Assembly: GCA_029565535.1 (NCBI GenBank) | Contig: JAKQNZ010000168.1 | Location: 4,635-68,634, forward strand | Length of the DNA: 64,000 nucleotides | Direction of reading: 5' to 3' | Source of the DNA: Candidatus Cloacimonadota bacterium | GTDB lineage: Bacteria > Cloacimonadota > Cloacimonadia > Cloacimonadales > Cloacimonadaceae | Shown: in pieces, positions 1 through 64,000 of the stretch | How the letters are laid out: each line of letters begins with the position of its first letter | Position numbering within the stretch: the first letter of the stretch is position 1 | Notes under the pieces: generated by a model | The model's input: only the letters and a program-made list of their open reading frames with translations | Told to the model about the DNA's origin: nothing | Databases searched by the model: none | Position numbers and translations under genes: made by a program

Positions 1-447
1 CAGGGAGAAATCGGACCCGTGATGCTGGGCCGGGATCATCACGACGTGTCGGGCACAGATTCGCCTTTCCGCGAGACGGCCAATATCACAGATGGCTCAA
101 ATGTGATGGCTGAAATGGCAACCCACTGTTTTGCCGGTAACATAGCCCGGGGAATGACCCTGGTTGTACTATCCAATGGTGGCGGAGTAGGAATAGGGCG
201 TAGCGTAAATGGCGGAAATGGCATCGTGCTGGATGGTAGCCCAGCCATGGATGAGGTAGTGAAGAAAGCACTATCCTGGGACGTGATGGGTGGAGTAGCC
301 CGCCGGGCCTGGGCCAGAAATACTGGAGCCATAACCACATGCCAAGCCTGGAATGAGAAACACAGCTCTGAAGGAGCCATCACTCTGGCCTCAGATATAG
401 ATTCTGAGATGATTGCAGATCTGGTAGACAAGGAATTTGGAGGCTGA
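1..447 (+). CDS. hutU: Urocanate hydratase, C-terminal fragment (5' end lies outside the window)
   Basis: Frame 1 is open from base 1. 'GRDHHDVSGTDSPFRETANITDGS' and 'NGGGVGIGRS' match the urocanase 'GRDHLD.GSVASPNRETE..DGS' and 'HGGGVGMG' blocks. Confidence 0.75.
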   Translation, partial: QGEIGPVMLGRDHHDVSGTDSPFRETANITDGSNVMAEMATHCFAGNIARGMTLVVLSNGGGVGIGRSVNGGNGIVLDGSPAMDEVVKKALSWDVMGGVARRAWARNTGAITTCQAWNEKHSSEGAITLASDIDSEMIADLVDKEFGG

Positions 448-449
448 GC

Positions 450-1808
450 ATGAGTACTCCTTTTAATCGGCTGATGAAGCAGGAGGGCATACCTGATGAG
501 GTGCTAAGAACCTTCAATGCTTATTACAGCAAGCTTGCCAAAGGGGAAAAGGGTATGTTGCCTGAATCAACGGTTCGTCCGCCCTCCCCGCAAAACCTGG
601 TGGATTATCACCAAGTGACCGACCTTGCTAGCAGCAAATACCTGAAAAGCACCCTGGTGATCAAGCTCAATGGAGGCCTGGGAACCAGCATGGGGCTATC
701 CAAAGCAAAATCACTGTTGCCGGTAAAGGGCAATCTCAACTTCCTTGATATCATCAGCCGACAGATACTTACTCTGCGCGCCAGTTCTGGTTATGACGTT
801 CTGCTGATGTTCATGAATAGCTTCAACACCGAGCAGGACACTCTTCAATACTTGAGCAAGTATCCTGATCTGGGACTGAAGGACTTTCCCCTTTCCTTTG
901 TGCAGAACAAGTTTCCCCGCATCAGGCAGGATAATCTTCTGCCATATGAAAATAAAGACAAAACCCAGATGTGGAACCCTCCAGGACATGGTGACCTCTA
1001 CACTGCCATTCAGCCTTTACTAAGTAAGCTTATCGCTGCGGGATACCGTTATGCATTCGTTTCCAATGCCGACAATCTGGGAGCAACGGTAGACTCCGCC
1101 ATCCCTGCTTATATGGAAAAGCACAAGGTACCTTTTCTTATGGAAGTTTGCCAACGCAGCCCCATGGACAAAAAGGGGGGTCATCTCTGCGAAGACACAA
1201 ACGGCCAGCTTATGCTGCGCGAGCTTGCTCAGTGTCCAGCTGAGGATTTGGATAGGTTTCAGGATATCGATTACTATCAATACTTCAATACCAACAATCT
1301 CTGGATAGACTTGCAAGCCTTGGAATGGCAGATTATTTCTGGAGATGGCCTGATGCTTTTACCGCTCATTGTCAATCCCAAAAACGTGGAAGGAACTCCT
1401 GTGTTTCAGTTGGAAACAGCTATGGGAGCGGCGATAAGCACTTTTGCCAATTCCCGGGCCCTTATCGTGCCCCGCCAGCGCTTTGCGCCAGTAAAAAAAA
1501 CCAATGATCTGCTTTGCATCTGGTCCGATGCCTATGAATTGAACGACCAGTATCAGATAGTGCTGAAGCGAAGCCTGGACAGAGCTCCGCTCATCGAGCT
1601 TGACGACCGGTATTATGGCAAGATTACCGATTTACAGACGCATTTCCCCTCCGGTGCACCCTCCTTATCTGCGTGCCGGGAACTGAAGATCATCGGCGAC
1701 ATAAGTTTTGGCGAAGACGTGATTTGCGAAGGAAGAGTAAATTTGAGCGCAGACAAACCCATAAAGCTATGCAACCGTCTGTTAACCGGCGACATGAAGC
1801 TGGAATAA
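450..1808 (+). CDS. UTP--glucose-1-phosphate uridylyltransferase, UDPGP (eukaryote-type) family
   Basis: 'VIKLNGGLGTSMGL' nucleotide-binding loop, 'NPPGHGD', 'FVSNADNLGA', size about 450 aa. GGAGG lies 6 nt upstream of the ATG. Confidence 0.7.
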   Translation: MSTPFNRLMKQEGIPDEVLRTFNAYYSKLAKGEKGMLPESTVRPPSPQNLVDYHQVTDLASSKYLKSTLVIKLNGGLGTSMGLSKAKSLLPVKGNLNFLDIISRQILTLRASSGYDVLLMFMNSFNTEQDTLQYLSKYPDLGLKDFPLSFVQNKFPRIRQDNLLPYENKDKTQMWNPPGHGDLYTAIQPLLSKLIAAGYRYAFVSNADNLGATVDSAIPAYMEKHKVPFLMEVCQRSPMDKKGGHLCEDTNGQLMLRELAQCPAEDLDRFQDIDYYQYFNTNNLWIDLQALEWQIISGDGLMLLPLIVNPKNVEGTPVFQLETAMGAAISTFANSRALIVPRQRFAPVKKTNDLLCIWSDAYELNDQYQIVLKRSLDRAPLIELDDRYYGKITDLQTHFPSGAPSLSACRELKIIGDISFGEDVICEGRVNLSADKPIKLCNRLLTGDMKLE

Positions 1809-1827
1809 TGAATAATAAGGGGTAGAT

Positions 1828-3060
1828 ATGGTTTCCAAAGCCACCAAGATCAGACTGGGGATATTCATAGCCATAGGCTCATTGCTGATTATTGTTTTTG
1901 CCGCGGCGGTAGCAGGCAGCAGGCTGGTTCAGAAGCGGGATATCTATTACATCCAGTTCGAAAATTACTCGGTTAGCGGTTTGCAGATCGGTGGTGCGGT
2001 TAACTACCAGGGTATCAAGGTCGGGAGGGTGGAAAACATTCGGATTAACCCCAAGGATGTCACCAAGATTATCATCACTATCAGCGTTGATGCAGACACC
2101 CCGATCAAAAAAGACACAGAAGCAGTCCTTACCCTGGTGGGTATCACAGGTCTCAAATCCGTAGAAATCCGGGGAGGAACCAATGAATCAGCTTTACTGC
2201 CCAAGAAAAGCTACATCAAAGCTGGAGTCTCGATGTTTGACGATATCAGCGACCGGGCGATATCGATTGCTGAAAAGATAGACCTGATCGCAACAAATCT
2301 AAGCCAACTAACCAGCAGCGAGAACCAGAAAAACATTGCCAGCATCCTTGCCCAAACCAGTTTGCTGATCACCGATACCCGCGAAAACATGGCCACTACC
2401 CTGGTCAGCCTCAGCCGCATAGCAAATAATACCGCTGATCTGACTACCGATCTCAGCCGTAATCTGGACAGGATTACCGACAACCTGAACAGAAACATGG
2501 ATAGCATCACTCAGAGCACCACCAGCGGAATAGACAGTCTTTCGTTAAGCAGCCGGAAAAGCCTGGAAACCGTTACCCACAGCCTTACCAAAGAACTTAC
2601 AACTATCACTGCCAATCTCGACAAGCAGCTTACTCAGATCGCCAATCAGAGCAACGCCCTGATCGAGGATGCCCGACTGCAGTTAAACACAGTTGGTGGC
2701 CATACAGACCAGATGGTGCTGGAAGCGACAAAACAGATCACCACTCTCAGCTCCAGTTTGAATGGCTCGTTGCAGCAGATAAACCTGTTGCTCAATTCAC
2801 CTGAGTTTGTAAAATTAATGCAAAATCTGTCCACCCTTTCCGGCCAGTTGGCCGATGCTAATCTCTCAAATATGGTTGTTGAACTCAGCTCAACCATTCA
2901 GAAGGCTGGAATCCTGGCCTCCAATCTCAATAGAGTGGTTGTGCGTGGACAAAGCAATCTGCTCGACACCCTTGATTCGCTGGCGGAAACCAGCGAAAAT
3001 TTAAGCGAATTTTCCCGACAGATAGCCGATAACCCCACCATTCTCTTGCGGGGAAACTAA
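1828..3060 (+). CDS. MCE/MlaD-family protein: N-terminal TM helix, one MCE domain, then about 280 aa of low-complexity helical extension
   Basis: 'GLQIGGAVNYQGIKVGRVENIRINPKD' MCE core and an N-terminal hydrophobic anchor. Sits in an operon with MlaE/MlaF homologues. Confidence 0.75.
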   Translation: MVSKATKIRLGIFIAIGSLLIIVFAAAVAGSRLVQKRDIYYIQFENYSVSGLQIGGAVNYQGIKVGRVENIRINPKDVTKIIITISVDADTPIKKDTEAVLTLVGITGLKSVEIRGGTNESALLPKKSYIKAGVSMFDDISDRAISIAEKIDLIATNLSQLTSSENQKNIASILAQTSLLITDTRENMATTLVSLSRIANNTADLTTDLSRNLDRITDNLNRNMDSITQSTTSGIDSLSLSSRKSLETVTHSLTKELTTITANLDKQLTQIANQSNALIEDARLQLNTVGGHTDQMVLEATKQITTLSSSLNGSLQQINLLLNSPEFVKLMQNLSTLSGQLADANLSNMVVELSSTIQKAGILASNLNRVVVRGQSNLLDTLDSLAETSENLSEFSRQIADNPTILLRGN

Positions 3061-3069
3061 GGAGGAACG

Positions 3070-5265
3070 ATGATCAGAAAACGCACACTGTTGTACTTGT
3101 TTGGCTTGATGCTGGTTTTTTTGGCACTTAGCGGATGTCTGGGCAGGGTTCGGCGCCCCGTCGCAAATTATTATGTGCTCGATTATCAGAAAAACTCCGA
3201 AGATCCCAAGCTGATCAGACCAACCAACACTGGTAAGATTCTGGAAGTCTCAAGCAGCTTTCTGCCAAAGACTTATGATCGCAATCAGATAGTTGTAAAA
3301 GAGCATTTCTACCGGGTGAAATTCATGCAGGATGAGCTGTGGGCAGACAAACTGCGAAACGCCATACCAAACCTCATCGCTCAGAGGCTTCGGGCTTATA
3401 ATATCTTTGGCAGCGTTACCAGGGGAGAGCAGCTATCCAAGGACCCAAATTTTTACCTGGAAACCAATATTCTGAATATCGAGAAAGTGGAGAGTGCTAC
3501 TCCTCAAGCCTATCTGAATATGGAGTTCATTCTCAGAGACTCCACCAACACCAGAATCATCCTAACGCATCGTAATCAACGTTCCACAGACCTGGTCGAT
3601 CCCAGCATGATCTCCCTGGTACAGGCATTCAACGAGATGCTGATGGAAGAGACCAATATCTTTGCCGCCAAATGTCTGCGTTATTTCTCCGGGACTTTGC
3701 AGCCTGAAAGAAGCTCTGCCCCCACAGCCAGCCACTTGGATAACTATATCTTCGAAAAAATGGAACAGCGCGACGAACAGGTTAGCTGGGGTGAGCTGAT
3801 GGTAAATACCAAAACTGAGACCTCCGACGAAATAGCCTATACGATTGTCGGTTTGGACAGTCTGAACAACGAGATCAGCCGCGATGAATGGATCATGGGC
3901 AAGGGCGCTCCTCTGAAACCCGGGCGCTATAAGGTAATCCTGGGCGATTTTGGCGAGATAAGCCTGCCCGTCGAGATAAAACCCAGGCAACGCAGCGTGT
4001 TGACCCCCACCTGGGGGGAGCTGAAAGTCGTCATCATGAATAACGCAAAGACACGCATCAGGCTCGGTTACGATATCTGGAAGAAAAAAGCCGATGATCA
4101 GGGCTATTTCCAGTACAGCACAGGTATGTTCAGTTTGGGCGACGACGAAATTGGCGGGGTGGACAAGCTGTGGTTATTGGCTCCCGGCCCCTATTTGGTA
4201 AAGCTGGGAGGCGGGCATTGGAGCGATCTGCAGAATTTTGCCACTGTCTCGCTTGCGCCAGGAGAAATGAAAACCTTTGTCATGATTGCCGATACCAATC
4301 CAATATCGTCTTCTGACATCCTGATCGGGGCCGGGGTTTTTGCCGATGATGATATCGGATTGGGTTCCAAACGCTGGCACAAAGGCTATGTACACTGGGA
4401 TTTCTCCCTTTTTGCCGATAACAAGCTGGAAGAAAATAAAACCACTTCCAGTTTGGATCTGAAGGCTGAATTCGTGAACAACATCGATCTACATGAGGGT
4501 ATCAGGCCTTTTCATTTCACTACCCGAAGCAGCTATGATCTGGGACTGAATCTAGCCAGTGGACGCGGTTTTAACTTTAGTCAGGACAGCTATTCTCTTA
4601 AAAGCGTCTTACTCCTCTATCCTCTGGAAAACAAAGCATTTTTCAAGAATTTCGCCTTCTACGGAAGAACGGATATTGACACTCACTTCTTCGATAAAAC
4701 CACTTTCTTCTCCGGTATGAAGAACATCAAACTTCTGGACAGCAACCAAAACCTATTGTCAACAATCGACAGTGTATCTGAACTGAAAACCCAAATCGCT
4801 TTCTATCCCTTTTCGTTAAGAAACGGAACCGGCCTCACCTATCGTATCAAACTGGGTAAAAACAATTTACTTAGCCTAAGGGGTGGTTATGGCTGGCAGC
4901 AGGATTATAACCAAAGAAGCTTCGTCGTTTCTGACTCAGTCTCCCTGGCAAAAGATGGCGTAGCAACTACCTATGACTACTACGTTGAGCAAATAGACCG
5001 TAGATCTAGAGGCCTGGAAAGCACTGTGATCCTGTCGGTGATGAACCTGCTGAATTTCCTGAGCATTAATTCCTCTGTGGATGTCCTCTTCCCCATGGGA
5101 CTGGAAGAAAAAGACTACCTGCTGAAAAACGAGAACAGCCTGAATATACGCATCTATAGAAACTTGTCGGTAGATATGAAACTGAACATCAAATACGACA
5201 GAGCGGTTAAAGACTGGATGGTTTATGATACCAGTTCAAACCTGCGTTTGTCCTTGTATTACTAA
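3070..5265 (+). CDS. Lipoprotein with an N-terminal PqiC/YmbA-like (DUF330, ABC-transport auxiliary) domain fused to about 500 aa of beta-rich, barrel-like sequence
   Basis: Lipobox 'LSGC' followed by 'NYYVLDY' (compare PqiC 'NYYQL'), and 'ELWADKLRNAIPNLIAQRL' (compare PqiC 'LWASPLDQQLRNTLVANL'). The C-terminus 'LRLSLYY' ends in an aromatic residue, as outer-membrane barrels do. GGAGG RBS present. Confidence 0.5.
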   Translation: MIRKRTLLYLFGLMLVFLALSGCLGRVRRPVANYYVLDYQKNSEDPKLIRPTNTGKILEVSSSFLPKTYDRNQIVVKEHFYRVKFMQDELWADKLRNAIPNLIAQRLRAYNIFGSVTRGEQLSKDPNFYLETNILNIEKVESATPQAYLNMEFILRDSTNTRIILTHRNQRSTDLVDPSMISLVQAFNEMLMEETNIFAAKCLRYFSGTLQPERSSAPTASHLDNYIFEKMEQRDEQVSWGELMVNTKTETSDEIAYTIVGLDSLNNEISRDEWIMGKGAPLKPGRYKVILGDFGEISLPVEIKPRQRSVLTPTWGELKVVIMNNAKTRIRLGYDIWKKKADDQGYFQYSTGMFSLGDDEIGGVDKLWLLAPGPYLVKLGGGHWSDLQNFATVSLAPGEMKTFVMIADTNPISSSDILIGAGVFADDDIGLGSKRWHKGYVHWDFSLFADNKLEENKTTSSLDLKAEFVNNIDLHEGIRPFHFTTRSSYDLGLNLASGRGFNFSQDSYSLKSVLLLYPLENKAFFKNFAFYGRTDIDTHFFDKTTFFSGMKNIKLLDSNQNLLSTIDSVSELKTQIAFYPFSLRNGTGLTYRIKLGKNNLLSLRGGYGWQQDYNQRSFVVSDSVSLAKDGVATTYDYYVEQIDRRSRGLESTVILSVMNLLNFLSINSSVDVLFPMGLEEKDYLLKNENSLNIRIYRNLSVDMKLNIKYDRAVKDWMVYDTSSNLRLSLYY

Positions 5266-5268
5266 AGA

Positions 5269-6351
5269 GTGAAAATGCGCTGGGAATACCGGGGAAATAC
5301 CCTTATCCTTGGTGGTGGACTTACTTACCGCACTATCCCCGCGGCATATCACAGCGTATTCCAATCGCTAAAACGCCATAAACCATCTGAGATAGACCTC
5401 GGTGAAGTGGAGACCATCGATAGTGCTGGCGTGGCTTTCCTGGACGAGATTCATACCCGCCTGGCCAGCAAGGGCATCTTGCTCTTCAAAGGAGCAAGAC
5501 CAGAGGTGCAGGCCGTCATCGATACCTTCAGCTCCATCAAGTTGCCTGTGCCTATTCCTCAAAGGAGCATGGGCTGGTTTGAAAAATTGGGGGACGATGC
5601 ATTAAACGCCGGTCAAAACATCTACCAATGCCTGCTCCTGGCCTCGGAAATCTATTATTTTTCGTTGGTTGGCCTCATCAGCCGCAAAGGCCAGCGCAAG
5701 GGTTCATTTGTCCAGCAGGCAGTGCTCCTGGGCTCGCAAGCCTTGCCAATAGTTGCTCTTCTATCGTTCATCATTGGCTTTATCCTGTCTCTGCAATCCG
5801 CAGTGCAACTGAAAAATTTCGGAGCTAACGTCTTCATCGCCGACCTCTTGGCAGTTACCATGGTACGTGAGATGGGGCCTATGATGACGGCCATAATCGT
5901 AGCGGGACGCAGTGGTTCGGCCATCGCTTCCGAAATCGCCACCATGCAGGTCACTGAGGAAATCGACGCACTTAGAATGATGGCTCTGAATCCCATCCGT
6001 TATGTAGTTGTGCCAAAGTTTCATGCCATTTCGCTGGTAATGCCCTTGCTGGTTGCTTTTTCCATTCTCGTGGGAGAAATCGGCGGGGGCCTGATCGCCA
6101 TTGGATATCTGGATGTTAGCTTGCCAACCTTTGTTCAGCGTTCCATCGAGATTACGACACTCAAAGACCTCGTGGTGAGCTTTGGAAAAAGCACCGTTTT
6201 CGCCTGGACGATAGTGATCATCGGTTCCTTTTTCGGATTCCAGGTGAAAGGTGGAGCGGAGGGAGTTGGCAAGGCAACTACCGCATCCGTGGTGGCTTCC
6301 ATCTTTGCCGTAATCGTCCTGGACGCCATTTTCAGTTTGTTATACCTATGA
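5269..6351 (+). CDS. mlaE: MlaE-type ABC permease with a fused N-terminal STAS (MlaB-like) domain. Start could be GTG 5269 or ATG 5275.
   Basis: The N-terminal ~95 aa include 'IDLGEVETIDSAGVAFLDEI', which is STAS-like. The rest is a multi-TM MlaE-like region ('REMGPMMTAIIVAGRSGSAIASEIATMQVTEEIDALRMM'). Confidence 0.8.
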   Translation: MKMRWEYRGNTLILGGGLTYRTIPAAYHSVFQSLKRHKPSEIDLGEVETIDSAGVAFLDEIHTRLASKGILLFKGARPEVQAVIDTFSSIKLPVPIPQRSMGWFEKLGDDALNAGQNIYQCLLLASEIYYFSLVGLISRKGQRKGSFVQQAVLLGSQALPIVALLSFIIGFILSLQSAVQLKNFGANVFIADLLAVTMVREMGPMMTAIIVAGRSGSAIASEIATMQVTEEIDALRMMALNPIRYVVVPKFHAISLVMPLLVAFSILVGEIGGGLIAIGYLDVSLPTFVQRSIEITTLKDLVVSFGKSTVFAWTIVIIGSFFGFQVKGGAEGVGKATTASVVASIFAVIVLDAIFSLLYL

Positions 6352-7088
6352 GTCAAGCCCTGATCAGCGTACGAAACCTGGTGGCCAAATATGGCGAAAG
6401 AACCATTCTGAACGACATCTCGGTGGATATCATGCCTGGCGAGGTTACAGTAATCCTGGGGGGCAGCGGCTGTGGTAAAACCACGCTGCTGAAGAATATC
6501 CTTCGCTTGCAGGAGCCTTTTTCCGGCAGTGTGAAATTTTGGGGAGATGAAGTGCTGCAGATGGACGAACCCAGTTTTTCGGGTATCCTGAAGCGTGTGG
6601 GAATGCTCTTTCAGAATGGCGCTCTGCTAAATTCCATCTCCGTCTATGAAAACATCAGCATTCCCCTGGAATTGCATACAAAGCTGCCAGAGGAGATCAG
6701 AGACCGGATTATCAGGGTAAAGCTAAGCCTGGTCCGCCTGGCTGAAGCTATCTACAAATACCCCAGCGAACTCAGCGGGGGCATGAAAAAACGCGCTGCC
6801 CTGGCCAGAGCTTTAGCCTTGGACCCAGAGATTCTCTTCTGCGACGAACCTTCCGCAGGACTGGATCCCCTCACTTCTGCAGCTTTGGATGAATTAATTC
6901 TGGACCTTCGCAAACAGCTAAAAATGACTATTGTGATCGTTACCCACGAGCTCGCTTCCATCCATCGCATCGCCGACCGGATAATCTTTTTGGACGGCGG
7001 AAAAATGCTCTTCAATGGTACTCTGGAAGCTGCTCTAAAGGCTGGCATCCCCGAAATTGACACCTTCTTCAGGGTAGGCCGCTTTTGA
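6348..7088 (+). CDS. mlaF: MlaF-type ABC transporter ATP-binding protein
   Basis: Walker A 'GGSGCGKTT', signature 'LSGGMKKRAALARAL', Walker B 'ILFCDEP'. ATGA overlap with the permease gene. Confidence 0.85.
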   Translation: MSQALISVRNLVAKYGERTILNDISVDIMPGEVTVILGGSGCGKTTLLKNILRLQEPFSGSVKFWGDEVLQMDEPSFSGILKRVGMLFQNGALLNSISVYENISIPLELHTKLPEEIRDRIIRVKLSLVRLAEAIYKYPSELSGGMKKRAALARALALDPEILFCDEPSAGLDPLTSAALDELILDLRKQLKMTIVIVTHELASIHRIADRIIFLDGGKMLFNGTLEAALKAGIPEIDTFFRVGRF

Positions 7089-7567
7089 TGATCTCACTGA
7101 TAGCAGCTATGGATAGAAACAGGCTGATCGGCGCAAGCGGTAAGCTGCCTTGGCAGATCAAAGAAGACCTCGCCTGGTTCAAACGCCAGACCCTGGGACA
7201 TCCTGTAATAATGGGCAGAAGAACTTGGCTTTCCTTGGGTAAAGCGCTCCCTGGCCGGAGAAATATCGTCCTGAGCAGGGACTCTGGTTGGGCAAGCCCG
7301 GGAGCGGAAATCGCTCCAGACATTCCAAGTGCAATTGCTTTATGCCAGGAAGAAGATGCCTTTGTAATTGGCGGTGCCAAGGTTTTTAACCTGTTTATGC
7401 CCTTGGCTGAGCGCTTGCTGATTACCCATATAGAAGCAGAATTTGAGGGCGACACCTACTTTCCGCCTTTTCCCGAAGAGCTCTGGCAGGTGCATAGCTG
7501 CGAGGAAATATTCAGTTCCCAAGGAATTACGCTTCGCTTCGTTATCTATTACAAGATTGTAGTTTAG
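7088..7567 (+). CDS. folA: Dihydrofolate reductase
   Basis: 'MISLIAAMDRNRLIGASGKLPW...VIMGRRTWLSLGKALPGRRNIVLS' is the classic DHFR N-terminus. The ATG overlaps the mlaF TGA (TGATG). Confidence 0.9.
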   Translation: MISLIAAMDRNRLIGASGKLPWQIKEDLAWFKRQTLGHPVIMGRRTWLSLGKALPGRRNIVLSRDSGWASPGAEIAPDIPSAIALCQEEDAFVIGGAKVFNLFMPLAERLLITHIEAEFEGDTYFPPFPEELWQVHSCEEIFSSQGITLRFVIYYKIVV

Positions 7568-7599
7568 CCTGGTACAAGCTGGCCTCGCAGATGCCCGCC

Positions 7600-7696
7600 G
7601 AGATCCTCCCCACTTCCACCCTTGTCCCATTGCCGAGGAATTCGGGTGGAATTCGGGTGGGATTCGGGTGAAACTGCAGGGGCAAGCAAGGAAGGC
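7600..7696. repeat. Dispersed repeat family, copy A. Contains 3 direct 'ATTCGGGTG' motifs and ends in 'GCAAGCAAGGAAGG'.
   Basis: Read directly. Three direct 'attcgggtg' copies at 7639-7670. The 3' end matches the copies at 38.9 kb and 61.2 kb. Lies between the convergent folA and cobB genes. Confidence 0.5.
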
Positions 7697-7697
7697 T

Positions 7698-8411
7698 TTA
7701 GTTTTGATACCACTCAGCTAAAAGCTTCGGCAATACCTCTCCGGATTTTCCCTGAAAAAAATGATCGATGAAACCCAGATTATCGGGCTTATCGAGGTTT
7801 ATGGCAAGGGTTTGAGCTCCCATAAGTTTTGCGCTCATTACAAAGCCTGCGGCCGGATACACAGCACCGCTGGTTCCAACTACCAGAAAGATTTCACAGA
7901 CCTTGAGGGCTTCTTCGATTTCGGGCAGAAAGTAAGGAACTTCGCCAAACCAAACAATGTCTGGCCGTAGTAAACCCTTGCAGGCAGGGCAGCCAGGCAA
8001 GTCTTCTGAGAGATTGATCTCCCGTAATGAGTATCCTGCTTCGCAGTTTGTGCAGTAGCAGTGGTTTAGGCTGCCATGCATCTCCCAAACTCTCCGATTA
8101 CCTGCCTTATAGTGAAGTCCATCAACATTCTGCGTTATAAGATTGAAATTATTCCCCAGCTTCTGTTCCAGTTCGGCCAGAGCCAGATGAGCCGTATTGG
8201 GAGTGGCAAGCTGGGCATCTTCCCAGCGTTTTTTATAAAAACTCCATACCAGTCGTGGATCACGCCTAAAACCCAAGGGAGATGCCACATCTTCCACGCG
8301 GTGGTTCTCCCACAAACCACCGCTGTCCCGGAAGGTGCGAATGCCTGACTCGGCGCTGATGCCAGCGCCAGTCAGGACAAGAACATTGGTATGGGGACGG
8401 ATTGAGATCAC
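7698..8411 (-). CDS. cobB: NAD-dependent protein deacylase (class III sirtuin, CobB type)
   Basis: 'GAGISAESGIRTFRDSGGLWE', 'QNVDGLH', Zn ribbon 'CTNC...CPAC'. The GTG start overlaps the stop of the upstream peptidase gene (GTGA). Confidence 0.9.
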   Translation of the reverse strand: MISIRPHTNVLVLTGAGISAESGIRTFRDSGGLWENHRVEDVASPLGFRRDPRLVWSFYKKRWEDAQLATPNTAHLALAELEQKLGNNFNLITQNVDGLHYKAGNRRVWEMHGSLNHCYCTNCEAGYSLREINLSEDLPGCPACKGLLRPDIVWFGEVPYFLPEIEEALKVCEIFLVVGTSGAVYPAAGFVMSAKLMGAQTLAINLDKPDNLGFIDHFFQGKSGEVLPKLLAEWYQN

Positions 8412-11400
8412 TTCAGCAAGAGCATCTTTTTGGTTAGCTGGTCATTTGCGGCTGTTAAGCGATAATAATATACGCCGCTGGCAACAAGCTGGTTTCTGGC
8501 ATCCTTGCCATCCCACACCAAACGATGAACCCCAGATGCCAGATCAGAATTGACCAGGGTTTTAACAAGCTGGCCCTTCAGATTGAATATATCCAGCCTT
8601 ACGGACTGACTGGAAGGCAGAGAGAAGCTGAGAGTAGTCTCAGGATTGAAGGGGTTGGGATAATTATCGAACAAAGCCAATGCAGGCAATTCGGGTACGA
8701 TCTCATCACAGTTTGGCACCACGCCGGCAATCTGCACATCGTCGATGTACCAGCCTTCTCCTCCCACGTAGCCGTCACTGCCAAACACCCATCTGAACTG
8801 AGCTGTGCCACTGATGTTGCCAAGCTCGAAGATAGCTTCTGTCCAGGAAAAATCGCCGGAATATACCGGAGTGTTAGCTGCAAAGGGTGAAGCATTATTG
8901 TTATAGATTTGATAGGGATAGCCGCCTTGAGGCGTGATCTGGGTCCAGGAACCGCCATTCAGACTCATCTGAACCATACCGCCGTCCCAGGCGTAGCTTG
9001 GGTTGCTGTGAGTTTCAGCTTCCATCCAATGGAAGAACTTTAGCTGGCAGCCAGGACTAACATTCATGACGGGGCTGAGTAATGCTCCATAGGCCGAACC
9101 GGAATAAGTGGCGGTGGTTGTGCTGCCAAACTTCATGGCATACTGGCCGTTGGGAGTGTGATTGCGTACGTTCGACCGGTGCCATTGGTTGGTAAAGTTC
9201 TGGTTCAAAACTATGGAATCCCAGCCCTGAAAATCGGGCTCGAAACCATAACTGATAGTGCCGACATGGATGAGGAAGGTTCCCTCTACCACATCGCCAT
9301 TCTCAGAATTCAGGATGTAGCTGATGGGAATGCTGCTTCCCATCTCGGCTCCCTCCAGAATCTGGACGCTGATAATATCATTCTGGGTAAGAGTCCCGTT
9401 ATGCGGAATGTATTGCAGGCATAATTCATATTGATTCAGTATGGCATAAGGCGAATCTGTGAAGAGAATCATCAGAGGGTTATAACAATTACCGCTGCCG
9501 TTGTTTGATACCGTAATACTGATAGTGGGAGTCTGGCCAGGGTTGATAACCTGGGTTGCATTGTTCACCTGATACGAATCGACGCTCAGATGCGGCGCAT
9601 TCAGGGTAATGTATGCGGTGGATTGGGAGCTGTAGCCGGCATAACTGGCCGCGAAACTTAGCGGAGCCCGCGTCCCGTCTGTGAAGCTACCTCTGATGCC
9701 AAAACTCAGAACCGCCACGATCTGCAATGAATCACCGCTGGCTAGGGCATTGAAACTGGTAGTGCCATTCAAAATCTGGAGATTGGGGCTGCTGCTGGAA
9801 AGGGTAACGGTGCCGCTTTCCGTAAGATCGACCAAGCCCACGTTTTTCACATGGAAATTGATGAGAACATTCTCTCCTGTGTGATATAAGCCATCTGGAT
9901 CGTTAAACTGAACGTTGTTGCACACGATGTAAGGCATTTGAGCCGCACTGACCTGAATTGTGTTTTGGTAGCTGTAAAAATTTGGAGCGTTGATGTATAC
10001 TTGGTAGGCTCCGGGAGTAAGCGCTTCCAAAAGGCTTAAATTAATCAGCCCGTCCTGGTTTGCCTGGGTAGAAACAATCGTGGTGCCATCCTGTTTCAGG
10101 ATGAATTCGGCATTAGGTGCATTGGTGCTGATCTGATAGTTGTTTACTCCAACCAGCCATTGGTCGGGAAAATTGGCTACCACGGTTTGGGGTGTGTCTG
10201 TCCAAAGCATCATGGCTGGATCGCCAAAGAGATTTGTTTCATAGGTAACCCAATGCATCACCGGAGTATTACTGATATAGGGAATATTGTCTATCTTGCT
10301 ATCCACCAGAGTATAGCCAAGCTCCAGGATATTTTCGCCAAACACAGCGTCCATATACTGGCGATGCAGATATTGGGATGCGCCATCGGTGCTCCCCTGC
10401 ATACCCCAGCCATAACGTGAATGAGCTATCATGGCCACTGGGCCGGTTGTAATGGACATCAATTTTTCTGTGATGCAATCGCTCGTATAGCTACCAGCCT
10501 GGGTTTCCCGGTTGTCGAAGGCACCTGAGTAGCAACCTTGGGTAAAGTATGTGGAAAAGTTATGATTACTACCGTTATTAGTAATAGAGGTAGCGCTGGC
10601 TTGATTGTTTGATAAGCGCATCGTATAGGTGGTATTGGAATGGCCCAGATGATTCACGAAGTTCGGTCCCTGACTAAGCAATGGTCTGATATCATTTGCA
10701 TCCCAGGATTCCTCTGCTCCATAGGTACGGTCATAGAGCGTAGTAATATTCCAGGTAGTGGGAACACCCACGGTCGTATATCCGTGCATACTGCTTCCCC
10801 CTATCATTTCGTCCATATAGTCGCCACCCCAGGTAGGGCCGTCCCACAGCCATTCTCCAGCAAAAAAAGCACTTTTGATCTCTGCTTCCACAGGTACTAT
10901 CATATAGCTCAATACCTTGTTGATAAAGGTAGCGATATCTGTATCGCTATTGTAACAAGCTCTGCCAATGGCAAGCTCGGGAGCCAGATCAGCTTCGTAG
11001 CTTTCACCCCAGTAGGTATCGTTATCGTTGTTCCAGGTACCGTCCAGGCAGGAATAATACATGTCGGCAGGGATATCAGCATCGCTTTCGCTGCCATTAC
11101 CAAGATTTACGTAGAAACCGCGATGGGGTATTATGTCGGTATCTCCCGCCAATAGCACATATCGCAAGGGATTGGTGGAATATAGTGATATGATGTAATT
11201 ACGCAGTTTTTCCTGGGTATCGGCTCCTGTGCCAGTGGCCGTGATTTCATTGATTGATTTGATCAGGACATTGCGACCCCGGTCATTATGTAAGCTTCTA
11301 AGCGGTTCCCAGTTTGAAATCTTGTTCTGATCACAAACGATCAAATATTCCACGCCAGTTTCCCGGGTTCTGGCAGATTGGATTGCCTCGGGATTGTCGA

Positions 11401-11989
11401 TGCTGTTGCGAAGTCTGGCCGCGGTAAGCGGATCTTGTTTCAGCAGTTGCAAGGCATTGGAAGCTCTGTTGCTGGCATTGTAATCGATGTTTATACTGAG
11501 AGTCTGGTAGTAAACAAGTTCATTTTTGGCAGGATAATAGGCAAATGGACTAACTGCGCTAAAGGCAATCGGATTCCCGCTCAGAAAATGGGTTTGCAGT
11601 CCGTTGTACAGCTGTTCCGGATAGGGATCGGTTGAGCCATACACATTTGGTAATGGCTCCGTGCGAGCCTCAAGCACGGTATGGGAGAATGGATATTGTT
11701 TTTGCAAGGGGGCGATGGGCTTCTCCAAGGCATATACAATTGGATTTGAGCGGTTAACGCTAATCTGTTCAGCTTCAAAGCCAGCAGGAAGAAGTACCTT
11801 CACTCCATACCAGGGTAAAGCCGGCAATCCTGGTTCACCCCAGTTCTGGGCATCTTTCAAAAGAACTTCCGTGTATTGAGTTCCAGTAGTGATTTTCGGA
11901 GCCTGGAGGTTGTATTGAACGTTCACTCCAGCAGTTAGAATTGCCGCCATACTCAATATAACAGCACACAGTAATAGGTTTCTCATCAT
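8408..11989 (-). CDS. Peptidase C25 (gingipain-like) with a T9SS-type C-terminal sorting domain
   Basis: Signal peptide, 'VLLAGDTDIIPHRGF', candidate catalytic 'NHLGHSN' and 'TQGCYSGAFD'. C-terminus 'NYPNPFNPETTLSF...GVYYYRL...KKMLLLK'. Confidence 0.75.
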   Translation of the reverse strand: MMRNLLLCAVILSMAAILTAGVNVQYNLQAPKITTGTQYTEVLLKDAQNWGEPGLPALPWYGVKVLLPAGFEAEQISVNRSNPIVYALEKPIAPLQKQYPFSHTVLEARTEPLPNVYGSTDPYPEQLYNGLQTHFLSGNPIAFSAVSPFAYYPAKNELVYYQTLSINIDYNASNRASNALQLLKQDPLTAARLRNSIDNPEAIQSARTRETGVEYLIVCDQNKISNWEPLRSLHNDRGRNVLIKSINEITATGTGADTQEKLRNYIISLYSTNPLRYVLLAGDTDIIPHRGFYVNLGNGSESDADIPADMYYSCLDGTWNNDNDTYWGESYEADLAPELAIGRACYNSDTDIATFINKVLSYMIVPVEAEIKSAFFAGEWLWDGPTWGGDYMDEMIGGSSMHGYTTVGVPTTWNITTLYDRTYGAEESWDANDIRPLLSQGPNFVNHLGHSNTTYTMRLSNNQASATSITNNGSNHNFSTYFTQGCYSGAFDNRETQAGSYTSDCITEKLMSITTGPVAMIAHSRYGWGMQGSTDGASQYLHRQYMDAVFGENILELGYTLVDSKIDNIPYISNTPVMHWVTYETNLFGDPAMMLWTDTPQTVVANFPDQWLVGVNNYQISTNAPNAEFILKQDGTTIVSTQANQDGLINLSLLEALTPGAYQVYINAPNFYSYQNTIQVSAAQMPYIVCNNVQFNDPDGLYHTGENVLINFHVKNVGLVDLTESGTVTLSSSSPNLQILNGTTSFNALASGDSLQIVAVLSFGIRGSFTDGTRAPLSFAASYAGYSSQSTAYITLNAPHLSVDSYQVNNATQVINPGQTPTISITVSNNGSGNCYNPLMILFTDSPYAILNQYELCLQYIPHNGTLTQNDIISVQILEGAEMGSSIPISYILNSENGDVVEGTFLIHVGTISYGFEPDFQGWDSIVLNQNFTNQWHRSNVRNHTPNGQYAMKFGSTTTATYSGSAYGALLSPVMNVSPGCQLKFFHWMEAETHSNPSYAWDGGMVQMSLNGGSWTQITPQGGYPYQIYNNNASPFAANTPVYSGDFSWTEAIFELGNISGTAQFRWVFGSDGYVGGEGWYIDDVQIAGVVPNCDEIVPELPALALFDNYPNPFNPETTLSFSLPSSQSVRLDIFNLKGQLVKTLVNSDLASGVHRLVWDGKDARNQLVASGVYYYRLTAANDQLTKKMLLLK

Positions 11990-12119
11990 GAACCAACCTT
12001 ACTTAGTTTATTTATCTTCTGTCTGATTATATCAGCAAGGCTTGTTCCAAAACTCAAGTTTTATTTGAAGTCAGGAGTATGGACTGCTAGAAAACAACAT
12101 TTAAGCCAGAACAACCTGA

Positions 12120-12845
12120 TTATTTAAGCTTTTGAACAGCCTCTGCCAGAGGAAGAACCTCCAAATTCTGTTGCTTTACAAAAGACAGGATTTCCCGAAA
12201 AACATCAATCGGGCAATTGGCATTATAAATTGAGTTAGGGTCCTCGATGCGGTGAAAGCCTATGATGATCAGGCTTTCGCCATTTATTATCCCTCTTTTG
12301 ATTCTATCGGTGATTATTTGCGCCGTCCACCCGCTCTGAAAAGGCAAATAGCCAAGAACATCCGGATCCAGGGGAACGTGCATGGCCAGGTCGGTACTGC
12401 CTCGTAGGTAGTCATAATGCGATTTGATTAGGGGGAAATAAGCTGCAGGACAAACACCTTTGGGAAGCGCAAATGACCTTGGATTGAACCCCCAGTTTAC
12501 CAGGTTCTGATAGTCCTGCTCGATGGCATAGGCTGCTTCGGAATAATCCAGCTCAGCCAAATCTTCGTGATTCAGGGTATGCCCCCCTATCTCCCAATTC
12601 CAGTCTTGATGTAACTCCTGCAATTGCTGCAAACTCAGCAATCCAGATGCCCCAATTGCGCCGGAATTTACAAAGCAGGTAGCTCTCCATCCATAATCGC
12701 TTAAGGCCTGTCTGGCAAGATGATATACATTGTGATGCTGGTCGTCGAAAGTGAAACAAATAATAGGACGGTCTGGCTTCGTCTGAGTAAAAAAAGTGCA
12801 TGAACCCAAACTAAGAGCAAGGATTATCCAAAGCCAGAACTTCAT
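12120..12845 (-). CDS. Polysaccharide deacetylase (NodB-homology) lipoprotein
   Basis: Chosen start gives 'MKFWLWIILALSLGSC' (signal plus lipobox). 'FTFDDQHHN' and 'GGHTLNHEDL' match NodB motifs 1 and 2. ATGA overlap with the upstream gene. Confidence 0.7.
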   Translation of the reverse strand: MKFWLWIILALSLGSCTFFTQTKPDRPIICFTFDDQHHNVYHLARQALSDYGWRATCFVNSGAIGASGLLSLQQLQELHQDWNWEIGGHTLNHEDLAELDYSEAAYAIEQDYQNLVNWGFNPRSFALPKGVCPAAYFPLIKSHYDYLRGSTDLAMHVPLDPDVLGYLPFQSGWTAQIITDRIKRGIINGESLIIIGFHRIEDPNSIYNANCPIDVFREILSFVKQQNLEVLPLAEAVQKLK

Positions 12846-13837
12846 AGCGCATATCTCAAGGCTGCCTGGAATCCCAAGCTGTAAACAGGATTTGAACCGC
12901 CAGTCATCTGCAACAGTAATCCAGCCCGTTGATCCGGAAGAAACTGCCAATCGCTGCTAAAGTAATAGCTTTCAACTTCTCCCCCAGCCACCCTGTCCCA
13001 ACGAAACCCTGGAGTAAAAACCAATTGCCTGTAGGATACCGACGCACCGGTTTCCACAAGCTTCGAAATCTGGCACATGGGTTCGCTTTCCCGATACTCT
13101 GCTTCTCCAAACACCTGAAGCCAGGGTCTGGCTTTCATCCTGCCCTGAACCAACAGATAGAAGGAATTGTGAGCTGGTGTTTCTTCATGTTCGAAAAAGC
13201 TGCTGACAGCCGTTTCGCAGATCAACTGATGATTGGATGAATCATTACTCAGCTTCAGAGAACTGATCGCAACCGGAGTATGCCAGTGGGTATCGTAGAT
13301 CCTGGCTTCCTGACTGACTGAATAGCTCAGCCTCAACGCCTCTAAAGTGTTCTGATAGCTTGCCTTCAGCATTAATTGATTTTGGGTATTTCCTCCGCTT
13401 TGCAACGAAAACCCAGCCAACGACAAACCCAAATAGTTAAACCTCGTGGCTTGGTAGCGGAAATCATCCTGAGTAGCTGAGATTACATGATATGGATTGG
13501 TTTGGTTGAGTTTGCCATAGCCGGTTAGACTGGAGGCTGCCTCAAAATGCAGAATCCCAGCCTGATAACCCAGTGCAAAGTCTTTTACCTCCAATTGATT
13601 GCTCAGAAAGCTTGCCCGGTTTTGTAGCCTGAACCGCATGGTGAGGGAGTTGACTTGCAGGGAATCAAGTCCCAAGCCAAGCCGGTAAAACTCCCTGAAC
13701 CGGTATTCTTTCTCTGTTTGTTCTTTATGGAAGCTAAGCTGATTATGCGAATCCCAACTAAGCACCAAGGGTAGATCAACAGCCTGCAGGCATGTTGTAA
13801 CAAGCCATAAGGCAAAAAGGAGCAGCGATTTACGCAT
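12842..13837 (-). CDS. Secreted beta-rich hypothetical protein, possibly outer-membrane
   Basis: 'MRKSLLLFALWLVTTCLQA' signal peptide, then alternating hydrophobic/polar beta-strand-like sequence. No motif recognised. An alternative TTG start lies at 13849. Confidence 0.4.
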   Translation of the reverse strand: MRKSLLLFALWLVTTCLQAVDLPLVLSWDSHNQLSFHKEQTEKEYRFREFYRLGLGLDSLQVNSLTMRFRLQNRASFLSNQLEVKDFALGYQAGILHFEAASSLTGYGKLNQTNPYHVISATQDDFRYQATRFNYLGLSLAGFSLQSGGNTQNQLMLKASYQNTLEALRLSYSVSQEARIYDTHWHTPVAISSLKLSNDSSNHQLICETAVSSFFEHEETPAHNSFYLLVQGRMKARPWLQVFGEAEYRESEPMCQISKLVETGASVSYRQLVFTPGFRWDRVAGGEVESYYFSSDWQFLPDQRAGLLLQMTGGSNPVYSLGFQAALRYAL

Positions 13838-13856
13838 CCGGTTCTGCAAGCGAAAT

Positions 13857-14471
13857 TCAGGAAACGAGCGCTACCCCGGCATGAAGAATCTGGCGAATTC
13901 GCTGGCCGATCGTATCGATATCCATCTCATTCTCCCCGGCCAGCCAGTTCCACAGAACAATGTCCATGCTGCCAACCAATAAAAGCGCAAGGGCTTCAGC
14001 GTCAATCGTTTTGATCTGATTTTCCTGAATTGCGGAAGTAGTAACCTCCTTTACAAAATCCAAATATTTTAGCAAGGGATTATAGCCAGGATTGCGACGG
14101 ATGAAATTCTCGTTTTGCCTTGCTTCCACAGCGATGAAACGGGCTATGTAGGGCTTCTCCTTTACCAAGGCCACATGATGCATAAAAAACTCATACAGCC
14201 GATCCATGTGATTGGATACCTCGGCAGTTCTATTGATAATCCCATTTATCTCTGTTTCTATTATCTCTTTCATGCAGTGCTGTAAAAGATCGTCTTTGCT
14301 GTCGAAGTAAACGTACACGGTTCCCAAGGCTACTCTGGCTTTTTTTGCCACATCGGCGATCGTAGCCTGATTTGAGCCTTTTCTGGCAAACACTTCTATG
14401 GCAGCATTCAGCAGCAATTCCCGTTTGTTTTGACGACCTGCTTTTCTCAAAGGTACATTATTTCTGGGCAT
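13857..14471 (-). CDS. TetR/AcrR-family transcriptional regulator
   Basis: N-terminal HTH 'ATIADVAKKARVALGTVYVYFDSKDDLL'. Size about 200 aa. Confidence 0.85.
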   Translation of the reverse strand: MPRNNVPLRKAGRQNKRELLLNAAIEVFARKGSNQATIADVAKKARVALGTVYVYFDSKDDLLQHCMKEIIETEINGIINRTAEVSNHMDRLYEFFMHHVALVKEKPYIARFIAVEARQNENFIRRNPGYNPLLKYLDFVKEVTTSAIQENQIKTIDAEALALLLVGSMDIVLWNWLAGENEMDIDTIGQRIRQILHAGVALVS

Positions 14472-14756
14472 GGCTCCTCCACTAAGCCTTGTTTATCTGT
14501 GATCACTCTTTTCTGTCCCTGGAAAATCTGTCAATCGCTATCCCGATTATTTTCCTGGTCTTTACTGCATCAAGCCAGTACCGGCAGTTGTTTCATATCA
14601 TCCTTGGTTATGCCAGCAACCCACATATTATCATAGGTTTACAACATTCCTCAAAAACAGGAAGTCCACTCTTTTCCGCGTGGAAAATATTCCACACCTG
14701 CATAATATTGGCATTAATATGTTATTTTGTCCAAAGGAACACTGCTTCTCAGAAAA

Positions 14757-15235
14757 CGCTGGAATTCCGATGTCCCCACCGGAATGGCTTACCCGGTGTC
14801 TTACCGGGTTATCAAACTGCCAGCGAGGACGCTGGAGCTCCATACGAAGGAATGTCGGTGTCCCCACCGGAATGGCTTACCCGGTATCTTACCGGGTTAT
14901 CAAACTGCCAGCGAGGACGCTAGCAGACCACTCCAGCGAGGACGCTGGAGCTCCATACGAAGGAGTTTCGGTGTCCCCACCGGAATGGCTTACCCGGTGT
15001 CTCACAGGGTTATCAAACTGCCAGCGAGGACGCTAGCAGACCACTCCAGCGAGGACGCTGGAGTTCCATACGAAGGAATTCCGGTGTCCCCACCGGAATG
15101 GTTTACCCGGTGTCTCACCGGGTTATCAAACTGCCAGCGAGGACGCTGGAGCTCCATACGAAGGAGTTTCGGTGTCTCTACCGGAATGGTTTACCCGGTG
15201 TCTCACAGGGTTATCAAACTGCCAGCGAGAACGCT
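14757..15235. repeat. Tandem array of 5 copies of an ~88-bp unit. Copy 1 carries a 15-bp deletion. Two junctions carry a 25-bp sub-repeat insert.
   Basis: Units at 14757-14829, 14830-14917, 14943-15030, 15056-15143 and 15144-15230. Inserts at 14918-14942 and 15031-15055. Each unit holds 2-3 short hairpins. Confidence 0.9.
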
Positions 15236-15253
15236 CATCCATTTTTCCTGTGC

Positions 15254-15287
15254 AAACAAAAACCCGGAACTGCAAGGCAATTCCGGG
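15254..15287 (-). terminator. Rho-independent terminator of gdhA
   Basis: Minus strand reads 'CCCGGAA-TTGCCTTGCAG-TTCCGGG' followed by 'TTTTTGTTTG', about 27 nt after the gdhA stop. Confidence 0.7.
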
Positions 15288-15313
15288 ATTATATGCTAGT
15301 TTGTTAGATATAT

Positions 15314-16651
15314 TTACACCAGACCTTGATCGCACATGGCATTGGCGACCTTCAGGAAACCAGCGATATTAGCGCCTTTCACATAGTTCACATAACCGTC
15401 TGCTTCCTTGCCGTTGTTGCGGCAGGCAGCGTGGATGTTTTTCATGATCTCATGCAAACGGGCGTCGACTTCGGTTCTGTTCCAGCCCAGGCGCATGGAG
15501 TTCTGGGTCATTTCCAGACCGCTAGTAGCTACGCCGCCTGCATTGGCAGCTTTTCCTGGAGCAAAGAGCATCCTGGCTTTCTGGAAGATTTCCACTGCTT
15601 CGGGAGTGCAGGGCATATTTGCAGCTTCAGTTACACAGATGCAGCCGTTGGCAACCAAGGCCTTGGCATCGTTGGCATCCAGTTCGTTCTGAGTAGCGCA
15701 GGGAATGGCAACATCCACCTTCACTTCCCAAGGACGTTTGCCGGCGAAGAACTTGGCATTCGGGAAAACATCGGCATAATCACACACGCGATCGTTGTTG
15801 GAAGCACGGAGCTCCAGCATGTAGTCTATCTTTTCGCCGCTGATGCCGTCTTCATCCAAAATGTAGCCGTCGGGACCGGAGAGAGTGATAACCTTTCCGC
15901 CCAGTTCGTTAATCTTTTGGGCAGCTCCCCAGGCAACGTTTCCAAAGCCGGAGAGAGCTACTTTCATTCCTTCGAAGCTCTTGCCCTGAGTTTTCAGCAT
16001 TTCTTCGGCAAAGTAAACCACACCAAAGCCTGTAGCTTCAGGACGGATGAGGCTTCCGCCCCAGTTTATGCCTTTACCGGTGAGTACGCCGGTAAATTCG
16101 TTTTTAAGCTTTTTATACATTCCGAACATGTAGCCGATTTCGCGTCCGCCCACGCCGATATCACCTGCGGGAACATCGGTGTCGGGACCGATATGACGAT
16201 AAAGCTCGGATATGAAAGACTGGCAGAAACGCATTATTTCAGCGTCGCTCTTGCCTTTGGCGTCAAAATCGCTACCACCTTTTCCTCCGCCCATAGGCAG
16301 GGTTGTAAGGCTGTTTTTGAAAATCTGCTCAAAGCCAAGGAACTTTAATATGGAGAGATTTACACTGGGGTGAAAACGCAGACCGCCCTTGTAAGGCCCG
16401 ATAGCGCTGTTAAACTGAACACGATAGCCGCGCTGTACGTGCACTTCACCTTTGTCGTCCATCCAGGGAACGCGGAAAATTATCACTCTTTCAGGTTCCA
16501 CAATGCGTTCAAGGATGTTTGCTTTCACGAAGCGGGGATTGCTCACATAAGCATCCCAAATGGTTTCGACAACTTCTTTAACTGCTTGCAAGAACTCGGG
16601 TTCGCCAGGGTTCTTGGCTGCGACTTTGGCCATGAAATCATGGATAGTCAT
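15314..16651 (-). CDS. gdhA: NADP-specific glutamate dehydrogenase
   Basis: 'GPYKGGLRFHPSVN', 'PMGGGKGGSDFDAKGKSD', 'SGFGNVAWGAA'. 445 aa. Confidence 0.95.
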   Translation of the reverse strand: MTIHDFMAKVAAKNPGEPEFLQAVKEVVETIWDAYVSNPRFVKANILERIVEPERVIIFRVPWMDDKGEVHVQRGYRVQFNSAIGPYKGGLRFHPSVNLSILKFLGFEQIFKNSLTTLPMGGGKGGSDFDAKGKSDAEIMRFCQSFISELYRHIGPDTDVPAGDIGVGGREIGYMFGMYKKLKNEFTGVLTGKGINWGGSLIRPEATGFGVVYFAEEMLKTQGKSFEGMKVALSGFGNVAWGAAQKINELGGKVITLSGPDGYILDEDGISGEKIDYMLELRASNNDRVCDYADVFPNAKFFAGKRPWEVKVDVAIPCATQNELDANDAKALVANGCICVTEAANMPCTPEAVEIFQKARMLFAPGKAANAGGVATSGLEMTQNSMRLGWNRTEVDARLHEIMKNIHAACRNNGKEADGYVNYVKGANIAGFLKVANAMCDQGLV

Positions 16652-16686
16652 TTCATTCCTCCAGTTATTATTTTGTTGTTTTTTCC

Positions 16687-16714
16687 ATCTTAATTAAAGG
16701 CCTTTTTATGTCAA
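16687..16714 (-). promoter_or_regulatory. Candidate sigma-70-type promoter for gdhA
   Basis: Minus strand reads TTGACA-N16-TAAGAT, about 35 nt upstream of the gdhA RBS (GGAGG). Confidence 0.3.
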
Positions 16715-16738
16715 GGACTCGTTTTTCCTGTCCGGATT

Positions 16739-17959
16739 TCAGTTGCCCTCCAAGAGCTTAGCCACTCTGGGAGCGCGCAAACGGTGTGCCACTGGAAAGC
16801 CTGAACCAATCAGAGGCCTTAAGTAAAACTTGAAGTCGTCGGTAACCCCGTTTCCGCTGGAATTGATGTATTCATCTGGCATGTGACGGGTCTTGCCGGC
16901 TATGTCGTTTAGCTTTTCCAGCTGGTAGTTTACAGAATAAAAGCCTGTGCGCTGGATAGAGATTGAGCCATCCAGATTGTACCAAATGGCAAAATGAGCT
17001 GCCCTTTCCCCCACCTCTCTTGCTTCACGCTGGTCGACATCCGAGACGCATCCGATAAACGAGCGTTGCAAATACCCGAAGGTATCGCTGCGGACCCGCT
17101 TGATTTTAAGTTTGGTTTTTATCAGGTCGCAGAGCAGATCACCCAGCATTCCGCTGCCCGATAGCTGCACATTTCCGTGTGCATCGTGCTCGACACTGCT
17201 GCTAAGCTTTGTGATAATCGGCACTCCCTTGTCGTCCACGATCCCTTCCGAAACGGCAACGACACACTTTCCATATTGGTTGTAAATCCTTTGCACATCA
17301 GCCAGGAAATCTTCGCGGTGGAAAGGACGCTCCGGCATGTAAACAAGGTGTGGCCCATCATCCGGATATTTCTGAGCCAGGGCGGAAGCGGCGGTCAGAA
17401 AACCGGCATGGCGACCCATTACCACCCCTATATAGACGCCAGGCAGAGCCCGATTATCCAGGTTAACACCCGTAAAGGCAGAAGCCACGAATCTGGCGGC
17501 AGAACCATAGCCTGGAGTATGATCGTTCAGCACCAGATCATTGTCGATTGTTTTGGGAATGTGGATGGCTCTGAATTCGTAATCAGCCTGATTTGCCTGT
17601 TCATTCACGATCCGCACCGTATCTGCGGAGTCGTTACCCCCAATGTAAAAGAAATAGCGAACGTCATGCGCTTTTAGCACTTTGAAGATTTCTTTGCAGT
17701 ATTCTTCATCTGGTTTATCCCGGGTTGACATCAAAGCTGATGAGGGAGTGTCTGCCACTTGCTCCAGATTGTGTGTGGTTTCCTGGGTAAGGTCTACAAA
17801 TTCTTCGTTGATAATGCCCTGCACACCGTAAAGGGCTCCATAAACGCGAGTTACCTGTGAAAACTTCCTCGCTTCCAAAGCAGCTCCCACCAATGATTGA
17901 TTTATGACCGCCGTGGGGCCTCCGCCCTGTGCGATCACCACCTTTCCTTCCAGTTTCAT
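16739..17959 (-). CDS. pfp: Phosphofructokinase-family enzyme with a PPi-dependent signature (diphosphate--fructose-6-phosphate 1-phosphotransferase)
   Basis: 'IGGNDSAD' gives Asp at the E. coli G104-equivalent position. 'IPKTIDNDL' gives Lys at the G124-equivalent. Both are the established PPi-versus-ATP discriminators. Confidence 0.7.
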   Translation of the reverse strand: MKLEGKVVIAQGGGPTAVINQSLVGAALEARKFSQVTRVYGALYGVQGIINEEFVDLTQETTHNLEQVADTPSSALMSTRDKPDEEYCKEIFKVLKAHDVRYFFYIGGNDSADTVRIVNEQANQADYEFRAIHIPKTIDNDLVLNDHTPGYGSAARFVASAFTGVNLDNRALPGVYIGVVMGRHAGFLTAASALAQKYPDDGPHLVYMPERPFHREDFLADVQRIYNQYGKCVVAVSEGIVDDKGVPIITKLSSSVEHDAHGNVQLSGSGMLGDLLCDLIKTKLKIKRVRSDTFGYLQRSFIGCVSDVDQREAREVGERAAHFAIWYNLDGSISIQRTGFYSVNYQLEKLNDIAGKTRHMPDEYINSSGNGVTDDFKFYLRPLIGSGFPVAHRLRAPRVAKLLEGN

Positions 17960-18150
17960 CGTCGAACCTCCACAAGGACTAAAGAAAGTCCTGTCTATTT
18001 TTCATTGGCGCTACTTTCTGCGCTACTCCGAAATCTGTCCAGCAGAAAATGCTTGCTATATTCGGCTGATTCAGAAAAGTGGAGCGCGTCCTATTCCGGC
18101 AATACGAATATCGTCAGAATGGGAAAACCTGCCTTTAGCAAAGAGGAATA

Positions 18151-19764
18151 ATGAGTTACATAGTCTTAGCCAGAAAATACAGACCCCAGAGCTTTCCCGA
18201 AGTATACGCCCAGGAGCACGTTACCCAAATTTTGCAAAGTGCAATCGAAAGCAAACGAATCGCTCATGCCTATCTATTTACCGGGCCAAGAGGTGTAGGA
18301 AAAACAAGCATGGCGCGGATTATGGCCAAGAGCCTCAACTGCCTGGAAGGGCCAAGCTCGCATCCCTGCAATGTTTGCTCAAACTGCACCGAGATCACCG
18401 CAGGCACCTCACCAGATGTGATAGAGATCGACGGAGCTTCCAATACAGGTGTGGATGACATCCGTGAACTGCAAAGGGAATTATTGTATGCCGCAAGCAG
18501 TTCATTGTACAAGATATACATCATCGATGAAGTGCACATGCTGTCCAAGAATGCTTTCAACGCCTTGCTAAAAACTTTGGAAGAACCCCCGGAGAATGTG
18601 GTTTTTATCTTCGCCACGACTGAGCCGCAAAAGGTTCTGGCTACTATCATATCCCGCTGTCAACGCTACGATTTTAAGCGCATTCCCATCGAAGCAATCG
18701 TAGAAAGACTGAAGGATATCTGCGCAGTGGAAAATATCAGAATCGACTCAGAATCGCTGTATCTGATAGCCCGCAAGGCCGATGGAGGGATGCGCGATGC
18801 CCTGTCTTTGATGGATCAGGCGATTTCCTATTGCGTGAATGACATCACCATCGATAAGGTTCGTCAAATCTTCGGTTTGATTCCCAATCAGGTTTTCCAG
18901 CGCTTTTTCCAATTAATCGACGCCAAGGACGCTCCTGCCCTGATCAGAGAACTTCACCTGGTATTTGAACAGGGAACCGATCTTCAGGAATTCCTGGTGA
19001 ATCTCCTGGAATTTATACGAGTGCTGATCCTACGTAAACTGGGCGTGCAGACTCAGGATATAAATCCGGATGAGCTAGCCGCTTTTGATGAGCTAGGCAC
19101 CCTCTTCAGTCAGAATAAGCTGCTTTACATTCTCAGCATGCTGATCGCTTCCAGGGCTGACCTGAAAAGCAGCTCCAATCCATATTTGCTTCTGGAAGCC
19201 CTGATGATCAAGCTATGCAAGCTAGATGAGATGGAAGACCTTGCAGCAATGATCAATAATTTAGGAACAGCCGGACCCATAGCTAATCCAAGCAACATAG
19301 TGCGACCCAATCCAAGTCTCAGCCGGCCTTTGCCAGCAAGCGTAGTACCGCCTGAGCCTCCTATGCAGAGCCGGGAAGAACCTGAGCACATAAAACAGGA
19401 TTTTAACGAGGAGAACCTGGCAACACTCTGGCCCAGAATATTGGTGCGAACCAAGAAGATCAGCAATATGTGTTCGTTGGCTCTGGATAGCTCCAAACAA
19501 CGGGCCGTGCAAGGCAAACACCTTAGTTTGAGCCTGGAAAGCCAAACAAACTACAACCTGCTGAAAAGCAATCTTGATAAGCTGCACGAAATTTTTTCCG
19601 AACTCTTTCACAACAAAGTGCAGATCAGCTTGAAGCTTCTCGAGGTGGAACCACCGACGAAAGTCCATATCCGACGCCGCACTCTGGAAGATTTGAAGCA
19701 AGAGAGCCCGGAAGTAGCCAGGTTTGCAGAGCTAACCGACGCTATCCTGGTTCCATCTCCATGA
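18151..19764 (+). CDS. dnaX: DNA polymerase III subunit gamma/tau
   Basis: 'LFTGPRGVGKTS', 'IIDEVHMLS', 'ATTEPQKVLATIISRCQRYDF'. Confidence 0.9.
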   Translation: MSYIVLARKYRPQSFPEVYAQEHVTQILQSAIESKRIAHAYLFTGPRGVGKTSMARIMAKSLNCLEGPSSHPCNVCSNCTEITAGTSPDVIEIDGASNTGVDDIRELQRELLYAASSSLYKIYIIDEVHMLSKNAFNALLKTLEEPPENVVFIFATTEPQKVLATIISRCQRYDFKRIPIEAIVERLKDICAVENIRIDSESLYLIARKADGGMRDALSLMDQAISYCVNDITIDKVRQIFGLIPNQVFQRFFQLIDAKDAPALIRELHLVFEQGTDLQEFLVNLLEFIRVLILRKLGVQTQDINPDELAAFDELGTLFSQNKLLYILSMLIASRADLKSSSNPYLLLEALMIKLCKLDEMEDLAAMINNLGTAGPIANPSNIVRPNPSLSRPLPASVVPPEPPMQSREEPEHIKQDFNEENLATLWPRILVRTKKISNMCSLALDSSKQRAVQGKHLSLSLESQTNYNLLKSNLDKLHEIFSELFHNKVQISLKLLEVEPPTKVHIRRRTLEDLKQESPEVARFAELTDAILVPSP

Positions 19765-20864
19765 ATAGCGTTTTTTCCATATCCACTGCCCTCTACGTAG
19801 CGTTCCTGGCCTGGGTACTTCAGGGATTGAAAGCTATCCTTGCCAGAGAAGCAAAGAAACCAGAGCCAGTAAGTAATCAGGCAATCTCGATAATCGTGGC
19901 AGCCCGCAACGAAGAACATAATTTGCCTTCCCTTCTGGATTCGCTAAGCAAGCTAAACTATCATTCCGACATGTATGAGATCATAATTGTGAATGACCAT
20001 TCGGAGGATAACACAGCCAAACTGCTGGATAGCTACAAGGGCTGTCCAAACTTACGGATCATCCATTTCTACGAAGAAACACCGCCCTTAACAGGTAAAA
20101 AAGCAGCTCTGAACCAGGGAATATTAGCAGCTACAAACGACATTCTGGCTTTTACTGATGCGGACTGCCTGCTGCCTCAGAATTGGCTGATAGAGATAAA
20201 CCACAGCATGGATGCCGAGACGGATTATCTATTGGCCTATTCGATCATGAAACGACAGCCCGACGGAAGCACGTTTCGCTCCAGGAATTTCGAGCGAAGT
20301 GTGTATTATGCCTTGGCGGCAGCAGGCTTGCATTACCACAGGCCAATCACCAGCAGCGCCTGCAATATGGTTTACCGTAAAAGCCTGTTTGAAAAAAGCG
20401 GTGGCTGGGAAGGAATCGGCCATTTGAGGTCTGGGGATGACGACTTGCTGCTGATGAAAATGATGCCCCAGATCCGCAAAGCTGCATACAATCCTTCCCC
20501 TGACATGCAGGTTGTATCGATTGACGGGACGGACGCCAAACAGCACCATCAAACCAACATTCGCAGAGCCAGCAAACTGCGCTACTATCCGTTGTGGTTA
20601 AAGCTGATGTCGATCGGAGTGTTTTCCTATTTTTGCCTGTTTTACTATGCTCTGATCAAATCACTGACCGGGAAAGGCGGATTGGGACTGGCGGCCATTC
20701 TACTTACCAAGACTGCAGCTGAATTCAGCCTGGTTTTTTATCATCTGAAAAAGATAAACCACGCTGAACTCAGCTGGCTGTATCCAGTGCAGATATTTCT
20801 CTTTCCTGCGCAGTTCATTTTTTACGCGCTGCGGGGAAGCCTGGGAAAATACCGCTGGAAATAG
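19761..20864 (+). CDS. Family-2 glycosyltransferase with C-terminal TM helices
   Basis: 'ISIIVAARNEEHNLP', 'DADCLLP', 'GDDDLL' (GT2 DxD / ED-type motifs). ATGA overlap with dnaX. Confidence 0.7.
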   Translation: MNSVFSISTALYVAFLAWVLQGLKAILAREAKKPEPVSNQAISIIVAARNEEHNLPSLLDSLSKLNYHSDMYEIIIVNDHSEDNTAKLLDSYKGCPNLRIIHFYEETPPLTGKKAALNQGILAATNDILAFTDADCLLPQNWLIEINHSMDAETDYLLAYSIMKRQPDGSTFRSRNFERSVYYALAAAGLHYHRPITSSACNMVYRKSLFEKSGGWEGIGHLRSGDDDLLLMKMMPQIRKAAYNPSPDMQVVSIDGTDAKQHHQTNIRRASKLRYYPLWLKLMSIGVFSYFCLFYYALIKSLTGKGGLGLAAILLTKTAAEFSLVFYHLKKINHAELSWLYPVQIFLFPAQFIFYALRGSLGKYRWK

Positions 20865-21113
20865 CTACATTTCGATCATTTTGGCCTGAACGTAATCAAC
20901 CTTGTTCAGGGCTTCCAGCATATTGGCCAATTCATTGGGATCGCCATCCACTTCCAGGATCACCAATCCATCGTTGGCGCAAAACTCCTTGGAAACTTCA
21001 TGCAAACCCAGGCGAACCTTTATGCTGCATCCAAACTGGGTAAGGATTTCCTGCACTTTGGTGGCTTCTGTGCTGCGGTGATCGATTTTTACCAATACGA
21101 CTTTGTAAATCAT
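20865..21113 (-). CDS. Small ACT/NikR-C-like protein resembling the TM1266 family (putative iron-only hydrogenase system regulator)
   Basis: 82 aa. The pattern 'VVLVKIDHRSTEATKVQEILTQFGCSIKVRLGLH...LVILEV.GD' matches what I recall of the family. Not verified by search. Confidence 0.4.
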   Translation of the reverse strand: MIYKVVLVKIDHRSTEATKVQEILTQFGCSIKVRLGLHEVSKEFCANDGLVILEVDGDPNELANMLEALNKVDYVQAKMIEM

Positions 21114-21126
21114 TTTCCTCTCCTTT

Positions 21127-22851
21127 CTATTGCTTTTTACTCAGCTTTGCCCAGCTGTCTCTCAGCGACGTAATGCGGTTAAATATGGGACTATCGGGTT
21201 TAGAATCATAATCAGTGCAAAAATATCCGATTCTTAGAAACTGGAATCTTTCTCCAGGAGTTGTGTTTGCCAGACTGCTTTCGGCAAGGCAGCGCTTGTT
21301 AATCTCCAGCGAAGCGGGATTCACGTAGTCTTTATAAGTTTTACCAGGTTCCAGTTCGCTCATGTCGGCCTGAGTAAACAGTCTGTCGTACAATCGCAAT
21401 TCCACTGGGATACAATGCCTGGCAGACACCCAATGCAAGGTGCCCTTCACTTTACGGCCATCTTCTGTCCACCCGCCCCGGGAAGCAGGATCATAACTGC
21501 AGCGGATTTCCGTTATATTACCAGCCTCGTCTTTTACTACTTCATTGCAAGTGATATAATAAGCGTGTTTTAGCCTTACTTCCTGACCTGGAGAAAGCCT
21601 GAACCAGCCTTTGGGCGGGTTTTCAGAAAAATCCTCAGCTTCGATGAAGAGCTCTTTACCAAAGCTTATTTTGCGGCTCCCTGCGCTAGCATTTTCCGGG
21701 TTGTTTTCCGCATCCAGTTCTTCTTCGTGGTCTTCGGGATAATTGGTGATTACGAGTTTCAGGGGGCTCAAAACAGCCATTCTGCGTAAGGCGGTGCGAT
21801 TCAGCTCTTCGCGGATGCAGAAAAACAGCAATTCATCATCCACCATCGAATTTGCTTTGGCTACGCCAATCCGATCGGCAAATTCTCTTATTGCTTCAGG
21901 CGGAAAGCCTCTTCTCCGCATTCCGGCAATGGTAGGCATGCGGGGATCGTCCCAGCCGTTCACCAGATTCGTGGTCACCAGTTCCAGCAGCAGCCTTTTA
22001 CTCATCACTGTATAAGCCAGATTCAACCTGGCAAATTCGATTTGCTGAGGATGACAGGGAACCGGAAGTTGATCCAGTATCCAGTCGTAAAGGGGACGGT
22101 GATCCTCAAACTCCAAGGTACAGATAGAGTGGGTGATCCTTTCCAGAGCGTCTGAAATGCAATGAGTGTAATCATACATGGGATAAATCTGCCAATCGCT
22201 GCCTGTACGGTGATGATGAGTCTTCTTGATGCGATAGATCACCGGGTCGCGCATATTGAGGTTTGGCGATGCCATATCGATTTTTGCACGTAAACTGCGG
22301 CTGCCTTCGGGAAATTCGCCGGCTTTCATTCTGCGGAAAAGGTCAAGGTTTTCATCCCTGCTCCTATTGCGATAGGGACTGTTTTTTCCGGGAACGGTCA
22401 AGGTTCCTCGGTATTCTCGTAGTTCATCCAGACTAAGATCGCAAACGAAAGCCTTTCCCTCATTGATAAGGTATTCGGCAAACTCGTACAGCTTGTCAAA
22501 ATAATCGGATGCATAGTAAAGGTGTTCAGCCCAATCAAATCCCAGCCAACGGACGTCCGCCAAGATTGAATCCACATATTCCACATCCTCCTTTACGGGA
22601 TTTGTGTCGTCAAAACGCAGATGGCAGCGGCCCTTATAGTCTCGGGCCAGGCCAAAATTCAGACAAATAGATTTTGCATGCCCGATGTGCAGATAGCCAT
22701 TGGGTTCCGGGGGAAACCGGGTTACAATCCCACTATGCTTACCGCTTTCCAGATCGCGGTCGATTATACTGCGGATAAAATTCGTTACCGCAGGCTTAGT
22801 GCCTTCTTCAGCAGTAAGGGTTTTTTCGCTTGGCTTGTCTTTTGTTTCCAT
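21127..22851 (-). CDS. glnS: Glutamine--tRNA ligase
   Basis: '[24 protein letters not shown]' (HIGH) and 'VMSKR' (KMSKS). Confidence 0.95.
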
Positions 22852-23069
22852 GTTTGTTCCTTGGTTCTAATAGCATATAGTCTCAGCTTTTGGGATTGGG
22901 GTTTTCAGTCAAGCTAAAGATGCAGGCGCCAATACGAGTAATATTTCTACACTGCGGAGGAAATCCACGTTTTTCTTGTGATCCTGCTGGGTTCTGCAAG
23001 CCCCGTACAAGGTACGCATTGTATTGTTTTATATGGTTTTAGCTGAATCTAATCTGATAATCTCTCGTT

Positions 23070-23085
23070 TGGCACGGCACTTGCA
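23070..23085 (+). promoter_or_regulatory. Sigma-54 (RpoN) -24/-12 promoter
   Basis: 'TGGCACGGCACTTGCA' matches the consensus TGGCACG-N4-TTGCW at every conserved position. It lies 36 nt upstream of the ATG at 23121. Confidence 0.7.
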
Positions 23086-23120
23086 CATATGTGGTTAAAC
23101 AAACTACAGTGAGGTACAGC

Positions 23121-23456
23121 ATGGCAGTAATTGCCCGCACCATCCTTCGGAAAGTAGAACTGGAGAGTTATATAAAAAGAGACTTTCTGGACAAGAGCTT
23201 TAACCGCGATGGGCTCTGTGCATATTGTGTTCGAAAGCATAGTTGCTGCCTTACTGGAGATTTTGGCCTGGTTTACGATTGCGATGAATACGAAGCGGGA
23301 GCTGAGGAAACCAATCCCCTTACCTTCACCACGCTCGACCTGGGTAAAGAAGACGATGCAGCAGTTTACGGGCTTTGTGCCCAGTGCCAGATCCGGGACA
23401 TTTGCCAGTTGAAAAATATCAACGGGGGAGTTTGGCACTGCGAAGAATATCAATAA
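23121..23456 (+). CDS. Small cysteine-rich protein (111 aa) with an internal duplication of a C-x2-C-x5-C-x12/13-C-x-EY module
   Basis: Modules 'GLCAYCVRKHSCCLTGDFGLVYDCDEYE' and 'GLCAQCQIRDICQLKNINGGVWHCEEYQ'. RBS 'GTGAGGT' upstream of the ATG. Bracketed by the sigma-54 promoter and a terminator. Confidence 0.6.
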   Translation: MAVIARTILRKVELESYIKRDFLDKSFNRDGLCAYCVRKHSCCLTGDFGLVYDCDEYEAGAEETNPLTFTTLDLGKEDDAAVYGLCAQCQIRDICQLKNINGGVWHCEEYQ

Positions 23457-23494
23457 ACCACTTACAGACGACACATACCTCAACACACACACAT

Positions 23495-23517
23495 GGGGGC
23501 TCCCCGCCCCCTTTTTT
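23495..23517 (+). terminator. Rho-independent terminator
   Basis: 'GGGGGC-TCCCC-GCCCCC' followed by TTTTTT, 38 nt after the stop of the Cys-rich ORF. Confidence 0.75.
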
Positions 23518-23829
23518 ACGCCCCAACTTACTTAATTTTATGGTAGTTCTGCGCACGTTTTGTCCGTTTTGCATAGACACCGCCACCTAACCACGCGCAC
23601 AAATGCTGTACTTGTCCTTTGCTTACTGTATGTTTATATGATGGGAGAAGGATGGGATAGGAGGTAGCTCCGTCATCCTGAAGGAGAACGAAGGACACTC
23701 CCGTACTCTGGACACGCTTGGCAAGACCAAGGCAAAAACTTTCCACTTGACGAATTGAGCCACATCAGAGTTTTGGAACGAAACGAAAAGAAATGAAGCT
23801 ATAATAAACGAAAAAGGGAGCATAAGCCA

Positions 23830-25410
23830 ATGAAGAAGTTTTCCTGGCGTGGTCTTTCAATAGTCATATTTATATGCGTTACTGCATTTTATCTGGCTCC
23901 TTTGGCAATTCCGAATTTACCGGAATGGTGGGCAAAAAACAAGCTGAAACTCGGTTTGGATTTACGTGGTGGGATGCAAATCCTGCTGGAAGTGGATACC
24001 AGCGAGCTTTCTGCTGCCGATGCCCGTGGTGCCGTAGACCAAAACATCAAGATCATCCGTGAACGTATCGACCAATTCGGCGTAGCCGAGCCTTCCATCC
24101 AGAAGCTTGGCGAAAACCGGATCATGGTGCAATTGCCCGGCGTTTCAAACTATGAAGCAGCCGAAAATCTGATCAAGCAAACCGCTATGCTGGAATTCAA
24201 GCTGGTAGTATCTGGCGAGGAAGCCAAGAAGGTGCTGGATACAGTAGATTTAAACATCAGCAACAACCTTTCATTTTTCCCCAAATTAGCCGAACTGGAC
24301 AAGAAGGATAAAAGCATCCTGGCCGACAAAGCCGACAGCGTAAAAGCCGGAAGCGGCGTTTTCAGCTCTCTGGTGCGTCCCGGAGAGGTTGACTTTGAAG
24401 TTCAGTACAGCGATGTGCGTTTGATTCAAGACCTTTTGGCCGATTCACTCTTCCAGCAGGCAGTCCCCATGGGTTATCAGCTTGCCCTGGATAAGGCCGA
24501 TACCGAATCTGCCAGAGCCGACCGGATTTTACACGTGCTATCCTCAGCCGTGGAGCTTTCCGGTGCTGATCTGGCCAAAGCCAAAGTGGAGTATGGTTCA
24601 TCCACCTCCACCGACCCCCGCATAGCTAATAAACCCTATATTTCGATAGAAATGAAACGCGAAGGCAGCCGCAAGTTTGAGCGTGTTACAGCCGACAATA
24701 CAGGCAAGCGCCTGGCCATTGTTTTGGACGGCGTGGTATATTCCGCCCCCAATATTCAGGAACGCATCTCTGGCGGCAGAGCTCAGATTACCGGCAAATT
24801 CACATCTTCCGAGGCTAATGAACTGGCTATCGTGCTGAATACCGGAAACCTGATAGCCCCCATCAAGCCGATCTCCACTTCCATCATTGGCGCCACTTTA
24901 GGAAGCGACAGCATCCGTAGCGGTAGCATGGCAGGAATTATTGGTCTGATCGCAGTTGTATTCTTTATGCTTGTTTACTACAAGCTCTGTGGCTTCATAG
25001 CCGATTTTGTACTGGTTTTCAATGTTGGCTTCATTCTGGCGATGCTAACAGCTTTTGGCGCAACCCTTACGCTTCCCGGAATCGCTGGGATGATCCTGAC
25101 CATAGGTATGGCAGTGGATGCAAACGTGCTGATCTATGAGCGCATCAGGGAAGAGCTTGATCAGGGTAAGACACCCCGCAGCGCAGTTGACGCAGGCTAC
25201 AAACGTGCCGTGATCACTGTTTGGGATGCCAATCTTACCACCTTGATCGCAGCAGCCGTACTTTATTATTTTGGCACTGGCCCGATCCGCGGCTTTGCGG
25301 TTACTTTGGCAATCGGGATCATCGGTTCCATGTTCTGTGCAATCGTCTTTGTCCGCAGCATCCTGGACACTTTCGTGATCACTGGAACTTCCAAGAAACT
25401 GAGTATCTAA
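23830..25410 (+). CDS. secD: Protein translocase subunit SecD
   Basis: 'LGLDLRGGMQILLEV', 'IRERIDQFGVAEPSIQ', and the C-terminal 6-TM RND-like region 'GMAVDANVLIYERIREE'. Confidence 0.9.
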   Translation: MKKFSWRGLSIVIFICVTAFYLAPLAIPNLPEWWAKNKLKLGLDLRGGMQILLEVDTSELSAADARGAVDQNIKIIRERIDQFGVAEPSIQKLGENRIMVQLPGVSNYEAAENLIKQTAMLEFKLVVSGEEAKKVLDTVDLNISNNLSFFPKLAELDKKDKSILADKADSVKAGSGVFSSLVRPGEVDFEVQYSDVRLIQDLLADSLFQQAVPMGYQLALDKADTESARADRILHVLSSAVELSGADLAKAKVEYGSSTSTDPRIANKPYISIEMKREGSRKFERVTADNTGKRLAIVLDGVVYSAPNIQERISGGRAQITGKFTSSEANELAIVLNTGNLIAPIKPISTSIIGATLGSDSIRSGSMAGIIGLIAVVFFMLVYYKLCGFIADFVLVFNVGFILAMLTAFGATLTLPGIAGMILTIGMAVDANVLIYERIREELDQGKTPRSAVDAGYKRAVITVWDANLTTLIAAAVLYYFGTGPIRGFAVTLAIGIIGSMFCAIVFVRSILDTFVITGTSKKLSI

Positions 25411-25422
25411 GAGGAGAGACCG

Positions 25423-26403
25423 ATGAGAGTACTTAAGAACGCCAATATCCCCTTCGTCAAGATTCGCTATTATGCTTATGCAGTATCGATCATCCTCATC
25501 CTGGCTGGATTGGGTGGGCTAATCGTCAATGGCTTGAATTGGAGTATCGACTTCACCAGTGGGGTTGCCGCTAAAGTAAACCTGAAAGCCAAGGACACCA
25601 GCGTCGCCCCCCTTAAGATAGACAAACTTCGCTCAATCCTGAAAAGCAACGGCTATCCTGAGGCTGAAATCCAGTTCGTTGGCCCGGAAGAAGATGCCAC
25701 TTTCATGATCAAGATAAAGAGCAAAACTAGCGCCAGCGCAGTTTCCAGCGATACCAAGACCCAGATTTTGGAGATCATCCAAACTAATCTGTCTGATTAC
25801 ATCAAAGGCAAAGACCTGGGTAAAGATGTGATCGAAGAGATTTACGAAGTTGGGCCCAAGGTTGGAGGTGAACTTCGCACAGCAGCAGGATTTGCCATTC
25901 TCATTTCGCTTCTTTTGATGATTGTATACATCTGGTTCCGTTTCGAATTTACCTTTGGTGTGATGGCTATCGTTGCTTTGTTCCACGATGTGTTCATCAT
26001 TGTGGGTATCTTCGCCCTCACCGGCAAAGAGATCACGGTGCAGATCATTGCTGCCCTGCTGACCATAGTAGGTTATAGTATCAACGATACCATCGTGATC
26101 TTCGACCGTATCCGTGAAGACCTGAAGATATATCGCAAAGAGCCAGTAGCGGAAGTATTCAATCGTTCCATAAATCAAACGCTTACCAGAACGATTATCA
26201 CAGCCGGCACCACCTTGCTTACGGCTTTGGCTCTATATTTCTTCGGCGGCTCGGTTCTACACGATTTTGCCTTTGCCATGTGCCTGGGAATCATCTTTGG
26301 GACATATTCCTCCATCTTCATGGCCAGTAACCTAGTGATTGACATCAATGCCATTACCCACAAAGAAAAACAAACAATGCAACACCTTACCAAGAGAAAG
26401 TAA
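25423..26403 (+). CDS. secF: Protein translocase subunit SecF
   Basis: 'GYSINDTIVIFDRIREDL'. Follows secD after a 12-nt gap. Confidence 0.9.
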   Translation: MRVLKNANIPFVKIRYYAYAVSIILILAGLGGLIVNGLNWSIDFTSGVAAKVNLKAKDTSVAPLKIDKLRSILKSNGYPEAEIQFVGPEEDATFMIKIKSKTSASAVSSDTKTQILEIIQTNLSDYIKGKDLGKDVIEEIYEVGPKVGGELRTAAGFAILISLLLMIVYIWFRFEFTFGVMAIVALFHDVFIIVGIFALTGKEITVQIIAALLTIVGYSINDTIVIFDRIREDLKIYRKEPVAEVFNRSINQTLTRTIITAGTTLLTALALYFFGGSVLHDFAFAMCLGIIFGTYSSIFMASNLVIDINAITHKEKQTMQHLTKRK

Positions 26404-26430
26404 TCCTGGTTTAAACCAGCAGGTTATAAA

Positions 26431-26461
26431 AAAAGACCATCCAGCGTGATGGTCTTTTTTC
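26431..26461. terminator. Bidirectional Rho-independent terminator between secF and the convergent glycan cluster
   Basis: 'AAAAAGACCATC-CAGCGT-GATGGTCTTTTTT'. The stem is flanked by an A-run and a T-run. Confidence 0.7.
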
Positions 26462-26481
26462 TTGTTTGAAAGATTCGGACT

Positions 26482-27513
26482 TTAGAGTGGCAAAGAAACT
26501 CGCTTTCCGGTTTTAGCAGAACGGTAAATTGCCTGGATAATCTCCACCGATTTACGGCCATCGCGCCCATCTGTAGCAGGCACGTCTTTTTTCAGCAAAA
26601 CATCAACCACGTTCCGATAATAGGGATTATGCCCGAAGCCATAAACATTTGGAGGTTGGTAATTGGCATCCAGGGCAATGCGATCATCGTCGTCGTAGTC
26701 TTCAAATTCCCATTTTTCGATCTTGTTCACAGCCACGCCTCCAATCTTCACTGTGCCCTTCTCCCCTATTATGGTTATGGAACCTTCGAAGTTTTTGGGG
26801 TAGGTAAGCATAGTAACATTCAGAGTGGCCACAATACCATTGCGGAAATGAAGTATTGCGCAACCCGTATCTTCGGCTTCGATGCGGCGCGCCATGGTTG
26901 CTGTGTAGGCCATAACGCTATCCACGTTGCCCAGCAGCCAATAAATGGCATCCACATAATGGCTGGCCTGGTTCATAAAGGCTCCGCCGTCAAACTCCCA
27001 GGTGCCACGCCATTTCTCGGCGTCGTAATAGCTTTGCGGTCTCTGCCAGAAAACATTGGACTGAGCCAGATAGATCCGTCCGAAACGGTTTTTATCGATT
27101 GCTTTCTTCAACAACTGCATTGTGGCATTCAGCCGGTTTTGTTTAACCACGAAGAGCTGAACTCCATTTTGGTCGCAGGCCTGAATCAGCCGGTCTGCAG
27201 CCTCAATGTTTGTAGCCATTGGCTTTTCGGTAAGCACATGGACCCGATGGTTGGCCACATCCACACCCATTTGGGGATGCATTCCACTGGGCGAACAAAT
27301 GGAAACGATATCCAGTTTTTCATTCTCAAGCATCTCCAGATAGTTTGTATAAACCTGCTTTACTCCATAGGCTTCCTGCACATGCTTCAGTTTTTCCGGG
27401 ATGATATCAGCAGCAGCTACAAACTCCGCTTCGGGAATCTGTGATACGGCGTCAAAATGGTTTTTTGAGATCCTTCCACAACCGATGATTCCCAGCTTTA
27501 CTACTTTACTCAT
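26482..27513 (-). CDS. Gfo/Idh/MocA-family NAD(P)-dependent sugar oxidoreductase
   Basis: 'LGIIGCGRISKNHFDA' Rossmann N-terminus and 'EKPMA'. Sits in the sugar-modification cluster. Confidence 0.8.
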   Translation of the reverse strand: MSKVVKLGIIGCGRISKNHFDAVSQIPEAEFVAAADIIPEKLKHVQEAYGVKQVYTNYLEMLENEKLDIVSICSPSGMHPQMGVDVANHRVHVLTEKPMATNIEAADRLIQACDQNGVQLFVVKQNRLNATMQLLKKAIDKNRFGRIYLAQSNVFWQRPQSYYDAEKWRGTWEFDGGAFMNQASHYVDAIYWLLGNVDSVMAYTATMARRIEAEDTGCAILHFRNGIVATLNVTMLTYPKNFEGSITIIGEKGTVKIGGVAVNKIEKWEFEDYDDDDRIALDANYQPPNVYGFGHNPYYRNVVDVLLKKDVPATDGRDGRKSVEIIQAIYRSAKTGKRVSLPL

Positions 27514-27516
27514 CTT

Positions 27517-28518
27517 TTATCTCCTATCCTTATTTGTTGATAAATACCATTGGCACATTTCCGCCACGCTGGTTTCGATACTTTGTTGCTGGACAAACCC
27601 CGCCTTACGGATTTTGTCTGCGGTAAAGTAAGTGGCTGTGCCAAACTTCTTCATACGGTCACTATTCACAGGTAAATCTATCCCCAAAAGCCTGGACGGA
27701 ATATCAAAGAGCTTACCGATTCCAATCGCCACCTTAAGTGGTATTTGCACTCTTGGCATCCTGAATCCCGGGGTTTGTGTAATAATCCGCATCAATTCAT
27801 GCAGGGTGATGTATGGTTCATCGATGCAATTGTAGTGCTCATAGCCGGGTTTCAAGCCGTTCAGAGCAAAGCGGATCATGTCGACCACCGTGCTCAAAGA
27901 TACAATGCTCTTCACATGGCTTCCATCCCCAACGGTAAGATAGGGACGCTTGTGTAGCATCGCTATCAGATTGTATACATTGGCAAAATTATGAGGTCCA
28001 TAGATTACCGTTGGACGTAACACGGTTAGAGCCCTTGACGCGAATTTTGCCTGCCATTCCCTGGACAGCAGTTCCCCTGCCAACTTGGATTCGCCATAAG
28101 GATGATCGGGATTATAGGGAGTATTCTCATCGGCCTTTCCTTCTGGATGGCCAAACACGCTCACCGTGCTGATATAGATCAGTTTGTCTATCTTCCGCTG
28201 CTCCATAAAGGCCAAAAGGCTCTTTGTGCCATATTTGTTGTGGCTGAAGTATTCACCCCGGCTAATGCCAAAATCGTGTTTGGATGCTGCACAATGGATC
28301 ACCACATCCAGCGAGGCATTATGTTTTAGTTCAAAACTACCTGCCAAACTTTGCAGATCCTTCATCACTCTGATATCGCCTTGCAGAGTCTCGGGGTGAG
28401 GCCTGGCATCGCAATGATTACTGATATCCAGGCCAACAACGGTATGTCCGTCAGTCTCCAGGTTCCACATCAGTTTTGAGCCTACAAAACCGTTGCTGCC
28501 CGTAATGAGAATATTCAT
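27517..28518 (-). CDS. NAD-dependent epimerase/dehydratase (SDR superfamily)
   Basis: 'ILITGSNGFVGS' (GxxGxxG) and 'YGESKLAGE' (YxxxK). Confidence 0.8.
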   Translation of the reverse strand: MNILITGSNGFVGSKLMWNLETDGHTVVGLDISNHCDARPHPETLQGDIRVMKDLQSLAGSFELKHNASLDVVIHCAASKHDFGISRGEYFSHNKYGTKSLLAFMEQRKIDKLIYISTVSVFGHPEGKADENTPYNPDHPYGESKLAGELLSREWQAKFASRALTVLRPTVIYGPHNFANVYNLIAMLHKRPYLTVGDGSHVKSIVSLSTVVDMIRFALNGLKPGYEHYNCIDEPYITLHELMRIITQTPGFRMPRVQIPLKVAIGIGKLFDIPSRLLGIDLPVNSDRMKKFGTATYFTADKIRKAGFVQQQSIETSVAEMCQWYLSTNKDRR

Positions 28519-28531
28519 TTATAATCCTTTC

Positions 28532-29683
28532 TTAGCGAATGGGCTTCCAAACGCCAAAATTCTTGTTTGTTAAAAAATTCCTAAAAGCTACGGCTGATGA
28601 CCACACCATAGCCACGAAGTATCCCGGCAAACCAGAAAATGGCAAATGCCGGCCTTTGCTTTGAGCGATGAGACCTGCTGCACCCAGCAGATATGCTGCT
28701 ATCTGGATCAGGCAAAGATACCGATAGAACCAATTCCCGGCCAAAAGACCTGAACTTAGCAAAGCCGTCAACACAAAAACAAAGATTAACCAGCGAAGCA
28801 GCTTATGTGAAAACAGCAGAAAGCTGATGGCAGGAAATCGAAAAGGATTCAGCAGCAGAGCGTTGCGCCGCATGGCAAACCACTCCTGAGAGATAATCCT
28901 GATCTTACGTGAAATCTCCTGACTAGCTTTTTCAGTTTCTTCTTCAAAAACCATTGCCCGGGGTTCATATAAGGCCAGATAGCCTTGTTTCAGCACTTCT
29001 AGAGTACGCTCGAAATCATCCACGCTTTGCGGATCGACCTTGCCAAACAGCTCTTTTTTTATCAAGAAGATAGACCCATTAGCGCCGATTAGGCTTTTAA
29101 AGCGAGAATCCATCTCTTTTAATAAACTCTCATAACGCCAATACAATCCTTCACCTGAGCTTCTATCAGAGTTTCGCACCAAACGCAATTCTCCCGATAC
29201 CATCCCCACTTTTGGTTGGGAGAACATCCGGCTGACCAATAGCTTTACACTTCCAGGATCAAAGATCGAATTTGCATCTGTAGATAGCACGTATTCACAA
29301 TTCAAGAGTGGCAACACATAATTATGAGCGCTTTGCTTTCCGGCGCGAGGTTTCTGGATTACCAGGCTGATGTTTTGCCCTGTGTAGCGTTTTACGATTT
29401 CATTGGTTGCGTCGGTTGAATCGTCGGAGATCACAATCATATCGATCTTATCTTGAGGATAATCGATGCTTATAAATGATTTCAGTTTGTCCTCAATCAC
29501 CTTTTCCTCATTGAAAGCTGGACATAGCACCGTAATTTTCGGGTATTCTGCAATCTCTCCTGTCGGAACGTGTTTTTTCTTGAACAGCTTGTTCCACAGA
29601 TAAAGCAAAGCTCCATAGCCTACCAAGTGATAGGCCAGAAGTCCTGCAGAAAGCCAAAACAACCACAATAGCAGATGATTCAT
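28532..29683 (-). CDS. Membrane-anchored family-2 glycosyltransferase
   Basis: 'ITVLCPAFNEEKVI', 'VISDDSTD', 'TDANSIF'. TM helices at both termini. Confidence 0.75.
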   Translation of the reverse strand: MNHLLLWLFWLSAGLLAYHLVGYGALLYLWNKLFKKKHVPTGEIAEYPKITVLCPAFNEEKVIEDKLKSFISIDYPQDKIDMIVISDDSTDATNEIVKRYTGQNISLVIQKPRAGKQSAHNYVLPLLNCEYVLSTDANSIFDPGSVKLLVSRMFSQPKVGMVSGELRLVRNSDRSSGEGLYWRYESLLKEMDSRFKSLIGANGSIFLIKKELFGKVDPQSVDDFERTLEVLKQGYLALYEPRAMVFEEETEKASQEISRKIRIISQEWFAMRRNALLLNPFRFPAISFLLFSHKLLRWLIFVFVLTALLSSGLLAGNWFYRYLCLIQIAAYLLGAAGLIAQSKGRHLPFSGLPGYFVAMVWSSAVAFRNFLTNKNFGVWKPIR

Positions 29684-29687
29684 CAGT

Positions 29688-30803
29688 TCATTTCCTTTGT
29701 AAAATTTCGTATAAACGCAGTAATGTTTCTTCCTGGGTCTCCCAGTTGTACTTTTCCCTGATCAGTTGCTTGCCCCTCTTCCCCATGACTTCCAGACCCT
29801 CAGGATCAGACAGCAGGTTCTGAATCGCCTGGGCTATCTCGAAGGGATTTTCTGGGTTCACGCAAAGCCCACAGCCGGAATCGAAGATTAACTGGCGGTA
29901 AACGGGAAAATCGGAAACCAGAACCGCACAGCCTGCTGCCATGTATTCAAAAACCTTGGTGGACAAGCTATTAATATGGTTTGGCTCCGGCATAAACAAC
30001 ATTAGGCCCACCTGACAGGAAGCCATCAGCGAAATTGCCTCCTGTCTTGCCAGGTAGCCGTGTTCCACCACCTTATCCCAGGCAGGCATAGCAACTAGCT
30101 CATCCCGATAATCCTCTGGTTCGTATCCACCTGCCAAATGCACGGTCACATCCAGATGCTGAATTGACTGAAGCAGCATGCCTAACCCTCTTTTTCGGGT
30201 AATATTGCCCACATAACATAAACTCTGTTGTTGCCTGGGAGTATTAGTAGCCAGGAAGGACGACCATTCGCTTAGCAGGGGATAATTACAGATGGTATAT
30301 GTAGCTTTGTTCAGGCGTCTAAAACGCTGGGCATGATAATCCGTAACCGTTATTACTGCAGCCAACCGCCGGGCGGCAAAATTCTCCAAATGCCTTATCC
30401 CAAAAGAAGCAAGCCGGCGTAACCAAGGCGATAAATAATCCTTGTAGAGAATATCGTCGGGATAGCTTTCATGAGCGTCGTAGATTACTTTTGCTTTTGA
30501 ACAAAGCTGGATTAGCAAGCCCACAGGCAGTAGCTCCGGATCGTGAAACTGACAGATAATGGCCTTTGAGCTACAGGCTTTCCAGAAAAGCTTTACAGGC
30601 ACAAACAGCATACGGTTCAGACGTCCCTGCGGCTTACCCAGATCATGAACCACTACCCCCTGTTTTACTTCATCTCCTTTCCCATCCGCTACTAAAAGAT
30701 GAACCTTGTAGCCAGCTTTGGCCAGAGATATACACTGTTTATGGAAAACTCGCACATCGCTCCTGACGTGAACGCTGCTAAGCTGATATACTATACTTGG
30801 CAC
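29688..30803 (-). CDS. Family-4 (GT-B) glycosyltransferase
   Basis: The C-terminal half 'STKVFEYMAAGCAVLVSD' matches the GT4 E-x7-E region. Confidence 0.7.
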   Translation of the reverse strand: MPSIVYQLSSVHVRSDVRVFHKQCISLAKAGYKVHLLVADGKGDEVKQGVVVHDLGKPQGRLNRMLFVPVKLFWKACSSKAIICQFHDPELLPVGLLIQLCSKAKVIYDAHESYPDDILYKDYLSPWLRRLASFGIRHLENFAARRLAAVITVTDYHAQRFRRLNKATYTICNYPLLSEWSSFLATNTPRQQQSLCYVGNITRKRGLGMLLQSIQHLDVTVHLAGGYEPEDYRDELVAMPAWDKVVEHGYLARQEAISLMASCQVGLMLFMPEPNHINSLSTKVFEYMAAGCAVLVSDFPVYRQLIFDSGCGLCVNPENPFEIAQAIQNLLSDPEGLEVMGKRGKQLIREKYNWETQEETLLRLYEILQRK

Positions 30804-31954
30804 AAGACACTCCGGTAAACCTGGATGGTTTGTTCAGCCACGCCGTGAATGGCAAAGCGCGCCTCGGCCAAAGCCCTGATTCGCTCTGGATTATAATGGT
30901 CCCAATTCAATATGAGAGTTTTGATCCCTTCGGCCAGGGCAAGCGAGTCGCGCGGTTTTACCAAAATACCCGTTTCAGCATCAATAATGCTTTCTGCGCC
31001 ACCGTTGAAGGTGCTAACTACAGGAATTCCGCTGGCCAGGGCTTCTACAAGAACTATGCCAAAGCTTTCCATAAAGCTGGGATGAACCATGGCATCGTGT
31101 TCACTTAGTAGTAGCGCCACCTGCTCTGCAGTCTTTTCACCCAGGAAAGCGACGTCTTTCTCCAGATTGAGCTTATTGCACAGCTTCTTAAGCTCATCGA
31201 GGTATGTTCCAGCCCCCACTATGGAAAGCTGAAGCCGGAAATTCTGGTTTTTTAGCAGGGAAAGCGCTTCGATGAGCACCTGCACACCTTTATGGGGAAT
31301 CAGATAGCCAATATAGATCAGTTTGCATGGCTGTGCTGCTTTGGGATGCAGGATGAAACGGGTAAAATCCACACCATTGGGGATCACGCAGATGTTCTTT
31401 AGCCTGGGTGCAACACTATGGATAATTCCAGCAGTATGCTCGGAAACACAGATTACTTTGTTTGCCTGTTTATAAGCCAGAGTCATTTCTTTTCGTAGAT
31501 ATCCTATCTTCAGAAAGGCAGCCAAGTCAGCCTGATGCTCGGTGATAACCAAGGGAATCTTGTGCACTTTAGAAAGTATGGTAGCAGCGATCCCATCCGG
31601 AGAAGCGAAGTTGGCATGAATCAAATCATACTTCCAGTTGGCATATATCTTCTTCAGCAAGCCCCGCATAAGGATATACTCCAGGAAAGGCACAATAGCT
31701 CTCAGAATATTCCGGGGAAGCAGTATAAAGCGGGGATGAAACACTTCGATTGTGCGTTTCCCAGCCTGTAGCTTTTCTACCAGGGGAATCCTGGTACCGG
31801 GTTGGCCGCGTCTGGATTCCAGCAAAAACGGGATTGGCGCAATAACCTTAACTTCCACCTCAGCAGGATAGGCAGCCAGGTTTTTCAGGATAAAATTCCC
31901 TTTATTGGGCTCTACAGAATTGGGGAAAATGCTATTTACGAATAAGACTTTCAT
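30791..31954 (-). CDS. Family-4 (GT-B) glycosyltransferase
   Basis: 'ESFGIVLVEALASGIPVVST' is the GT4 E-x7-E motif. Confidence 0.8.
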   Translation of the reverse strand: MKVLFVNSIFPNSVEPNKGNFILKNLAAYPAEVEVKVIAPIPFLLESRRGQPGTRIPLVEKLQAGKRTIEVFHPRFILLPRNILRAIVPFLEYILMRGLLKKIYANWKYDLIHANFASPDGIAATILSKVHKIPLVITEHQADLAAFLKIGYLRKEMTLAYKQANKVICVSEHTAGIIHSVAPRLKNICVIPNGVDFTRFILHPKAAQPCKLIYIGYLIPHKGVQVLIEALSLLKNQNFRLQLSIVGAGTYLDELKKLCNKLNLEKDVAFLGEKTAEQVALLLSEHDAMVHPSFMESFGIVLVEALASGIPVVSTFNGGAESIIDAETGILVKPRDSLALAEGIKTLILNWDHYNPERIRALAEARFAIHGVAEQTIQVYRSVLCQV

Positions 31955-33288
31955 CTTCCAAGCCTCCCCCTCAACTGCGCAAAAGATTCCTCAACGGTCT
32001 TTTTCAATTGCCAGAAATCCTCTTTCCTTAACAGCAACTGGCTGGGTTTCTGGTCTTTGTGTTTGCCGAAATACCATATCAGCATCAGAAGCAACCATAG
32101 AGGATAGACCAAGGAAGAGCTTACAGCGGCTCCATACAGGCCAAATTGTGGAATAAACAGCTTGGCCAGGATGACTTTAATCACGGTGGCAATGGCTGGG
32201 GCGATGAAGGAAAAAGCGGGAAAACCCTTGCTCCATAAGAAAGTATTGAAAAGCCCGCCCAAAGTAAGGCCAATGATGGCAGGGATCAGAAGCATAAAGG
32301 CATACCAGGCTTCCTGGTATTGCACTCCATACAGAAGTCGGATTACGGGTAAGCCGATTGCAGCCATGCCCGCAATGCATACAAAATCAAAAATGAGCAT
32401 CACCAAAAATACTTTGCGGAGTATTTGCAATGACTCACGATCGTTCTGAAGCGCAGAAAATTTATTAAGTAAAACCACTCCGATCATTCCCGCCATGATG
32501 TTTATCATATCCAGAAAGTTGATCGCGAGTGAATATACACCCAGTTGTGTAAAACCTCCTAGCGCTTTTAGGATGATAATATCCAGCCTGGTCATCAATA
32601 TCACCAGATACTCAGACAGGAATGCCCTGAATCCCAACGAATAAAGCCGGACTACCAATAACCTATCCCATATAAACCTGAAGTTCAGAGTACGCAGCAG
32701 CCTGAAATGATAGACCAACACTATGCAAAGTATCAATGCCACATTCAGGAGGAAGCTGTTTTGCATCCGGCTTTTAACTCCAAAGAGCCAAAATAGAGGA
32801 AGCAAAAACACCATGAAAGTCAAAGTTGGAAGAGTATTCAGGGTAAAATAATCATGTATGCGATTGATTCCCATGAACAGGAATTTCTGACGGCTGAACA
32901 TTTGAAAACAGACTATGTAAACAGCCAAAGCCATAAGTAGTAACTGAGGATAGCGATATCCTTGCCTTCCTAATAACAGGTCTCCGGCAAAATAAAACAC
33001 CCCCAAAGCCAGGAACAAACTGGTCACAAAATACACTATCACATAGCTGTAAAGAGCTCGAGGGTCTGCTTTATCGTGCTGCAAACTGAACATCAAGCTC
33101 TTGGAAACCCCCAGATCAAGTAGCATCCAAGCCACAGAATTTACCGTGAAAAGATATACGTATTGTCCCCTCAATTCCGGCCCCAGATAACGTGCCAGAA
33201 ACCAATTCGTGACAAAGGAAGCCAGCATGGTGATCACCTGACTGCCTGTAGTAAAGGCAATGTTTCGCTTCAGATTTATCTGGCTCAA
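31951..33288 (-). CDS. wzx: Wzx-like oligosaccharide flippase (polysaccharide biosynthesis, MOP superfamily)
   Basis: 445 aa with at least 12 predicted TM helices. First gene of the glycan cluster, overlapping the next gene by 4 nt. Confidence 0.65.
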   Translation of the reverse strand: MSQINLKRNIAFTTGSQVITMLASFVTNWFLARYLGPELRGQYVYLFTVNSVAWMLLDLGVSKSLMFSLQHDKADPRALYSYVIVYFVTSLFLALGVFYFAGDLLLGRQGYRYPQLLLMALAVYIVCFQMFSRQKFLFMGINRIHDYFTLNTLPTLTFMVFLLPLFWLFGVKSRMQNSFLLNVALILCIVLVYHFRLLRTLNFRFIWDRLLVVRLYSLGFRAFLSEYLVILMTRLDIIILKALGGFTQLGVYSLAINFLDMINIMAGMIGVVLLNKFSALQNDRESLQILRKVFLVMLIFDFVCIAGMAAIGLPVIRLLYGVQYQEAWYAFMLLIPAIIGLTLGGLFNTFLWSKGFPAFSFIAPAIATVIKVILAKLFIPQFGLYGAAVSSSLVYPLWLLLMLIWYFGKHKDQKPSQLLLRKEDFWQLKKTVEESFAQLRGRLGR

Positions 33289-33380
33289 GTTCTCTTACTC
33301 AATCGAAAAGTCGGCTCGTTGTCAGCAATCCTGATGGAAAATGCCAGAACCCTCATTATCTGCTTATATAATGGCATAGA

Positions 33381-34304
33381 TTATATAGCCTGATTGGAAA
33401 ACCCGGATTTATTGGGGTTAGAGGGATAGATTAATGCGATCAGCCAGGATCTGTTCAAGCTGAATATCACCAGAGTAATGCCAATAAGTTGAAGGAGAGT
33501 AAGGGTTTCGCCAAGAATGAAGAATGCCAGCAACACCGCCACAGCAGGTTTCAAGAAAAAATATCCGGATGCTTTGGCTGCACTGATCCGTTTCATGCCC
33601 TCAAAGTAAAGTAAATAGGCCAGCCCTGTGATGATTAGCCCCAGATAGGCCATGAAGCCCAAATTACTCAAGCTGGGCTTGAACAGCAATTCTTTATCAA
33701 TAGCCAAACTGAATATACTCAACAGCGCTCCACCACTAATAAAGGATAAACTATTGGTTAGCAGATTCCCATAACGTAGAACCGCGCTCTTTGTCAGTAC
33801 AGTGTAAAGCCCAAAGATCGCAGAAGCCATCACGGCAAAACCAATGCCCAGTGGCAAGTTGCGATAGTTATCGCTGCCTATTTCTCCTTCGCCCAGAACA
33901 ATCACAAGCAATCCTCCAAACCCCAAAAGCAAACTGAAGAGCTGAGCTTTATCCAGCTTTTCCTTGAGCAACAGCAGAGCAAATACACTTACAAAAAGAG
34001 GATTCATACTAACGATTACGGCTGAGAGTGATGCCTTGCCATAGAAGATCGATAATTGTAAAAGCAGCATACTTACGCATACGTTCAGGATTCCCAAACT
34101 TGCGATGCGCAGTATGCTGCTTTTATCTAATTTATGGTTCTTTCTAGCTGCTTGCCTGAGGGCAAATGGCATCAGAGCCAGGCCACCGATCACGAATCTC
34201 CAGGCGGTAAGAGCAAAGGGATTTATCCCTGCTCCCACCAGCTTTCCCGTAATCTCCAGGCTGCTCCATATCAGTATTGCCAGCAGGCAGAACAGATGGT
34301 TCAA
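33381..34304 (-). CDS. EamA/DMT-family transporter
   Basis: 10-TM pattern with two EamA-like halves. Confidence 0.75.
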   Translation of the reverse strand: MNHLFCLLAILIWSSLEITGKLVGAGINPFALTAWRFVIGGLALMPFALRQAARKNHKLDKSSILRIASLGILNVCVSMLLLQLSIFYGKASLSAVIVSMNPLFVSVFALLLLKEKLDKAQLFSLLLGFGGLLVIVLGEGEIGSDNYRNLPLGIGFAVMASAIFGLYTVLTKSAVLRYGNLLTNSLSFISGGALLSIFSLAIDKELLFKPSLSNLGFMAYLGLIITGLAYLLYFEGMKRISAAKASGYFFLKPAVAVLLAFFILGETLTLLQLIGITLVIFSLNRSWLIALIYPSNPNKSGFSNQAI

Positions 34305-34316
34305 AAGACTTTATAA

Positions 34317-36050
34317 TTACTTCATCAGAACCATTTTCTTGGTGCTGCTGTAAGTACCTGATTTTAAACGGAAATAGTAGATACCGCTGGAAACGCTGAG
34401 ACCGCTGTCGTCAGTTCCATTCCAGACAAGGCTGTTGTTGCCTTTGCTGGCTATGGGCAGATCAAAAGTGCGTACAGCCTGGCCTTTTTGGTTGTATATG
34501 GTTACTGTGGCAGGAGCCGGTTTGTTCATCGAGAAACTGATCGTAGTTTCAGGATTGAAGGGATTGGGATAATTGCCTTTCAGAACTATGCCGGCAGGGC
34601 TCAGTACGTCATCTTCGTTAGCGCTGGGATTGAAATCGGCCAGCATGCGGGGAGTTATCTGGGCGGTTGTATTGTATTGGGTTACGATGCAATACATGTT
34701 GAAATTGCCTGTGTGAATCGGAGTTCCGATATAATCTGCATCACTGAATTGAGTGCGCAACGTGATGGAACCGGTGCTGTCCAGCAGGTTGTAGCTGGTT
34801 TGTGCGGCATAATCGCCAGTGGCGTTTTCATAATGAACTCCGTTCAACCTAACCAGTTGGGATTGGTACATCTCCATATTGGCGTTGAGGTCGGCGACAG
34901 TAACTACCTGAGGAACGATCACATTGCCAGTGGAAGAAGCCTGAGGGGTATTCATTGTAGGCCAGAATTGCAACATGCCAGTGGTATAGCGGCTGAGAGT
35001 GCCGGTAATTCCGGTGATGCCATCACCAATATTATAGTTGGTGGTAATGATTCCTGGATAATCGTCGATCAGGATTGCACCAGTGGCATCCTGGATAAAC
35101 TTCTGATGACGCCAGTTTTGCTGCATGGTAAGGATCACTTCATTTGAAAGGTGATAAACGGTAGTTCCGTCAGCCTGAGCAGCCCGAAGAGCCGCGATGC
35201 TTGTCATCATAACCGGGAAGGTATAGGTAGCGCTGGCGGTATAGGATGGGTCCATGCCGGTGGCAAAGGTTTTGGCTTTGATGGTTGTAGTGGCCGAAAT
35301 CGCGATCGGTGCGCTGTATTGAGTGGAAGTGGCGCTTGGTTCGCTGCCATCAGTTGTATAGCGGATCACTCCGTTTGCAGTGGTGGTAGCCAGGGTTACG
35401 TTGATCGGAGAGCTGTAAACGCCAGCCGCTGGATCGAAGGTAGGAGATGCGGCCTGCTGAGCTCCGGGATTGAAAGAATGTTGACCCAGATTGTCGATGT
35501 AATCCTGAGGATGCACGATCCATTCTGAGTTATCAATAGTTGTACCCGCTCCAGCGATCCAATCGGTATTGCCTTGCGTAATGGTTGGTTTGCGGATAAT
35601 GGTGTGATTCAGGGTAGCCCCATCGGTTCCGGCAACGGGCCAGGCAGTTCCTGGGTCTTGAAGATAAACTCCGATTGCATCGATCAGAGTATCACCCTGG
35701 AAAAGGCCAAGAGCATCATCGCCATTGAAATAGGTAACTGTGGAGGTCACATTTGCCACAGCCAGGATTGCAGCGCTGGCGGCTGAATTGGCAATAACAT
35801 ATACGTCGCCGTCATCCAATATCCCGCTCATGGTAAGGATATTGGTTGTGCTCCATTCTCCTCCGTTGGAACCAAGTTTCACAGTATATCCGGAAAGATC
35901 GATAGGATCTCCGGTGCCATTGAAGATTTCGATTGCTTTGTTATTGCTGGCACCTTCCACATATTCCGAGAAAAATAGGTTGGCGGCCTGGGCAAACATG
36001 GCTACCGTGGCAGCCATCAGGACAAGCAGGGTTAGGGTTTTTTTGATCAT
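34317..36050 (-). CDS. Secreted lamin-tail-domain (LTD) protein with a chitobiase/Fn3-associated motif and a T9SS-type C-terminal sorting domain
   Basis: Chosen start gives the signal peptide 'MIKKTLTLLVLMAATVAMFAQA'. 'LFFSEYVEGASNNKAIEIFNGTGDPIDLSGY' is LTD-like, plus 'IRYTTDGSEPS'. C-terminus 'NYPNPFNPETTISF...GIYYFRL...KKMVLMK'. Confidence 0.65.
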   Translation of the reverse strand: MIKKTLTLLVLMAATVAMFAQAANLFFSEYVEGASNNKAIEIFNGTGDPIDLSGYTVKLGSNGGEWSTTNILTMSGILDDGDVYVIANSAASAAILAVANVTSTVTYFNGDDALGLFQGDTLIDAIGVYLQDPGTAWPVAGTDGATLNHTIIRKPTITQGNTDWIAGAGTTIDNSEWIVHPQDYIDNLGQHSFNPGAQQAASPTFDPAAGVYSSPINVTLATTTANGVIRYTTDGSEPSATSTQYSAPIAISATTTIKAKTFATGMDPSYTASATYTFPVMMTSIAALRAAQADGTTVYHLSNEVILTMQQNWRHQKFIQDATGAILIDDYPGIITTNYNIGDGITGITGTLSRYTTGMLQFWPTMNTPQASSTGNVIVPQVVTVADLNANMEMYQSQLVRLNGVHYENATGDYAAQTSYNLLDSTGSITLRTQFSDADYIGTPIHTGNFNMYCIVTQYNTTAQITPRMLADFNPSANEDDVLSPAGIVLKGNYPNPFNPETTISFSMNKPAPATVTIYNQKGQAVRTFDLPIASKGNNSLVWNGTDDSGLSVSSGIYYFRLKSGTYSSTKKMVLMK

Positions 36051-36052
36051 GA

Positions 36053-36853
36053 TTACCTCACTTTTAGTAAAAATTCCAATGCACAATATACAAACGATCC
36101 TGCCAGCAGGACGCTATCTGTTCTGTCTAAAATCCCCCCGTGCCCGGGGATCAGATTTGAGCTGTCTTTTACGTTACAATACCTTTTCAGCATGGATTCC
36201 ACCAAATCACCAAGCTGGCCAAATACGCCCGCTGCAAAAGCGATTATCAGCAAATGGCCCAATGGCAAAACCTGGGGATAGAACACCGATAATATAATCG
36301 CAATCACCCAAGGAGCAAACACTCCAGCAATGAAGCCTTCGGCAGATTTGCGCGGGCTAACTGCAGTTATATTACGGTTCTTGCCAAACTTCATACCAAC
36401 GAAATAGGCTATCGAATCCACTATCCAGATCATCAGAATTAAGGCAAGTAAAATTTTCTCTTGGGGATATTGTAAGCCGATCCTTACTGTAAATGCCGGC
36501 AAAACGGCGGTATAAACCAAGCCAAATAAAGCAGCAAAGAGCTTCGGTATTGAATGCTCACCGCTCCAACCGGCTAATGCTTCCAGCAGACCGATCAATA
36601 AAATTGCCCACAGCACAAGCGACTCGAATTCAGGAAAAGCCAGCAACAGAATATAGCTCAGGCTACTAAGGCCAATCCAGTGATAACCGATTTGTATCCC
36701 CTTGTTTCGCATCATTTTCAGATACTCATAGCTACCCATGGAAGCTACGCTGAAAAATGCTATCATCAAAGGCACTCCCCCATAAGTAAGGGCGAATATC
36801 GCTAGGGGAATCAGGGAAATCGCCACCAAAATTCGGGTGTGCATTTCACGCAC
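36053..36853 (-). CDS. cdsA: Phosphatidate cytidylyltransferase
   Basis: C-terminal signature 'SMLKRYCNVKDSSNLIPGHGGILDRTDS'. Confidence 0.85.
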   Translation of the reverse strand: MREMHTRILVAISLIPLAIFALTYGGVPLMIAFFSVASMGSYEYLKMMRNKGIQIGYHWIGLSSLSYILLLAFPEFESLVLWAILLIGLLEALAGWSGEHSIPKLFAALFGLVYTAVLPAFTVRIGLQYPQEKILLALILMIWIVDSIAYFVGMKFGKNRNITAVSPRKSAEGFIAGVFAPWVIAIILSVFYPQVLPLGHLLIIAFAAGVFGQLGDLVESMLKRYCNVKDSSNLIPGHGGILDRTDSVLLAGSFVYCALEFLLKVR

Positions 36854-37588
36854 TTATCTTCCTCCGAAGCGTCGCTGTCTGCCTGCATAATCCAGCAAGG
36901 CCTTGATCAGTTCAAGCTTGTCAAAATCCGGCCAAAGGGTGTCGGTTACATAAATCTCGGCATAAGCGGACTGCCAGAGAAGGAAGTTGGATAACCGGTA
37001 TTCGCCGCTGGTCCGGATTATCAAATCCGGATCAGGCTGGCCTGCAGTATAGAGATAAGCTCCAAAGTTCTCAGGACTTAGCGTTTCCAATGATTCAGGA
37101 GAAGACTGCATCAGCTTTTTGAAGCCGTCGATGATTTCCAAGCGGCCTCCGTAGTTAAAGGCAAAGTTTACCACCATCCCTGTATTTTGATGCGTTACCT
37201 CAACAGTTCTGCTTACTTCTTTCCAGTAATCCGGGTCTAAGCCAACTGCTGTGCCAATGAACTGAGCGTAGATGTTTTGCTCCATCATCTCGGGAATCTG
37301 CTTTTTCAGGCGTTCCTTCAGCAAGCGTAACAGGCCATTCACCTCTTCGGCAGGCCGGTTCCAGTTTTCGGTGGAAAAGGCATAAAAAGTAAGATGTTCA
37401 AGCTTCAGTTCGACCCCCAGTTCCACCACCTGGCGCAGAGCTTTGGCCCCAGCCTGATGACCAAACAGATGAGGCCGGTTACGCTGTTTTGCCCAGCGGC
37501 CATTGCCGTCCATGATAATCCCGATATGGCGGGGTAGCTTGCCTGGATCCAGGTATTGTAAAAGCTGTTTATAGTCTTTCTTAGCCAT
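36854..37588 (-). CDS. uppS: Isoprenyl transferase (undecaprenyl-diphosphate synthase)
   Basis: 'HIGIIMDGNGRWA', 'LIIRTSGEYRLSNFLLWQSAYAE', 'RQRRFGG'. Confidence 0.9.
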   Translation of the reverse strand: MAKKDYKQLLQYLDPGKLPRHIGIIMDGNGRWAKQRNRPHLFGHQAGAKALRQVVELGVELKLEHLTFYAFSTENWNRPAEEVNGLLRLLKERLKKQIPEMMEQNIYAQFIGTAVGLDPDYWKEVSRTVEVTHQNTGMVVNFAFNYGGRLEIIDGFKKLMQSSPESLETLSPENFGAYLYTAGQPDPDLIIRTSGEYRLSNFLLWQSAYAEIYVTDTLWPDFDKLELIKALLDYAGRQRRFGGR

Positions 37589-38697
37589 TTAGCCTCAAGC
37601 TGGCTGCATACTTCAGCCAAGCATAGATAAAGCCGTCCAGATCGCCGTCCATTACTTTGTTCACCTGTCCGCTTTCGTAGTTCGTACGCAGGTCTTTTAC
37701 CATCTGATACGGTTGAAATACGTAAGAACGAATCTGATTTCCCCAGCCGATTTCAGTTTTGGTGCTTTCCAGGTTTTTCTTTTCTTTATCCCGTTGCTCT
37801 TCGTAGTATTGATAGAGGCGGCTTTTAAGGATATTCATCGCTTTTTCGCGGTTTTGAATCTGGCTGCGTTCATTTTGGCAGCTAACCACAATATTGGTTG
37901 GCAGATGCGTGATCCGTACCGCGGAATCTGTGGTATTTACATGCTGCCCACCCGCTCCACTACTGCGGTAGGTATCTATTTTCAAATCTTTGGAGTCTAT
38001 CTCGATTTCCAGGTCCTCATCGAACTCAGGATACACAAACACCGAGGCAAAGGAGGTCTGCCGTTTTCCCTGAGCGTTGAAAGGGCTCATCCTTACCAAC
38101 CTGTGGATGCCGATTTCACTTTTTAAGAGACCATAGGCAAAGTTTCCGCTGATTTCCACACTAACGCTTTTCAGTCCTGCCTCTTCCCCGGCCAACGAAT
38201 CGATAACCGTGAAGCCAAAACCATTATTTTCAGCCCAGCGGGAGTACATTCTCAGCAGCATTTCAGCCCAATCCTGAGCTTCCGTACCGCCAGCTCCGGC
38301 GTGAATGGAAAACAGAGCATCGTTATGATCGTATTTGTCATTAAGATAGCATTCTATCTCAGCCTTTTCGATAAAACTGCGGATCCGGGGCAATTCAGCC
38401 ACAGCTTCCTCAAAGAGAGCCTGATTGAAATCTTCTTCCAGGAGCAACTGGTAGGTTTCCAGTTCCCCTTTCACTTCGTCCAGCTTGTTTATGTGACTGA
38501 TTTCTTCTCTGATCTGGGAAAGTTGTTTTGAGATTTTCTTAGCGCTTTGCTGATCGTTCCAAAAGCTTGGTTCGTTCATTTTCGCTTCCAATTCGGAAGC
38601 AGTTTTCAGCTTTGGTTCCGGATCAAAGTAACCTCCGAATCTCGGAGATTTGCACTATCATTTCGTTAGCGGCTTTTTTATAATCTGCGTATTCCAT
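37581..38697 (-). CDS. prfB: Peptide chain release factor 2, with a programmed +1 frameshift at 38625
   Basis: Frame 0 reads 'MEYADYKKAANEMIVQISEIRRLL' then TGA. The site is 'GGAGG-TTA-CTT-TGA-T'. The +1 frame continues 'DPEPKLKTASELEAKMNEP...' through 'SPF' and 'GGQ' ('SGAGGQHVN'). Confidence 0.9.
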
Positions 38698-38876
38698 TGT
38701 TCACCTTATAGTTAGTGTTTATTATCAAATCTTTGGGTATGCGCTGCATGTCAAGCGCAAAATTCATAAGTTGCACTCTCTTGCAGTTAACCAGCCAGTT
38801 TACTTCCTTTCGCCATCTCGATTCGCATGTTCCGCCAAGAGAACGAAAAATGCACGAGTATACAGCTTTGGGAGCA

Positions 38877-38989
38877 TCATCCTTGCTCGTCTCATTACTG
38901 CCACTCGTATCCCACCCGAATGCCTCGCATATCCGGTTCGGGAGACATTCGGGAGGAACAGGCGTGGCAGAGCGGTGGCCAGCAAGGAA
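38877..38989. repeat. Dispersed repeat family, copy B (~113 bp, short terminal inverted repeat CATCCTTGCT / AGCAAGGAAG)
   Basis: Aligns by eye with 61142-61256 through the shared blocks 'catccttgct', 'gtatcc(c)acccgaatgcctc', 'cattcgggagg', 'gtggcag' and 'agcaagg'. Confidence 0.55.
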
Positions 38990-39081
38990 GAATCTTAGTC
39001 ATTCTGCGTAGAAATATGAGATCTTCCCTGATGCTATGTAGTGTGTCAGATTAGCAAGCTGTTTACAGGCTGTAAAACGAG

Positions 39082-41208
39082 TTAGGAATTGGAGACTAGG
39101 ATTTCCCGTGAAAGCAATGAATCGTTATGGAATACTTGCATTTCCGCTATTTGTAGCTTGGCATTGATGCTCACGATGATCCGCTCGGGATTCAGATATC
39201 TCTCGAAGCTAATCTCGTCCCCGACCCCCACCAGGAATCTGAAGCTGCCCTCAGAAAAAGCAGGATGGTTCTTCCTCAGCCTGATCATCCGGCGATAAAA
39301 CTCCCGAAGACCCTCTGCACTGGGATCTTCTGCGTATCTCCAGTTAAAGGGCCTGCGATTGTCGGGATCCTTCCCTCCCCCCATGGCTATCTCGTCGCCA
39401 TAATAGATATGAGGACTACCCAAAAAGCACATCTGAAAAACTACTGCCATTTTCAGTCTGGCTATATCCCCTTTACATACTTCGTACAGACGCAGGGTGT
39501 CATGGCTTCCCAAGAGATTCATCATGGACTGCACTGCTCGGAATGGATACAAAGCCAGGCCGGTTTCGATTTGTTCCCTGAATTGATTTTTACTTATCAA
39601 CCCGTGAACGAAGAAATCCAGAACGGGATTTTTGAAGCTGGCATAGTTCATCACTGAATCAAAATAGCGGTGAGATATCCAGTTTATGGCATCGAACCAG
39701 ATTTCTCCCACGATCCAGGCATCGGGTTTTGCTTCCTTCACTTCCCTGCGAAACAGCTCCCAAAACCAGAATGGGACTTCATCGGGAACGTCGAGCCTGA
39801 AGCCATCTATACCGATCTCCAGCAGCCACCACCGAACGGTGGACAGCAAATAATCTACCAAGGCAGCATTGGGACGGGCTTCCTTGATATTTCGGATGGC
39901 GTTTTCCTCGGGATGGGGACGACTGAGGTCAAAATTCAGATCGGGCATGTCCTTGATGCCCCACCAGCATTGATAATACTCTTTCGGTTTAAAATCCGGC
40001 GGCAAGGGCTTTGGCAGAGGCCACTTTTTCCAGTCGTACCAATTCCAGTAATCAGATTGGGAGCCTTTCTCCACGCAATCTCTAAAAGCCCAAAAGGTCT
40101 CACCAGTATGGTTGAAGGCCACATCCAGGATTATCCTGATGCCTTTATTATGTGCCCTGGCTACGAAATCCTGCATCTCTTCCGTAGTGGCAAACTGGGG
40201 ATCGATGCTGTGATAATCGGCGCTGTCGTATTTATGATTTGATTTTGCCTGCCAAAGGGGATTGAAATAGATGATCGTTATCCCCAAATCCTGCAGATAA
40301 TCCAGTTTGCTTTGCACACCTGGAATATCGCCGCCATAAAAAGACCACCAGTCAGGTTTTCCTACCGGCTGCCAGGGACTCTGCTTTAAGCCGTCTATCT
40401 CGTACCAGTTTTCCACAAAATGAAAATACTCCTGCTCCGCCCTAAGGTACTCTCCCTCGGGAGGGGGAGTTTTGCAATCCTTGTAATACCATTGGCTAAA
40501 ATTGGGATTTTTGCTGGTATCGCCATTGCAAAAACGATCGGGAAAGATCTGGTAGATAACTCCCTTTCTAACCCAGTCTGGAATCTGGAAAACCGGCAAT
40601 TGATCCGGCGTTAGCTGAAAACAATCTGGTGTGTCGGAAGAAAGCCTTACGCCCTGCCTGTCGAAAACCAGAGTATCCTTCCCATACTTCAGCGAAACAT
40701 AGTAGATGGTCATTTGTCCTGGTAATAGTGAAAACATACAATGGTACACTTCGCGGATCGCTGTTTTCCCGATCCGCTCCAGGCTTATCTGTTGGCCGTC
40801 AAGATGCAGGATAATGCTTTCGGCCCTCTCGATGTACCAGGAAAAACGCAGTTCATATTCTCCTGCACCGTAGTTCACCAGTTTGATATAGCTTTCTGCC
40901 GGTTTGTGCTTCGCCAGGGCTACTATCTCATCCCAAGCAAGCTCAGGCAGAGATTCGCTAATCTCCAGAATAGAATTGAATCCCCCATAAGGATCAGGTT
41001 CGCGATCTGGATTTGCCGGGTCTGCCATCCACACACCATCCACGATCAGTTTATACCGGTATAGGCCTGGAGCCAAGTCTAGGAATAAATTGTAGATTCC
41101 GGCGTTCTCTTCAAGATCCATGATCTCCCAGCCCGAAAAATCGCCGGTAATCCCGACGGTATGCATTCCAGCAGTCAAAGGAGCATAGCTGAAGCGCTGC
41201 AAAGGCAT
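39082..41208 (-). CDS. GH13 alpha-amylase-family glycoside hydrolase with an N-terminal CBM48/AMPK1-type glycogen-binding module
   Basis: 'VGITGDFSGWE...YRYKLIVDGVWMADPANP' (CBM48), 'DVAFNHTG', 'GFRLDVPDEV', 'VGEIW', 'LLGSHD' (GH13 regions I-IV). Confidence 0.8.
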   Translation of the reverse strand: MPLQRFSYAPLTAGMHTVGITGDFSGWEIMDLEENAGIYNLFLDLAPGLYRYKLIVDGVWMADPANPDREPDPYGGFNSILEISESLPELAWDEIVALAKHKPAESYIKLVNYGAGEYELRFSWYIERAESIILHLDGQQISLERIGKTAIREVYHCMFSLLPGQMTIYYVSLKYGKDTLVFDRQGVRLSSDTPDCFQLTPDQLPVFQIPDWVRKGVIYQIFPDRFCNGDTSKNPNFSQWYYKDCKTPPPEGEYLRAEQEYFHFVENWYEIDGLKQSPWQPVGKPDWWSFYGGDIPGVQSKLDYLQDLGITIIYFNPLWQAKSNHKYDSADYHSIDPQFATTEEMQDFVARAHNKGIRIILDVAFNHTGETFWAFRDCVEKGSQSDYWNWYDWKKWPLPKPLPPDFKPKEYYQCWWGIKDMPDLNFDLSRPHPEENAIRNIKEARPNAALVDYLLSTVRWWLLEIGIDGFRLDVPDEVPFWFWELFRREVKEAKPDAWIVGEIWFDAINWISHRYFDSVMNYASFKNPVLDFFVHGLISKNQFREQIETGLALYPFRAVQSMMNLLGSHDTLRLYEVCKGDIARLKMAVVFQMCFLGSPHIYYGDEIAMGGGKDPDNRRPFNWRYAEDPSAEGLREFYRRMIRLRKNHPAFSEGSFRFLVGVGDEISFERYLNPERIIVSINAKLQIAEMQVFHNDSLLSREILVSNS

Positions 41209-44112
41209 TTAATCTACCTGTTTAGGCCTTTTCTTTCTGGGTTTGGATACAGGTTTTACGCTTTCGTCTGGATGGCTCTTCTCCCGGTGAAACAAATGCT
41301 TCTGAAGATGAAAGCCTGTAGAAGAATCCGGACAATTCATCAGTTCTTCCGGAGTTCCGCAAAAGATGATTCTGCCTCCTTCTTCTCCACCCTCCGGGCC
41401 AAGATCGATTACCCAGTCCGCACTTTTTATCACATCCAGATTATGCTCGATCACGACGACAGTATTGCCCATTACCACCAGTTTTTTCAGCACGGAAAGC
41501 AGCTTGTTTATGTCGTCGAAGTGCAATCCGGTGGTAGGTTCGTCCAGCAGGTAAAGAGTATTGCCTGTAGATACCTTGCTCAGTTCTCTGGATAGCTTGA
41601 TTCTCTGAGCTTCACCTCCCGAAAGAGTGGTGGAGCTTTGCCCCAGCTTTATGTAATCCAGGCCAACCTCTTGCAGAGTGAGTAGTCTCTGACGGATGGA
41701 GGGCACCGCATCGAAGAAATCTATGGCCTCCTGAACATCCATATCAAGTATTTCTGCTATGTTTTTACCTTTGTATCGAATGGAAAGAGTTTCATGGTTG
41801 TATCGCATGCCTTTGCAAACTTCGCAGGTTACATAGATGTCGGCCATAAAATGCATTTCGATCTGTTTCACGCCCGCTCCTTCACATGCTTCACAGCGTC
41901 CGCCTTTCACATTGAACGAGAATCGCCCGGGTTTATAACCGCGCATTTTGGAAGCCGGCAATTGGGCAAAGAGGTTGCGGATAGGATCGAATAGCTTGAT
42001 GTAGGTGCTTGGGTTGGATCGGGGTGTTCTGCCTATAGGCTGTTGATCGATGCTGATAATCTTGTCGATATGCTCAACTCCCGTAATAGTATCCATCTTG
42101 CCAACTTTGTGCGAAGTTCGGAAAAAGTGATTGTGAAGATAGGGATAAAGAGTTTGATTGATCAGGCTGCTTTTACCGCTTCCAGAAACCCCGGTTATAC
42201 AAACAAAGAGACCCAAAGGGATATCAACGTCAAGGTTTTTAAGGTTGTTGTGCCTGGCGCGGACTATCCGCAAAAACCGCTCATCGGGCTTTATCCTCTT
42301 GTGGGGAGTGGGAATCTGCATTTTTCCTGCAAGATAGGAGCCGGTTAACGAATCCTCATTGTCCATGATCTCTTTTATGGTTCCCTGCGCCACGATTTCA
42401 CCGCCATAGATTCCTGCCTTGGGGCCGAAATCCACAATCTGATCAGCACAGCGCATCGTGTCTTCATCATGTTCAACAACGATCACGGTATTTCCCAGGT
42501 CTCTTAGCTGCAGCAGCATATTCACCAATTTGCTGTTATCACGTTGGTGCAAACCGATGCTGGGTTCATCCAGGATGTACATTACACCCACAAGTTGACT
42601 GCCTATCTGCGAGGCAAGTCTGATTCTCTGAGCTTCCCCACCGGAAAGGGTGGGAGAGCGTCTGTCCAAACTTAGGTAGTGCAATCCAACGCTGAGCAGG
42701 AATCCCAGCCGGTTGAGAACTTCCTTCAACACTTCCTGGGCGATGATAAGCTTGTTTCCGCTAAGCTGGAGGCTTGAAAAGAAGTCGTGAGCTGCACGGA
42801 TGCTGAGCGCGGTAACATCTCCGATATTCAAACCATCTATCTTGACAGCCAGGGAAGATGGCTTCAGTTTTTTCCCATTGCAATCCGGACATGGTTTGTC
42901 GCTGATATACTGCATGTAGTAGCGTCGCATCTCCTCAGAACTGGTTTCATGCATTCTTCTTTCCAATTGGGGAATGATGCCTTCGAAACGCATCATGAAT
43001 TCGCCGCTGCCACGTTCATTTTGCCAGGCGATTTTGAATTTTTTGCCTTTGGAACCATACAGAATAAGCTGTTTGGCGATATCCGGCAACTGATACCAGG
43101 GTGTGGTGAGCGAAAAATTATAGGCTCTGGCCAGATTGCGAACGGTATTCAGGGTCCAGCTATCCTGCTTGGCCTCAAGTTTTCCCCAAGCGGCGATTGC
43201 CCCTTCCATAATGCTCAATTCAGGGTCTGGAACCACCAAATCCGGATCGAACTCCAGTTTGTATCCCAGCCCATTACAGGTAGGACAAGCTCCGATCGGA
43301 CTATTGAAGGAAAAACTTTGCGGCGAAAGCTCTTCAAAGCCGATATTACAATGCGCACAGGCATTTTGAGCCGAGAGAACCTGTATTTCATTACTCTCGG
43401 TAAAGTCCAGCTTGACGACTCCTTCCGTGAGCTTCAAGGCGAGCTCGAGGGAATCGGCTAAACGGCTTTCGATACCTTCTTTGATCACAATGCGGTCAAC
43501 CACCACATCGATGTTGTGTTTGGATTTCTTGTCCAGGATGATTTCCTCGTCCAAACTGCGCACCACTCCGTTTATCATGACCCGCACAAAGCCTTCCTGT
43601 CTGAGCTGCTCCAATTCATCCTTATGCTCTCCTTTGCGGTTTTGCACCAAAGGAGCCAGGATCTGCAGCTTGGTACCCGAAGGGCTCGCCATAAGGTGTT
43701 CGATCATCTGATCTACGGTTTGCGAACCTACCGGTTCACCGCAATTGTGGCAATACTGCTTGCCTATCCGGGCAAAAAGCACACGCAGATAATCGTATAT
43801 CTCGGTAACCGTTCCAACTGTGGAACGGGGATTCTTGCTGGCTGACTTTTGTTCGATCGAGATGGCCGGAGACAGACCCTCAATATAATCTACCCTGGGT
43901 TTCTCCATTTGTCCCAAAAACTGCCTTGCATAAGCAGACAGAGATTCTACATAGCGTCTTTGCCCTTCCGCATAAAGGGTGTCGAAAGCCAATGAGGATT
44001 TGCCCGAACCTGAAACGCCGGTAAAAACCACAAGCTGGTTACGGGGAATCCTGAGGTCTATATTCTTTAAGTTATGTTCCTGTGCACCTTTAATGAGTAT
44101 TTCTGTCTTCAC
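41209..44112 (-). CDS. uvrA: Excinuclease ABC subunit A
   Basis: 'IKGAQEHNLKNIDLRIPRNQLVVFTGVSGSGKSSLAFDTLYAEGQRRYVESLS', zinc-finger Cys clusters and a second ABC module. Confidence 0.97.
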   Translation of the reverse strand: MKTEILIKGAQEHNLKNIDLRIPRNQLVVFTGVSGSGKSSLAFDTLYAEGQRRYVESLSAYARQFLGQMEKPRVDYIEGLSPAISIEQKSASKNPRSTVGTVTEIYDYLRVLFARIGKQYCHNCGEPVGSQTVDQMIEHLMASPSGTKLQILAPLVQNRKGEHKDELEQLRQEGFVRVMINGVVRSLDEEIILDKKSKHNIDVVVDRIVIKEGIESRLADSLELALKLTEGVVKLDFTESNEIQVLSAQNACAHCNIGFEELSPQSFSFNSPIGACPTCNGLGYKLEFDPDLVVPDPELSIMEGAIAAWGKLEAKQDSWTLNTVRNLARAYNFSLTTPWYQLPDIAKQLILYGSKGKKFKIAWQNERGSGEFMMRFEGIIPQLERRMHETSSEEMRRYYMQYISDKPCPDCNGKKLKPSSLAVKIDGLNIGDVTALSIRAAHDFFSSLQLSGNKLIIAQEVLKEVLNRLGFLLSVGLHYLSLDRRSPTLSGGEAQRIRLASQIGSQLVGVMYILDEPSIGLHQRDNSKLVNMLLQLRDLGNTVIVVEHDEDTMRCADQIVDFGPKAGIYGGEIVAQGTIKEIMDNEDSLTGSYLAGKMQIPTPHKRIKPDERFLRIVRARHNNLKNLDVDIPLGLFVCITGVSGSGKSSLINQTLYPYLHNHFFRTSHKVGKMDTITGVEHIDKIISIDQQPIGRTPRSNPSTYIKLFDPIRNLFAQLPASKMRGYKPGRFSFNVKGGRCEACEGAGVKQIEMHFMADIYVTCEVCKGMRYNHETLSIRYKGKNIAEILDMDVQEAIDFFDAVPSIRQRLLTLQEVGLDYIKLGQSSTTLSGGEAQRIKLSRELSKVSTGNTLYLLDEPTTGLHFDDINKLLSVLKKLVVMGNTVVVIEHNLDVIKSADWVIDLGPEGGEEGGRIIFCGTPEELMNCPDSSTGFHLQKHLFHREKSHPDESVKPVSKPRKKRPKQVD

Positions 44113-44407
44113 ATTCCACCTCGTGAAAGGCAGTTTTTCTTACTCAGCCAGAATGTCAATTGAAAATTCTTCTCAGGCATTTTGTTCAAGTTCGTCACAT
44201 TATGGCTATTCTCTGAAATCGATGTTTCCAATTCAAATGGCTCCTTTGAGCTAATCTCCTTCCACTGCTTACCATACCCAATGTTTTTTGGATAGGTATA
44301 GGATGGGCCCCCTGGAGTTGGGGATGAAGTTCCCATTTAGGAAGTCATTTTTTCCATTCTTCATATAACTCCCTGACAATCACTTACGTAAATGTGGAAG
44401 ATATGTC

Positions 44408-44442
44408 TTGACAAAAAACCGATATACCGTATTAGTTGACCA
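44408..44442 (+). promoter_or_regulatory. Candidate sigma-70-type promoter for the GntR-ABC operon
   Basis: TTGACA at 44408-44413, then N16-17, then 'TATTAG/ATTAGT'. About 30 nt upstream of the AGGAGG RBS. Confidence 0.3.
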
Positions 44443-44473
44443 CATCACTACATCAGCAAAACAGGAGGTGGAG

Positions 44474-44851
44474 ATGAAAGTGTTCAATACCGACACTCCG
44501 ATCTATCTGCAACTGCGCAGACACATCGAAGAACGTATTCTGAGCGGCCACTTGAAGGAAGACGAGGCGATACCCTCGATCCGAACCTTGGCCCGGGATT
44601 ACAGCATAAATCCCCTGACCGTAGGAAACGCACTTGGTGCTTTAATGGAAGAAGGAATCCTTTGCAAAAAGCGTGGCGTTGGAATTTTCGTTTGCCCCGA
44701 TGCCCGGCAAAAGATAATTCAGACACGCCGCACAAGTTTTATCGAAGAAGAACTGAAGCCTGCCCTTGTAATGGCCAGGCAACTGGAACTAAGCAAAGAT
44801 GCCATGCAGAATCTGATAATGGAAATATATGGAGGTGAAGATGTCCGCTAA
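44474..44851 (+). CDS. GntR-family transcriptional regulator, short YtrA-like subfamily
   Basis: 'IPSIRTLARDYSINPLTVGNALGALMEEGIL' winged-HTH. About 125 aa. AGGAGG RBS at 44464-44469. Confidence 0.8.
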   Translation: MKVFNTDTPIYLQLRRHIEERILSGHLKEDEAIPSIRTLARDYSINPLTVGNALGALMEEGILCKKRGVGIFVCPDARQKIIQTRRTSFIEEELKPALVMARQLELSKDAMQNLIMEIYGGEDVR

Positions 44852-45698
44852 TATCTATCAGATCAACAACCTTAGCAAAAACTATGGTAAAACCAAAGCT
44901 TTGGAGAATGTAACCCTGAGCTTGGGAAAGGGCAGGATAATTGGCCTTTTGGGAAAGAATGGAGCCGGCAAATCCACGCTCATGCGTTGCATGCTGGGAT
45001 TTTTGGCACATCAGGGAGAAGTATATCTGAACGACAAACTTCTCCGTCACCGCGATCCGGAAGTTTTTACTCAGGTTGCCTTTATCCCAGATGTAAGCGG
45101 ATTGGACGACCGCCTGAGCGTTCAACAAACCATCGACTATATCCAGGGCGTAAATCCGTGCTGGAATGAGGTAACGGCATCCAAGCTGCTTTCCCTGAGC
45201 AATCTCCCCCTGAAGCGGAAAGTGGGTAAGCTATCCAAAGGCATGAAAACCAAGCTATATCTGCTGATAACCCTGTCTTTGGATGTGGACATCTTGTTGT
45301 TGGACGAGCCTACTCTGGGGCTGGACATAGCGTTTCGCAAGGAATTCTTCAACACAATTCTGGGAGAATTCTTCGATGAACAGAAAACTATCTTCATCTC
45401 CACCCACCAAGTGGAAGAAGTGGAAGACCTTCTGCAGGAGATAATCATCATCGACAATGGAAAAATTCTTCTGCACGAAGAAGTGGAATCCCTGAAAAAC
45501 AGATACCGGGTAGTGAATTTACCTATCGAGCTTGCTCCACAACTGATGGTGCATGAACCCAAGGTGATTTCCAAAACCTTGGGCTTCGTAAGCGCCATCC
45601 TGCCTTCCAATATTGAGATTGAGGGTGCTACATATAATCGGGCAAATCTTGCCGATATCTTTTTAGCTGTAGTGGGAGGAAGCAATGAAACAGTGTAA
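44841..45698 (+). CDS. ABC transporter ATP-binding protein
   Basis: Walker A 'GKNGAGKST', signature 'LSKGMKTKLYL', Walker B 'ILLLDEP'. GGAGGTG RBS present. Confidence 0.85.
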   Translation: MSANIYQINNLSKNYGKTKALENVTLSLGKGRIIGLLGKNGAGKSTLMRCMLGFLAHQGEVYLNDKLLRHRDPEVFTQVAFIPDVSGLDDRLSVQQTIDYIQGVNPCWNEVTASKLLSLSNLPLKRKVGKLSKGMKTKLYLLITLSLDVDILLLDEPTLGLDIAFRKEFFNTILGEFFDEQKTIFISTHQVEEVEDLLQEIIIIDNGKILLHEEVESLKNRYRVVNLPIELAPQLMVHEPKVISKTLGFVSAILPSNIEIEGATYNRANLADIFLAVVGGSNETV

Positions 45699-46539
45699 AG
45701 CGCTCTTCAAAAAGGAAATCCAGACTCACTGGTCTATCCTTCTGACCCCTGTCTGGTTCACTGGCGGAGTTTATGTAACCACTCTGATTGGGCTTATAAT
45801 CGGCTGGCTGAAAGGCAGTTCCCTGGATTGGGCTGTCTCGGTAAAGCATATTCCCAAGGGAATGGAAGGACTGATCATGTATTCCAGTGTGTACAGCATC
45901 AGCCTACTGCTGGGCGTGGTGGCTACAATCACGGCGATAATTCTGGCTGATAGCCTGATCAATGGCGGTTTTAAACGCAAGTGCGAAATCCTGCATCTAT
46001 CCCAGCCGGTTACCCTATCCCGAATCCTGGGCATCAAATATCTGCTCATGGTGCCAGGAACCTTCCTGATCTTTTCCCTTATGGCTTTGATTAATGCCTT
46101 TGTGATGTCCTGCCTCCAGATATGGTTTCTCTCCGGACATTTCTACTTTGGTTTTGTCGCTTGGGTGCAAAGCATATTGGAAACAGGTTTTAGCATGATG
46201 TTTCTCAGTTCCCTGTTTTGGTTTTTTGCTGCGCTCTACAGACAGAAATCATTTTTCAAAGGGGTGCTGACAATCCTGGGAATTCAGGCTGTGATCTCGA
46301 TCTTGAATTACACTGCTGGCCTGGATATACCTTCGCTTCTGGGTTATATTGGCCGCTTGGCCACGATCCGCTTTGAATTGAATGGTAGTTCCAATCCCCA
46401 GGCCCTGGAATCGGTTTTTTATCTGATCACGCAGAAATGGCAGATGCTCTGGAGCTGGGAAACTCTGCTTAAGGTTGTTTACAGCATCGCCCTTTTCGTT
46501 GGTGGTTTTCATCTCTACCGAAGGAGACAGGTAAGCTAG
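45685..46539 (+). CDS. Polytopic membrane protein, probably the permease partner of the ABC ATPase (ABC-2-like)
   Basis: About 6-7 hydrophobic helices. Overlaps the ATPase gene by 14 nt. No motif recognised. Confidence 0.5.
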   Translation: MKQCKALFKKEIQTHWSILLTPVWFTGGVYVTTLIGLIIGWLKGSSLDWAVSVKHIPKGMEGLIMYSSVYSISLLLGVVATITAIILADSLINGGFKRKCEILHLSQPVTLSRILGIKYLLMVPGTFLIFSLMALINAFVMSCLQIWFLSGHFYFGFVAWVQSILETGFSMMFLSSLFWFFAALYRQKSFFKGVLTILGIQAVISILNYTAGLDIPSLLGYIGRLATIRFELNGSSNPQALESVFYLITQKWQMLWSWETLLKVVYSIALFVGGFHLYRRRQVS

Positions 46540-46563
46540 GTTTCGCTCCGACTGAATAAACGA

Positions 46564-46600
46564 ACAGGGATTCCAAATCTGGGGTCCCTGTTTCTCATTA
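46564..46600 (+). terminator. Candidate terminator of the GntR-ABC operon
   Basis: 'AACAGGGA-N15-TCCCTGTT' followed by 'TCTCATT'. The T-tract is weak. Confidence 0.4.
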
Positions 46601-46622
46601 ATATGGATGAATCCAACGACCT

Positions 46623-46668
46623 AAAAAAAAGACAGGCGGCAACGGCAAAGAGCTATTGACCGCCTGTC
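46623..46668 (-). terminator. Rho-independent terminator of hup
   Basis: Minus strand reads 'GACAGGCGG-N20-CCGCCTGTC' followed by T8. Confidence 0.65.
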
Positions 46669-46689
46669 AAGGAATGACAATTATGGGGC

Positions 46690-46965
46690 TTATTTTTTAA
46701 CAGCCTCTTTCAGTTTTTTACCAGCTTTGAAAACGGGGACCTTACGGGCCGGGATCTTCAAGGCTTTCTTGGTTTTGGGATTGATGCCGTTGCGGGCTTT
46801 ACGATGTGCAACGCTGAAAGAACCAAAACCGACCAATGAAACCTTTCCTCCCTTTTTAAGGGTCTCGGTAACTCCCTCAAGAACTGCGGCGAGGGCCAGG
46901 CCAGCTACTTTTTGAGAGATACCTGCGGCACCTGCGATCTTTTTAATCAAATCATCTCTGCTCAT
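46690..46965 (-). CDS. hup: HU-family DNA-binding protein
   Basis: 'MSRDDLIKKIAG...GFGSFSVAHRKARNGINPKTKKALKIPARKVPVFKAGKKLKEAV'. AAGGAGG lies 5 nt upstream of this ATG. Confidence 0.9.
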   Translation of the reverse strand: MSRDDLIKKIAGAAGISQKVAGLALAAVLEGVTETLKKGGKVSLVGFGSFSVAHRKARNGINPKTKKALKIPARKVPVFKAGKKLKEAVKK

Positions 46966-47264
46966 ATTACCTCCTTTCATAATCTCGTGATAAGAGTGAG
47001 AGATCTTTCAGTGATAAGTAAAGTGCACTCCAATAATTCTGTCAACTAAAAAAAGCGGGTTTTTTTTCTCTGAACGGTTTAATGCGGGTTAAGGGCTCGT
47101 GACTTTTTTCGTATCCGTAAGTACATCAACAGTTTAACACGGCTTTGAGAAACCAGAAAAAAACTTCCGATTTTCCAGGCAATAAGATCTCCTTTGCTTT
47201 TTTAGATTGACAAAAAATGGGCTGGGCTGGCTATAGGTATTCAAAAATCAGGGAGGATTTACCA

Positions 47265-48458
47265 ATGAAAATTAAAATATTGAGTCTCATAAGCCTGGTC
47301 GTTCTAATAGCGCTTAGCGCTTGCGCAGGCAGCAAACCGGAAGTTCAGCCAGAACCGGTTCCGGTTCGCAATCCTTTGGCTCTGGCTCATCAAGCGGCAG
47401 CCGATGGCAACGATGCATATTCGGAGAAACTCTATAACGAGGCCATCCTGGCTTTCACCGAAGCAATCGCGCTGTTCAACGAGGCTGCTCCTACTGCCGT
47501 TCCCACTGATTCCATCACTCTAAATATCGAAAAGATGAATCTGAATATCGCCAAATCTCACATAGACCTGGCGGTGGAAAGCGCATCGCAAAGCATGTAC
47601 GATGATGCCATTCACAATTATGAAAAAGCCCTTGGCATCTACAAAACCATCACTCCAGTTCATGTAAGCCAGGGAGAATTGGACGCAAATATTCTGGGCG
47701 TGTACAATAACCTGGCCATCGTAGCCAAAGACGCCGGGAAATTCGAAGAAGCTGTGGGCTATTACGATCAGCTTTTGAAACTGAAACCAAATGATCCCGC
47801 AACTTTGAACAGCAAGTTCTTCCTCCTGCGCGACAATCTGAAGGACGAAACCCGGGCTTACGCAGTATTGATCGATCTGGCAACTGCCACCAACGATCCC
47901 GCAGCTTACATCAATCTGGCAGATCGCTATGCTGAAAAAGGCAATAACATAGAAGCCGGAAAGTATTATCTGAAGGCATTGGAACTCCAACCCGGCGCCG
48001 ATATGTACCGCCGTTTGGCAAATTTCTACCGCAACAACAATGATTGGGCAAACGCCAATCTCTACCTCGAAAAGCTGGTGGAAACCAAACCTGATAACGC
48101 AGAATTGGCAAAAGTATATCAGATGATCGGCAAGAACTATGACGAGCTGAAGAACTCTAAAAAGATGATTGAATACTACGAAAAATCCCTGGCTATCGAT
48201 CGGGATCCGCAGTTGGCTTTGGTTCTGGCTGGATACTATAATTCTCAGAAAAACTATGCCAAAGTAATCAGCTATGCCACAATGACCCTGACTGTTGACA
48301 CACGCAATGTTGATGCCCTCATGCTGCGAGGTTTGGCCTATTATAACAGCAAGCCCAAGAACTACGCCGCCGCCAAGGCAGACCTTACCCGCATCCAGAA
48401 TGATCCCAAGTACGGTGCACAGGTAAAGAAAATCCTGCAAGATCCCAAAATGAAATAA
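47265..48458 (+). CDS. TPR-repeat lipoprotein
   Basis: 'MKIKILSLISLVVLIALSACAG' (signal plus lipobox), then repeated 34-aa A/Y/L-rich TPR-like units. Confidence 0.7.
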   Translation: MKIKILSLISLVVLIALSACAGSKPEVQPEPVPVRNPLALAHQAAADGNDAYSEKLYNEAILAFTEAIALFNEAAPTAVPTDSITLNIEKMNLNIAKSHIDLAVESASQSMYDDAIHNYEKALGIYKTITPVHVSQGELDANILGVYNNLAIVAKDAGKFEEAVGYYDQLLKLKPNDPATLNSKFFLLRDNLKDETRAYAVLIDLATATNDPAAYINLADRYAEKGNNIEAGKYYLKALELQPGADMYRRLANFYRNNNDWANANLYLEKLVETKPDNAELAKVYQMIGKNYDELKNSKKMIEYYEKSLAIDRDPQLALVLAGYYNSQKNYAKVISYATMTLTVDTRNVDALMLRGLAYYNSKPKNYAAAKADLTRIQNDPKYGAQVKKILQDPKMK

Positions 48459-48477
48459 TCCATAAGAGCTTTTTTAT

Positions 48478-48508
48478 GACGGGTGAGCAATCACCCGTCT
48501 GGCTTTTC
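48478..48508 (+). terminator. Candidate Rho-independent terminator
   Basis: 'GACGGGTGA-GCAA-TCACCCGTC' followed by 'TGGCTTTTC'. Confidence 0.5.
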
Positions 48509-48531
48509 AAATCAAAAAATACTGTAAAGAC

Positions 48532-48981
48532 ATGAACCAAAAACTCCGCAGTGATGGCTCAATAAAAGCCATTTATTCCGCCTCAGAAGGGAAGAAGCTC
48601 TACCGGCCTTTGATGGCATCAAAGATAAATGCCGGCTTCCCCTCTCCAGCTCAGGATTACATCGAAGGCAAGCTTGACCTTAATGAGCATCTCATAGTTC
48701 ATGAAGCCTCCACCTTTTTCGTGCGTGTGGAAGGATACTCCATGCAGGGCGCAGGAATCCTGCCAGACGACATTCTGATCGTGGACAGAGCCCTCGAAGC
48801 CACACACAACCGAATCGTGATCGCCATCCTGGATGGAGAACTAACCGTCAAACGCCTGCACATCGAGGATTCGCAGTATTATCTGGTGCCCGAAAATGAA
48901 GACTACAGCCCCATTCTTATCGACGAGGACATGGATTTTATGATCTGGGGTGTGGTTACTTACGTTATTCACAAAGTATAG
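48532..48981 (+). CDS. umuD: UmuD-like S24 peptidase (LexA-family autoproteolytic protein)
   Basis: 'AGFPSPAQDY' (UmuD cleavage-site region), 'VEGYSMQGAGI' (Ser nucleophile context), 'LTVKRL' (Lys). No HTH domain is present. Confidence 0.75.
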   Translation: MNQKLRSDGSIKAIYSASEGKKLYRPLMASKINAGFPSPAQDYIEGKLDLNEHLIVHEASTFFVRVEGYSMQGAGILPDDILIVDRALEATHNRIVIAILDGELTVKRLHIEDSQYYLVPENEDYSPILIDEDMDFMIWGVVTYVIHKV

Positions 48982-51900
48982 TGCCTTGCTTTGTTCAAAG
49001 CGTTTACTATCCTCGCTTCTTATCCTGCTGTTTGCAGTAACCCTGCCTTCACAATCTCTTTTCACCCGCAAATCTCTTATACTAAGTCCCTCTGAAACCA
49101 GCTACAAAATCGCGGAAAGTCCCTTGATTCATCACAGTGAAAGCATTAAGGCCGACAGCCTCAAGCTGATCCACGGACTGGATTACCTGCTGGACTATGA
49201 AAATGGGCTTCTTAGGCTAATCCGCATGCCAGAAACAGAGCAACTCCAGATCGAGTATATTTTGGTGCCAACAAACCTGCATAAGCCAGTGCAACTATAC
49301 GAAATCCAACCTGCCTCAGACAGCCTGTTCGCTCGTATAGTTAGAAAGCCCAAAGTCCTGTTCAATCCAGATGGCAAGCTGGAGATAAAAGGATCAAAGA
49401 CCTTTGCCATAGCCTTTTCGGACGATGAGTCCTTCGACCTGAAGCAATCTCTCTTTGTTAATCTTACTGGCGAACTTTCTCAAGGAGTTAATCTGGAAGC
49501 CCAGCTATCAGACAGCCAGTCCAAGCTTTCCCCGGAAGGCGATTCCAAGGAGTTGAGCTCTTTGGACAAGGTATTTGTAAAGCTGTATGGTAAAAATTAT
49601 GAATTGGCGATGGGCGATCTGAATCTGGAATTCCGCAACAGCCGCTATCTGGAATACCAAAGCAGTTTCGAGGGTCTATCCGCCAGTTATAAAAACCATT
49701 CCGAACTGCAGGCTGCCTTTGCGGCCGGAAGCGGTAAAAGTAGTACGGTAATCCTGCCTATCGTAGATGGAAAGCAAGGGCCCTATTATCTCCGACCGAA
49801 CGACTATCAGCCAGGTTATCTGGTTGTAGCAGGCTCAGAAGAGGTTTTCGTGGATGGTAGCCGTTGGGAACGGGGCTTGGACTATAGCATAGACTATTCT
49901 GAGGGCAGCCTTATGTTCAAGAGGCTTGTTTATTCCGCAAATAATGTTTTGGTACGCTTCCAGTATTCTGATGAGTTTTATCCAGTTTCAAGCTATTTTA
50001 GCTCTTCCTATCTTCCTCTGGGGTATAATCTTAGTTTTCGGCACCATTTTATCTGGCAACAGGATGACAAACGGCACCCCCTGGCTACCTCATTTTCAGA
50101 AGCAGACCTCGATTCTCTAAGACAAGCTGGCGATAACGTGATCTGGGGCAATGGTGTAAACCAGGTGGCCGAGGGAACAGGAAGCTACAAGCTAGCAATA
50201 AGTCAAACGGGGACTGAGTATTATGAATATGCCCCTGGAGACAGCCTGGCAGTTTATGATCTGATATTCAGTTATGTGGGTTTTGGAATGGGTGATTACC
50301 AGGAGTTTTCCAGCGGAAAGTTCCGCTTTGCAGGGATCGGCCAGGGTTCCTGGCAACCGCAGAAAAGGCTTATTCCACCAGCCAAAACTGGTAATCTGGA
50401 ATTGATTTTTGCTTATCAGGGCTCTGCTTTTACAGCAGGAGTGGAAACCCTTGGCTCGCTTGCCGACAAGAACACACTTTCTGAGAAGGATGACGGGGAC
50501 AATCTGGGGGGGCTGATTTTTACTTATGCTGAGCTTCCCTGGGCAAGCAACAAAGTCAGGCTGGAGCACGAAGAGCGAACCGCTAGCACGAAGCTCTTTG
50601 GCAAATACCGAAATACAGAAACCGAATACGATTTTAACGCTCTGGCAAAGGCGGATTCTCTGGCTCAACGCAATAGCGACCTTCTACTATCCCATCTCGG
50701 TGAAAAGTGGAAACTTAGTCTGCTGCTGCGATATAGGGACATAGCCGATTTGAACTACTTGAAAGCCTTGCGTATTAGCTCTTCATCCAGCGGCAAAGGT
50801 CTGTTGCCTGCCATAAACCTGCTAAGTACTCTCGCTGAGCAACAGAATAAAACTGCCGCCAAAGATAAAAGCCAGTTGCAATACCTGCAGGGAGACCTAG
50901 CCTGGATCTACAAATCTCTGCGCCTCAAGCTTGCTGCCCTGCAAAACTCACTGCTTCAGAGCTCTCTGGGCACCGACTACCAAAAGCTGAATCCGCAGCT
51001 TAGCTGGGGCAATAACGCAAAGCTATTTTCACAGATCAGCTTCAGCGCAGATCAAAGTAAAGTAAAAAACCAATCAGTTTGGACTACCCAAAACCGCTCT
51101 GAAACCTATGCTTACAAGCAGGTTCTGAATCTGGGCCAACAGCGGCTTGATCTGGAGTTTACGCATCGCCAGCTACGTCAACCCAGCTCAGAAAACCCGG
51201 TTTCAAGCTATGATCTGGTGAACCTGCGTTCCAACCTAAGCGCTCTGAAACAGATGCTAAGCCTCTACACGAATTACCAGCTCAATCAGACTGAATTTTT
51301 CCCAAAAATAAGAGAACTGCAATACGTTGGCAATGGCCTGGGTTTGTATGACAGCACAGGGGTCAGCATTACAGATGGGGACTATGATTATGTGTTTATA
51401 ACCAGTTCCCAGGGCACTCTGGCCAGTGATATTAACGCACTCTGGACTCTGTATTTAAAACCTGGCAACTATCTGCAGGGAGACGGGTGGAAACGCTGGC
51501 AAATCGACAGTACTTTGCAACTAAGCGAGCAAAGCAGCAACCGAGACGATTGGAAGCGCTATCTCTTTTGGCCGGGCACTGTTTACAACGAAACCAATAC
51601 CATCTTTGGCCGCCAAAACCTGCAACAAACCTTGTGGGTGGAATTGATTCAAAACCATATGAACGCAAGTCTCCAGCAAAATCTGGAGCGCAGCCTGGAC
51701 AAGCGATACCAAAGCCCGGAACGTAGCTATAGCTTACAACACTTTGTACAGATGGACATCAAAGGCTATTCTAGCTACAGCACACGCTTGTTGTTCAGCC
51801 GGGAATTAGCACAGGACTCACGCTATCTCTCCAGCCTGAAAAGCCTTGGTGTCAGTACTCTGGTTCAGAGAAATCTGGCTGTGCAAAGCAACCTTCAGGC

Positions 51901-52234
51901 TGAGCTGAGCTATACCCGCGAAGATGGAGGCAAACAAGATGGCAGCGAGACGTATCGCTTGCATAGCTACTATTTTTCACCCAGCATTCGTAGTGTCTGG
52001 CTACAGAAGTACCGTTTTTCAGGGAGCTTTTCGCTTACCTACAACATCCTTTCGGGAAGCGGATATTTTGGCTTTTTGCCCAATAAACGCGCAGGCTGGA
52101 TACCTGGGCTAAGCCTAAGTGGAATTTATCGGCTGAATAACTTCAGCAGTCTGAGCCTGGAATACCGTTTCAACGATTACCCCGCGCAGAAAAGCAGTCA
52201 CGAACTAAAATTGGAGTTTAAGGCGGAATTATAA
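48950..52234 (+). CDS. Large (about 1080-1094 aa) secreted, beta-rich hypothetical protein, possibly outer-membrane. Start uncertain (GTG 48950 or TTG about 48986).
   Basis: N-terminal hydrophobic segment 'KRLLSSLLILLFAVTLPSQS'. Repeated 'GLDY.(L/I)DY..G.L' motif. S/N/Q/Y/L-rich strand-like composition. No family recognised. Confidence 0.45.
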   Translation: MWLLTLFTKYSALLCSKRLLSSLLILLFAVTLPSQSLFTRKSLILSPSETSYKIAESPLIHHSESIKADSLKLIHGLDYLLDYENGLLRLIRMPETEQLQIEYILVPTNLHKPVQLYEIQPASDSLFARIVRKPKVLFNPDGKLEIKGSKTFAIAFSDDESFDLKQSLFVNLTGELSQGVNLEAQLSDSQSKLSPEGDSKELSSLDKVFVKLYGKNYELAMGDLNLEFRNSRYLEYQSSFEGLSASYKNHSELQAAFAAGSGKSSTVILPIVDGKQGPYYLRPNDYQPGYLVVAGSEEVFVDGSRWERGLDYSIDYSEGSLMFKRLVYSANNVLVRFQYSDEFYPVSSYFSSSYLPLGYNLSFRHHFIWQQDDKRHPLATSFSEADLDSLRQAGDNVIWGNGVNQVAEGTGSYKLAISQTGTEYYEYAPGDSLAVYDLIFSYVGFGMGDYQEFSSGKFRFAGIGQGSWQPQKRLIPPAKTGNLELIFAYQGSAFTAGVETLGSLADKNTLSEKDDGDNLGGLIFTYAELPWASNKVRLEHEERTASTKLFGKYRNTETEYDFNALAKADSLAQRNSDLLLSHLGEKWKLSLLLRYRDIADLNYLKALRISSSSSGKGLLPAINLLSTLAEQQNKTAAKDKSQLQYLQGDLAWIYKSLRLKLAALQNSLLQSSLGTDYQKLNPQLSWGNNAKLFSQISFSADQSKVKNQSVWTTQNRSETYAYKQVLNLGQQRLDLEFTHRQLRQPSSENPVSSYDLVNLRSNLSALKQMLSLYTNYQLNQTEFFPKIRELQYVGNGLGLYDSTGVSITDGDYDYVFITSSQGTLASDINALWTLYLKPGNYLQGDGWKRWQIDSTLQLSEQSSNRDDWKRYLFWPGTVYNETNTIFGRQNLQQTLWVELIQNHMNASLQQNLERSLDKRYQSPERSYSLQHFVQMDIKGYSSYSTRLLFSRELAQDSRYLSSLKSLGVSTLVQRNLAVQSNLQAELSYTREDGGKQDGSETYRLHSYYFSPSIRSVWLQKYRFSGSFSLTYNILSGSGYFGFLPNKRAGWIPGLSLSGIYRLNNFSSLSLEYRFNDYPAQKSSHELKLEFKAEL

Positions 52235-53017
52235 ATGAGCCAATACATCTCATTATCTCCTCTGGATTACACAATTGTCTTGCCCTTCATCTTCCTGGCC
52301 GGTTTTATCGACGCCATTGCAGGAGGTGGTGGGCTGATTTCACTTCCAGCTTATTGGAGCGTGGGAATTCCACCTCACCTGGCTTTGGGAACCAACAAAT
52401 TCTCATCCTGCTTTGGCACCGTGTTTTCCACGGCAAACTACTTCAAAGCAAAAATGATCGATGTCCCCGTCGCATTGCTTAGCGCTGCTTTTGCCCTTTT
52501 AGGTTCCTGGCTGGGAGCTACTACTGCGCTGCATGTTTCAGCAAAGATTTTGAACTACCTCCTGGTTGTTCTAATCCCTATTGTGGCGGTAATATCGTTA
52601 ACAAGCCGTAAAATGGGTTATGAAAGCAGAGCCCATCTGCTTGGATTAGGTTACCGGCTGCTTTTGGGAGGACTGGCTGGACTGGGAATTGGCTTTTACG
52701 ACGGGTTTTTCGGACCCGGCACAGGAACCTTCCTGATCCTGATCTATACGTCGCTTTTACATTACGATTTTGTGAAAGCCAACGGCAATACGAAAGTTGT
52801 GAACCTTGCCTCAAACGTAGCGGCATTGATCACTTTTTCGGTGTCCGGCCACGTTTATCTGCCTCTGGCAATTCCTGGGGCAATCTGCGGAATCACTGGC
52901 AATATTCTCGGTTCCAAACTCGTTATTCTGAAAGGCAACAAACTTATCAAAGAGGTCTTTGTCCTCGCTCTGCTTTTGCTGTTGGGCAGAGTAATATACA
53001 ATCTCTTATCTTTGTAA
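52235..53017 (+). CDS. TSUP (TauE/SafE) family anion exporter
   Basis: 'DAIAGGGGLISLP' motif repeated in the second half ('GFFGPGTGTFL'). About 8 TM helices. The ATG directly abuts the upstream TAA. Confidence 0.8.
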   Translation: MSQYISLSPLDYTIVLPFIFLAGFIDAIAGGGGLISLPAYWSVGIPPHLALGTNKFSSCFGTVFSTANYFKAKMIDVPVALLSAAFALLGSWLGATTALHVSAKILNYLLVVLIPIVAVISLTSRKMGYESRAHLLGLGYRLLLGGLAGLGIGFYDGFFGPGTGTFLILIYTSLLHYDFVKANGNTKVVNLASNVAALITFSVSGHVYLPLAIPGAICGITGNILGSKLVILKGNKLIKEVFVLALLLLLGRVIYNLLSL

Positions 53018-53228
53018 CAACCTGCATAATAACCTAGATAAGTTTCTTTCGCCAAGCCTTGTCCGGCGTAACTCAGATATGGTCGGTTTATACAGCGTGA
53101 CTTGTCTGCCTGATCATGACAAGAGAGAAACTCAATCATATTCGGCTGGTGCATTCAAGAAAAGTTCTTGACTGATAATAGATGCGGGAAAAAATGAGGA
53201 AAACCGATAATAATTCAGGAGTAACTTC

Positions 53229-54314
53229 ATGAAAAAGCTGATATTCATAGCTCTGACGGCAATTTTCTTGCTTTCAGCATGTGCTACAGCCCGTCAAAAA
53301 CTTAGCCCTCAGGGCAACGTAGATCTCAAGACAGCCAATGTTTATTACCAGCAAAAAAACGTGGAACAAGCGGAAGTATTCTATCAAAAAGTTCTGGACG
53401 ACAATCCAGACCACGCCCTTGCTTTACGCAGAATGGCCGATATCAATCTTTTCAAAGGTGAGCAGTTTTTGGATCGCGCCGTCGAATTCAATCAGAAAGC
53501 CTACCAGTTTTATGGCCGCGCCATAGCCAAAACCGAAAGCTTTGAAAATCTTACCGACGAAGAAAAAATAGACCTGCGCGACATGAAGAAACGCAAGGAA
53601 AGCAGTTGGATTCGTATCTACAACGCCGCTGAGAAAGAATTGACCAATGGCAATACCAAATCCGCCATGGATATATTTGAGCTTGCCCAAAAGCTGGAGC
53701 CAGGTCGCCCTGAACCAATGATTCAACTTAAAAACATCTATCTTAAAGAGCTGAAAGACGACGCCAAAGCTGAGCAAATTCTGCTGGCCCTGCTGAACAA
53801 GGAACCAGATAAACTGGCTTATCTGCAAGAGCTTGGCGCTTTTTATTACAATAAAGAAAACTACACCGAAGCCGTAAAATTCTATGAAAAGGTTCGAGTT
53901 CAAACCCCTGTGGACATCGACAATCTGATGAATATCTCGGCTTGCTACTATGAACTGAAAAACTATCCCAAAGCCATGGAAGCTACTCAGGCAGCGTTGC
54001 AGTTAGAACCCAATAAAGCCGATCTAATTGCAAACGCCCAATCCATTGCGATCAAAATGGACGATAAAGAAGCTTCCGTGCGCTACCTGAAAATGCTGCT
54101 GGAGATTGAGGAAAATGAAGAAGACTTCACTCTCATTTGCAATACGCTTTTGGAACTGAAAAGGTACGACGAATTGATCCAGTATGGAGAAAAATGGTAT
54201 AATTGGGACAGAGCCAACAAATTTGCCGTGGAGTATGTGATCTACGGTGCACAGATGACTCAGAACAAATCCCTGGAAGCTAAATATCAGGCGATTAAAA
54301 AAGCCATGCCCTGA
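53229..54314 (+). CDS. TPR-repeat lipoprotein
   Basis: 'MKKLIFIALTAIFLLSACATA' (lipobox), TPR-like repeats and an AGGAG RBS. Confidence 0.7.
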   Translation: MKKLIFIALTAIFLLSACATARQKLSPQGNVDLKTANVYYQQKNVEQAEVFYQKVLDDNPDHALALRRMADINLFKGEQFLDRAVEFNQKAYQFYGRAIAKTESFENLTDEEKIDLRDMKKRKESSWIRIYNAAEKELTNGNTKSAMDIFELAQKLEPGRPEPMIQLKNIYLKELKDDAKAEQILLALLNKEPDKLAYLQELGAFYYNKENYTEAVKFYEKVRVQTPVDIDNLMNISACYYELKNYPKAMEATQAALQLEPNKADLIANAQSIAIKMDDKEASVRYLKMLLEIEENEEDFTLICNTLLELKRYDELIQYGEKWYNWDRANKFAVEYVIYGAQMTQNKSLEAKYQAIKKAMP

Positions 54315-54341
54315 TATACCATATCTGAAGATTTAGACCGG

Positions 54342-54422
54342 ACGAAATGATCTGACCGGCCCAAGCTGAACTCGTTTTTTTAAAACCGAGCAGCATTAGC
54401 CCCCAGATCATTTCGTTTTTTT
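54342..54422 (+). terminator. Candidate compound terminator / long stem-loop
   Basis: The 13-bp stem 'ACGAAATGATCTG ... CAGATCATTTCGT' encloses a 49-nt loop and is followed by T7. Confidence 0.4.
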
Positions 54423-54425
54423 AGT

Positions 54426-55331
54426 ATGCAAAAAAATCAACGTAAAGCCTACCTCTTCGCCGGACTCTCGATAATAGCCTGGTCGAGCATCAGCACGGCC
54501 TTCAAGCTCAGCTTGCAGGGACTTACTCCGCTTGGCTTGCTCTTGGTTTCATCCTTTACAGCCTCGCTATTTTTAGGTTTGAGCGGGCTGTTATCCCAGG
54601 CAGGATTGCTAAAGAACCCAGGAAAGGACCTTTTGGCTTCTCTGCTGCCAGCTTTACTGAATCCCTTCATCTATTACCTGATACTCTTTGAAGCCTATTC
54701 GCGATTGCGAGCGCAGGAAGCGCAGGCCTTGAACTATACTTGGGCAATCGTGCTGGCAATGTTTAGCATCTGGCTTTTGCACGAACGATTTAGAGTTATC
54801 GACCTCGTCTCGCTGCTGATAAGCTTCCTGGGTGTATGGTTGATATCGTCTAAAGGCGCTTTTGCCTCAGTGCGTTTCGATGATCCCTGGGGTTCCTTTC
54901 TGGCGGTTTTCACTTCTCTAATCTGGGCTGGATATTGGATACTGAACCTGAAAGACAAGCGGAACGCTCAAACCAAGCTGTTTTACAATTTCTTCCTGGG
55001 CTTTCTGTTTATCCTGATTTTTACACTGCTGAGCAAAGCTAGGCTGGTGGGCAATTCCAGGTATTTAACCCAAGGCTTGCTGGCAGGAATCTACGTAGGA
55101 GTGTTTGAAATGGGACTTACTTTCCTTCTGTGGTTCAAAGCTCTGGAATACACCAGGAGCACAGCGGCAGTTTCCAACCTGATCTTCCTTACCCCTTTCA
55201 TTTCGCTGCTCTTCATCCGCCTGATTTTATCAGAAAGCATCCATCCTGCCACCTTTGCCGGCTTGGTGCTTATTGTAATCAGCAATCTGGCTCAAAAAGG
55301 GATTGGCAGAAAACTACAGCGGAATGCTTAA
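54426..55331 (+). CDS. EamA/DMT-family transporter
   Basis: 10-TM pattern with two EamA-like halves. The 3' end overlaps the convergent dinB by 18 nt. Confidence 0.75.
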   Translation: MQKNQRKAYLFAGLSIIAWSSISTAFKLSLQGLTPLGLLLVSSFTASLFLGLSGLLSQAGLLKNPGKDLLASLLPALLNPFIYYLILFEAYSRLRAQEAQALNYTWAIVLAMFSIWLLHERFRVIDLVSLLISFLGVWLISSKGAFASVRFDDPWGSFLAVFTSLIWAGYWILNLKDKRNAQTKLFYNFFLGFLFILIFTLLSKARLVGNSRYLTQGLLAGIYVGVFEMGLTFLLWFKALEYTRSTAAVSNLIFLTPFISLLFIRLILSESIHPATFAGLVLIVISNLAQKGIGRKLQRNA

Positions 55332-56375
55332 CTGCTCGCAGTTATCCTGATTGTCCAATTTGCCCACTCCCAATCCCAGAAGCCTTACCTTGCGGGTGCT
55401 CTGCCAGTTTGCCACAAGTAGCTGTTCTCCATATTTATACAGCACAGCCGGATCATTACAGGAACCCCGCATGGCACAGCTGCGGGTGATGTATTCGAAA
55501 TTGTCGTACTTCAGCTTCAAGACAATATTCTGACCGCTGATACCCTTGGTCGCCATTCTTGATGCCAATCTTTCCGAAAGCTTGCGCAAAACAGCAAACA
55601 GCTCATTCATATCGTCTGTATCGGTGTCGAAGGTCGTTTCGCAGCTAATGGACTTTGGCTCAAATTCGGTGATCACTTCCCGGGTATCAATTCCGCGCAC
55701 CACATTATAATAGAACAGCCCTGCCTTGCCAAAAACCCGCAGCATATCTTTCAATTCCCAGCGGTAAAGGTCTTCCCCATTCTTTATACCCAGCTTTTGC
55801 ATGCGAGCGGCAGTGACCTTGCCAATTCCGTGAAATTTGCCGATTGGCAGAGCGAAAAGTATCTCCTGGGCGTTTTCGGGGGTGATAATTGTAAGGCCGT
55901 CAGGCTTATTTAAATCGCTGCCAATTTTGGCAAGAAACTTATTGTACGACACTCCCGCTGAGCAGGTTAACTGCGTCGTTTTCATTATCTCGGTTTTAAT
56001 CGCCTTGGCTATCTCCACAGCCGAGGTTTCGGAATGCTTGTTCTGGCTTACATCCAGATAGGCTTCATCCATGGACATTGGCTCCACAAGGTCAGTCCAG
56101 CTATAGAATATCTCCCTTATCTGATTTGATACTTCCTTGTAAAGCCGGAAATGTGAGTGCACGAAAACCGCCTGGGGACAAAGGTTCCAGGCCTGATAGC
56201 TGCTCATTCCGCTGTGAACGCCAAATTTGCGCGCTTCATAACTACAGGTGGAAACCACACCGCGACTATTGGGGGGGCCGCCTACGATTACGCATTTGCC
56301 CTTTAGAGACGGGTCTTCCCTTATCTCGATTGCAGCGAAATACATGTCCATGTCTATATGGATTATCTTTTTCAT
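55314..56375 (-). CDS. dinB: DNA polymerase IV (Y-family)
   Basis: 'IIHIDMDMYFAAIE', 'SMDEAYLDV', 'CSAGVSYNKFLAKIGSDLNKPDG'. Confidence 0.9.
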   Translation of the reverse strand: MKKIIHIDMDMYFAAIEIREDPSLKGKCVIVGGPPNSRGVVSTCSYEARKFGVHSGMSSYQAWNLCPQAVFVHSHFRLYKEVSNQIREIFYSWTDLVEPMSMDEAYLDVSQNKHSETSAVEIAKAIKTEIMKTTQLTCSAGVSYNKFLAKIGSDLNKPDGLTIITPENAQEILFALPIGKFHGIGKVTAARMQKLGIKNGEDLYRWELKDMLRVFGKAGLFYYNVVRGIDTREVITEFEPKSISCETTFDTDTDDMNELFAVLRKLSERLASRMATKGISGQNIVLKLKYDNFEYITRSCAMRGSCNDPAVLYKYGEQLLVANWQSTRKVRLLGLGVGKLDNQDNCEQLSIPL

Positions 56376-56752
56376 ACCTGGAATTCCTCTTGTAGCAAAG
56401 CAGTTCTGTCAAGACTTTCCTGTGCTCTTCAGCTAAGTAATAAGTTATGTATGAGTTAACCTGGTAGTTTAGATAAAATATGTCCTTGTTAAATGAATAT
56501 CCTTGACAATTATTTGCCAGCTTTCAGGTTAGCACTAATTAAGATTTAGTTGGAACAAAGCGATCCCAGTATTTATCAAGTGGTTTAACTGATCCAGGCA
56601 ATGACAGCCGAGTTTACTTAAACCAACATGCTCCTTATCATGAGAAGATGTGGATAAGGCTGCATTGGCTTGATGCTCCATTTAATAAACTTAACCTATG
56701 TGTCCTGGGAGCCCGCTCCAACTGAGCGTTTATTACTTAAAGGAGCACAGCC

Positions 56753-58072
56753 ATGCCAATGGTCAATGTTGACCCCACTGTCATCGACAGCTTGCAGAAT
56801 GCTGTCAATTCGCTTTCTCTTCAGATTGCTTCAAAACCGTTGTTTGACACAGGCAACACAGGTTTTATGCTGCTTTGCTGCAGCCTCGTGATGCTGATGA
56901 CCCCTGCCTTAGCCTTCTTTTATGGAGGGCTGGTTGGCAGAAAAAATGTCCTAACTATAATGATGCAAAGCTTTGTTTCGCTTTGCCTGACAACCGTTAT
57001 TTGGTTCACGGTTGGCTATTCACTTTCTTTCAGTGGTAGTTTGGCTTCCGGAACCGATTTCTTTGGCATTGTTGGCAATTTAGACAAAGCTTTTTTACAT
57101 GGAGTTACTCTCACCAGCGCTTTTTCGGGAAACGGAACAATTCCTGAAGTTGTATTTATCGCTTATCAAATGATGTTCGCCATCATTACTCCTGCTCTCA
57201 TTACCGGTGCATTTGCCAATCGCGTTTCCTTCAAAGCCTACCTCATTTTCCTGGTTGTTTGGCTTTTCTTCGTTTATTTCCCCTTCACACACATGGTTTG
57301 GGGCGGTGGTTTAATGGCAGCCTGGGGGGTTCTGGATTTTGCAGGTGGGATAGTAGTGCATGCCACAGCCGGTTTTGCAGCCCTGGCCTCTGTGATCTAT
57401 GTCGGCAAGCGTAAGGTTGTGGATAGCGGAAATCATAACATTCCCTTGGTGGCGATTGGAACCGGCTTGTTGTGGTTTGGCTGGTATGGATTTAATGCAG
57501 GTAGTGAGTTATCTGTTGATCCCTTAACATCCATTGCCTTTCTGAACACGGATATAGCAGCGTCTTTTGCAGGTATTTCATGGTTGGTGGTATCCTGGAT
57601 ATATGAAGGGAAACCAAAGTTTGTGGGTTTAATGACAGGTGCCGTCGCTGGCCTGGCAACCATTACTCCCTGTGCTGGCTTTGTCCCATTGTGGAGTGCA
57701 CCGATAATCGGAATTATCGCCGGATTGGTTTGCTATCTTGCCGTAAATTTCAAGAACAGAATGAAATGGGATGATGCCCTGGACGTTTGGGGGGTGCATG
57801 GAGTTGGAGGTGTATCTGGAACCATTCTCCTGGGCGTATTCGGCTCTGAACTGATCAATCCCATCGACAAAGGTGGAGCGTTGCTGAACGGCAACGTCCG
57901 ATTCTTCCTTACGCAAGTCATAGCCGTCATCGTTGCCTCAGCCTATGCCTACGTGTTCACATATATAATGTTGGTGCTGATTAATAAGATCACCCCCGTA
58001 AAAGTGACCGAATCCGACGAAGTAATGGGACTGGATGAGTCACAACACGGCGAGATTGCTTATATAGATTAG
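56753..58072 (+). CDS. amt: Ammonium transporter (Amt family)
   Basis: 'LAFFYGGLV', 'DFAGGIVVHATAGFAAL', 'GWYGFNAGS', 'DVWGVHGVGG'. AAGGAG RBS present. Confidence 0.95.
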   Translation: MPMVNVDPTVIDSLQNAVNSLSLQIASKPLFDTGNTGFMLLCCSLVMLMTPALAFFYGGLVGRKNVLTIMMQSFVSLCLTTVIWFTVGYSLSFSGSLASGTDFFGIVGNLDKAFLHGVTLTSAFSGNGTIPEVVFIAYQMMFAIITPALITGAFANRVSFKAYLIFLVVWLFFVYFPFTHMVWGGGLMAAWGVLDFAGGIVVHATAGFAALASVIYVGKRKVVDSGNHNIPLVAIGTGLLWFGWYGFNAGSELSVDPLTSIAFLNTDIAASFAGISWLVVSWIYEGKPKFVGLMTGAVAGLATITPCAGFVPLWSAPIIGIIAGLVCYLAVNFKNRMKWDDALDVWGVHGVGGVSGTILLGVFGSELINPIDKGGALLNGNVRFFLTQVIAVIVASAYAYVFTYIMLVLINKITPVKVTESDEVMGLDESQHGEIAYID

Positions 58073-58160
58073 GTTTCTCCCTCTTCACATCCCTCTGCCT
58101 GCAATTTAGCTGTCCATGCGTCTTATGCAGGCAGAGGACATAAACTCAGCAGGAGTAATA

Positions 58161-60041
58161 ATGGAAATGCAGTTTGCCAAAATGCAGATATTGGAAATAG
58201 GTCTGCTGATCCTGGGAGCATATTTGGGCGGACTTGTAGCCCAAAAACTAAAGATTGGAGAGATTGTAGGTCAAATCCTGGGAGGAATGTTCGTAGGTCC
58301 CCATTTTTGGGAATGGGTTCATAACGTTCTGCTAACCAATACCTTCCTGGGATCACATCCCAGCCTTGGTTTCATCAGTAATTTCTATACCCGGGGCGGG
58401 TTTCAAACCTACACCCAGATCTTCGAGAGCTATCATTTCATTACCTTCCTTTTCCTGGGGGTCATTGCGTTTTCTTTGGGCGAGGAACTGCATCACGACC
58501 GTTTGAAACGAGTTGGGGTTAATGCTACATTAATCTGCATTTTTCAGGGCTTGGTAACTTTCGCTTTCATTTCTATCGGGATAAAACTGTTTTTCTGGCA
58601 CAAGTTTGGCTGGTTGGATGCTTTCCTGATTGGGTCAATCGGGATTGCCACAGCTCCGGCGATTACTTTTATCGTGATGAACAAATTCAAGATAGAGGGA
58701 AATCTGAAGAACATCCTTGCCAATATAGTGGTGCTGGATGACATCATGGAAGTTATCATCTTCAGTGTGTTTCTGGCAGTTGCCCAATCCAAACTGGGAG
58801 GTACCCATGATCTGTCTGCATCGGGTCTGCTATACAAAATCGCTAAGGAACTTGGATTGTCGGTTCTGGTAGCGATCGGCATCTTCCTAGCCCTCAAGTT
58901 CGCTTTTCGAAGACGGGAAGCAGTGGATGAAAACCTCCACGAAACCGCTAATCCGGAAGACAGAACCTTCCTTTCCACTGTCTTATTCAATACTCCCACA
59001 CCTTCGGTAGAAATCCTTCTTACAATTATCGGAGTAGTCGCAATTGGTATTGCTTGGGCAATCCATATCGAGGCGCCTTTCCTGATTTCAGCAGTTATCG
59101 CTGGTTATCTGATAGCCAATTATCATCACAGCTCTTTCTTCGACAGCCTGAAGCTGGACAACGTAATGACCATCTTCAATCTGCTCTTTTTCGGCATGAT
59201 CGGAGTAAGCATAAACATAAACAGCTTCAACAGGGAATCTCTGCTTTATACCGCAGCATATTTCGCTCTGAGAACAACTGGGAAACTCATCGGCAATTGG
59301 ACGGGAGCAAAATTAACCCGCCAGGATCCAAAGATAGTGGCTACCTTGCCAAAACTGATGTTGCCACAGGCTGGGATGGCCGCTGTAGAGATCGTACTCG
59401 TAGCTTCTGTGCTGAGGCAAGGCAATGGTGCATTGATCTTCAATACCATTTTACCTGCTTTGGTAGCTTTTGAGCTTGGCGGAGCCTACATCACCGAAAA
59501 AACCTTGGAGAAATGGAAAAACTACTCAGTTGGCGAAAAAGAAGCCTTTGAAAAAGCAGCAGAAAAACCAGAAAACGCTTTAAACATACAGGATCTGCTG
59601 GAGAATAGAATCTACAAATTCAATCTCAAAAGCAAGGAAGATATTCTGCATCGCCTTACAGAATATGCCGCAGTGCAAAACATCATCACCGACGTTCATG
59701 ATGTATATCGCCAAATTCTGGAGCGTGAAGAACTGGGGCATGTATCAAATTCCAGTGGGATTGCCCTGCCTCATATCCGCTTACCATATCTGGACAGAGT
59801 ATTCGTTTTGTGCGGAGTGCTAAAAAACCCCATCACCTGGAATCCCGAAGACGAGTATCAAGTTGATACGATATTCCTGATCCTAACTCCCAAACATCTG
59901 CCAAACCTGCATATCAAAGCTCTGCAAACCATCGGCTTTTTCTGTAGAAGCTCAAACTGCCGAAACACCTTACGAACTCTCCTGGATGACAAGCACAATG
60001 CTTTGAATCCGGCAATACCGTTACCTGTATCTACAAACTGA
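58161..60041 (+). CDS. Cation:proton antiporter (CPA family) fused to a C-terminal PTS EIIA(Ntr/Fru)-type domain
   Basis: About 12 TM helices in the N-terminal ~430 aa ('GEIVGQILGGMFVGP'). The C-terminal ~140 aa carry 'SGIALPHIRL' (phosphorylatable-His context of EIIA-2) and 'VDTIFLILTP'. AGGAG RBS lies before ATG 58161. Confidence 0.75.
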   Translation: MEMQFAKMQILEIGLLILGAYLGGLVAQKLKIGEIVGQILGGMFVGPHFWEWVHNVLLTNTFLGSHPSLGFISNFYTRGGFQTYTQIFESYHFITFLFLGVIAFSLGEELHHDRLKRVGVNATLICIFQGLVTFAFISIGIKLFFWHKFGWLDAFLIGSIGIATAPAITFIVMNKFKIEGNLKNILANIVVLDDIMEVIIFSVFLAVAQSKLGGTHDLSASGLLYKIAKELGLSVLVAIGIFLALKFAFRRREAVDENLHETANPEDRTFLSTVLFNTPTPSVEILLTIIGVVAIGIAWAIHIEAPFLISAVIAGYLIANYHHSSFFDSLKLDNVMTIFNLLFFGMIGVSININSFNRESLLYTAAYFALRTTGKLIGNWTGAKLTRQDPKIVATLPKLMLPQAGMAAVEIVLVASVLRQGNGALIFNTILPALVAFELGGAYITEKTLEKWKNYSVGEKEAFEKAAEKPENALNIQDLLENRIYKFNLKSKEDILHRLTEYAAVQNIITDVHDVYRQILEREELGHVSNSSGIALPHIRLPYLDRVFVLCGVLKNPITWNPEDEYQVDTIFLILTPKHLPNLHIKALQTIGFFCRSSNCRNTLRTLLDDKHNALNPAIPLPVSTN

Positions 60042-60061
60042 TTAACACAATCAAATAAAGG

Positions 60062-60097
60062 CCGTGATCCGTTTTCTGCTTCACGGTCTTTTGTTTT
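60062..60097 (+). terminator. Candidate Rho-independent terminator
   Basis: 'CCGTGA-N13-TCACGG' followed by 'TCTTTTGTTTT'. Confidence 0.5.
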
Positions 60098-60114
60098 CGA
60101 GATAAACTTGTAGG

Positions 60115-60687
60115 CTAATATCGGAATTTCGGCTCCCAATCGGGATTCTGGATCGCCAGCAGATCGAAAAGATACCAAAGACTGCAGAAGTCATCCCCAG
60201 GGCCAAAGTATGCTTTGGCTACATGAAAGATTTTACCAGTTTCGTCTTTGATAAAGGTGGAAACCCCGGGGTAATAGGAACCGTCCTTCAGCTGAAAACC
60301 CAAGTCCTTTTTCAAGCTGCTTCCTTCGGTGCTGACTATCCTGAACTTCCAATTGCGGCTTCTGGCAAAATCGGCCATTACCTCGGGACTGTCTGGACTG
60401 CTGATAGCAAAAGCGGCACGGTTTTCCAGATGAAAATACAAGCCATTGAGTCCATCTGCCCAAAGAGTGCAATAGGGACAGCTTTTTCCCATGTTGTGCA
60501 CCAGGATAAGTTCCTGCTTATCGCCGAAAATTTCGGAGAGCTTGATTTCTTTGCCCTCGCCGGTTTTTAGAGCATAGTCCGGCACCTCGAAACGCGGCAT
60601 CTGGCGCTTAAGTTCATATAGTTCCTGCTTTTTGGCGATGATCTCCTGCTCCAAGGCAGAGATCCTGGTTTCCAGTTCGGTAGGCAT
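60115..60687 (-). CDS. DUF899-like thioredoxin-fold protein
   Basis: 'CPYCTLWADGLNG' CxxC context and N-terminal coiled coil as I recall for DUF899. Not verified by search. Confidence 0.6.
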   Translation of the reverse strand: MPTELETRISALEQEIIAKKQELYELKRQMPRFEVPDYALKTGEGKEIKLSEIFGDKQELILVHNMGKSCPYCTLWADGLNGLYFHLENRAAFAISSPDSPEVMADFARSRNWKFRIVSTEGSSLKKDLGFQLKDGSYYPGVSTFIKDETGKIFHVAKAYFGPGDDFCSLWYLFDLLAIQNPDWEPKFRY

Positions 60688-60831
60688 AGCAACCTCTTAT
60701 TTTGCTAGATTCAAACTGAGCCATGCTTTTAGCCTGCTGACTTTATGTCAAACGCTTTATTGTGATATTACTACAAAACAGAGAGTGAAGTTCTTCCTAG
60801 AATCATTGAGAATAGGTTTCTGCTAGTTTTT

Positions 60832-60993
60832 AAACCACAGAGAAAAGCAGAGAATTTTAAAAAAATTATAAGCAATTCTTGAGTGGTTTCACAGCATAAG
60901 TTTAGCAGAATTTTATATATGAGCTCTATTTCATTTTGCAACAATTAATTATCCCATTTCTCCTCTGCTTTTCTCTGCTTTTCTCTGTGGTTT
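60832..60993. repeat. 21-bp perfect inverted repeat pair flanking 120 bp of AT-rich DNA
   Basis: Left arm 'AAACCACAGAGAAAAGCAGAG' at 60832-60852. Its reverse complement 'CTCTGCTTTTCTCTGTGGTTT' at 60973-60993. The right arm is preceded by a partial tandem copy, 'CTCTGCTTTT'. Confidence 0.75.
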
Positions 60994-61141
60994 TTTAAAA
61001 TAAATCAGCTTGGTGTTATCACCATATTTTATAGTAGAATAAGACGATATAGCCAGGCTCGGCATTTTATCCTGCAATCATCACTGCTTTCCTCTTGTTG
61101 AATATGAATCTCTGCTATTTCACAGTGTTTGCTGCAAAACC

Positions 61142-61256
61142 CATCCTTGCTTCCTACCCGAATCACACTCAGTATCCACCCGAATGCCTCCCTAACCGCA
61201 TCCGGGTGGCATTCGGGAGGCACTCGGGTGGCAGGGGGGTGGGCAGGAAGCAAGGC
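61142..61256. repeat. Dispersed repeat family, copy C (~115 bp)
   Basis: Same block order as copy B. Internal 10-bp hairpin 'CCCGAATGCC...GGCATTCGGG'. Ends 'CATCCTTGCT' / 'AGCAAGG'. Confidence 0.55.
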
Positions 61257-61267
61257 AAAAGTTTTTC

Positions 61268-61320
61268 TTGCCAAAAAGCCCGGCCTCGCTTAGTATGGAT
61301 ATATGAACATGCATTCATAT
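61268..61320 (+). promoter_or_regulatory. Candidate promoter (TTGCCA-N17-TAGTAT) with a downstream 7-6-7 inverted repeat, a likely ArsR/SmtB operator
   Basis: -35 at 61268-61273 and -10 at 61291-61296. Operator 'ATATGAA-CATGCA-TTCATAT' at 61301-61320. Confidence 0.45.
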
Positions 61321-61332
61321 AAGGAAGTTTTA

Positions 61333-61689
61333 ATGGATACAGCTACTTGTCTCTGTAAAAGCATCTCGCCGGAAGAGATGGAAATGATAACACTGCACGC
61401 GCCCAACGAGGAAACCAGCCTCCATTTGGCTGAGTTCTTCAAAGTTTTTGGTGATGCCACGCGCCTGAGGATAATCTACTTCCTCTCACGGCACGAACTC
61501 TGTGTGGCCGACCTCTCTTCTCTGGTTCAGATGCAGCAATCGGCTGTCTCGCATCAGCTTAAGTTGCTAAGGCTACACCGCCTGGTTAAAACCCGCAAGG
61601 AAGGCAAAATAGTGTATTACAGTTTGGACGACAAGCACATAAACAGCATATTCAGCATCGCCGTGGAACATCTGGGAGAAAATGAATGA
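61333..61689 (+). CDS. ArsR/SmtB-family metal-sensing repressor (CadC-like)
   Basis: 'ELCVADLSSLVQMQQSAVSHQLKLLR' wHTH, and N-terminal Cys pair 'TCLCKS'. Start 61333 is preferred over 61303, which lies inside the operator. Confidence 0.85.
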   Translation: MDTATCLCKSISPEEMEMITLHAPNEETSLHLAEFFKVFGDATRLRIIYFLSRHELCVADLSSLVQMQQSAVSHQLKLLRLHRLVKTRKEGKIVYYSLDDKHINSIFSIAVEHLGENE

Positions 61690-63737
61690 TCATCAAAGAA
61701 TACGATATTTCCAATCTTGACTGCGCCAATTGCAGCGCCAAGATTGAGTCTGAAATAAACAATCTGTCGGAAGTGAGCATGGCGAATCTGGATTTTGTGA
61801 ACAAGCGTCTCACCATTCAATTTACCGAAGAGGTCGAACGTCCTCTGGAAAGGCTGAACGCCATCGCAGCCAGGATCGAGCCGGGAGTAGTGTTTTCCCA
61901 GATAGGTGAGGGTGGTATTAAATCAGATAAAAAGCCCTGGTTTGTGGTTTTGGCAATTCTGATTCTAACCGCATCTCTCTGGGTTGGCGGTTTACCGGGA
62001 GTGATATTAGGATTGGCAGCCTATCTGCTTTCCGGACATAAGGTTATTATATCCGCTGGCAAGGAACTAATCTCCAAACAGCTTTTTGCGGAAAATTTCC
62101 TGATGAGTATCGCAACTTTCGGAGCCTTGTATTTGGGTGAATATACCGAAGCTGCTGCCGTGATGATCCTCTACGAGATCGGCCAGTATCTGGAGTCCAG
62201 AGCGCTGAATAAAAGCCGCGCTTCAATTAGCGCACTACTTTCGCTGAAACCCGATAAATACCATGTTTCAACCCCCGATGGGATCGTGGACAAAAAGCTG
62301 TCTGAAGCCCAAAAAGGCGAAACCATGCTGGTTTATGCCGGTGAACGCATCCCCCTGGATGGGGTTATCAGCAAAGGCAACTCCAGTGTGGATACCTCTT
62401 CGTTGACCGGTGAAGCCGTTCCTGTAGCGGTTGAAGCAGGAACAGAGGTCTTTGCCGGTTTCGTGAACCGGGAAGGCATGCTGGAGATAACCGTGCAAAA
62501 AACCGATGCAGAAAGCATGCTCAGCCGAATCGGCAAACTGATCGAAAGTGCAACTGCCAAAAAGAGCAATACCGAACGCTTCATCACCCGCTTTGCGCGT
62601 GTTTATACCCCTGTGGTAGTGCTGGCTGCACTATTGGTCTTTGCCATTCCTTCTCTTCTGGGCTTTCCCGCAGCAGTATGGTTCAAACGAGCTTTGGTAC
62701 TGCTGATCGTGTCCTGTCCCTGCGCATTGGTGATCTCGGTTCCGCTTAGTTATTACATTGGATTGGGCAGGGCTGCCCGCCAGGGGATCATCTTTAAGGG
62801 CAGTATCTACCTCGATCTGCTGGCAAAGGTGAAGACCCTGGTTTTCGACAAAACAGGCACCCTTACCACCGGCGAACTGAGATTGGACTCAGTGAACCCC
62901 TTTGGAGAAACAGGCAAAGATGAGCTGCTGGAAAGCCTTTACCGCTGTGAATTCACTTCCTCGCATCCCTTTGCGCTGGCGGTAAAAAGGGCAAAGCAAT
63001 TTCCCTTCGATGCTGCCAAAGTGGAAGCCCTTTCCGAATACCCCGGCAAGGGAGTTTTGTTGGTTTACGAAAAGGATAAACTGATAGCGGGTTCTGAGGA
63101 TTTTATAAAGAGTTATGGCTTTGTTTCCCTCAGCGATACAGGCGATAAAAGCGCTGTGCATGTGGTAAAAAACGATCTCTACCTGGGTTATGTGAGCTTT
63201 GAAGATGAGCTGAAACCCGGGATGAAAGAAGCCATCCACAGTCTTCGAAACGCACCTGTGCAGCATTTCAGCATGCTTTCCGGCGATCGGCAGCCCAAAG
63301 CGGAAAAGGTGGCAAAAGAGCTCGGACTGGACAGCTTTGCAGCGCAACTGCTTCCCCAAGAAAAACTTAGTAAACTGGAGGAAAGCCTGAACCATCGAGA
63401 AAGGCTGCTTGCCTATTGTGGCGATGGCCTCAATGATGCACCTGTCCTCGCCAGGGCCGACCTGGGTATCGCCATGGGTAAAATCGGAGCCCAAGCCTCA
63501 ATCGAAACTGCTGATGTGGTGCTGCTGAACGATAAGCCGGAACAACTGCTTACTGCCTTCCGCCTCTCCAAACAGACCCAGAGCCTGGTTTGGCAAAATA
63601 TCTCCCTCGCTCTGGGAATAAAGATAATGGTCATGGCTTCCGGCTTGGCAGGAATCAGCGGGCTCTGGGAAGCCATTATCGCTGATGTGGGCGTAACCCT
63701 GCTAGTGATCTTCAATTCGCTGAGGATGGTAAAGTAG
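61686..63737 (+). CDS. Heavy-metal-translocating P1B-type ATPase (Cd/Zn/Co-type)
   Basis: N-terminal HMA 'CANCSAKIE', TM 'SCPCALVISVP', 'DKTGTLT', 'GDGLNDAP'. ATGA overlap with the arsR-family gene. Confidence 0.9.
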   Translation: MIIKEYDISNLDCANCSAKIESEINNLSEVSMANLDFVNKRLTIQFTEEVERPLERLNAIAARIEPGVVFSQIGEGGIKSDKKPWFVVLAILILTASLWVGGLPGVILGLAAYLLSGHKVIISAGKELISKQLFAENFLMSIATFGALYLGEYTEAAAVMILYEIGQYLESRALNKSRASISALLSLKPDKYHVSTPDGIVDKKLSEAQKGETMLVYAGERIPLDGVISKGNSSVDTSSLTGEAVPVAVEAGTEVFAGFVNREGMLEITVQKTDAESMLSRIGKLIESATAKKSNTERFITRFARVYTPVVVLAALLVFAIPSLLGFPAAVWFKRALVLLIVSCPCALVISVPLSYYIGLGRAARQGIIFKGSIYLDLLAKVKTLVFDKTGTLTTGELRLDSVNPFGETGKDELLESLYRCEFTSSHPFALAVKRAKQFPFDAAKVEALSEYPGKGVLLVYEKDKLIAGSEDFIKSYGFVSLSDTGDKSAVHVVKNDLYLGYVSFEDELKPGMKEAIHSLRNAPVQHFSMLSGDRQPKAEKVAKELGLDSFAAQLLPQEKLSKLEESLNHRERLLAYCGDGLNDAPVLARADLGIAMGKIGAQASIETADVVLLNDKPEQLLTAFRLSKQTQSLVWQNISLALGIKIMVMASGLAGISGLWEAIIADVGVTLLVIFNSLRMVK

Positions 63738-63789
63738 ATTACCCTTGAACATAATGACTCACAAGGTTTATTAAGAAAGTGTGCAAGTA

Positions 63790-64000
63790 AGCCCGAAGGG
63801 CGAAAGATCATAGCGATGGGCTCGGAGCTTTAGCGGAGACCCTCGATAATGTTAATTCCCAGATAGTTAGCCCCTTGTGGGCGACATATCATAACGATGG
63901 GTTCGGAGCTTTAGCGGAGACCCTCGATAATGCAGCGATACAGATATTTAGCCCCTTGTGGGCGACATATCATAGCGAAGGGTTCGGAGCTTTAGCGGAG
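63790..64000. repeat. Tandem repeat, 81-bp period, at least 2.6 copies, truncated by the window edge
   Basis: Copies start at 63790, 63869 and 63950. About 64 bp is conserved ('AGCCCCTTGTGGGCGACATATCATA.CGA.GGGTTCGGAGCTTTAGCGGAGACCCTCGATAATG') and about 17 bp is diverged. Confidence 0.85.

Follow-up and report, generated by a model that had tools for sequence, protein, structure and literature searches.

What is the 479-nt block of tandem hairpins that lies between gdhA and the gene of a TetR-family regulator in an uncultured Candidatus Cloacimonadaceae bacterium from anaerobic digesters, and does it serve either of these genes? In the analysed stretch of 64,000 nucleotides (the window), the gene upstream of the array is gdhA (ELFV dehydrogenase, 16651–15314), and the TetR gene occupies 14471–13857. 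The window is assigned to a Candidatus Cloacimonadaceae bacterium from the source names of proteins with at least 90% identity. Both genes are on the minus strand, which we add to the description in an earlier note on this DNA. On this strand the order is gdhA, its terminator, 27 nt, the array, a spacer of 285 nt and the TetR ATG. The 285-nt distance to TetR given in the earlier note is retained, whereas the array starts 27 nt past the gdhA terminator and not about 20 nt. The gdhA intrinsic terminator (15287–15263, minus strand) is composed of an 11-bp stem followed by TTTTTGTTTG and lies upstream of the array in the direction of transcription. TetR is the first gene of the operon after the array, followed by genes for a 335-aa protein, a polysaccharide deacetylase and a C25 peptidase. 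An inverted repeat, CCTGGAAAAT-21-ATTTTCCTGG (14518–14558), lies in the TetR promoter region, where it overlaps with a promoter-like site on the TetR strand; it is a candidate operator for TetR and bears no relation to the palindromes of the array. In addition, a weak promoter-like site at 14430–14459 faces the array. No transposase, integrase or RayT gene was found among the window ORFs with Pfam, most of which were searched directly and most of the others through precomputed homologue hits.

The array spans 14757–15235 and contains five units, two junction modules and a terminal fragment, as seen with TRF, core matches and a module map. Unit 1 (14757–14819) is a 63-nt short form that lacks the 15-nt insert GCTCCATACGAAGGA. 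Unit 2 (14820–14907, 88 nt) contains the junction hairpin, hairpins C, B and A, and then the tail TATCAAACTG. It is followed by the first 25-nt junction module, located at 14908–14932 in the TRF phase or at 14918–14942 in the phase used earlier, in which the module reads CGCTAGCAGACCACTCCAGCGAGGA. Unit 3 (14933–15020, 88 nt) carries an uncompensated mismatch, ACAGGGT, in hairpin A and precedes the second 25-nt module (15021–15045, or 15031–15055 in the phase used earlier). All hairpins are fully paired in unit 4 (15046–15133, 88 nt). Unit 5 (15134–15221, 88 nt), which is proximal to gdhA, combines the variant loop GTCTCT with ACAGGGT, and this variant holds the same position in other strains. 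The terminal fragment CCAGCGAGAACGCT (15222–15235), read from the sequence, completes the array. A near-repeat, GA(A/G)AACGCT, likewise read from the sequence, is present at both array bounds (14749–14760 and 15227–15235).

TRF calls a period of 113 repeated 2.9 times at 14820–15147 (score 600), overlapping a call with a period of 88 repeated 2.2 times at 15046–15235 (score 331). The 21-nt core CACCGGAATGGYTTACCCGGT occurs five times and in the array only, with an expectation of 0 from 100 shuffles. Neither an nhmmer profile of the unit nor its covariance model found a further copy in the 64-kb window. These results agree with the earlier note, which had described five head-to-tail copies of about 88 bp (seen by TRF, core count and module map alike), a first copy missing 15 bp, and an extra 25-bp module that duplicates the junction hairpin at two junctions, as the module map also places it. 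The whole units are 92–100% identical and run head to tail without unique spacers, and a CRISPR array is rejected on these grounds.

Palindromes of 16–22 bp form most of each unit. The three hairpins named at the outset are all present in the array, namely the junction hairpin (CCAGCG-AGGA-CGCTGG), hairpin B ((A/T)TTCCGGT-GTCCCC-ACCGGAA) and hairpin A (ACCCGGT-GTCTC-ACCGGGT). Beyond these we find a fourth, hairpin C ((A)GCTCC-ATACGAA-GGAG(TT)), and a competing 14-bp helix, GACGCUGGAGCUCC/GGAGUUUCGGUGUC, is centred on its loop. Each unit contains two CCGGTGTCYCACCGG-type hairpins and one or two CCAGCG-AGGA-CGCTGG hairpins, to which the long form adds the 15-nt hairpin insert. Hairpins A and B have the core CCGGTGTCYCACCGG in common and in the same orientation, and the 25-nt module contributes one more junction hairpin, CTGCCAGCG-AGGA-CGCTAGCAG, so that the unit is a mosaic built from two types of palindrome. 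The predicted fold is far more stable than that of shuffled sequences on both strands (z = -7.2 on the plus strand and -11.4 on the minus strand). In the predicted fold of a lone short unit with the next CCAGCG, a closing stem CGCTGG/CCAGCG encloses hairpins B and A. In arrays, these hexamers are predicted to pair locally across the unit junction.

The two strands differ in composition. Within the 479 nt, AGGA occurs ten times on the plus strand and is absent from the minus strand, and the plus strand has 20 GGA. The AGGA tetraloops on the plus strand belong to six junction hairpins and one decayed copy, and the junction AGGA loop is invariant in 13 of the 14 distinct units. Stop codons number 2 on the plus strand vs 23 on the minus strand, which carries the flanking genes. 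The AGGA richness and the scarcity of stops, both features of the sequence, are the only hint towards a plus-strand RNA. Because the plus strand has just these two stop codons, it contains long ORFs. When the 190-aa pseudo-ORF was compared with 5.8 billion proteins, its sole homologue was this same array, annotated as an ORF in another metagenome, and a coding sequence is therefore rejected. This is in line with the previous conclusion that the array is not coding, drawn from a unit length that is not a multiple of 3 and from the same peptide in all three frames.

The window has no match at the gathering score in Rfam 15, and relaxed thresholds return only chance-level miRNA models (E = 0.07 or worse). 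Moreover, no tRNA or tmRNA was found. A known RNA family, a tRNA-like element and a riboswitch are thus rejected. Covariation was assessed over 14 distinct units and 24 pairs. Double changes occur in two pairs, a number equalled in 59 of 500 shuffles, and the covariation score is 0.044 vs 0.035 in shuffles; the 14 units vary too little to give the test much power. In hairpin A, mismatches are left uncompensated in 5 of the 14 units, and hairpin B also carries some. The frequent C-to-T change in hairpin B leaves pairing intact on the plus strand only. This agrees with the first description, in which left-arm changes of hairpin B would keep pairing partly via G-U on that strand. The G-to-A change in the junction hairpin (variant CACTGG) leaves pairing intact on the minus strand only. 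Since the changes in hairpin B and the junction hairpin favour opposite strands and the mismatches are uncompensated, no consistent strand or structural selection is visible among these closely similar units, on which the test has little power. Weak selection on the hairpins may nevertheless act, because the AGGA loop is almost invariant and one compensated stem change (CCTGCG/CGCAGG) is seen.

The identical GdhA protein is found on 21 metagenome contigs, and most of those examined stop inside the array. Among the contigs that span or enter the array, the flanks are 98–99% identical where compared, a comparison that leaves aside the flanks of contig L003. Listed from TetR to gdhA, with M for the 25-nt module, the window allele is short, 88, M, 88, M, 88, 88 (five units, two modules, and a TetR-gdhA gap of 843 nt). 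The L003 allele is short, 88, M, 88, M, 88; it has four units, and its gap is 755 nt vs 843 nt. The L036 allele (short, M, 88, M, 88, 88, M, 88) has five units and three modules at other positions, and the L001 allele has at least six units. The allele of L037 (GCA_054685835.1) contains the short unit alone, in the form of unit 1 and with the same TetR adjoining. We treat this allele as provisional because it could be an assembly collapse. The terminal units retain their characteristic variants across strains and the interior differs; stable ends with a changing interior are the usual behaviour of a minisatellite. The family gains, loses and reshuffles its 88-nt and 25-nt modules between strains.

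The repeat is not restricted to the gdhA locus. JGI metagenome contigs were scanned with an 18-base core, and flanks other than gdhA were resolved through exact-protein look-ups. A second array is located in an intergenic region behind a GAPDH-like gene, which itself follows a PPDK-like gene. It has two units in L051 and L052 and at least four in L056. This second array begins 12 nt past the GAPDH-like stop codon, no canonical terminator lies between the two, and its orientation relative to the upstream gene is opposite to that of the gdhA-locus array. No TetR gene is found within 7 kb of it, and no other regulator lies nearby. The array ends inside hairpin C at the GAPDH-like locus vs inside the junction hairpin at gdhA. 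These differing ends, and terminal direct repeats that are partial units, lead us to reject a MITE.

In addition, a decayed copy is located behind ftsZ (27.5 bits with the covariance model), and the covariance-model search recovered only the two arrays and this one weak ftsZ copy. Contig L033 has a unique left flank beside a unit and represents either a third locus or a chimera. In L010, the gdhA flank and the GAPDH flank are connected by one unit, which is most simply explained as an artefact of assembly across the repeat. Across the recovered metagenome contigs, the loci seen number at least two to three (gdhA, GAPDH-like, one unplaced flank and the degenerate ftsZ copy), a count that is uncertain because L010, L039 and perhaps L033 are probably chimeric.

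Outside the species, six sister-lineage loci of the Cloacimonadaceae (L045–L050) have no TetR, no unit and no tandem repeat at gdhA. Their PFK is at least 90% identical, and the gene order is PFK-gdhA followed by a gene for a T9SS-type protein. Because TetR, unit and repeat are missing from these sister loci, the array sits at a synteny breakpoint and is recent. Among 185,579 species-representative genomes, the core gave only seven single matches, two of which were read directly and proved to be unrelated sequence; seven is fewer than the roughly 17 estimated by chance (18 fixed bases, 596 Gb). Collections of viral contigs, plasmids and phages contain no match to the unit, and an origin from a plasmid, phage or virus is rejected on this basis. 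As judged from these sequence searches, the repeat family is confined to one species of Cloacimonadaceae. The earlier note had held that absence from close relatives, with no compensatory changes in the stems, would argue against function; essentially this pattern is observed, given the six sister loci and the null covariation result. In its variable unit number, a second locus with different ends and orientation, its absence from sister species and its lack of covariation, the array behaves like a minisatellite.

In some strains the array hairpins serve as insertion sites of a group II intron. In L005, the interruption of the gdhA-proximal unit lies 6 nt past hairpin B, at ...GGGGACACCGACATTC^GTGCG. 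L039 contains an intron of about 1.87 kb, whose domain V-VI end matches RF00029 (59.6 bits) and which is followed by the remainder of the unit and then by TetR. The intron encodes a 431-aa protein with reverse transcriptase and maturase domains only, no endonuclease domain being called. The 5' side of the L039 intron corresponds to a different site, 6 nt past a junction-like hairpin (GCCAGCGAGACGCTGGCATTC^) behind ftsZ, and L039 is probably a chimera across the intron. Both introns point the same way as the gene upstream of them. Class IIC introns are known to target sites behind terminator-like inverted repeats (PMC1702495), and the insertions observed here resemble theirs in lying a few bases past an inverted repeat and in following the direction of the gene upstream. 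However, the array hairpins differ from class IIC homing sites in having no T-run, and the functional gdhA terminator is a separate element upstream of them. The insertions show only that the hairpins resemble terminator motifs enough for targeting.

The window's contig carries other tandem arrays as well. At the end of the window (63798–64000), just after a gene for a heavy-metal P-type ATPase, a different tandem repeat with 81-bp units is found. In L057 and five other contigs, this 81-bp array abuts the gene of a 142-aa Y1 transposase with the JGI name RayT, and on the other side of the gene lie inverted 103-bp units; both kinds of unit share a core of about 50 nt. The RayT gene is assigned to the window's 69.5-kb contig, since a contig of 69,522 bp is listed with the identical protein. 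Between contigs, the 81-bp units range from 2.0 to 5.1 copies and the 103-bp units from 3.0 to 4.2, and strains L058–L060 lack RayT and keep one remnant unit. The location of RayT between the 81-bp and 103-bp arrays matches the REP/BIME-RAYT arrangement described by Nunvar et al. (PMC2817692) and shows that REP/BIME-type elements here take the form of head-to-tail arrays of composite 80–110-bp units. The 88-nt unit shares no sequence with the 81/103-bp units, no 88-type unit lies within about 6 kb of RayT, and our searches found no RayT flanked by the 88-nt unit. A sequence relation to these arrays is accordingly rejected, and the 88-nt unit may be linked to them by analogy only, because the two kinds of unit have no sequence in common.

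Among known repeat systems, REPs and BIMEs are the closest. REPs are highly abundant, usually with more than 100 copies per genome, BIMEs consist of regularly spaced REPs in alternating orientation, and the cognate RAYT gene is flanked by the same REPs in inverted orientation (PMC2817692). REP palindromes have an unpaired GTAG or CGTC tag at one end (PMC3733652). The array is likewise extragenic, both arrays are intergenic and contain short palindromes of the imperfect 20–40 bp type, G+C-rich palindromes are joined with linker modules of alternative lengths, the copies lie 3' of genes in either orientation, the family is species-specific and strain-variable, and the same contig bears a RayT gene flanked by tandem arrays. 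The differences are that the repeat unit is long (88/113 nt), that only at least two to three loci are seen for the 88-nt unit vs the more than 100 copies of REPs, that the RayT seen has a different flanking unit, and that the array ends are not fixed between loci. The 88-nt units are strictly head to tail and not alternating. Particularly, both CCGGTGTCYCACCGG hairpins of each unit are in direct orientation, and the loops GTCYC/GTCCCC are all on the same strand. GTAG is absent from the plus strand of the array and occurs once on the minus strand; CGTC occurs six times on the minus strand, where it extends over stem and loop of the junction hairpin instead of lying at an end. Strict membership of the REP/BIME class thus fails on copy number, alternating orientation and RayT flanking. 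Of the options put forward in the earlier note, a BIME/REP-like cluster still comes closest, as the repeat is extragenic and palindrome-dense, occurs at two or more loci with either orientation and in variable number, with RayT arrays on the contig; it does not extend to membership in the strict sense.

The MIRU-VNTRs of Mycobacterium tuberculosis, which Supply et al. reportedly described in 1997 and 2000, are tandem units of 40–100 bp at several intergenic loci with polymorphic copy number. MIRUs are not palindrome-dense, they are oriented with the operon, and their short ORFs extend over the stop and start codons of the genes on either side. Our array resembles them in its tandem 88/113-nt units, its two intergenic locations, its strain-variable number and its suitability as a strain marker. 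It differs in a unit that is not a multiple of 3, a position after a terminator, both orientations and dense palindromes. Moreover, the strand that carries the flanking genes bears 23 stop codons in the array. Like that of the REP/BIME class, strict membership of the MIRU type therefore fails. The BOX elements of Streptococcus pneumoniae are modular and intergenic, with an internal module repeated a variable number of times and stable predicted stem-loops; their boxA and boxC ends are fixed, and they exceed 100 copies per genome. The likeness lies in the modular intergenic build, the variable number of internal modules and the predicted stem-loops, whereas BOX has no sequence similarity to the 88-nt unit and its ends are fixed.

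Does the array act on its neighbours? The hairpin stack could be a selected cis element, serving as a back-up terminator, an insulator between gdhA and the TetR operon or a protector of read-through 3' ends. Consistent with such a role, each array directly follows the 3' end of a central-metabolism gene (gdhA or the GAPDH-like gene), no canonical terminator precedes the array at the GAPDH-like gene, and the predicted folds are very stable; E. coli REPs, too, are described as context-dependent 3'UTR elements (bioRxiv 10.64898/2026.03.23.713779). However, the gdhA-locus array follows a strong intrinsic terminator, its hairpins are without U-tracts, the orientation differs between the gdhA and GAPDH-like loci, strains carry anywhere from 1 to at least 6 units, and sister species do without the array, so that we regard a selected cis role as unlikely. 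A true REP/BIME family, in which the palindromes would be substrates of a RayT elsewhere in the genome and the arrays mobilised non-autonomous BIMEs, appears to be rather a long shot. It has to accommodate a RayT with unrelated 81/103-bp flanks and no 88-type unit within about 6 kb, only two to three known loci, an array-end phase that differs between loci, direct instead of alternating units and palindromes apparently without a GTAG or CGTC tag at the end. In its favour are a RayT that tandem arrays flank on either side on the same contig, the 88-nt unit itself, a two-palindrome mosaic that is extragenic, 3' of genes and found in both orientations, and the six CGTC on the minus strand of the array.

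The remaining alternatives are less probable still. One assumes a trans-acting plus-strand RNA, whose seven AGGA tetraloop hairpins would titrate a CsrA-like protein or ribosomes, in the manner of transcribed CsrB/RsmZ-type sponge RNAs, which display many GGA motifs in hairpin loops to CsrA/RsmA. The 20 GGA and 10 AGGA in 479 nt against no AGGA on the minus strand, the AGGA loop invariant in 13/14 distinct units, the hairpin B changes, most of which stay paired on the plus strand only via G-U, and the weak promoter-like site at 14430–14459 facing the array all point in this direction. We nevertheless consider it very unlikely, given a junction variant (CACTGG) that pairs on the minus strand only, covariation not above shuffles, the single-unit allele of L037 and the absence of the element from sister species. 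The structured RNA array suggested in the earlier note fares no better, as there is no Rfam match, covariation does not exceed that of shuffles, mismatches are uncompensated and the orientation is opposite at the two loci. That the plus strand would be expressed as a modular sponge RNA, with its dose tuned by unit number between strains, is most improbable. Such an RNA would be divergent from TetR here and, at the second locus, would make up the 3' end of the GAPDH-like mRNA. Equally improbable is a DNA-binding array, whose palindromes would be operator or decoy sites for TetR or another dimeric protein. The 19–22-bp palindromes have the size of dimer sites and the array lies 285 bp upstream of TetR, but no gene for TetR or any other regulator lies close to the second array, at the TetR promoter a promoter-like site is overlapped by a separate, unrelated inverted repeat, the unit copy number is unconstrained, and the palindromes bear uncompensated mismatches. 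The idea of a protein-binding array for the adjacent regulator is therefore not upheld, with a second locus without TetR, a single unit beside the same TetR in L037, and a separate repeat at 14518–14558. A TetR operator array is rejected for the same reasons, namely the unit without TetR at the second locus, the different inverted repeat in the promoter and the single-unit allele.

The best reading of the array is a non-coding, hairpin-rich VNTR, an orphan of low copy number that is REP/BIME- or MIRU-like. We consider it probable that the array is a neutral or selfish minisatellite with at most incidental effects, and from its distribution and variability we infer that it has no dedicated regulatory function. 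Expansion and contraction of this minisatellite would proceed by unequal recombination or replication slippage between units. The second locus may have been reached with the help of a RayT-type transposase acting in trans, or through recombinational copying of an array fragment. Effects on the host would be by-products of the hairpins, for example the blocking of gdhA read-through into the TetR operon; attraction of the group II intron would be another.

The repeat family is previously undescribed in Cloacimonadota, an uncultured digester phylum. For metagenomes, the array would be a ready-made VNTR marker with which strains of the species could be separated. It is also an assembly hazard for binning, with most gdhA contigs ending in the array and several joining unrelated flanks via the array or the intron. 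No new mechanism is implied unless the RNA reading is true; if it were, the sponge RNA would be a copy-number-variable one in an uncultured phylum. In one small genome, the array brings together three kinds of selfish or semi-selfish DNA, namely minisatellites made of hairpins, a RayT with arrays of its own, and a group II intron that targets hairpins.

The hairpin-rich array of 88-nt units between gdhA and the TetR gene (window 14757-15235) is strongly strand-asymmetric in its linkers and loops. The plus strand contains two stop codons and ten AGGA motifs, whereas the minus strand contains 23 stops, six CGTC motifs and no AGGA. In sister Cloacimonadaceae species (L045, L048, and L050, compared with window 13857-15314), what comes after gdhA is a T9SS-type secreted protein and not the TetR operon, so synteny breaks at the array.

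In some strains, the array is interrupted by a group II intron, which is inserted 6 nt past hairpin B, one of the stem-loops within each unit (contigs L005, 3440-3585, and L039, 3637-5509). The intron encodes a product of 431 aa containing reverse transcriptase and maturase domains, and its 3' end matches RF00029. A further copy is located behind ftsZ, again after a similar hairpin. This targeting of hairpins by the group II intron is class IIC-like. Three contigs, L010 (1600-1871), L039, and L033 (1-126), connect otherwise unrelated flanks through a repeat unit or the intron, joining gdhA to the flank of GAPDH, a second site carrying such units, and ftsZ to TetR. These mixed-flank contigs are probably assembly chimeras, while real recombination between the arrays could also give rise to them.

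Elsewhere in the window, an ORF of 1094 aa (48950-52234, within region 48532-52234) had no Pfam match at E <= 1e-5; it overlaps a gene for a LexA/UmuD-like S24 peptidase at that gene's end. The position of the DinB-type polymerase gene (55314-56375) is occupied by other genes in strain L059. Three copies of the short repeat GGAATTCGGGT lie between convergent genes (7637-7670), and the related CACCCGAAT/ATTCGGGTG, some copies of which are inverted, lie a short distance 5' of the ArsR-family gene at 61303 (61160-61247). These repeats may represent an operator or one more small motif of the dispersed kind.

A second tandem array, unrelated to the gdhA-TetR array and composed of 81-bp units, is located directly 3' of a heavy-metal P-type ATPase gene (63798-64000) and continues past the window end. 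In contigs of the same species (L057, 1-1270; L065, 4672-6269), it adjoins a gene for a 142-aa RayT (Y1 transposase), which is flanked on its opposite side by 103-bp units in inverted orientation. An identical RayT protein is recorded on a 69,522-bp contig, and the window's own contig is equally long. The RayT gene and its flanking 81-bp and 103-bp arrays together constitute a REP/BIME-RAYT unit, which is absent from some strains and differs in copy number among strains.

Follow-up and report, generated by a model that had tools for sequence, protein, structure and literature searches.

A conserved gene family for two-module cysteine-rich proteins with sigma-54 promoters and a probable link to bacterial nitrogen assimilation

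The 64,000-nucleotide stretch of Cloacimonadota DNA analyzed here (the window) carries what its sequence identifies as a real, self-contained monocistronic gene that is driven by a sigma-54 promoter and encodes a small cysteine-rich protein of two modules. This 111-aa gene and the relatives of its family are referred to as X below. Elsewhere, X lies in sigma-54 operons for making glutamate, which makes it probably an unrecognized player in nitrogen assimilation. Our preferred reading, with a probability of about 0.45, is that X binds a metal (probably as Fe-S) and assists or regulates glutamate-forming enzymes as their partner in a sigma-54 nitrogen regulon.

The elements of the transcription unit that had been proposed in a first-pass annotation of this DNA were all recovered (Table 1). 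A search of both strands of the window for TGGCAC-N5-TTGCW without mismatches returned the X promoter as the single site; about 0.06 such sites would be expected by chance (our own arithmetic), and five further sites with one mismatch were detected. If the usual sigma-54 geometry applies, transcription would start near 23095-23096. The short leader contains the annotated GAGG ribosome-binding site, and GAGG/GGAG-like motifs also precede the ATG in X orthologues. The ATG at 23121 is supported as the start by the N-terminus MA[VIT]xA[RK]T, which is conserved in orthologues. A dN/dS of 0.036 for the window X compared to L001 points to strong purifying selection on this ORF, the coordinates of which held. 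The hairpin of the terminator has a folding energy of -13.5 kcal/mol (z = -3.0), and 1 of 200 shuffled sequences folded equally well. No match to a sigma-70-type promoter was obtained on the plus strand upstream of X, and the region gave no Rfam match to a riboswitch or leader RNA. An ORF on the opposite strand (23049-23492) was ruled out by its conservation pattern. A sigma-54 site at 16776-16791, considered as a second target at GDH, was judged to be a chance match because it lies inside the PFK coding region, lacks an enhancer, and is not conserved.

Table 1. Features of the X transcription unit and its product (positions within the window)
Feature	Position	Strand	Remarks
Candidate enhancer, two adjacent degenerate dyads CGAGTAATATTTCTACA / CTGCGGAGGAAATCCACG	22935..22969	+	101-135 bp upstream of the -24 element
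Sigma-54 (-24/-12) promoter TGGCACGGCACTTGCA	23070..23085	+	Perfect 11/11 match to the consensus
Ribosome-binding site GAGG	23111..23114	+	Sequence read; 6 nt before the ATG at 23121
X ORF, 111 aa, stop codon included	23121..23456	+	Acidic product, pI 4.7
Module 1, residues 31-58, GLCAYCVRKHSCCLTGDFGLVYDCDEYE	23211..23294	+	Cys ligand candidates C33, C36, C42, C54
Acidic linker, residues 59-83	23295..23369	+	Varies in length and sequence; 6 D+E vs 1 K+R
Module 2, residues 84-111, GLCAQCQIRDICQLKNINGGVWHCEEYQ	23370..23453	+	C86, C89, C95, C107 plus W105, H106
Intrinsic terminator GGGGGC-TCCCC-GCCCCC + T6	23495..23517	+	6-bp all-GC stem, 5-nt loop

Homologues carry the promoter as well. Among 83 X-family genes (80 loci plus the window), the sigma-54 motif scored a perfect 11/11 in 24, at least 10 in 50, and at least 9 in 71, compared to 1.3% of control 350-nt windows from the same loci with a score of at least 10. 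In most Cloacimonadota orthologues the -24/-12 motif is fixed at 138-153 nt upstream of the first cysteine module, and it is also present upstream of most relatives from other phyla. Sigma-54 dependence of X is strongly supported by these sequence comparisons. The upstream region for which the first-pass annotation had suggested a palindrome search (22880-23040) contains a double dyad that is shared with other loci. In 20 Cloacimonadota loci it is the only conserved block between glnS and X (consensus TGGGGAATAATTCCCCAGTGnGGAnTAnATCCCCA), and a matrix derived from the other 19 loci scored it at 30.9 bits, with the next-best site on either strand of the window reaching 8.4 bits. Across phyla, the palindrome CACTGGGGA-N5-TCCCCAGTG, often doubled, occurs 100-200 bp upstream of X promoters. 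With at most one mismatch, GGGGA-N5-TCCCC was found 47 times within 400 nt upstream of the -24 element, nearly always at 100-240 nt and frequently as pairs 18-19 bp apart; its background frequency is 0.09 per kb. The copy in the window is degenerate relative to the pan-phylum consensus and reads as the lineage form of this palindrome, a candidate activator-binding site.

The X family comprises 606 representatives at 50% identity; clustering at 90% leaves more than 1100 clusters, and at least 428 genomic loci, distributed over at least 15 bacterial phyla, were found. Members were found in Cloacimonadota, Planctomycetota, Myxococcota, Clostridia, and others but not in Actinobacteria; close homologues of the window protein form 24 clusters at 50-99% identity. 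That the protein belongs to no named family was borne out. The window protein had no Pfam match at an E value of up to 10, and searches of Pfam, NCBIfam, and PDB sequences with the single protein and with profiles returned nothing above threshold. Among the best 120 of 1188 homologues, no precomputed Pfam domain was recorded, and all source-given names were "hypothetical" apart from one evident JGI misannotation. No description of an X protein was found in the literature on glutamate synthase, sigma-54/GDH, and Cloacimonas sigma-54, including PMC12316311 and PMC4641369.

Members are roughly 90-125 aa long. In each, a Cys4 module, G-L-C-x2-C-x5-C-x~11-C-E-E-[FY], is present in two duplicated copies with a disordered acidic linker between them; in the window protein the module pattern is G-L-C-x2-C-x5-C-x11-C-[DE]-E-[YF]. 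The proposed internal duplication is genuine, as the profiles of modules 1 and 2 align at 99.1% probability, and the acidic character of the linker was evident from its composition. The spacing between the third and fourth cysteines had been given as x12/13 and was corrected to x11 in both modules. Described as an 8-cysteine protein, the product in fact contains nine, eight of which are conserved and one of which (C43) is not. In 150 diverse members, C36, C42, C54, C86, C89, C95, and C107 were invariant and C33 was present in 90% or more. Conservation within the family is highest in module 2, and GGVWHCEEY ends nearly all members. AlphaFold2 models of the window protein and of a canonical 97-aa member were of moderate confidence only (pLDDT of about 70), with a low-confidence, disordered-looking linker in both. 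The N-terminus of the window protein, annotated as helical, was predicted at moderate confidence to contain a helix (residues 20-26) but also a short strand (residues 6-11) and is thus not purely helical; many members have a variable basic N-terminal tail. A Foldseek search with the two models gave zero matches in the PDB, so that no fold could be assigned.

The cysteine pattern suggests that X binds metal, most likely as an Fe-S cluster. The spacing C-x2-C-x5-C occurs at [4Fe-4S] clusters in WhiB, FNR, EndoIII, and AddB. The resemblance to WhiB, pointed out from this spacing, holds at the level of the motif: the triad is shared, and 16 of 150 X members weakly matched Pfam WhiB (PF02467) at an E value of up to 0.1 (best E = 3e-4), with all matches being below threshold. 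Membership in the WhiB family was rejected because hhalign gave a 6% probability for X against the WhiB profile and local HMM scores reached at most 16 bits, over an aligned stretch covering C-x2-C-x5-C...G-[VI]-W in both modules. The cysteine order of PF02467 is C-x(14-22)-C-x2-C-x5-C followed by G[VI]WGG, whereas X has C-x2-C-x5-C-x11-C with GG[VI]WHC before the last cysteine. The ferredoxin motif CxxCxxCxxxCP is absent from the window protein, and Fer4 was neither matched by it nor among the 25 most-matched Pfam families of the 150 members. As for zinc ribbons and C4 zinc fingers, each module contains a single CxxC, and Pfam zinc-ribbon matches were sporadic and limited to single members. 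As for the suggested metal-handling protein, a detoxifying role is unlikely; the neighbors of the relatives are glutamate enzymes.

Outside Cloacimonadota, the genes are arranged as kinase > activator > X > GDH or X > NuoE > NuoF::GltD > ferredoxin > GltB, where the kinase is a soluble GAF histidine kinase and the activator is of the NtrC type (REC-AAA+-HTH), as confirmed by Pfam. X usually follows the kinase-activator pair directly, as the first cistron (38 loci). In roughly 30 loci the next gene downstream is NuoE, from which X is separated by 2-126 nt or which it apparently overlaps, and 14-22 loci have X in a GDH-only operon; the intergenic distances after X are very short. Cultured carriers of the gene include Anoxynatronum buryatiense and A. 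sibiricum (loci L033 and L064). A sister Cloacimonadota lineage retains GDH > kinase > activator > X, and a homology search with the L027 activator returned orthologues only in this lineage, which keeps the linked arrangement. About 24 Cloacimonadota loci have X standing alone with no NuoE/GOGAT complex within 5-6 kb. One genome (L047) contains two paralogues, one ending a GOGAT operon and the other heading a GDH operon. Nearest-neighbor X sequences share the operon type in 26 of 28 cases for GOGAT and in 8 of 14 for GDH, a pattern confounded with taxonomy. An in-frame X::NuoE fusion was present in L056, a single case that could reflect a lost stop codon. In Clostridia, X is the first gene of an operon that also encodes a Zn-type alcohol dehydrogenase and an amidohydrolase and no glutamate enzyme. 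The annotated recurrent neighbor clusters of X included no radical-SAM enzyme, which would be expected as the maturase beside SCIFF-type peptides.

In the window itself, the nearest GDH gene is 6.5 kb from X on the opposite strand, and the 64 kb contain neither rpoN nor a NuoE/GOGAT-type complex. The absence of a nearby enhancer-binding protein gene was confirmed by tblastn with the activator of a relative, which found nothing in the 64 kb. Conserved genes downstream of X in Cloacimonadota were considered as hidden activators and rejected, as they encode an AMP-binding enzyme, an aldolase, DnaN, an MFS transporter, etc. A "NuoF-GltD" 5 kb downstream in some Cloacimonadota turned out to be a thioredoxin-reductase-like protein beside GlmS, a clustering artefact. 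Judged from sequence, one orthologous two-component system has X in its regulon across phyla, with the glutamate-forming enzymes (GDH or the NuoE/NuoF::GltD/ferredoxin/GltB synthase) as its other targets; kinase-activator-X-GDH or -GOGAT is the ancestral and usual setting and the stand-alone gene a peculiarity of Cloacimonadota. The description of X as a stand-alone gene applies to the window and the Cloacimonas lineage but not to the family. From the signals proposed for it, the gene context of the relatives favors nitrogen (nitrogen or glutamate status) over metal and envelope stress.

We propose that the kinase reports the intracellular nitrogen or glutamate status and leads to phosphorylation of the activator, which would then bind the palindromes and remodel the sigma-54 RNA polymerase. 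X would be made together with GDH or glutamate synthase or, in Cloacimonas, from its own unit. Each module would bind a metal center, most likely an Fe-S cluster, and X would dock on the enzyme that forms glutamate (GDH itself, or GOGAT at its NuoE side) and, as an accessory or regulatory subunit, may tune its activity to the redox or cluster state. The comparisons establish the unit, the family, the conservation of promoter and enhancer, and the gene context, whereas the bound metal or cluster, the enzyme partner, and the effect on it are inferred. The paralogues in L047, the clustering by operon type, the fusion in L056, and the short gaps lead us to prefer an enzyme partnership over a global regulator. 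Counterpoints are that X of the Cloacimonas lineage is unlinked from any enzyme and that the clostridial operon lacks a glutamate enzyme. To our knowledge, GDH has no need for a metal-protein partner.

An electron-transfer subunit, ferredoxin-like with 2x[4Fe-4S], feeding or withdrawing electrons at the NuoE/NuoF::GltD/ferredoxin/GltB synthase, would explain the two Cys4 modules, the position directly upstream of NuoE, and the X::NuoE fusion in an operon rich in Fe-S and flavin carriers, which recalls Stn/Nfn-type complexes (PMC7483475); the presence of X near GDH or alone would then be secondary. We regard this as unlikely, since X is equally tightly linked to GDH-only operons, whose enzyme uses NAD(P)H directly, and stands alone in Cloacimonadota with no such complex nearby. 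The lack of CxxCxxCxxxCP and of Fer4 matches also argues against it, and ferredoxins do not typically have such a long disordered acidic linker or a variable basic N-terminal tail. It is also rather doubtful that X is a transcriptional feedback factor, either an Fe-S sensor resembling WhiB/FNR or an anti-activator resembling PspA, which would bind the activator, sigma-54, or RNA polymerase and adjust the expression of its own regulon to redox, O2, or NO. This would fit its place as mostly the first cistron after the kinase-activator pair, its retention in Cloacimonadota as the sole recognizable target with promoter and enhancer intact, the basic N-terminal tail of many members, the C-x2-C-x-x-R-x-x-C ... 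G-[VI]-W of both modules, which resembles the WhiB core, and the weak PF02467 matches. However, the profile comparison with WhiB is poor, the window protein has no Pfam match, the fourth cysteine follows the triad instead of preceding it, the models match neither WhiB nor any other PDB entry, X has no DNA-binding domain, and paralogues for separate enzyme operons in one genome are unexpected of a single regulator. With similar reserve, as something improbable, we consider the family as a so far unrecognized class of pan-phylum Fe-S sensors of anaerobes (with the WhiB/FNR-like C-x2-C-x5-C) that might tie glutamate synthesis to redox or cluster status by binding GDH and the new NuoEF-GltD-GltB synthase or else the NtrC-type activator/sigma-54 machinery.

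A zinc-structural, chaperone-like, or metal-stress (metallothionein-type) protein unrelated to nitrogen metabolism is very improbable. A Cys4 site binds Zn as readily as Fe-S, weak NCBIfam matches to the Cys-rich ends of PerR (four members) and Zur (one member) were obtained, and some NtrC-family systems (ZraSR) respond to metals (PMC12316311). These matches are far below curated cut-offs, though, and the neighbors are consistently glutamate enzymes rather than genes for metal transport or efflux; with its GAF-like domains the kinase is a soluble protein and no periplasmic metal sensor, and a cysteine content of about 8% with fixed spacing is unlike that of metallothioneins. Consensus matches can arise randomly, and the window has the other one-mismatch sites, so that a chance ORF behind a chance promoter, with no real gene or no sigma-54 control, was considered as well. 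Given the low dN/dS, the hundreds of homologues with invariant cysteines, the promoter position conserved across orthologues and phyla, and the conserved enhancer, this explanation is effectively refuted.

Nitrogen assimilation by GDH and GS-GOGAT, like its control by sigma-54 and NtrC, belongs to textbook knowledge. Yet bacteria of at least 15 phyla have in this regulon a conserved cysteine-rich protein of roughly 100 aa, represented by more than 1100 sequence clusters, for which we found no name, domain model, structure, or paper. Its sigma-54 promoter and well-defined enhancer palindrome make the regulon ready to test, and the results support a new family model and a regulatory-site model for annotation. 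If X binds Fe-S and modulates or supplies glutamate-forming enzymes, redox or iron status would be tied to central nitrogen entry in anaerobes, including the Cloacimonadota that are dominant in anaerobic digesters; Fe-S binding would also help to define the apparently undescribed NuoE/NuoF::GltD/ferredoxin/GltB glutamate synthase. Should the Fe-S sensor reading be true, it would add an extra layer to the control of nitrogen assimilation and provide the first WhiB-like module outside Actinobacteria.

Among known proteins, the WhiB-like (Wbl, PF02467) proteins of Actinobacteria, which bind a [4Fe-4S] cluster and sigma-70 region 4, share with X the small size (about 80-120 aa), the C-x2-C-x5-C triad, an Arg three residues after the second cysteine, and G-[VI]-W some 8 residues later. 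In X the fourth cysteine comes after the triad and not before it, two modules are present instead of one, the turn is GG[VI]WHC instead of G[VI]WGG, and the basic C-terminal tail is missing. Like X, the low-potential 2x[4Fe-4S] ferredoxins and accessory Fe-S subunits of NuoEF-type (HydABC / Stn / Nfn) complexes are small and acidic with two Cys4 sites, and X adjoins NuoE/NuoF::GltD, with one NuoE fusion. X differs from them by the absence of CxxCxxCxxxCP and of a Fer4 match, by its modules being joined by a disordered linker and not forming one compact domain, and by also being GDH-linked or alone.

The X system as a whole corresponds to NtrB/NtrC-sigma-54 (enteric glnAp2 type) and RocR/SigL-GDH (Bacillus) in its two-component kinase and REC-AAA+-HTH activator, its enhancers, which are tandem palindromes at 100-200 bp from a downstream -24/-12 promoter, and its glutamate- and ammonia-assimilation targets; sigma-54 control of GDH has been noted in Bacillota (PMC12316311). 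In contrast to these systems, the sensor domains of the X-linked kinase are GAF-like, X of the window has no activator next to it, and a small cysteine protein is part of the system, which the enteric and Bacillus systems lack. The enhancer GGGGA-N5-TCCCC also differs from the NtrC site, TGCACC-N5-GGTGCA. PII (GlnB/GlnK, 112 aa) is co-transcribed as glnB-glnA or glnK-amtB, and IF7/IF17 are cyanobacterial GS-inactivating factors. These modulators have no sequence or predicted-fold similarity to X and are neither cysteine-rich nor metal-binding, but by analogy X may be a further protein of roughly 100 aa, often encoded by the first cistron, that is co-expressed under a nitrogen regulator with the enzyme proposed as its target.

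In the window, the gene for the 111-aa Cys-rich protein (here called X, as are its family relatives) forms a monocistronic unit with a conserved enhancer and a sigma-54 promoter. The promoter, the GAGG site, the 111-codon ORF, and the hairpin with its T6 tract were all present exactly as the first-pass annotation had placed them. On both strands of the 64 kb, TGGCAC-N5-TTGCW was matched without mismatches only once, at the X promoter (chance expectation by our own arithmetic, ~0.06), and the terminator hairpin had a folding energy of -13.5 kcal/mol (z = -3.0 versus shuffles). No sigma-70-type promoter was matched upstream of X on the plus strand, and no Rfam family matched the unit. X is flanked upstream by dnaX, a glycosyltransferase gene, and the divergent glnS and downstream by secD and secF; an 82-aa ORF in this neighborhood had no match in Pfam.

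Coordinates of features in the window and in loci carrying X relatives (L numbers)
Feature	Position	Strand	Basis or remark
Sigma-54 promoter motif TGGCACGGCACTTGCA	23070-23085	+	read from sequence
GAGG ribosome-binding site	23111-23114	+	read from sequence
X ORF, 111 codons	ATG 23121, end 23456	+	read from sequence
Terminator, GGGGGC/GCCCCC hairpin, then T6	23495-23517	+	sequence and folding
Candidate enhancer, window copy CGAGTAATATTTCTACACTGCGGAGGAAATCCACG	22935-22969		sequence alignment and matrix
82-aa ORF	20865-21113	-	between glycosyltransferase gene and glnS
Glutamate dehydrogenase (GDH) gene	15314-16651	-	appears orthologous to GDH in L027, L081-L087
Sigma-54-like TGGCACACCGTTTGCG	16776-16791	-	one mismatch
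Tandem repeat array	14820-15235		periods 113 and 88 nt, 93-95% matches
TetR-family gene	13857-14471	-	
Sigma-54-like TGGAACAAGCCTTGCT	12034-12049	-	one mismatch, intergenic
C25-peptidase gene, 1193 aa	8408-11989	-	type-IX-secretion sorting tail
L047 X paralogues	5158-5457 and 5866-6279		
L075 tandem X copies before NuoE	4905-5279 and 5339-5653		
L056 in-frame X::NuoE fusion	6010-6882		NuoE-like thioredoxin-like [2Fe-2S] domain; Polyangiaceae MAG
Glutamate-synthase-type operon, L075	5802-9873		
Glutamate-synthase-type operon, L060	6300-11044		

Close homologues formed 24 clusters of 50-99% identity, every one from Cloacimonadota, in which C36, C42, C54, C86, C89, C95, C107, and H106 were invariant and C33 nearly so. 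The best genomic match had 95% protein identity, so the organism is a relative of Candidatus Cloacimonas, and the dN/dS of 0.036 against the 95%-identical orthologue indicates strong constraint. An exhaustive HMMER search yielded 606 representatives at 50% clustering, a profile search 1188 clusters at 90% identity (lengths nearly all 85-140 aa), and a scan restricted to a single genome per species 428 loci. The family extends, among others, to Planctomycetota, Myxococcota and other former Deltaproteobacteria, Clostridia (Anoxynatronum, Tindallia), Spirochaetota, Zixibacteria, Hydrogenedentota, Ignavibacteria, Bacteroidales, Fibrobacterota, Verrucomicrobiota, Kiritimatiellae, Lentisphaeria, Gemmatimonadota, and WOR-3. 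Among the 120 best homologues listed of these 1188, none carried a precomputed Pfam domain, and source names, where given, were "hypothetical" throughout, except for one evident JGI misannotation. Searches of Pfam, NCBIfam, and PDB sequences with the single protein or profiles returned nothing above threshold, in agreement with the earlier statement that X could not be assigned to a named family. Judged by its conservation, X is a genuine gene, its family is large and has no name, and a chance ORF or promoter is for practical purposes ruled out.

The two Cys4 halves of X are duplicates: profiles of modules 1 and 2 matched with 99.1% probability (E = 4e-19), a value somewhat inflated by module extraction with a Cys-pattern regular expression, and non-Cys positions (G-L, V/I-aromatic, E-E-[FY]) agreed as well. 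In the family consensus, module 1 reads GLCxTCxxxxxC-x8-PVxxCEEF and precedes a variable acidic linker; module 2 reads GLCxNCxxRxxC-x5-EGGVWHCEEY[QR], with the stop codon directly after. The spacing between the third and fourth Cys, first read as x12/13, is actually x11 in both modules; eight cysteines are indeed conserved, but the window protein holds nine. The expected N-terminal helix was predicted by AlphaFold together with a strand, so this region is not purely helical. The window protein is acidic (pI 4.7). The N-terminal 30 residues are conserved and lineage specific in Cloacimonadota; N termini outside this phylum are variable and often Lys/Arg-rich. In AlphaFold2 the modules were compact with moderate confidence (pLDDT 75-85; linker low, overall ~70), and Foldseek against the PDB found no match for either X model.

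WhiB, FNR, EndoIII, and AddB use the C-x2-C-x5-C spacing of the triad for [4Fe-4S] clusters. The likeness to WhiB proposed at first pass held for this spacing, and 16/150 members gave weak Pfam WhiB matches (best E = 3e-4), with C-x-x-C-x-[VI]-R-x-x-C of both modules covering the WhiB core in local alignments. However, profile-profile comparison with hand-entered WhiB sequences gave a probability of just 6%, and the fourth Cys of WhiB-like proteins differs in order; therefore, we regard WhiB as a motif-level analogue and not as the family of X. The modules may bind metal centres, either Fe-S or Zn.

Detailed analysis covered the best-scoring 80 of the 428 loci, 28 of which were from Cloacimonadota. 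For these and the window (83 genes), the 350 nt preceding the first Cys module were scored for matches at the 11 specified positions of TGGCAC-N5-TTGCW. A full score was reached by 24/83 genes, at least 10 by 50/83, and at least 9 by 71/83, versus 1.3% of control windows reaching 10 (n = 4692, same loci, true sites still included). The motif lies 138-153 nt upstream of the first Cys in most Cloacimonadota orthologues. Most of these homologues also carry -24/-12 motifs, as had been asked at first pass, and, going by these motifs, sigma-54 control is a hallmark of the family.

An unbiased inverted-repeat count upstream of X promoters singled out GGGGA-N5-TCCCC. With one mismatch allowed, 47 sites were found in the 400 nt upstream of -24 elements, nearly all at 100-240 nt and often paired at a distance of 18-19 bp, against a background of 0.09 sites per kb; in extended form the consensus reads CACTGGGGA(A/G)WWW(T/C)TCCCCAGTG. 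Between glnS and X, Cloacimonadota share just one conserved block, TGGGGAATAATTCCCCAGTGnGGAnTAnATCCCCA (aligned over 35-40 nt, about -135 to -100), in otherwise unconserved sequence. The window copy, which is degenerate versus the pan-phylum consensus, scored 30.9 bits with a matrix from the other 19 loci, versus 8.4 for the next-best site on either strand of the window; the first-pass proposal to look for shared palindromes 80-200 bp upstream is thereby answered.

A single type of two-component system controls the relatives of X together with GDH or GOGAT. Neighbour clustering and Pfam scans of neighbours gave, as the usual order outside Cloacimonadota, kinase, activator, X, and then GDH or a glutamate-synthase-type operon. 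The kinase is a soluble histidine kinase (GAF-like domains, HisKA, HATPase), and the activator, ~300 nt upstream of X and on its strand, is of the NtrC type (REC, sigma-54 AAA+, Fis-type HTH); the gap from X to GDH is about 0-140 nt. The glutamate-synthase-type operon encodes a NuoE-like [2Fe-2S] protein, a 1061-aa NuoF::GltD fusion, a 2Fe-2S/4Fe-4S ferredoxin, and a GltB-like FMN subunit. NuoE is evidently present where ORF picking missed it, since ~940 nt still separate X from NuoF::GltD. This operon, with a NuoF::GltD of ~1060 aa, recurs across many phyla (L029-L080); it appears to be a glutamate synthase of an undescribed kind, NADH-linked and possibly bifurcating, and its architecture recalls Stn/Nfn (PMC7483475). 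Promoter and enhancer precede GDH-X-NuoE in L060, and the order in L067 is X-GDH-NuoE-NuoF::GltD. One of the two L047 paralogues lies 19 nt after GltB at the GOGAT operon end; the other, directly before GDH, carries its own sigma-54 site. The X::NuoE fusion of L056 is a single case and could alternatively reflect a lost stop codon. In Clostridia, genes for a Zn-type dehydrogenase and an amidohydrolase come after GDH-kinase-activator-X. Strong enhancer palindromes (up to 22.7 bits) were observed there upstream of GDH in L028, L032, and L033, roughly 100-200 nt before the ATG. Since these upstream regions lack a sigma-54 motif, they suggest that promoters of another type may also be targets of the activator, which could act there as a repressor.

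GDH-kinase-activator-X is retained in a sister lineage within Cloacimonadota (L026/L027, L081-L086), whose GDH appears orthologous to that of the window. In the main lineage, window included, X is always divergent from glnS, the downstream genes vary, and no activator was found within reach of X, matching the first reading of the window. Thus, X has been uncoupled from regulators and enzymes, with promoter and enhancer kept. A sigma-54-like site 124 nt before the window GDH ATG is probably due to chance, because it lies inside the PFK coding region, lacks an enhancer, and is not conserved. Another such site is located 45 nt upstream of the C25-peptidase gene. The tandem repeat array fills most of the 840-nt gap from GDH to the TetR-family gene; the position downstream of GDH holds kinase-activator(-X) genes in the sister lineage.

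We propose that the kinase responds to an intracellular metabolite related to nitrogen or glutamate and that the activator would bind the palindromes and drive sigma-54 transcription. The X protein would bind metal centres, probably Fe-S, and would be a partner, accessory or regulatory, that acts on the enzymes forming glutamate. We prefer this enzyme partnership, at a probability of roughly 45%, over electron-carrier, feedback, and zinc models. That X is a pure electron carrier is unlikely, because X commonly stands alone or in GDH-only operons, lacks the ferredoxin motif, and has its two modules tethered by a disordered linker. A transcriptional feedback factor, to which we give a similarly small chance, would fit poorly with the tight spacing between X and enzyme genes, the X::NuoE fusion, and the possibility of a separate paralogue per enzyme operon in one genome; nearest-neighbour X sequences also tend to share the operon type (GOGAT, 26/28; GDH, 8/14), a grouping confounded by taxonomy. 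A role in zinc or metal stress is very improbable, as the neighbours and the soluble GAF kinase do not fit. We also give a small chance to a more distinctive reading, in which X would stand for a class of WhiB/FNR-like Fe-S sensors that gate glutamate synthesis in anaerobes.

A literature search found no published description of the X protein. The family is new as an unclassified small, predicted metal-binding family, whereas the regulon type is already known: it shares the classical NtrBC/sigma-54 architecture, although the enteric NtrC site differs in sequence from the X enhancer. In Bacillota, GDH is known to be under sigma-54 control (PMC12316311). Of the nearest analogues, PII and IF7/IF17, small nitrogen-regulated enzyme modulators, resemble X in logic only, the accessory Fe-S subunits of NuoEF-type complexes in context only (compare Stn [PMC7483475]), and WhiB-like proteins in motif only.
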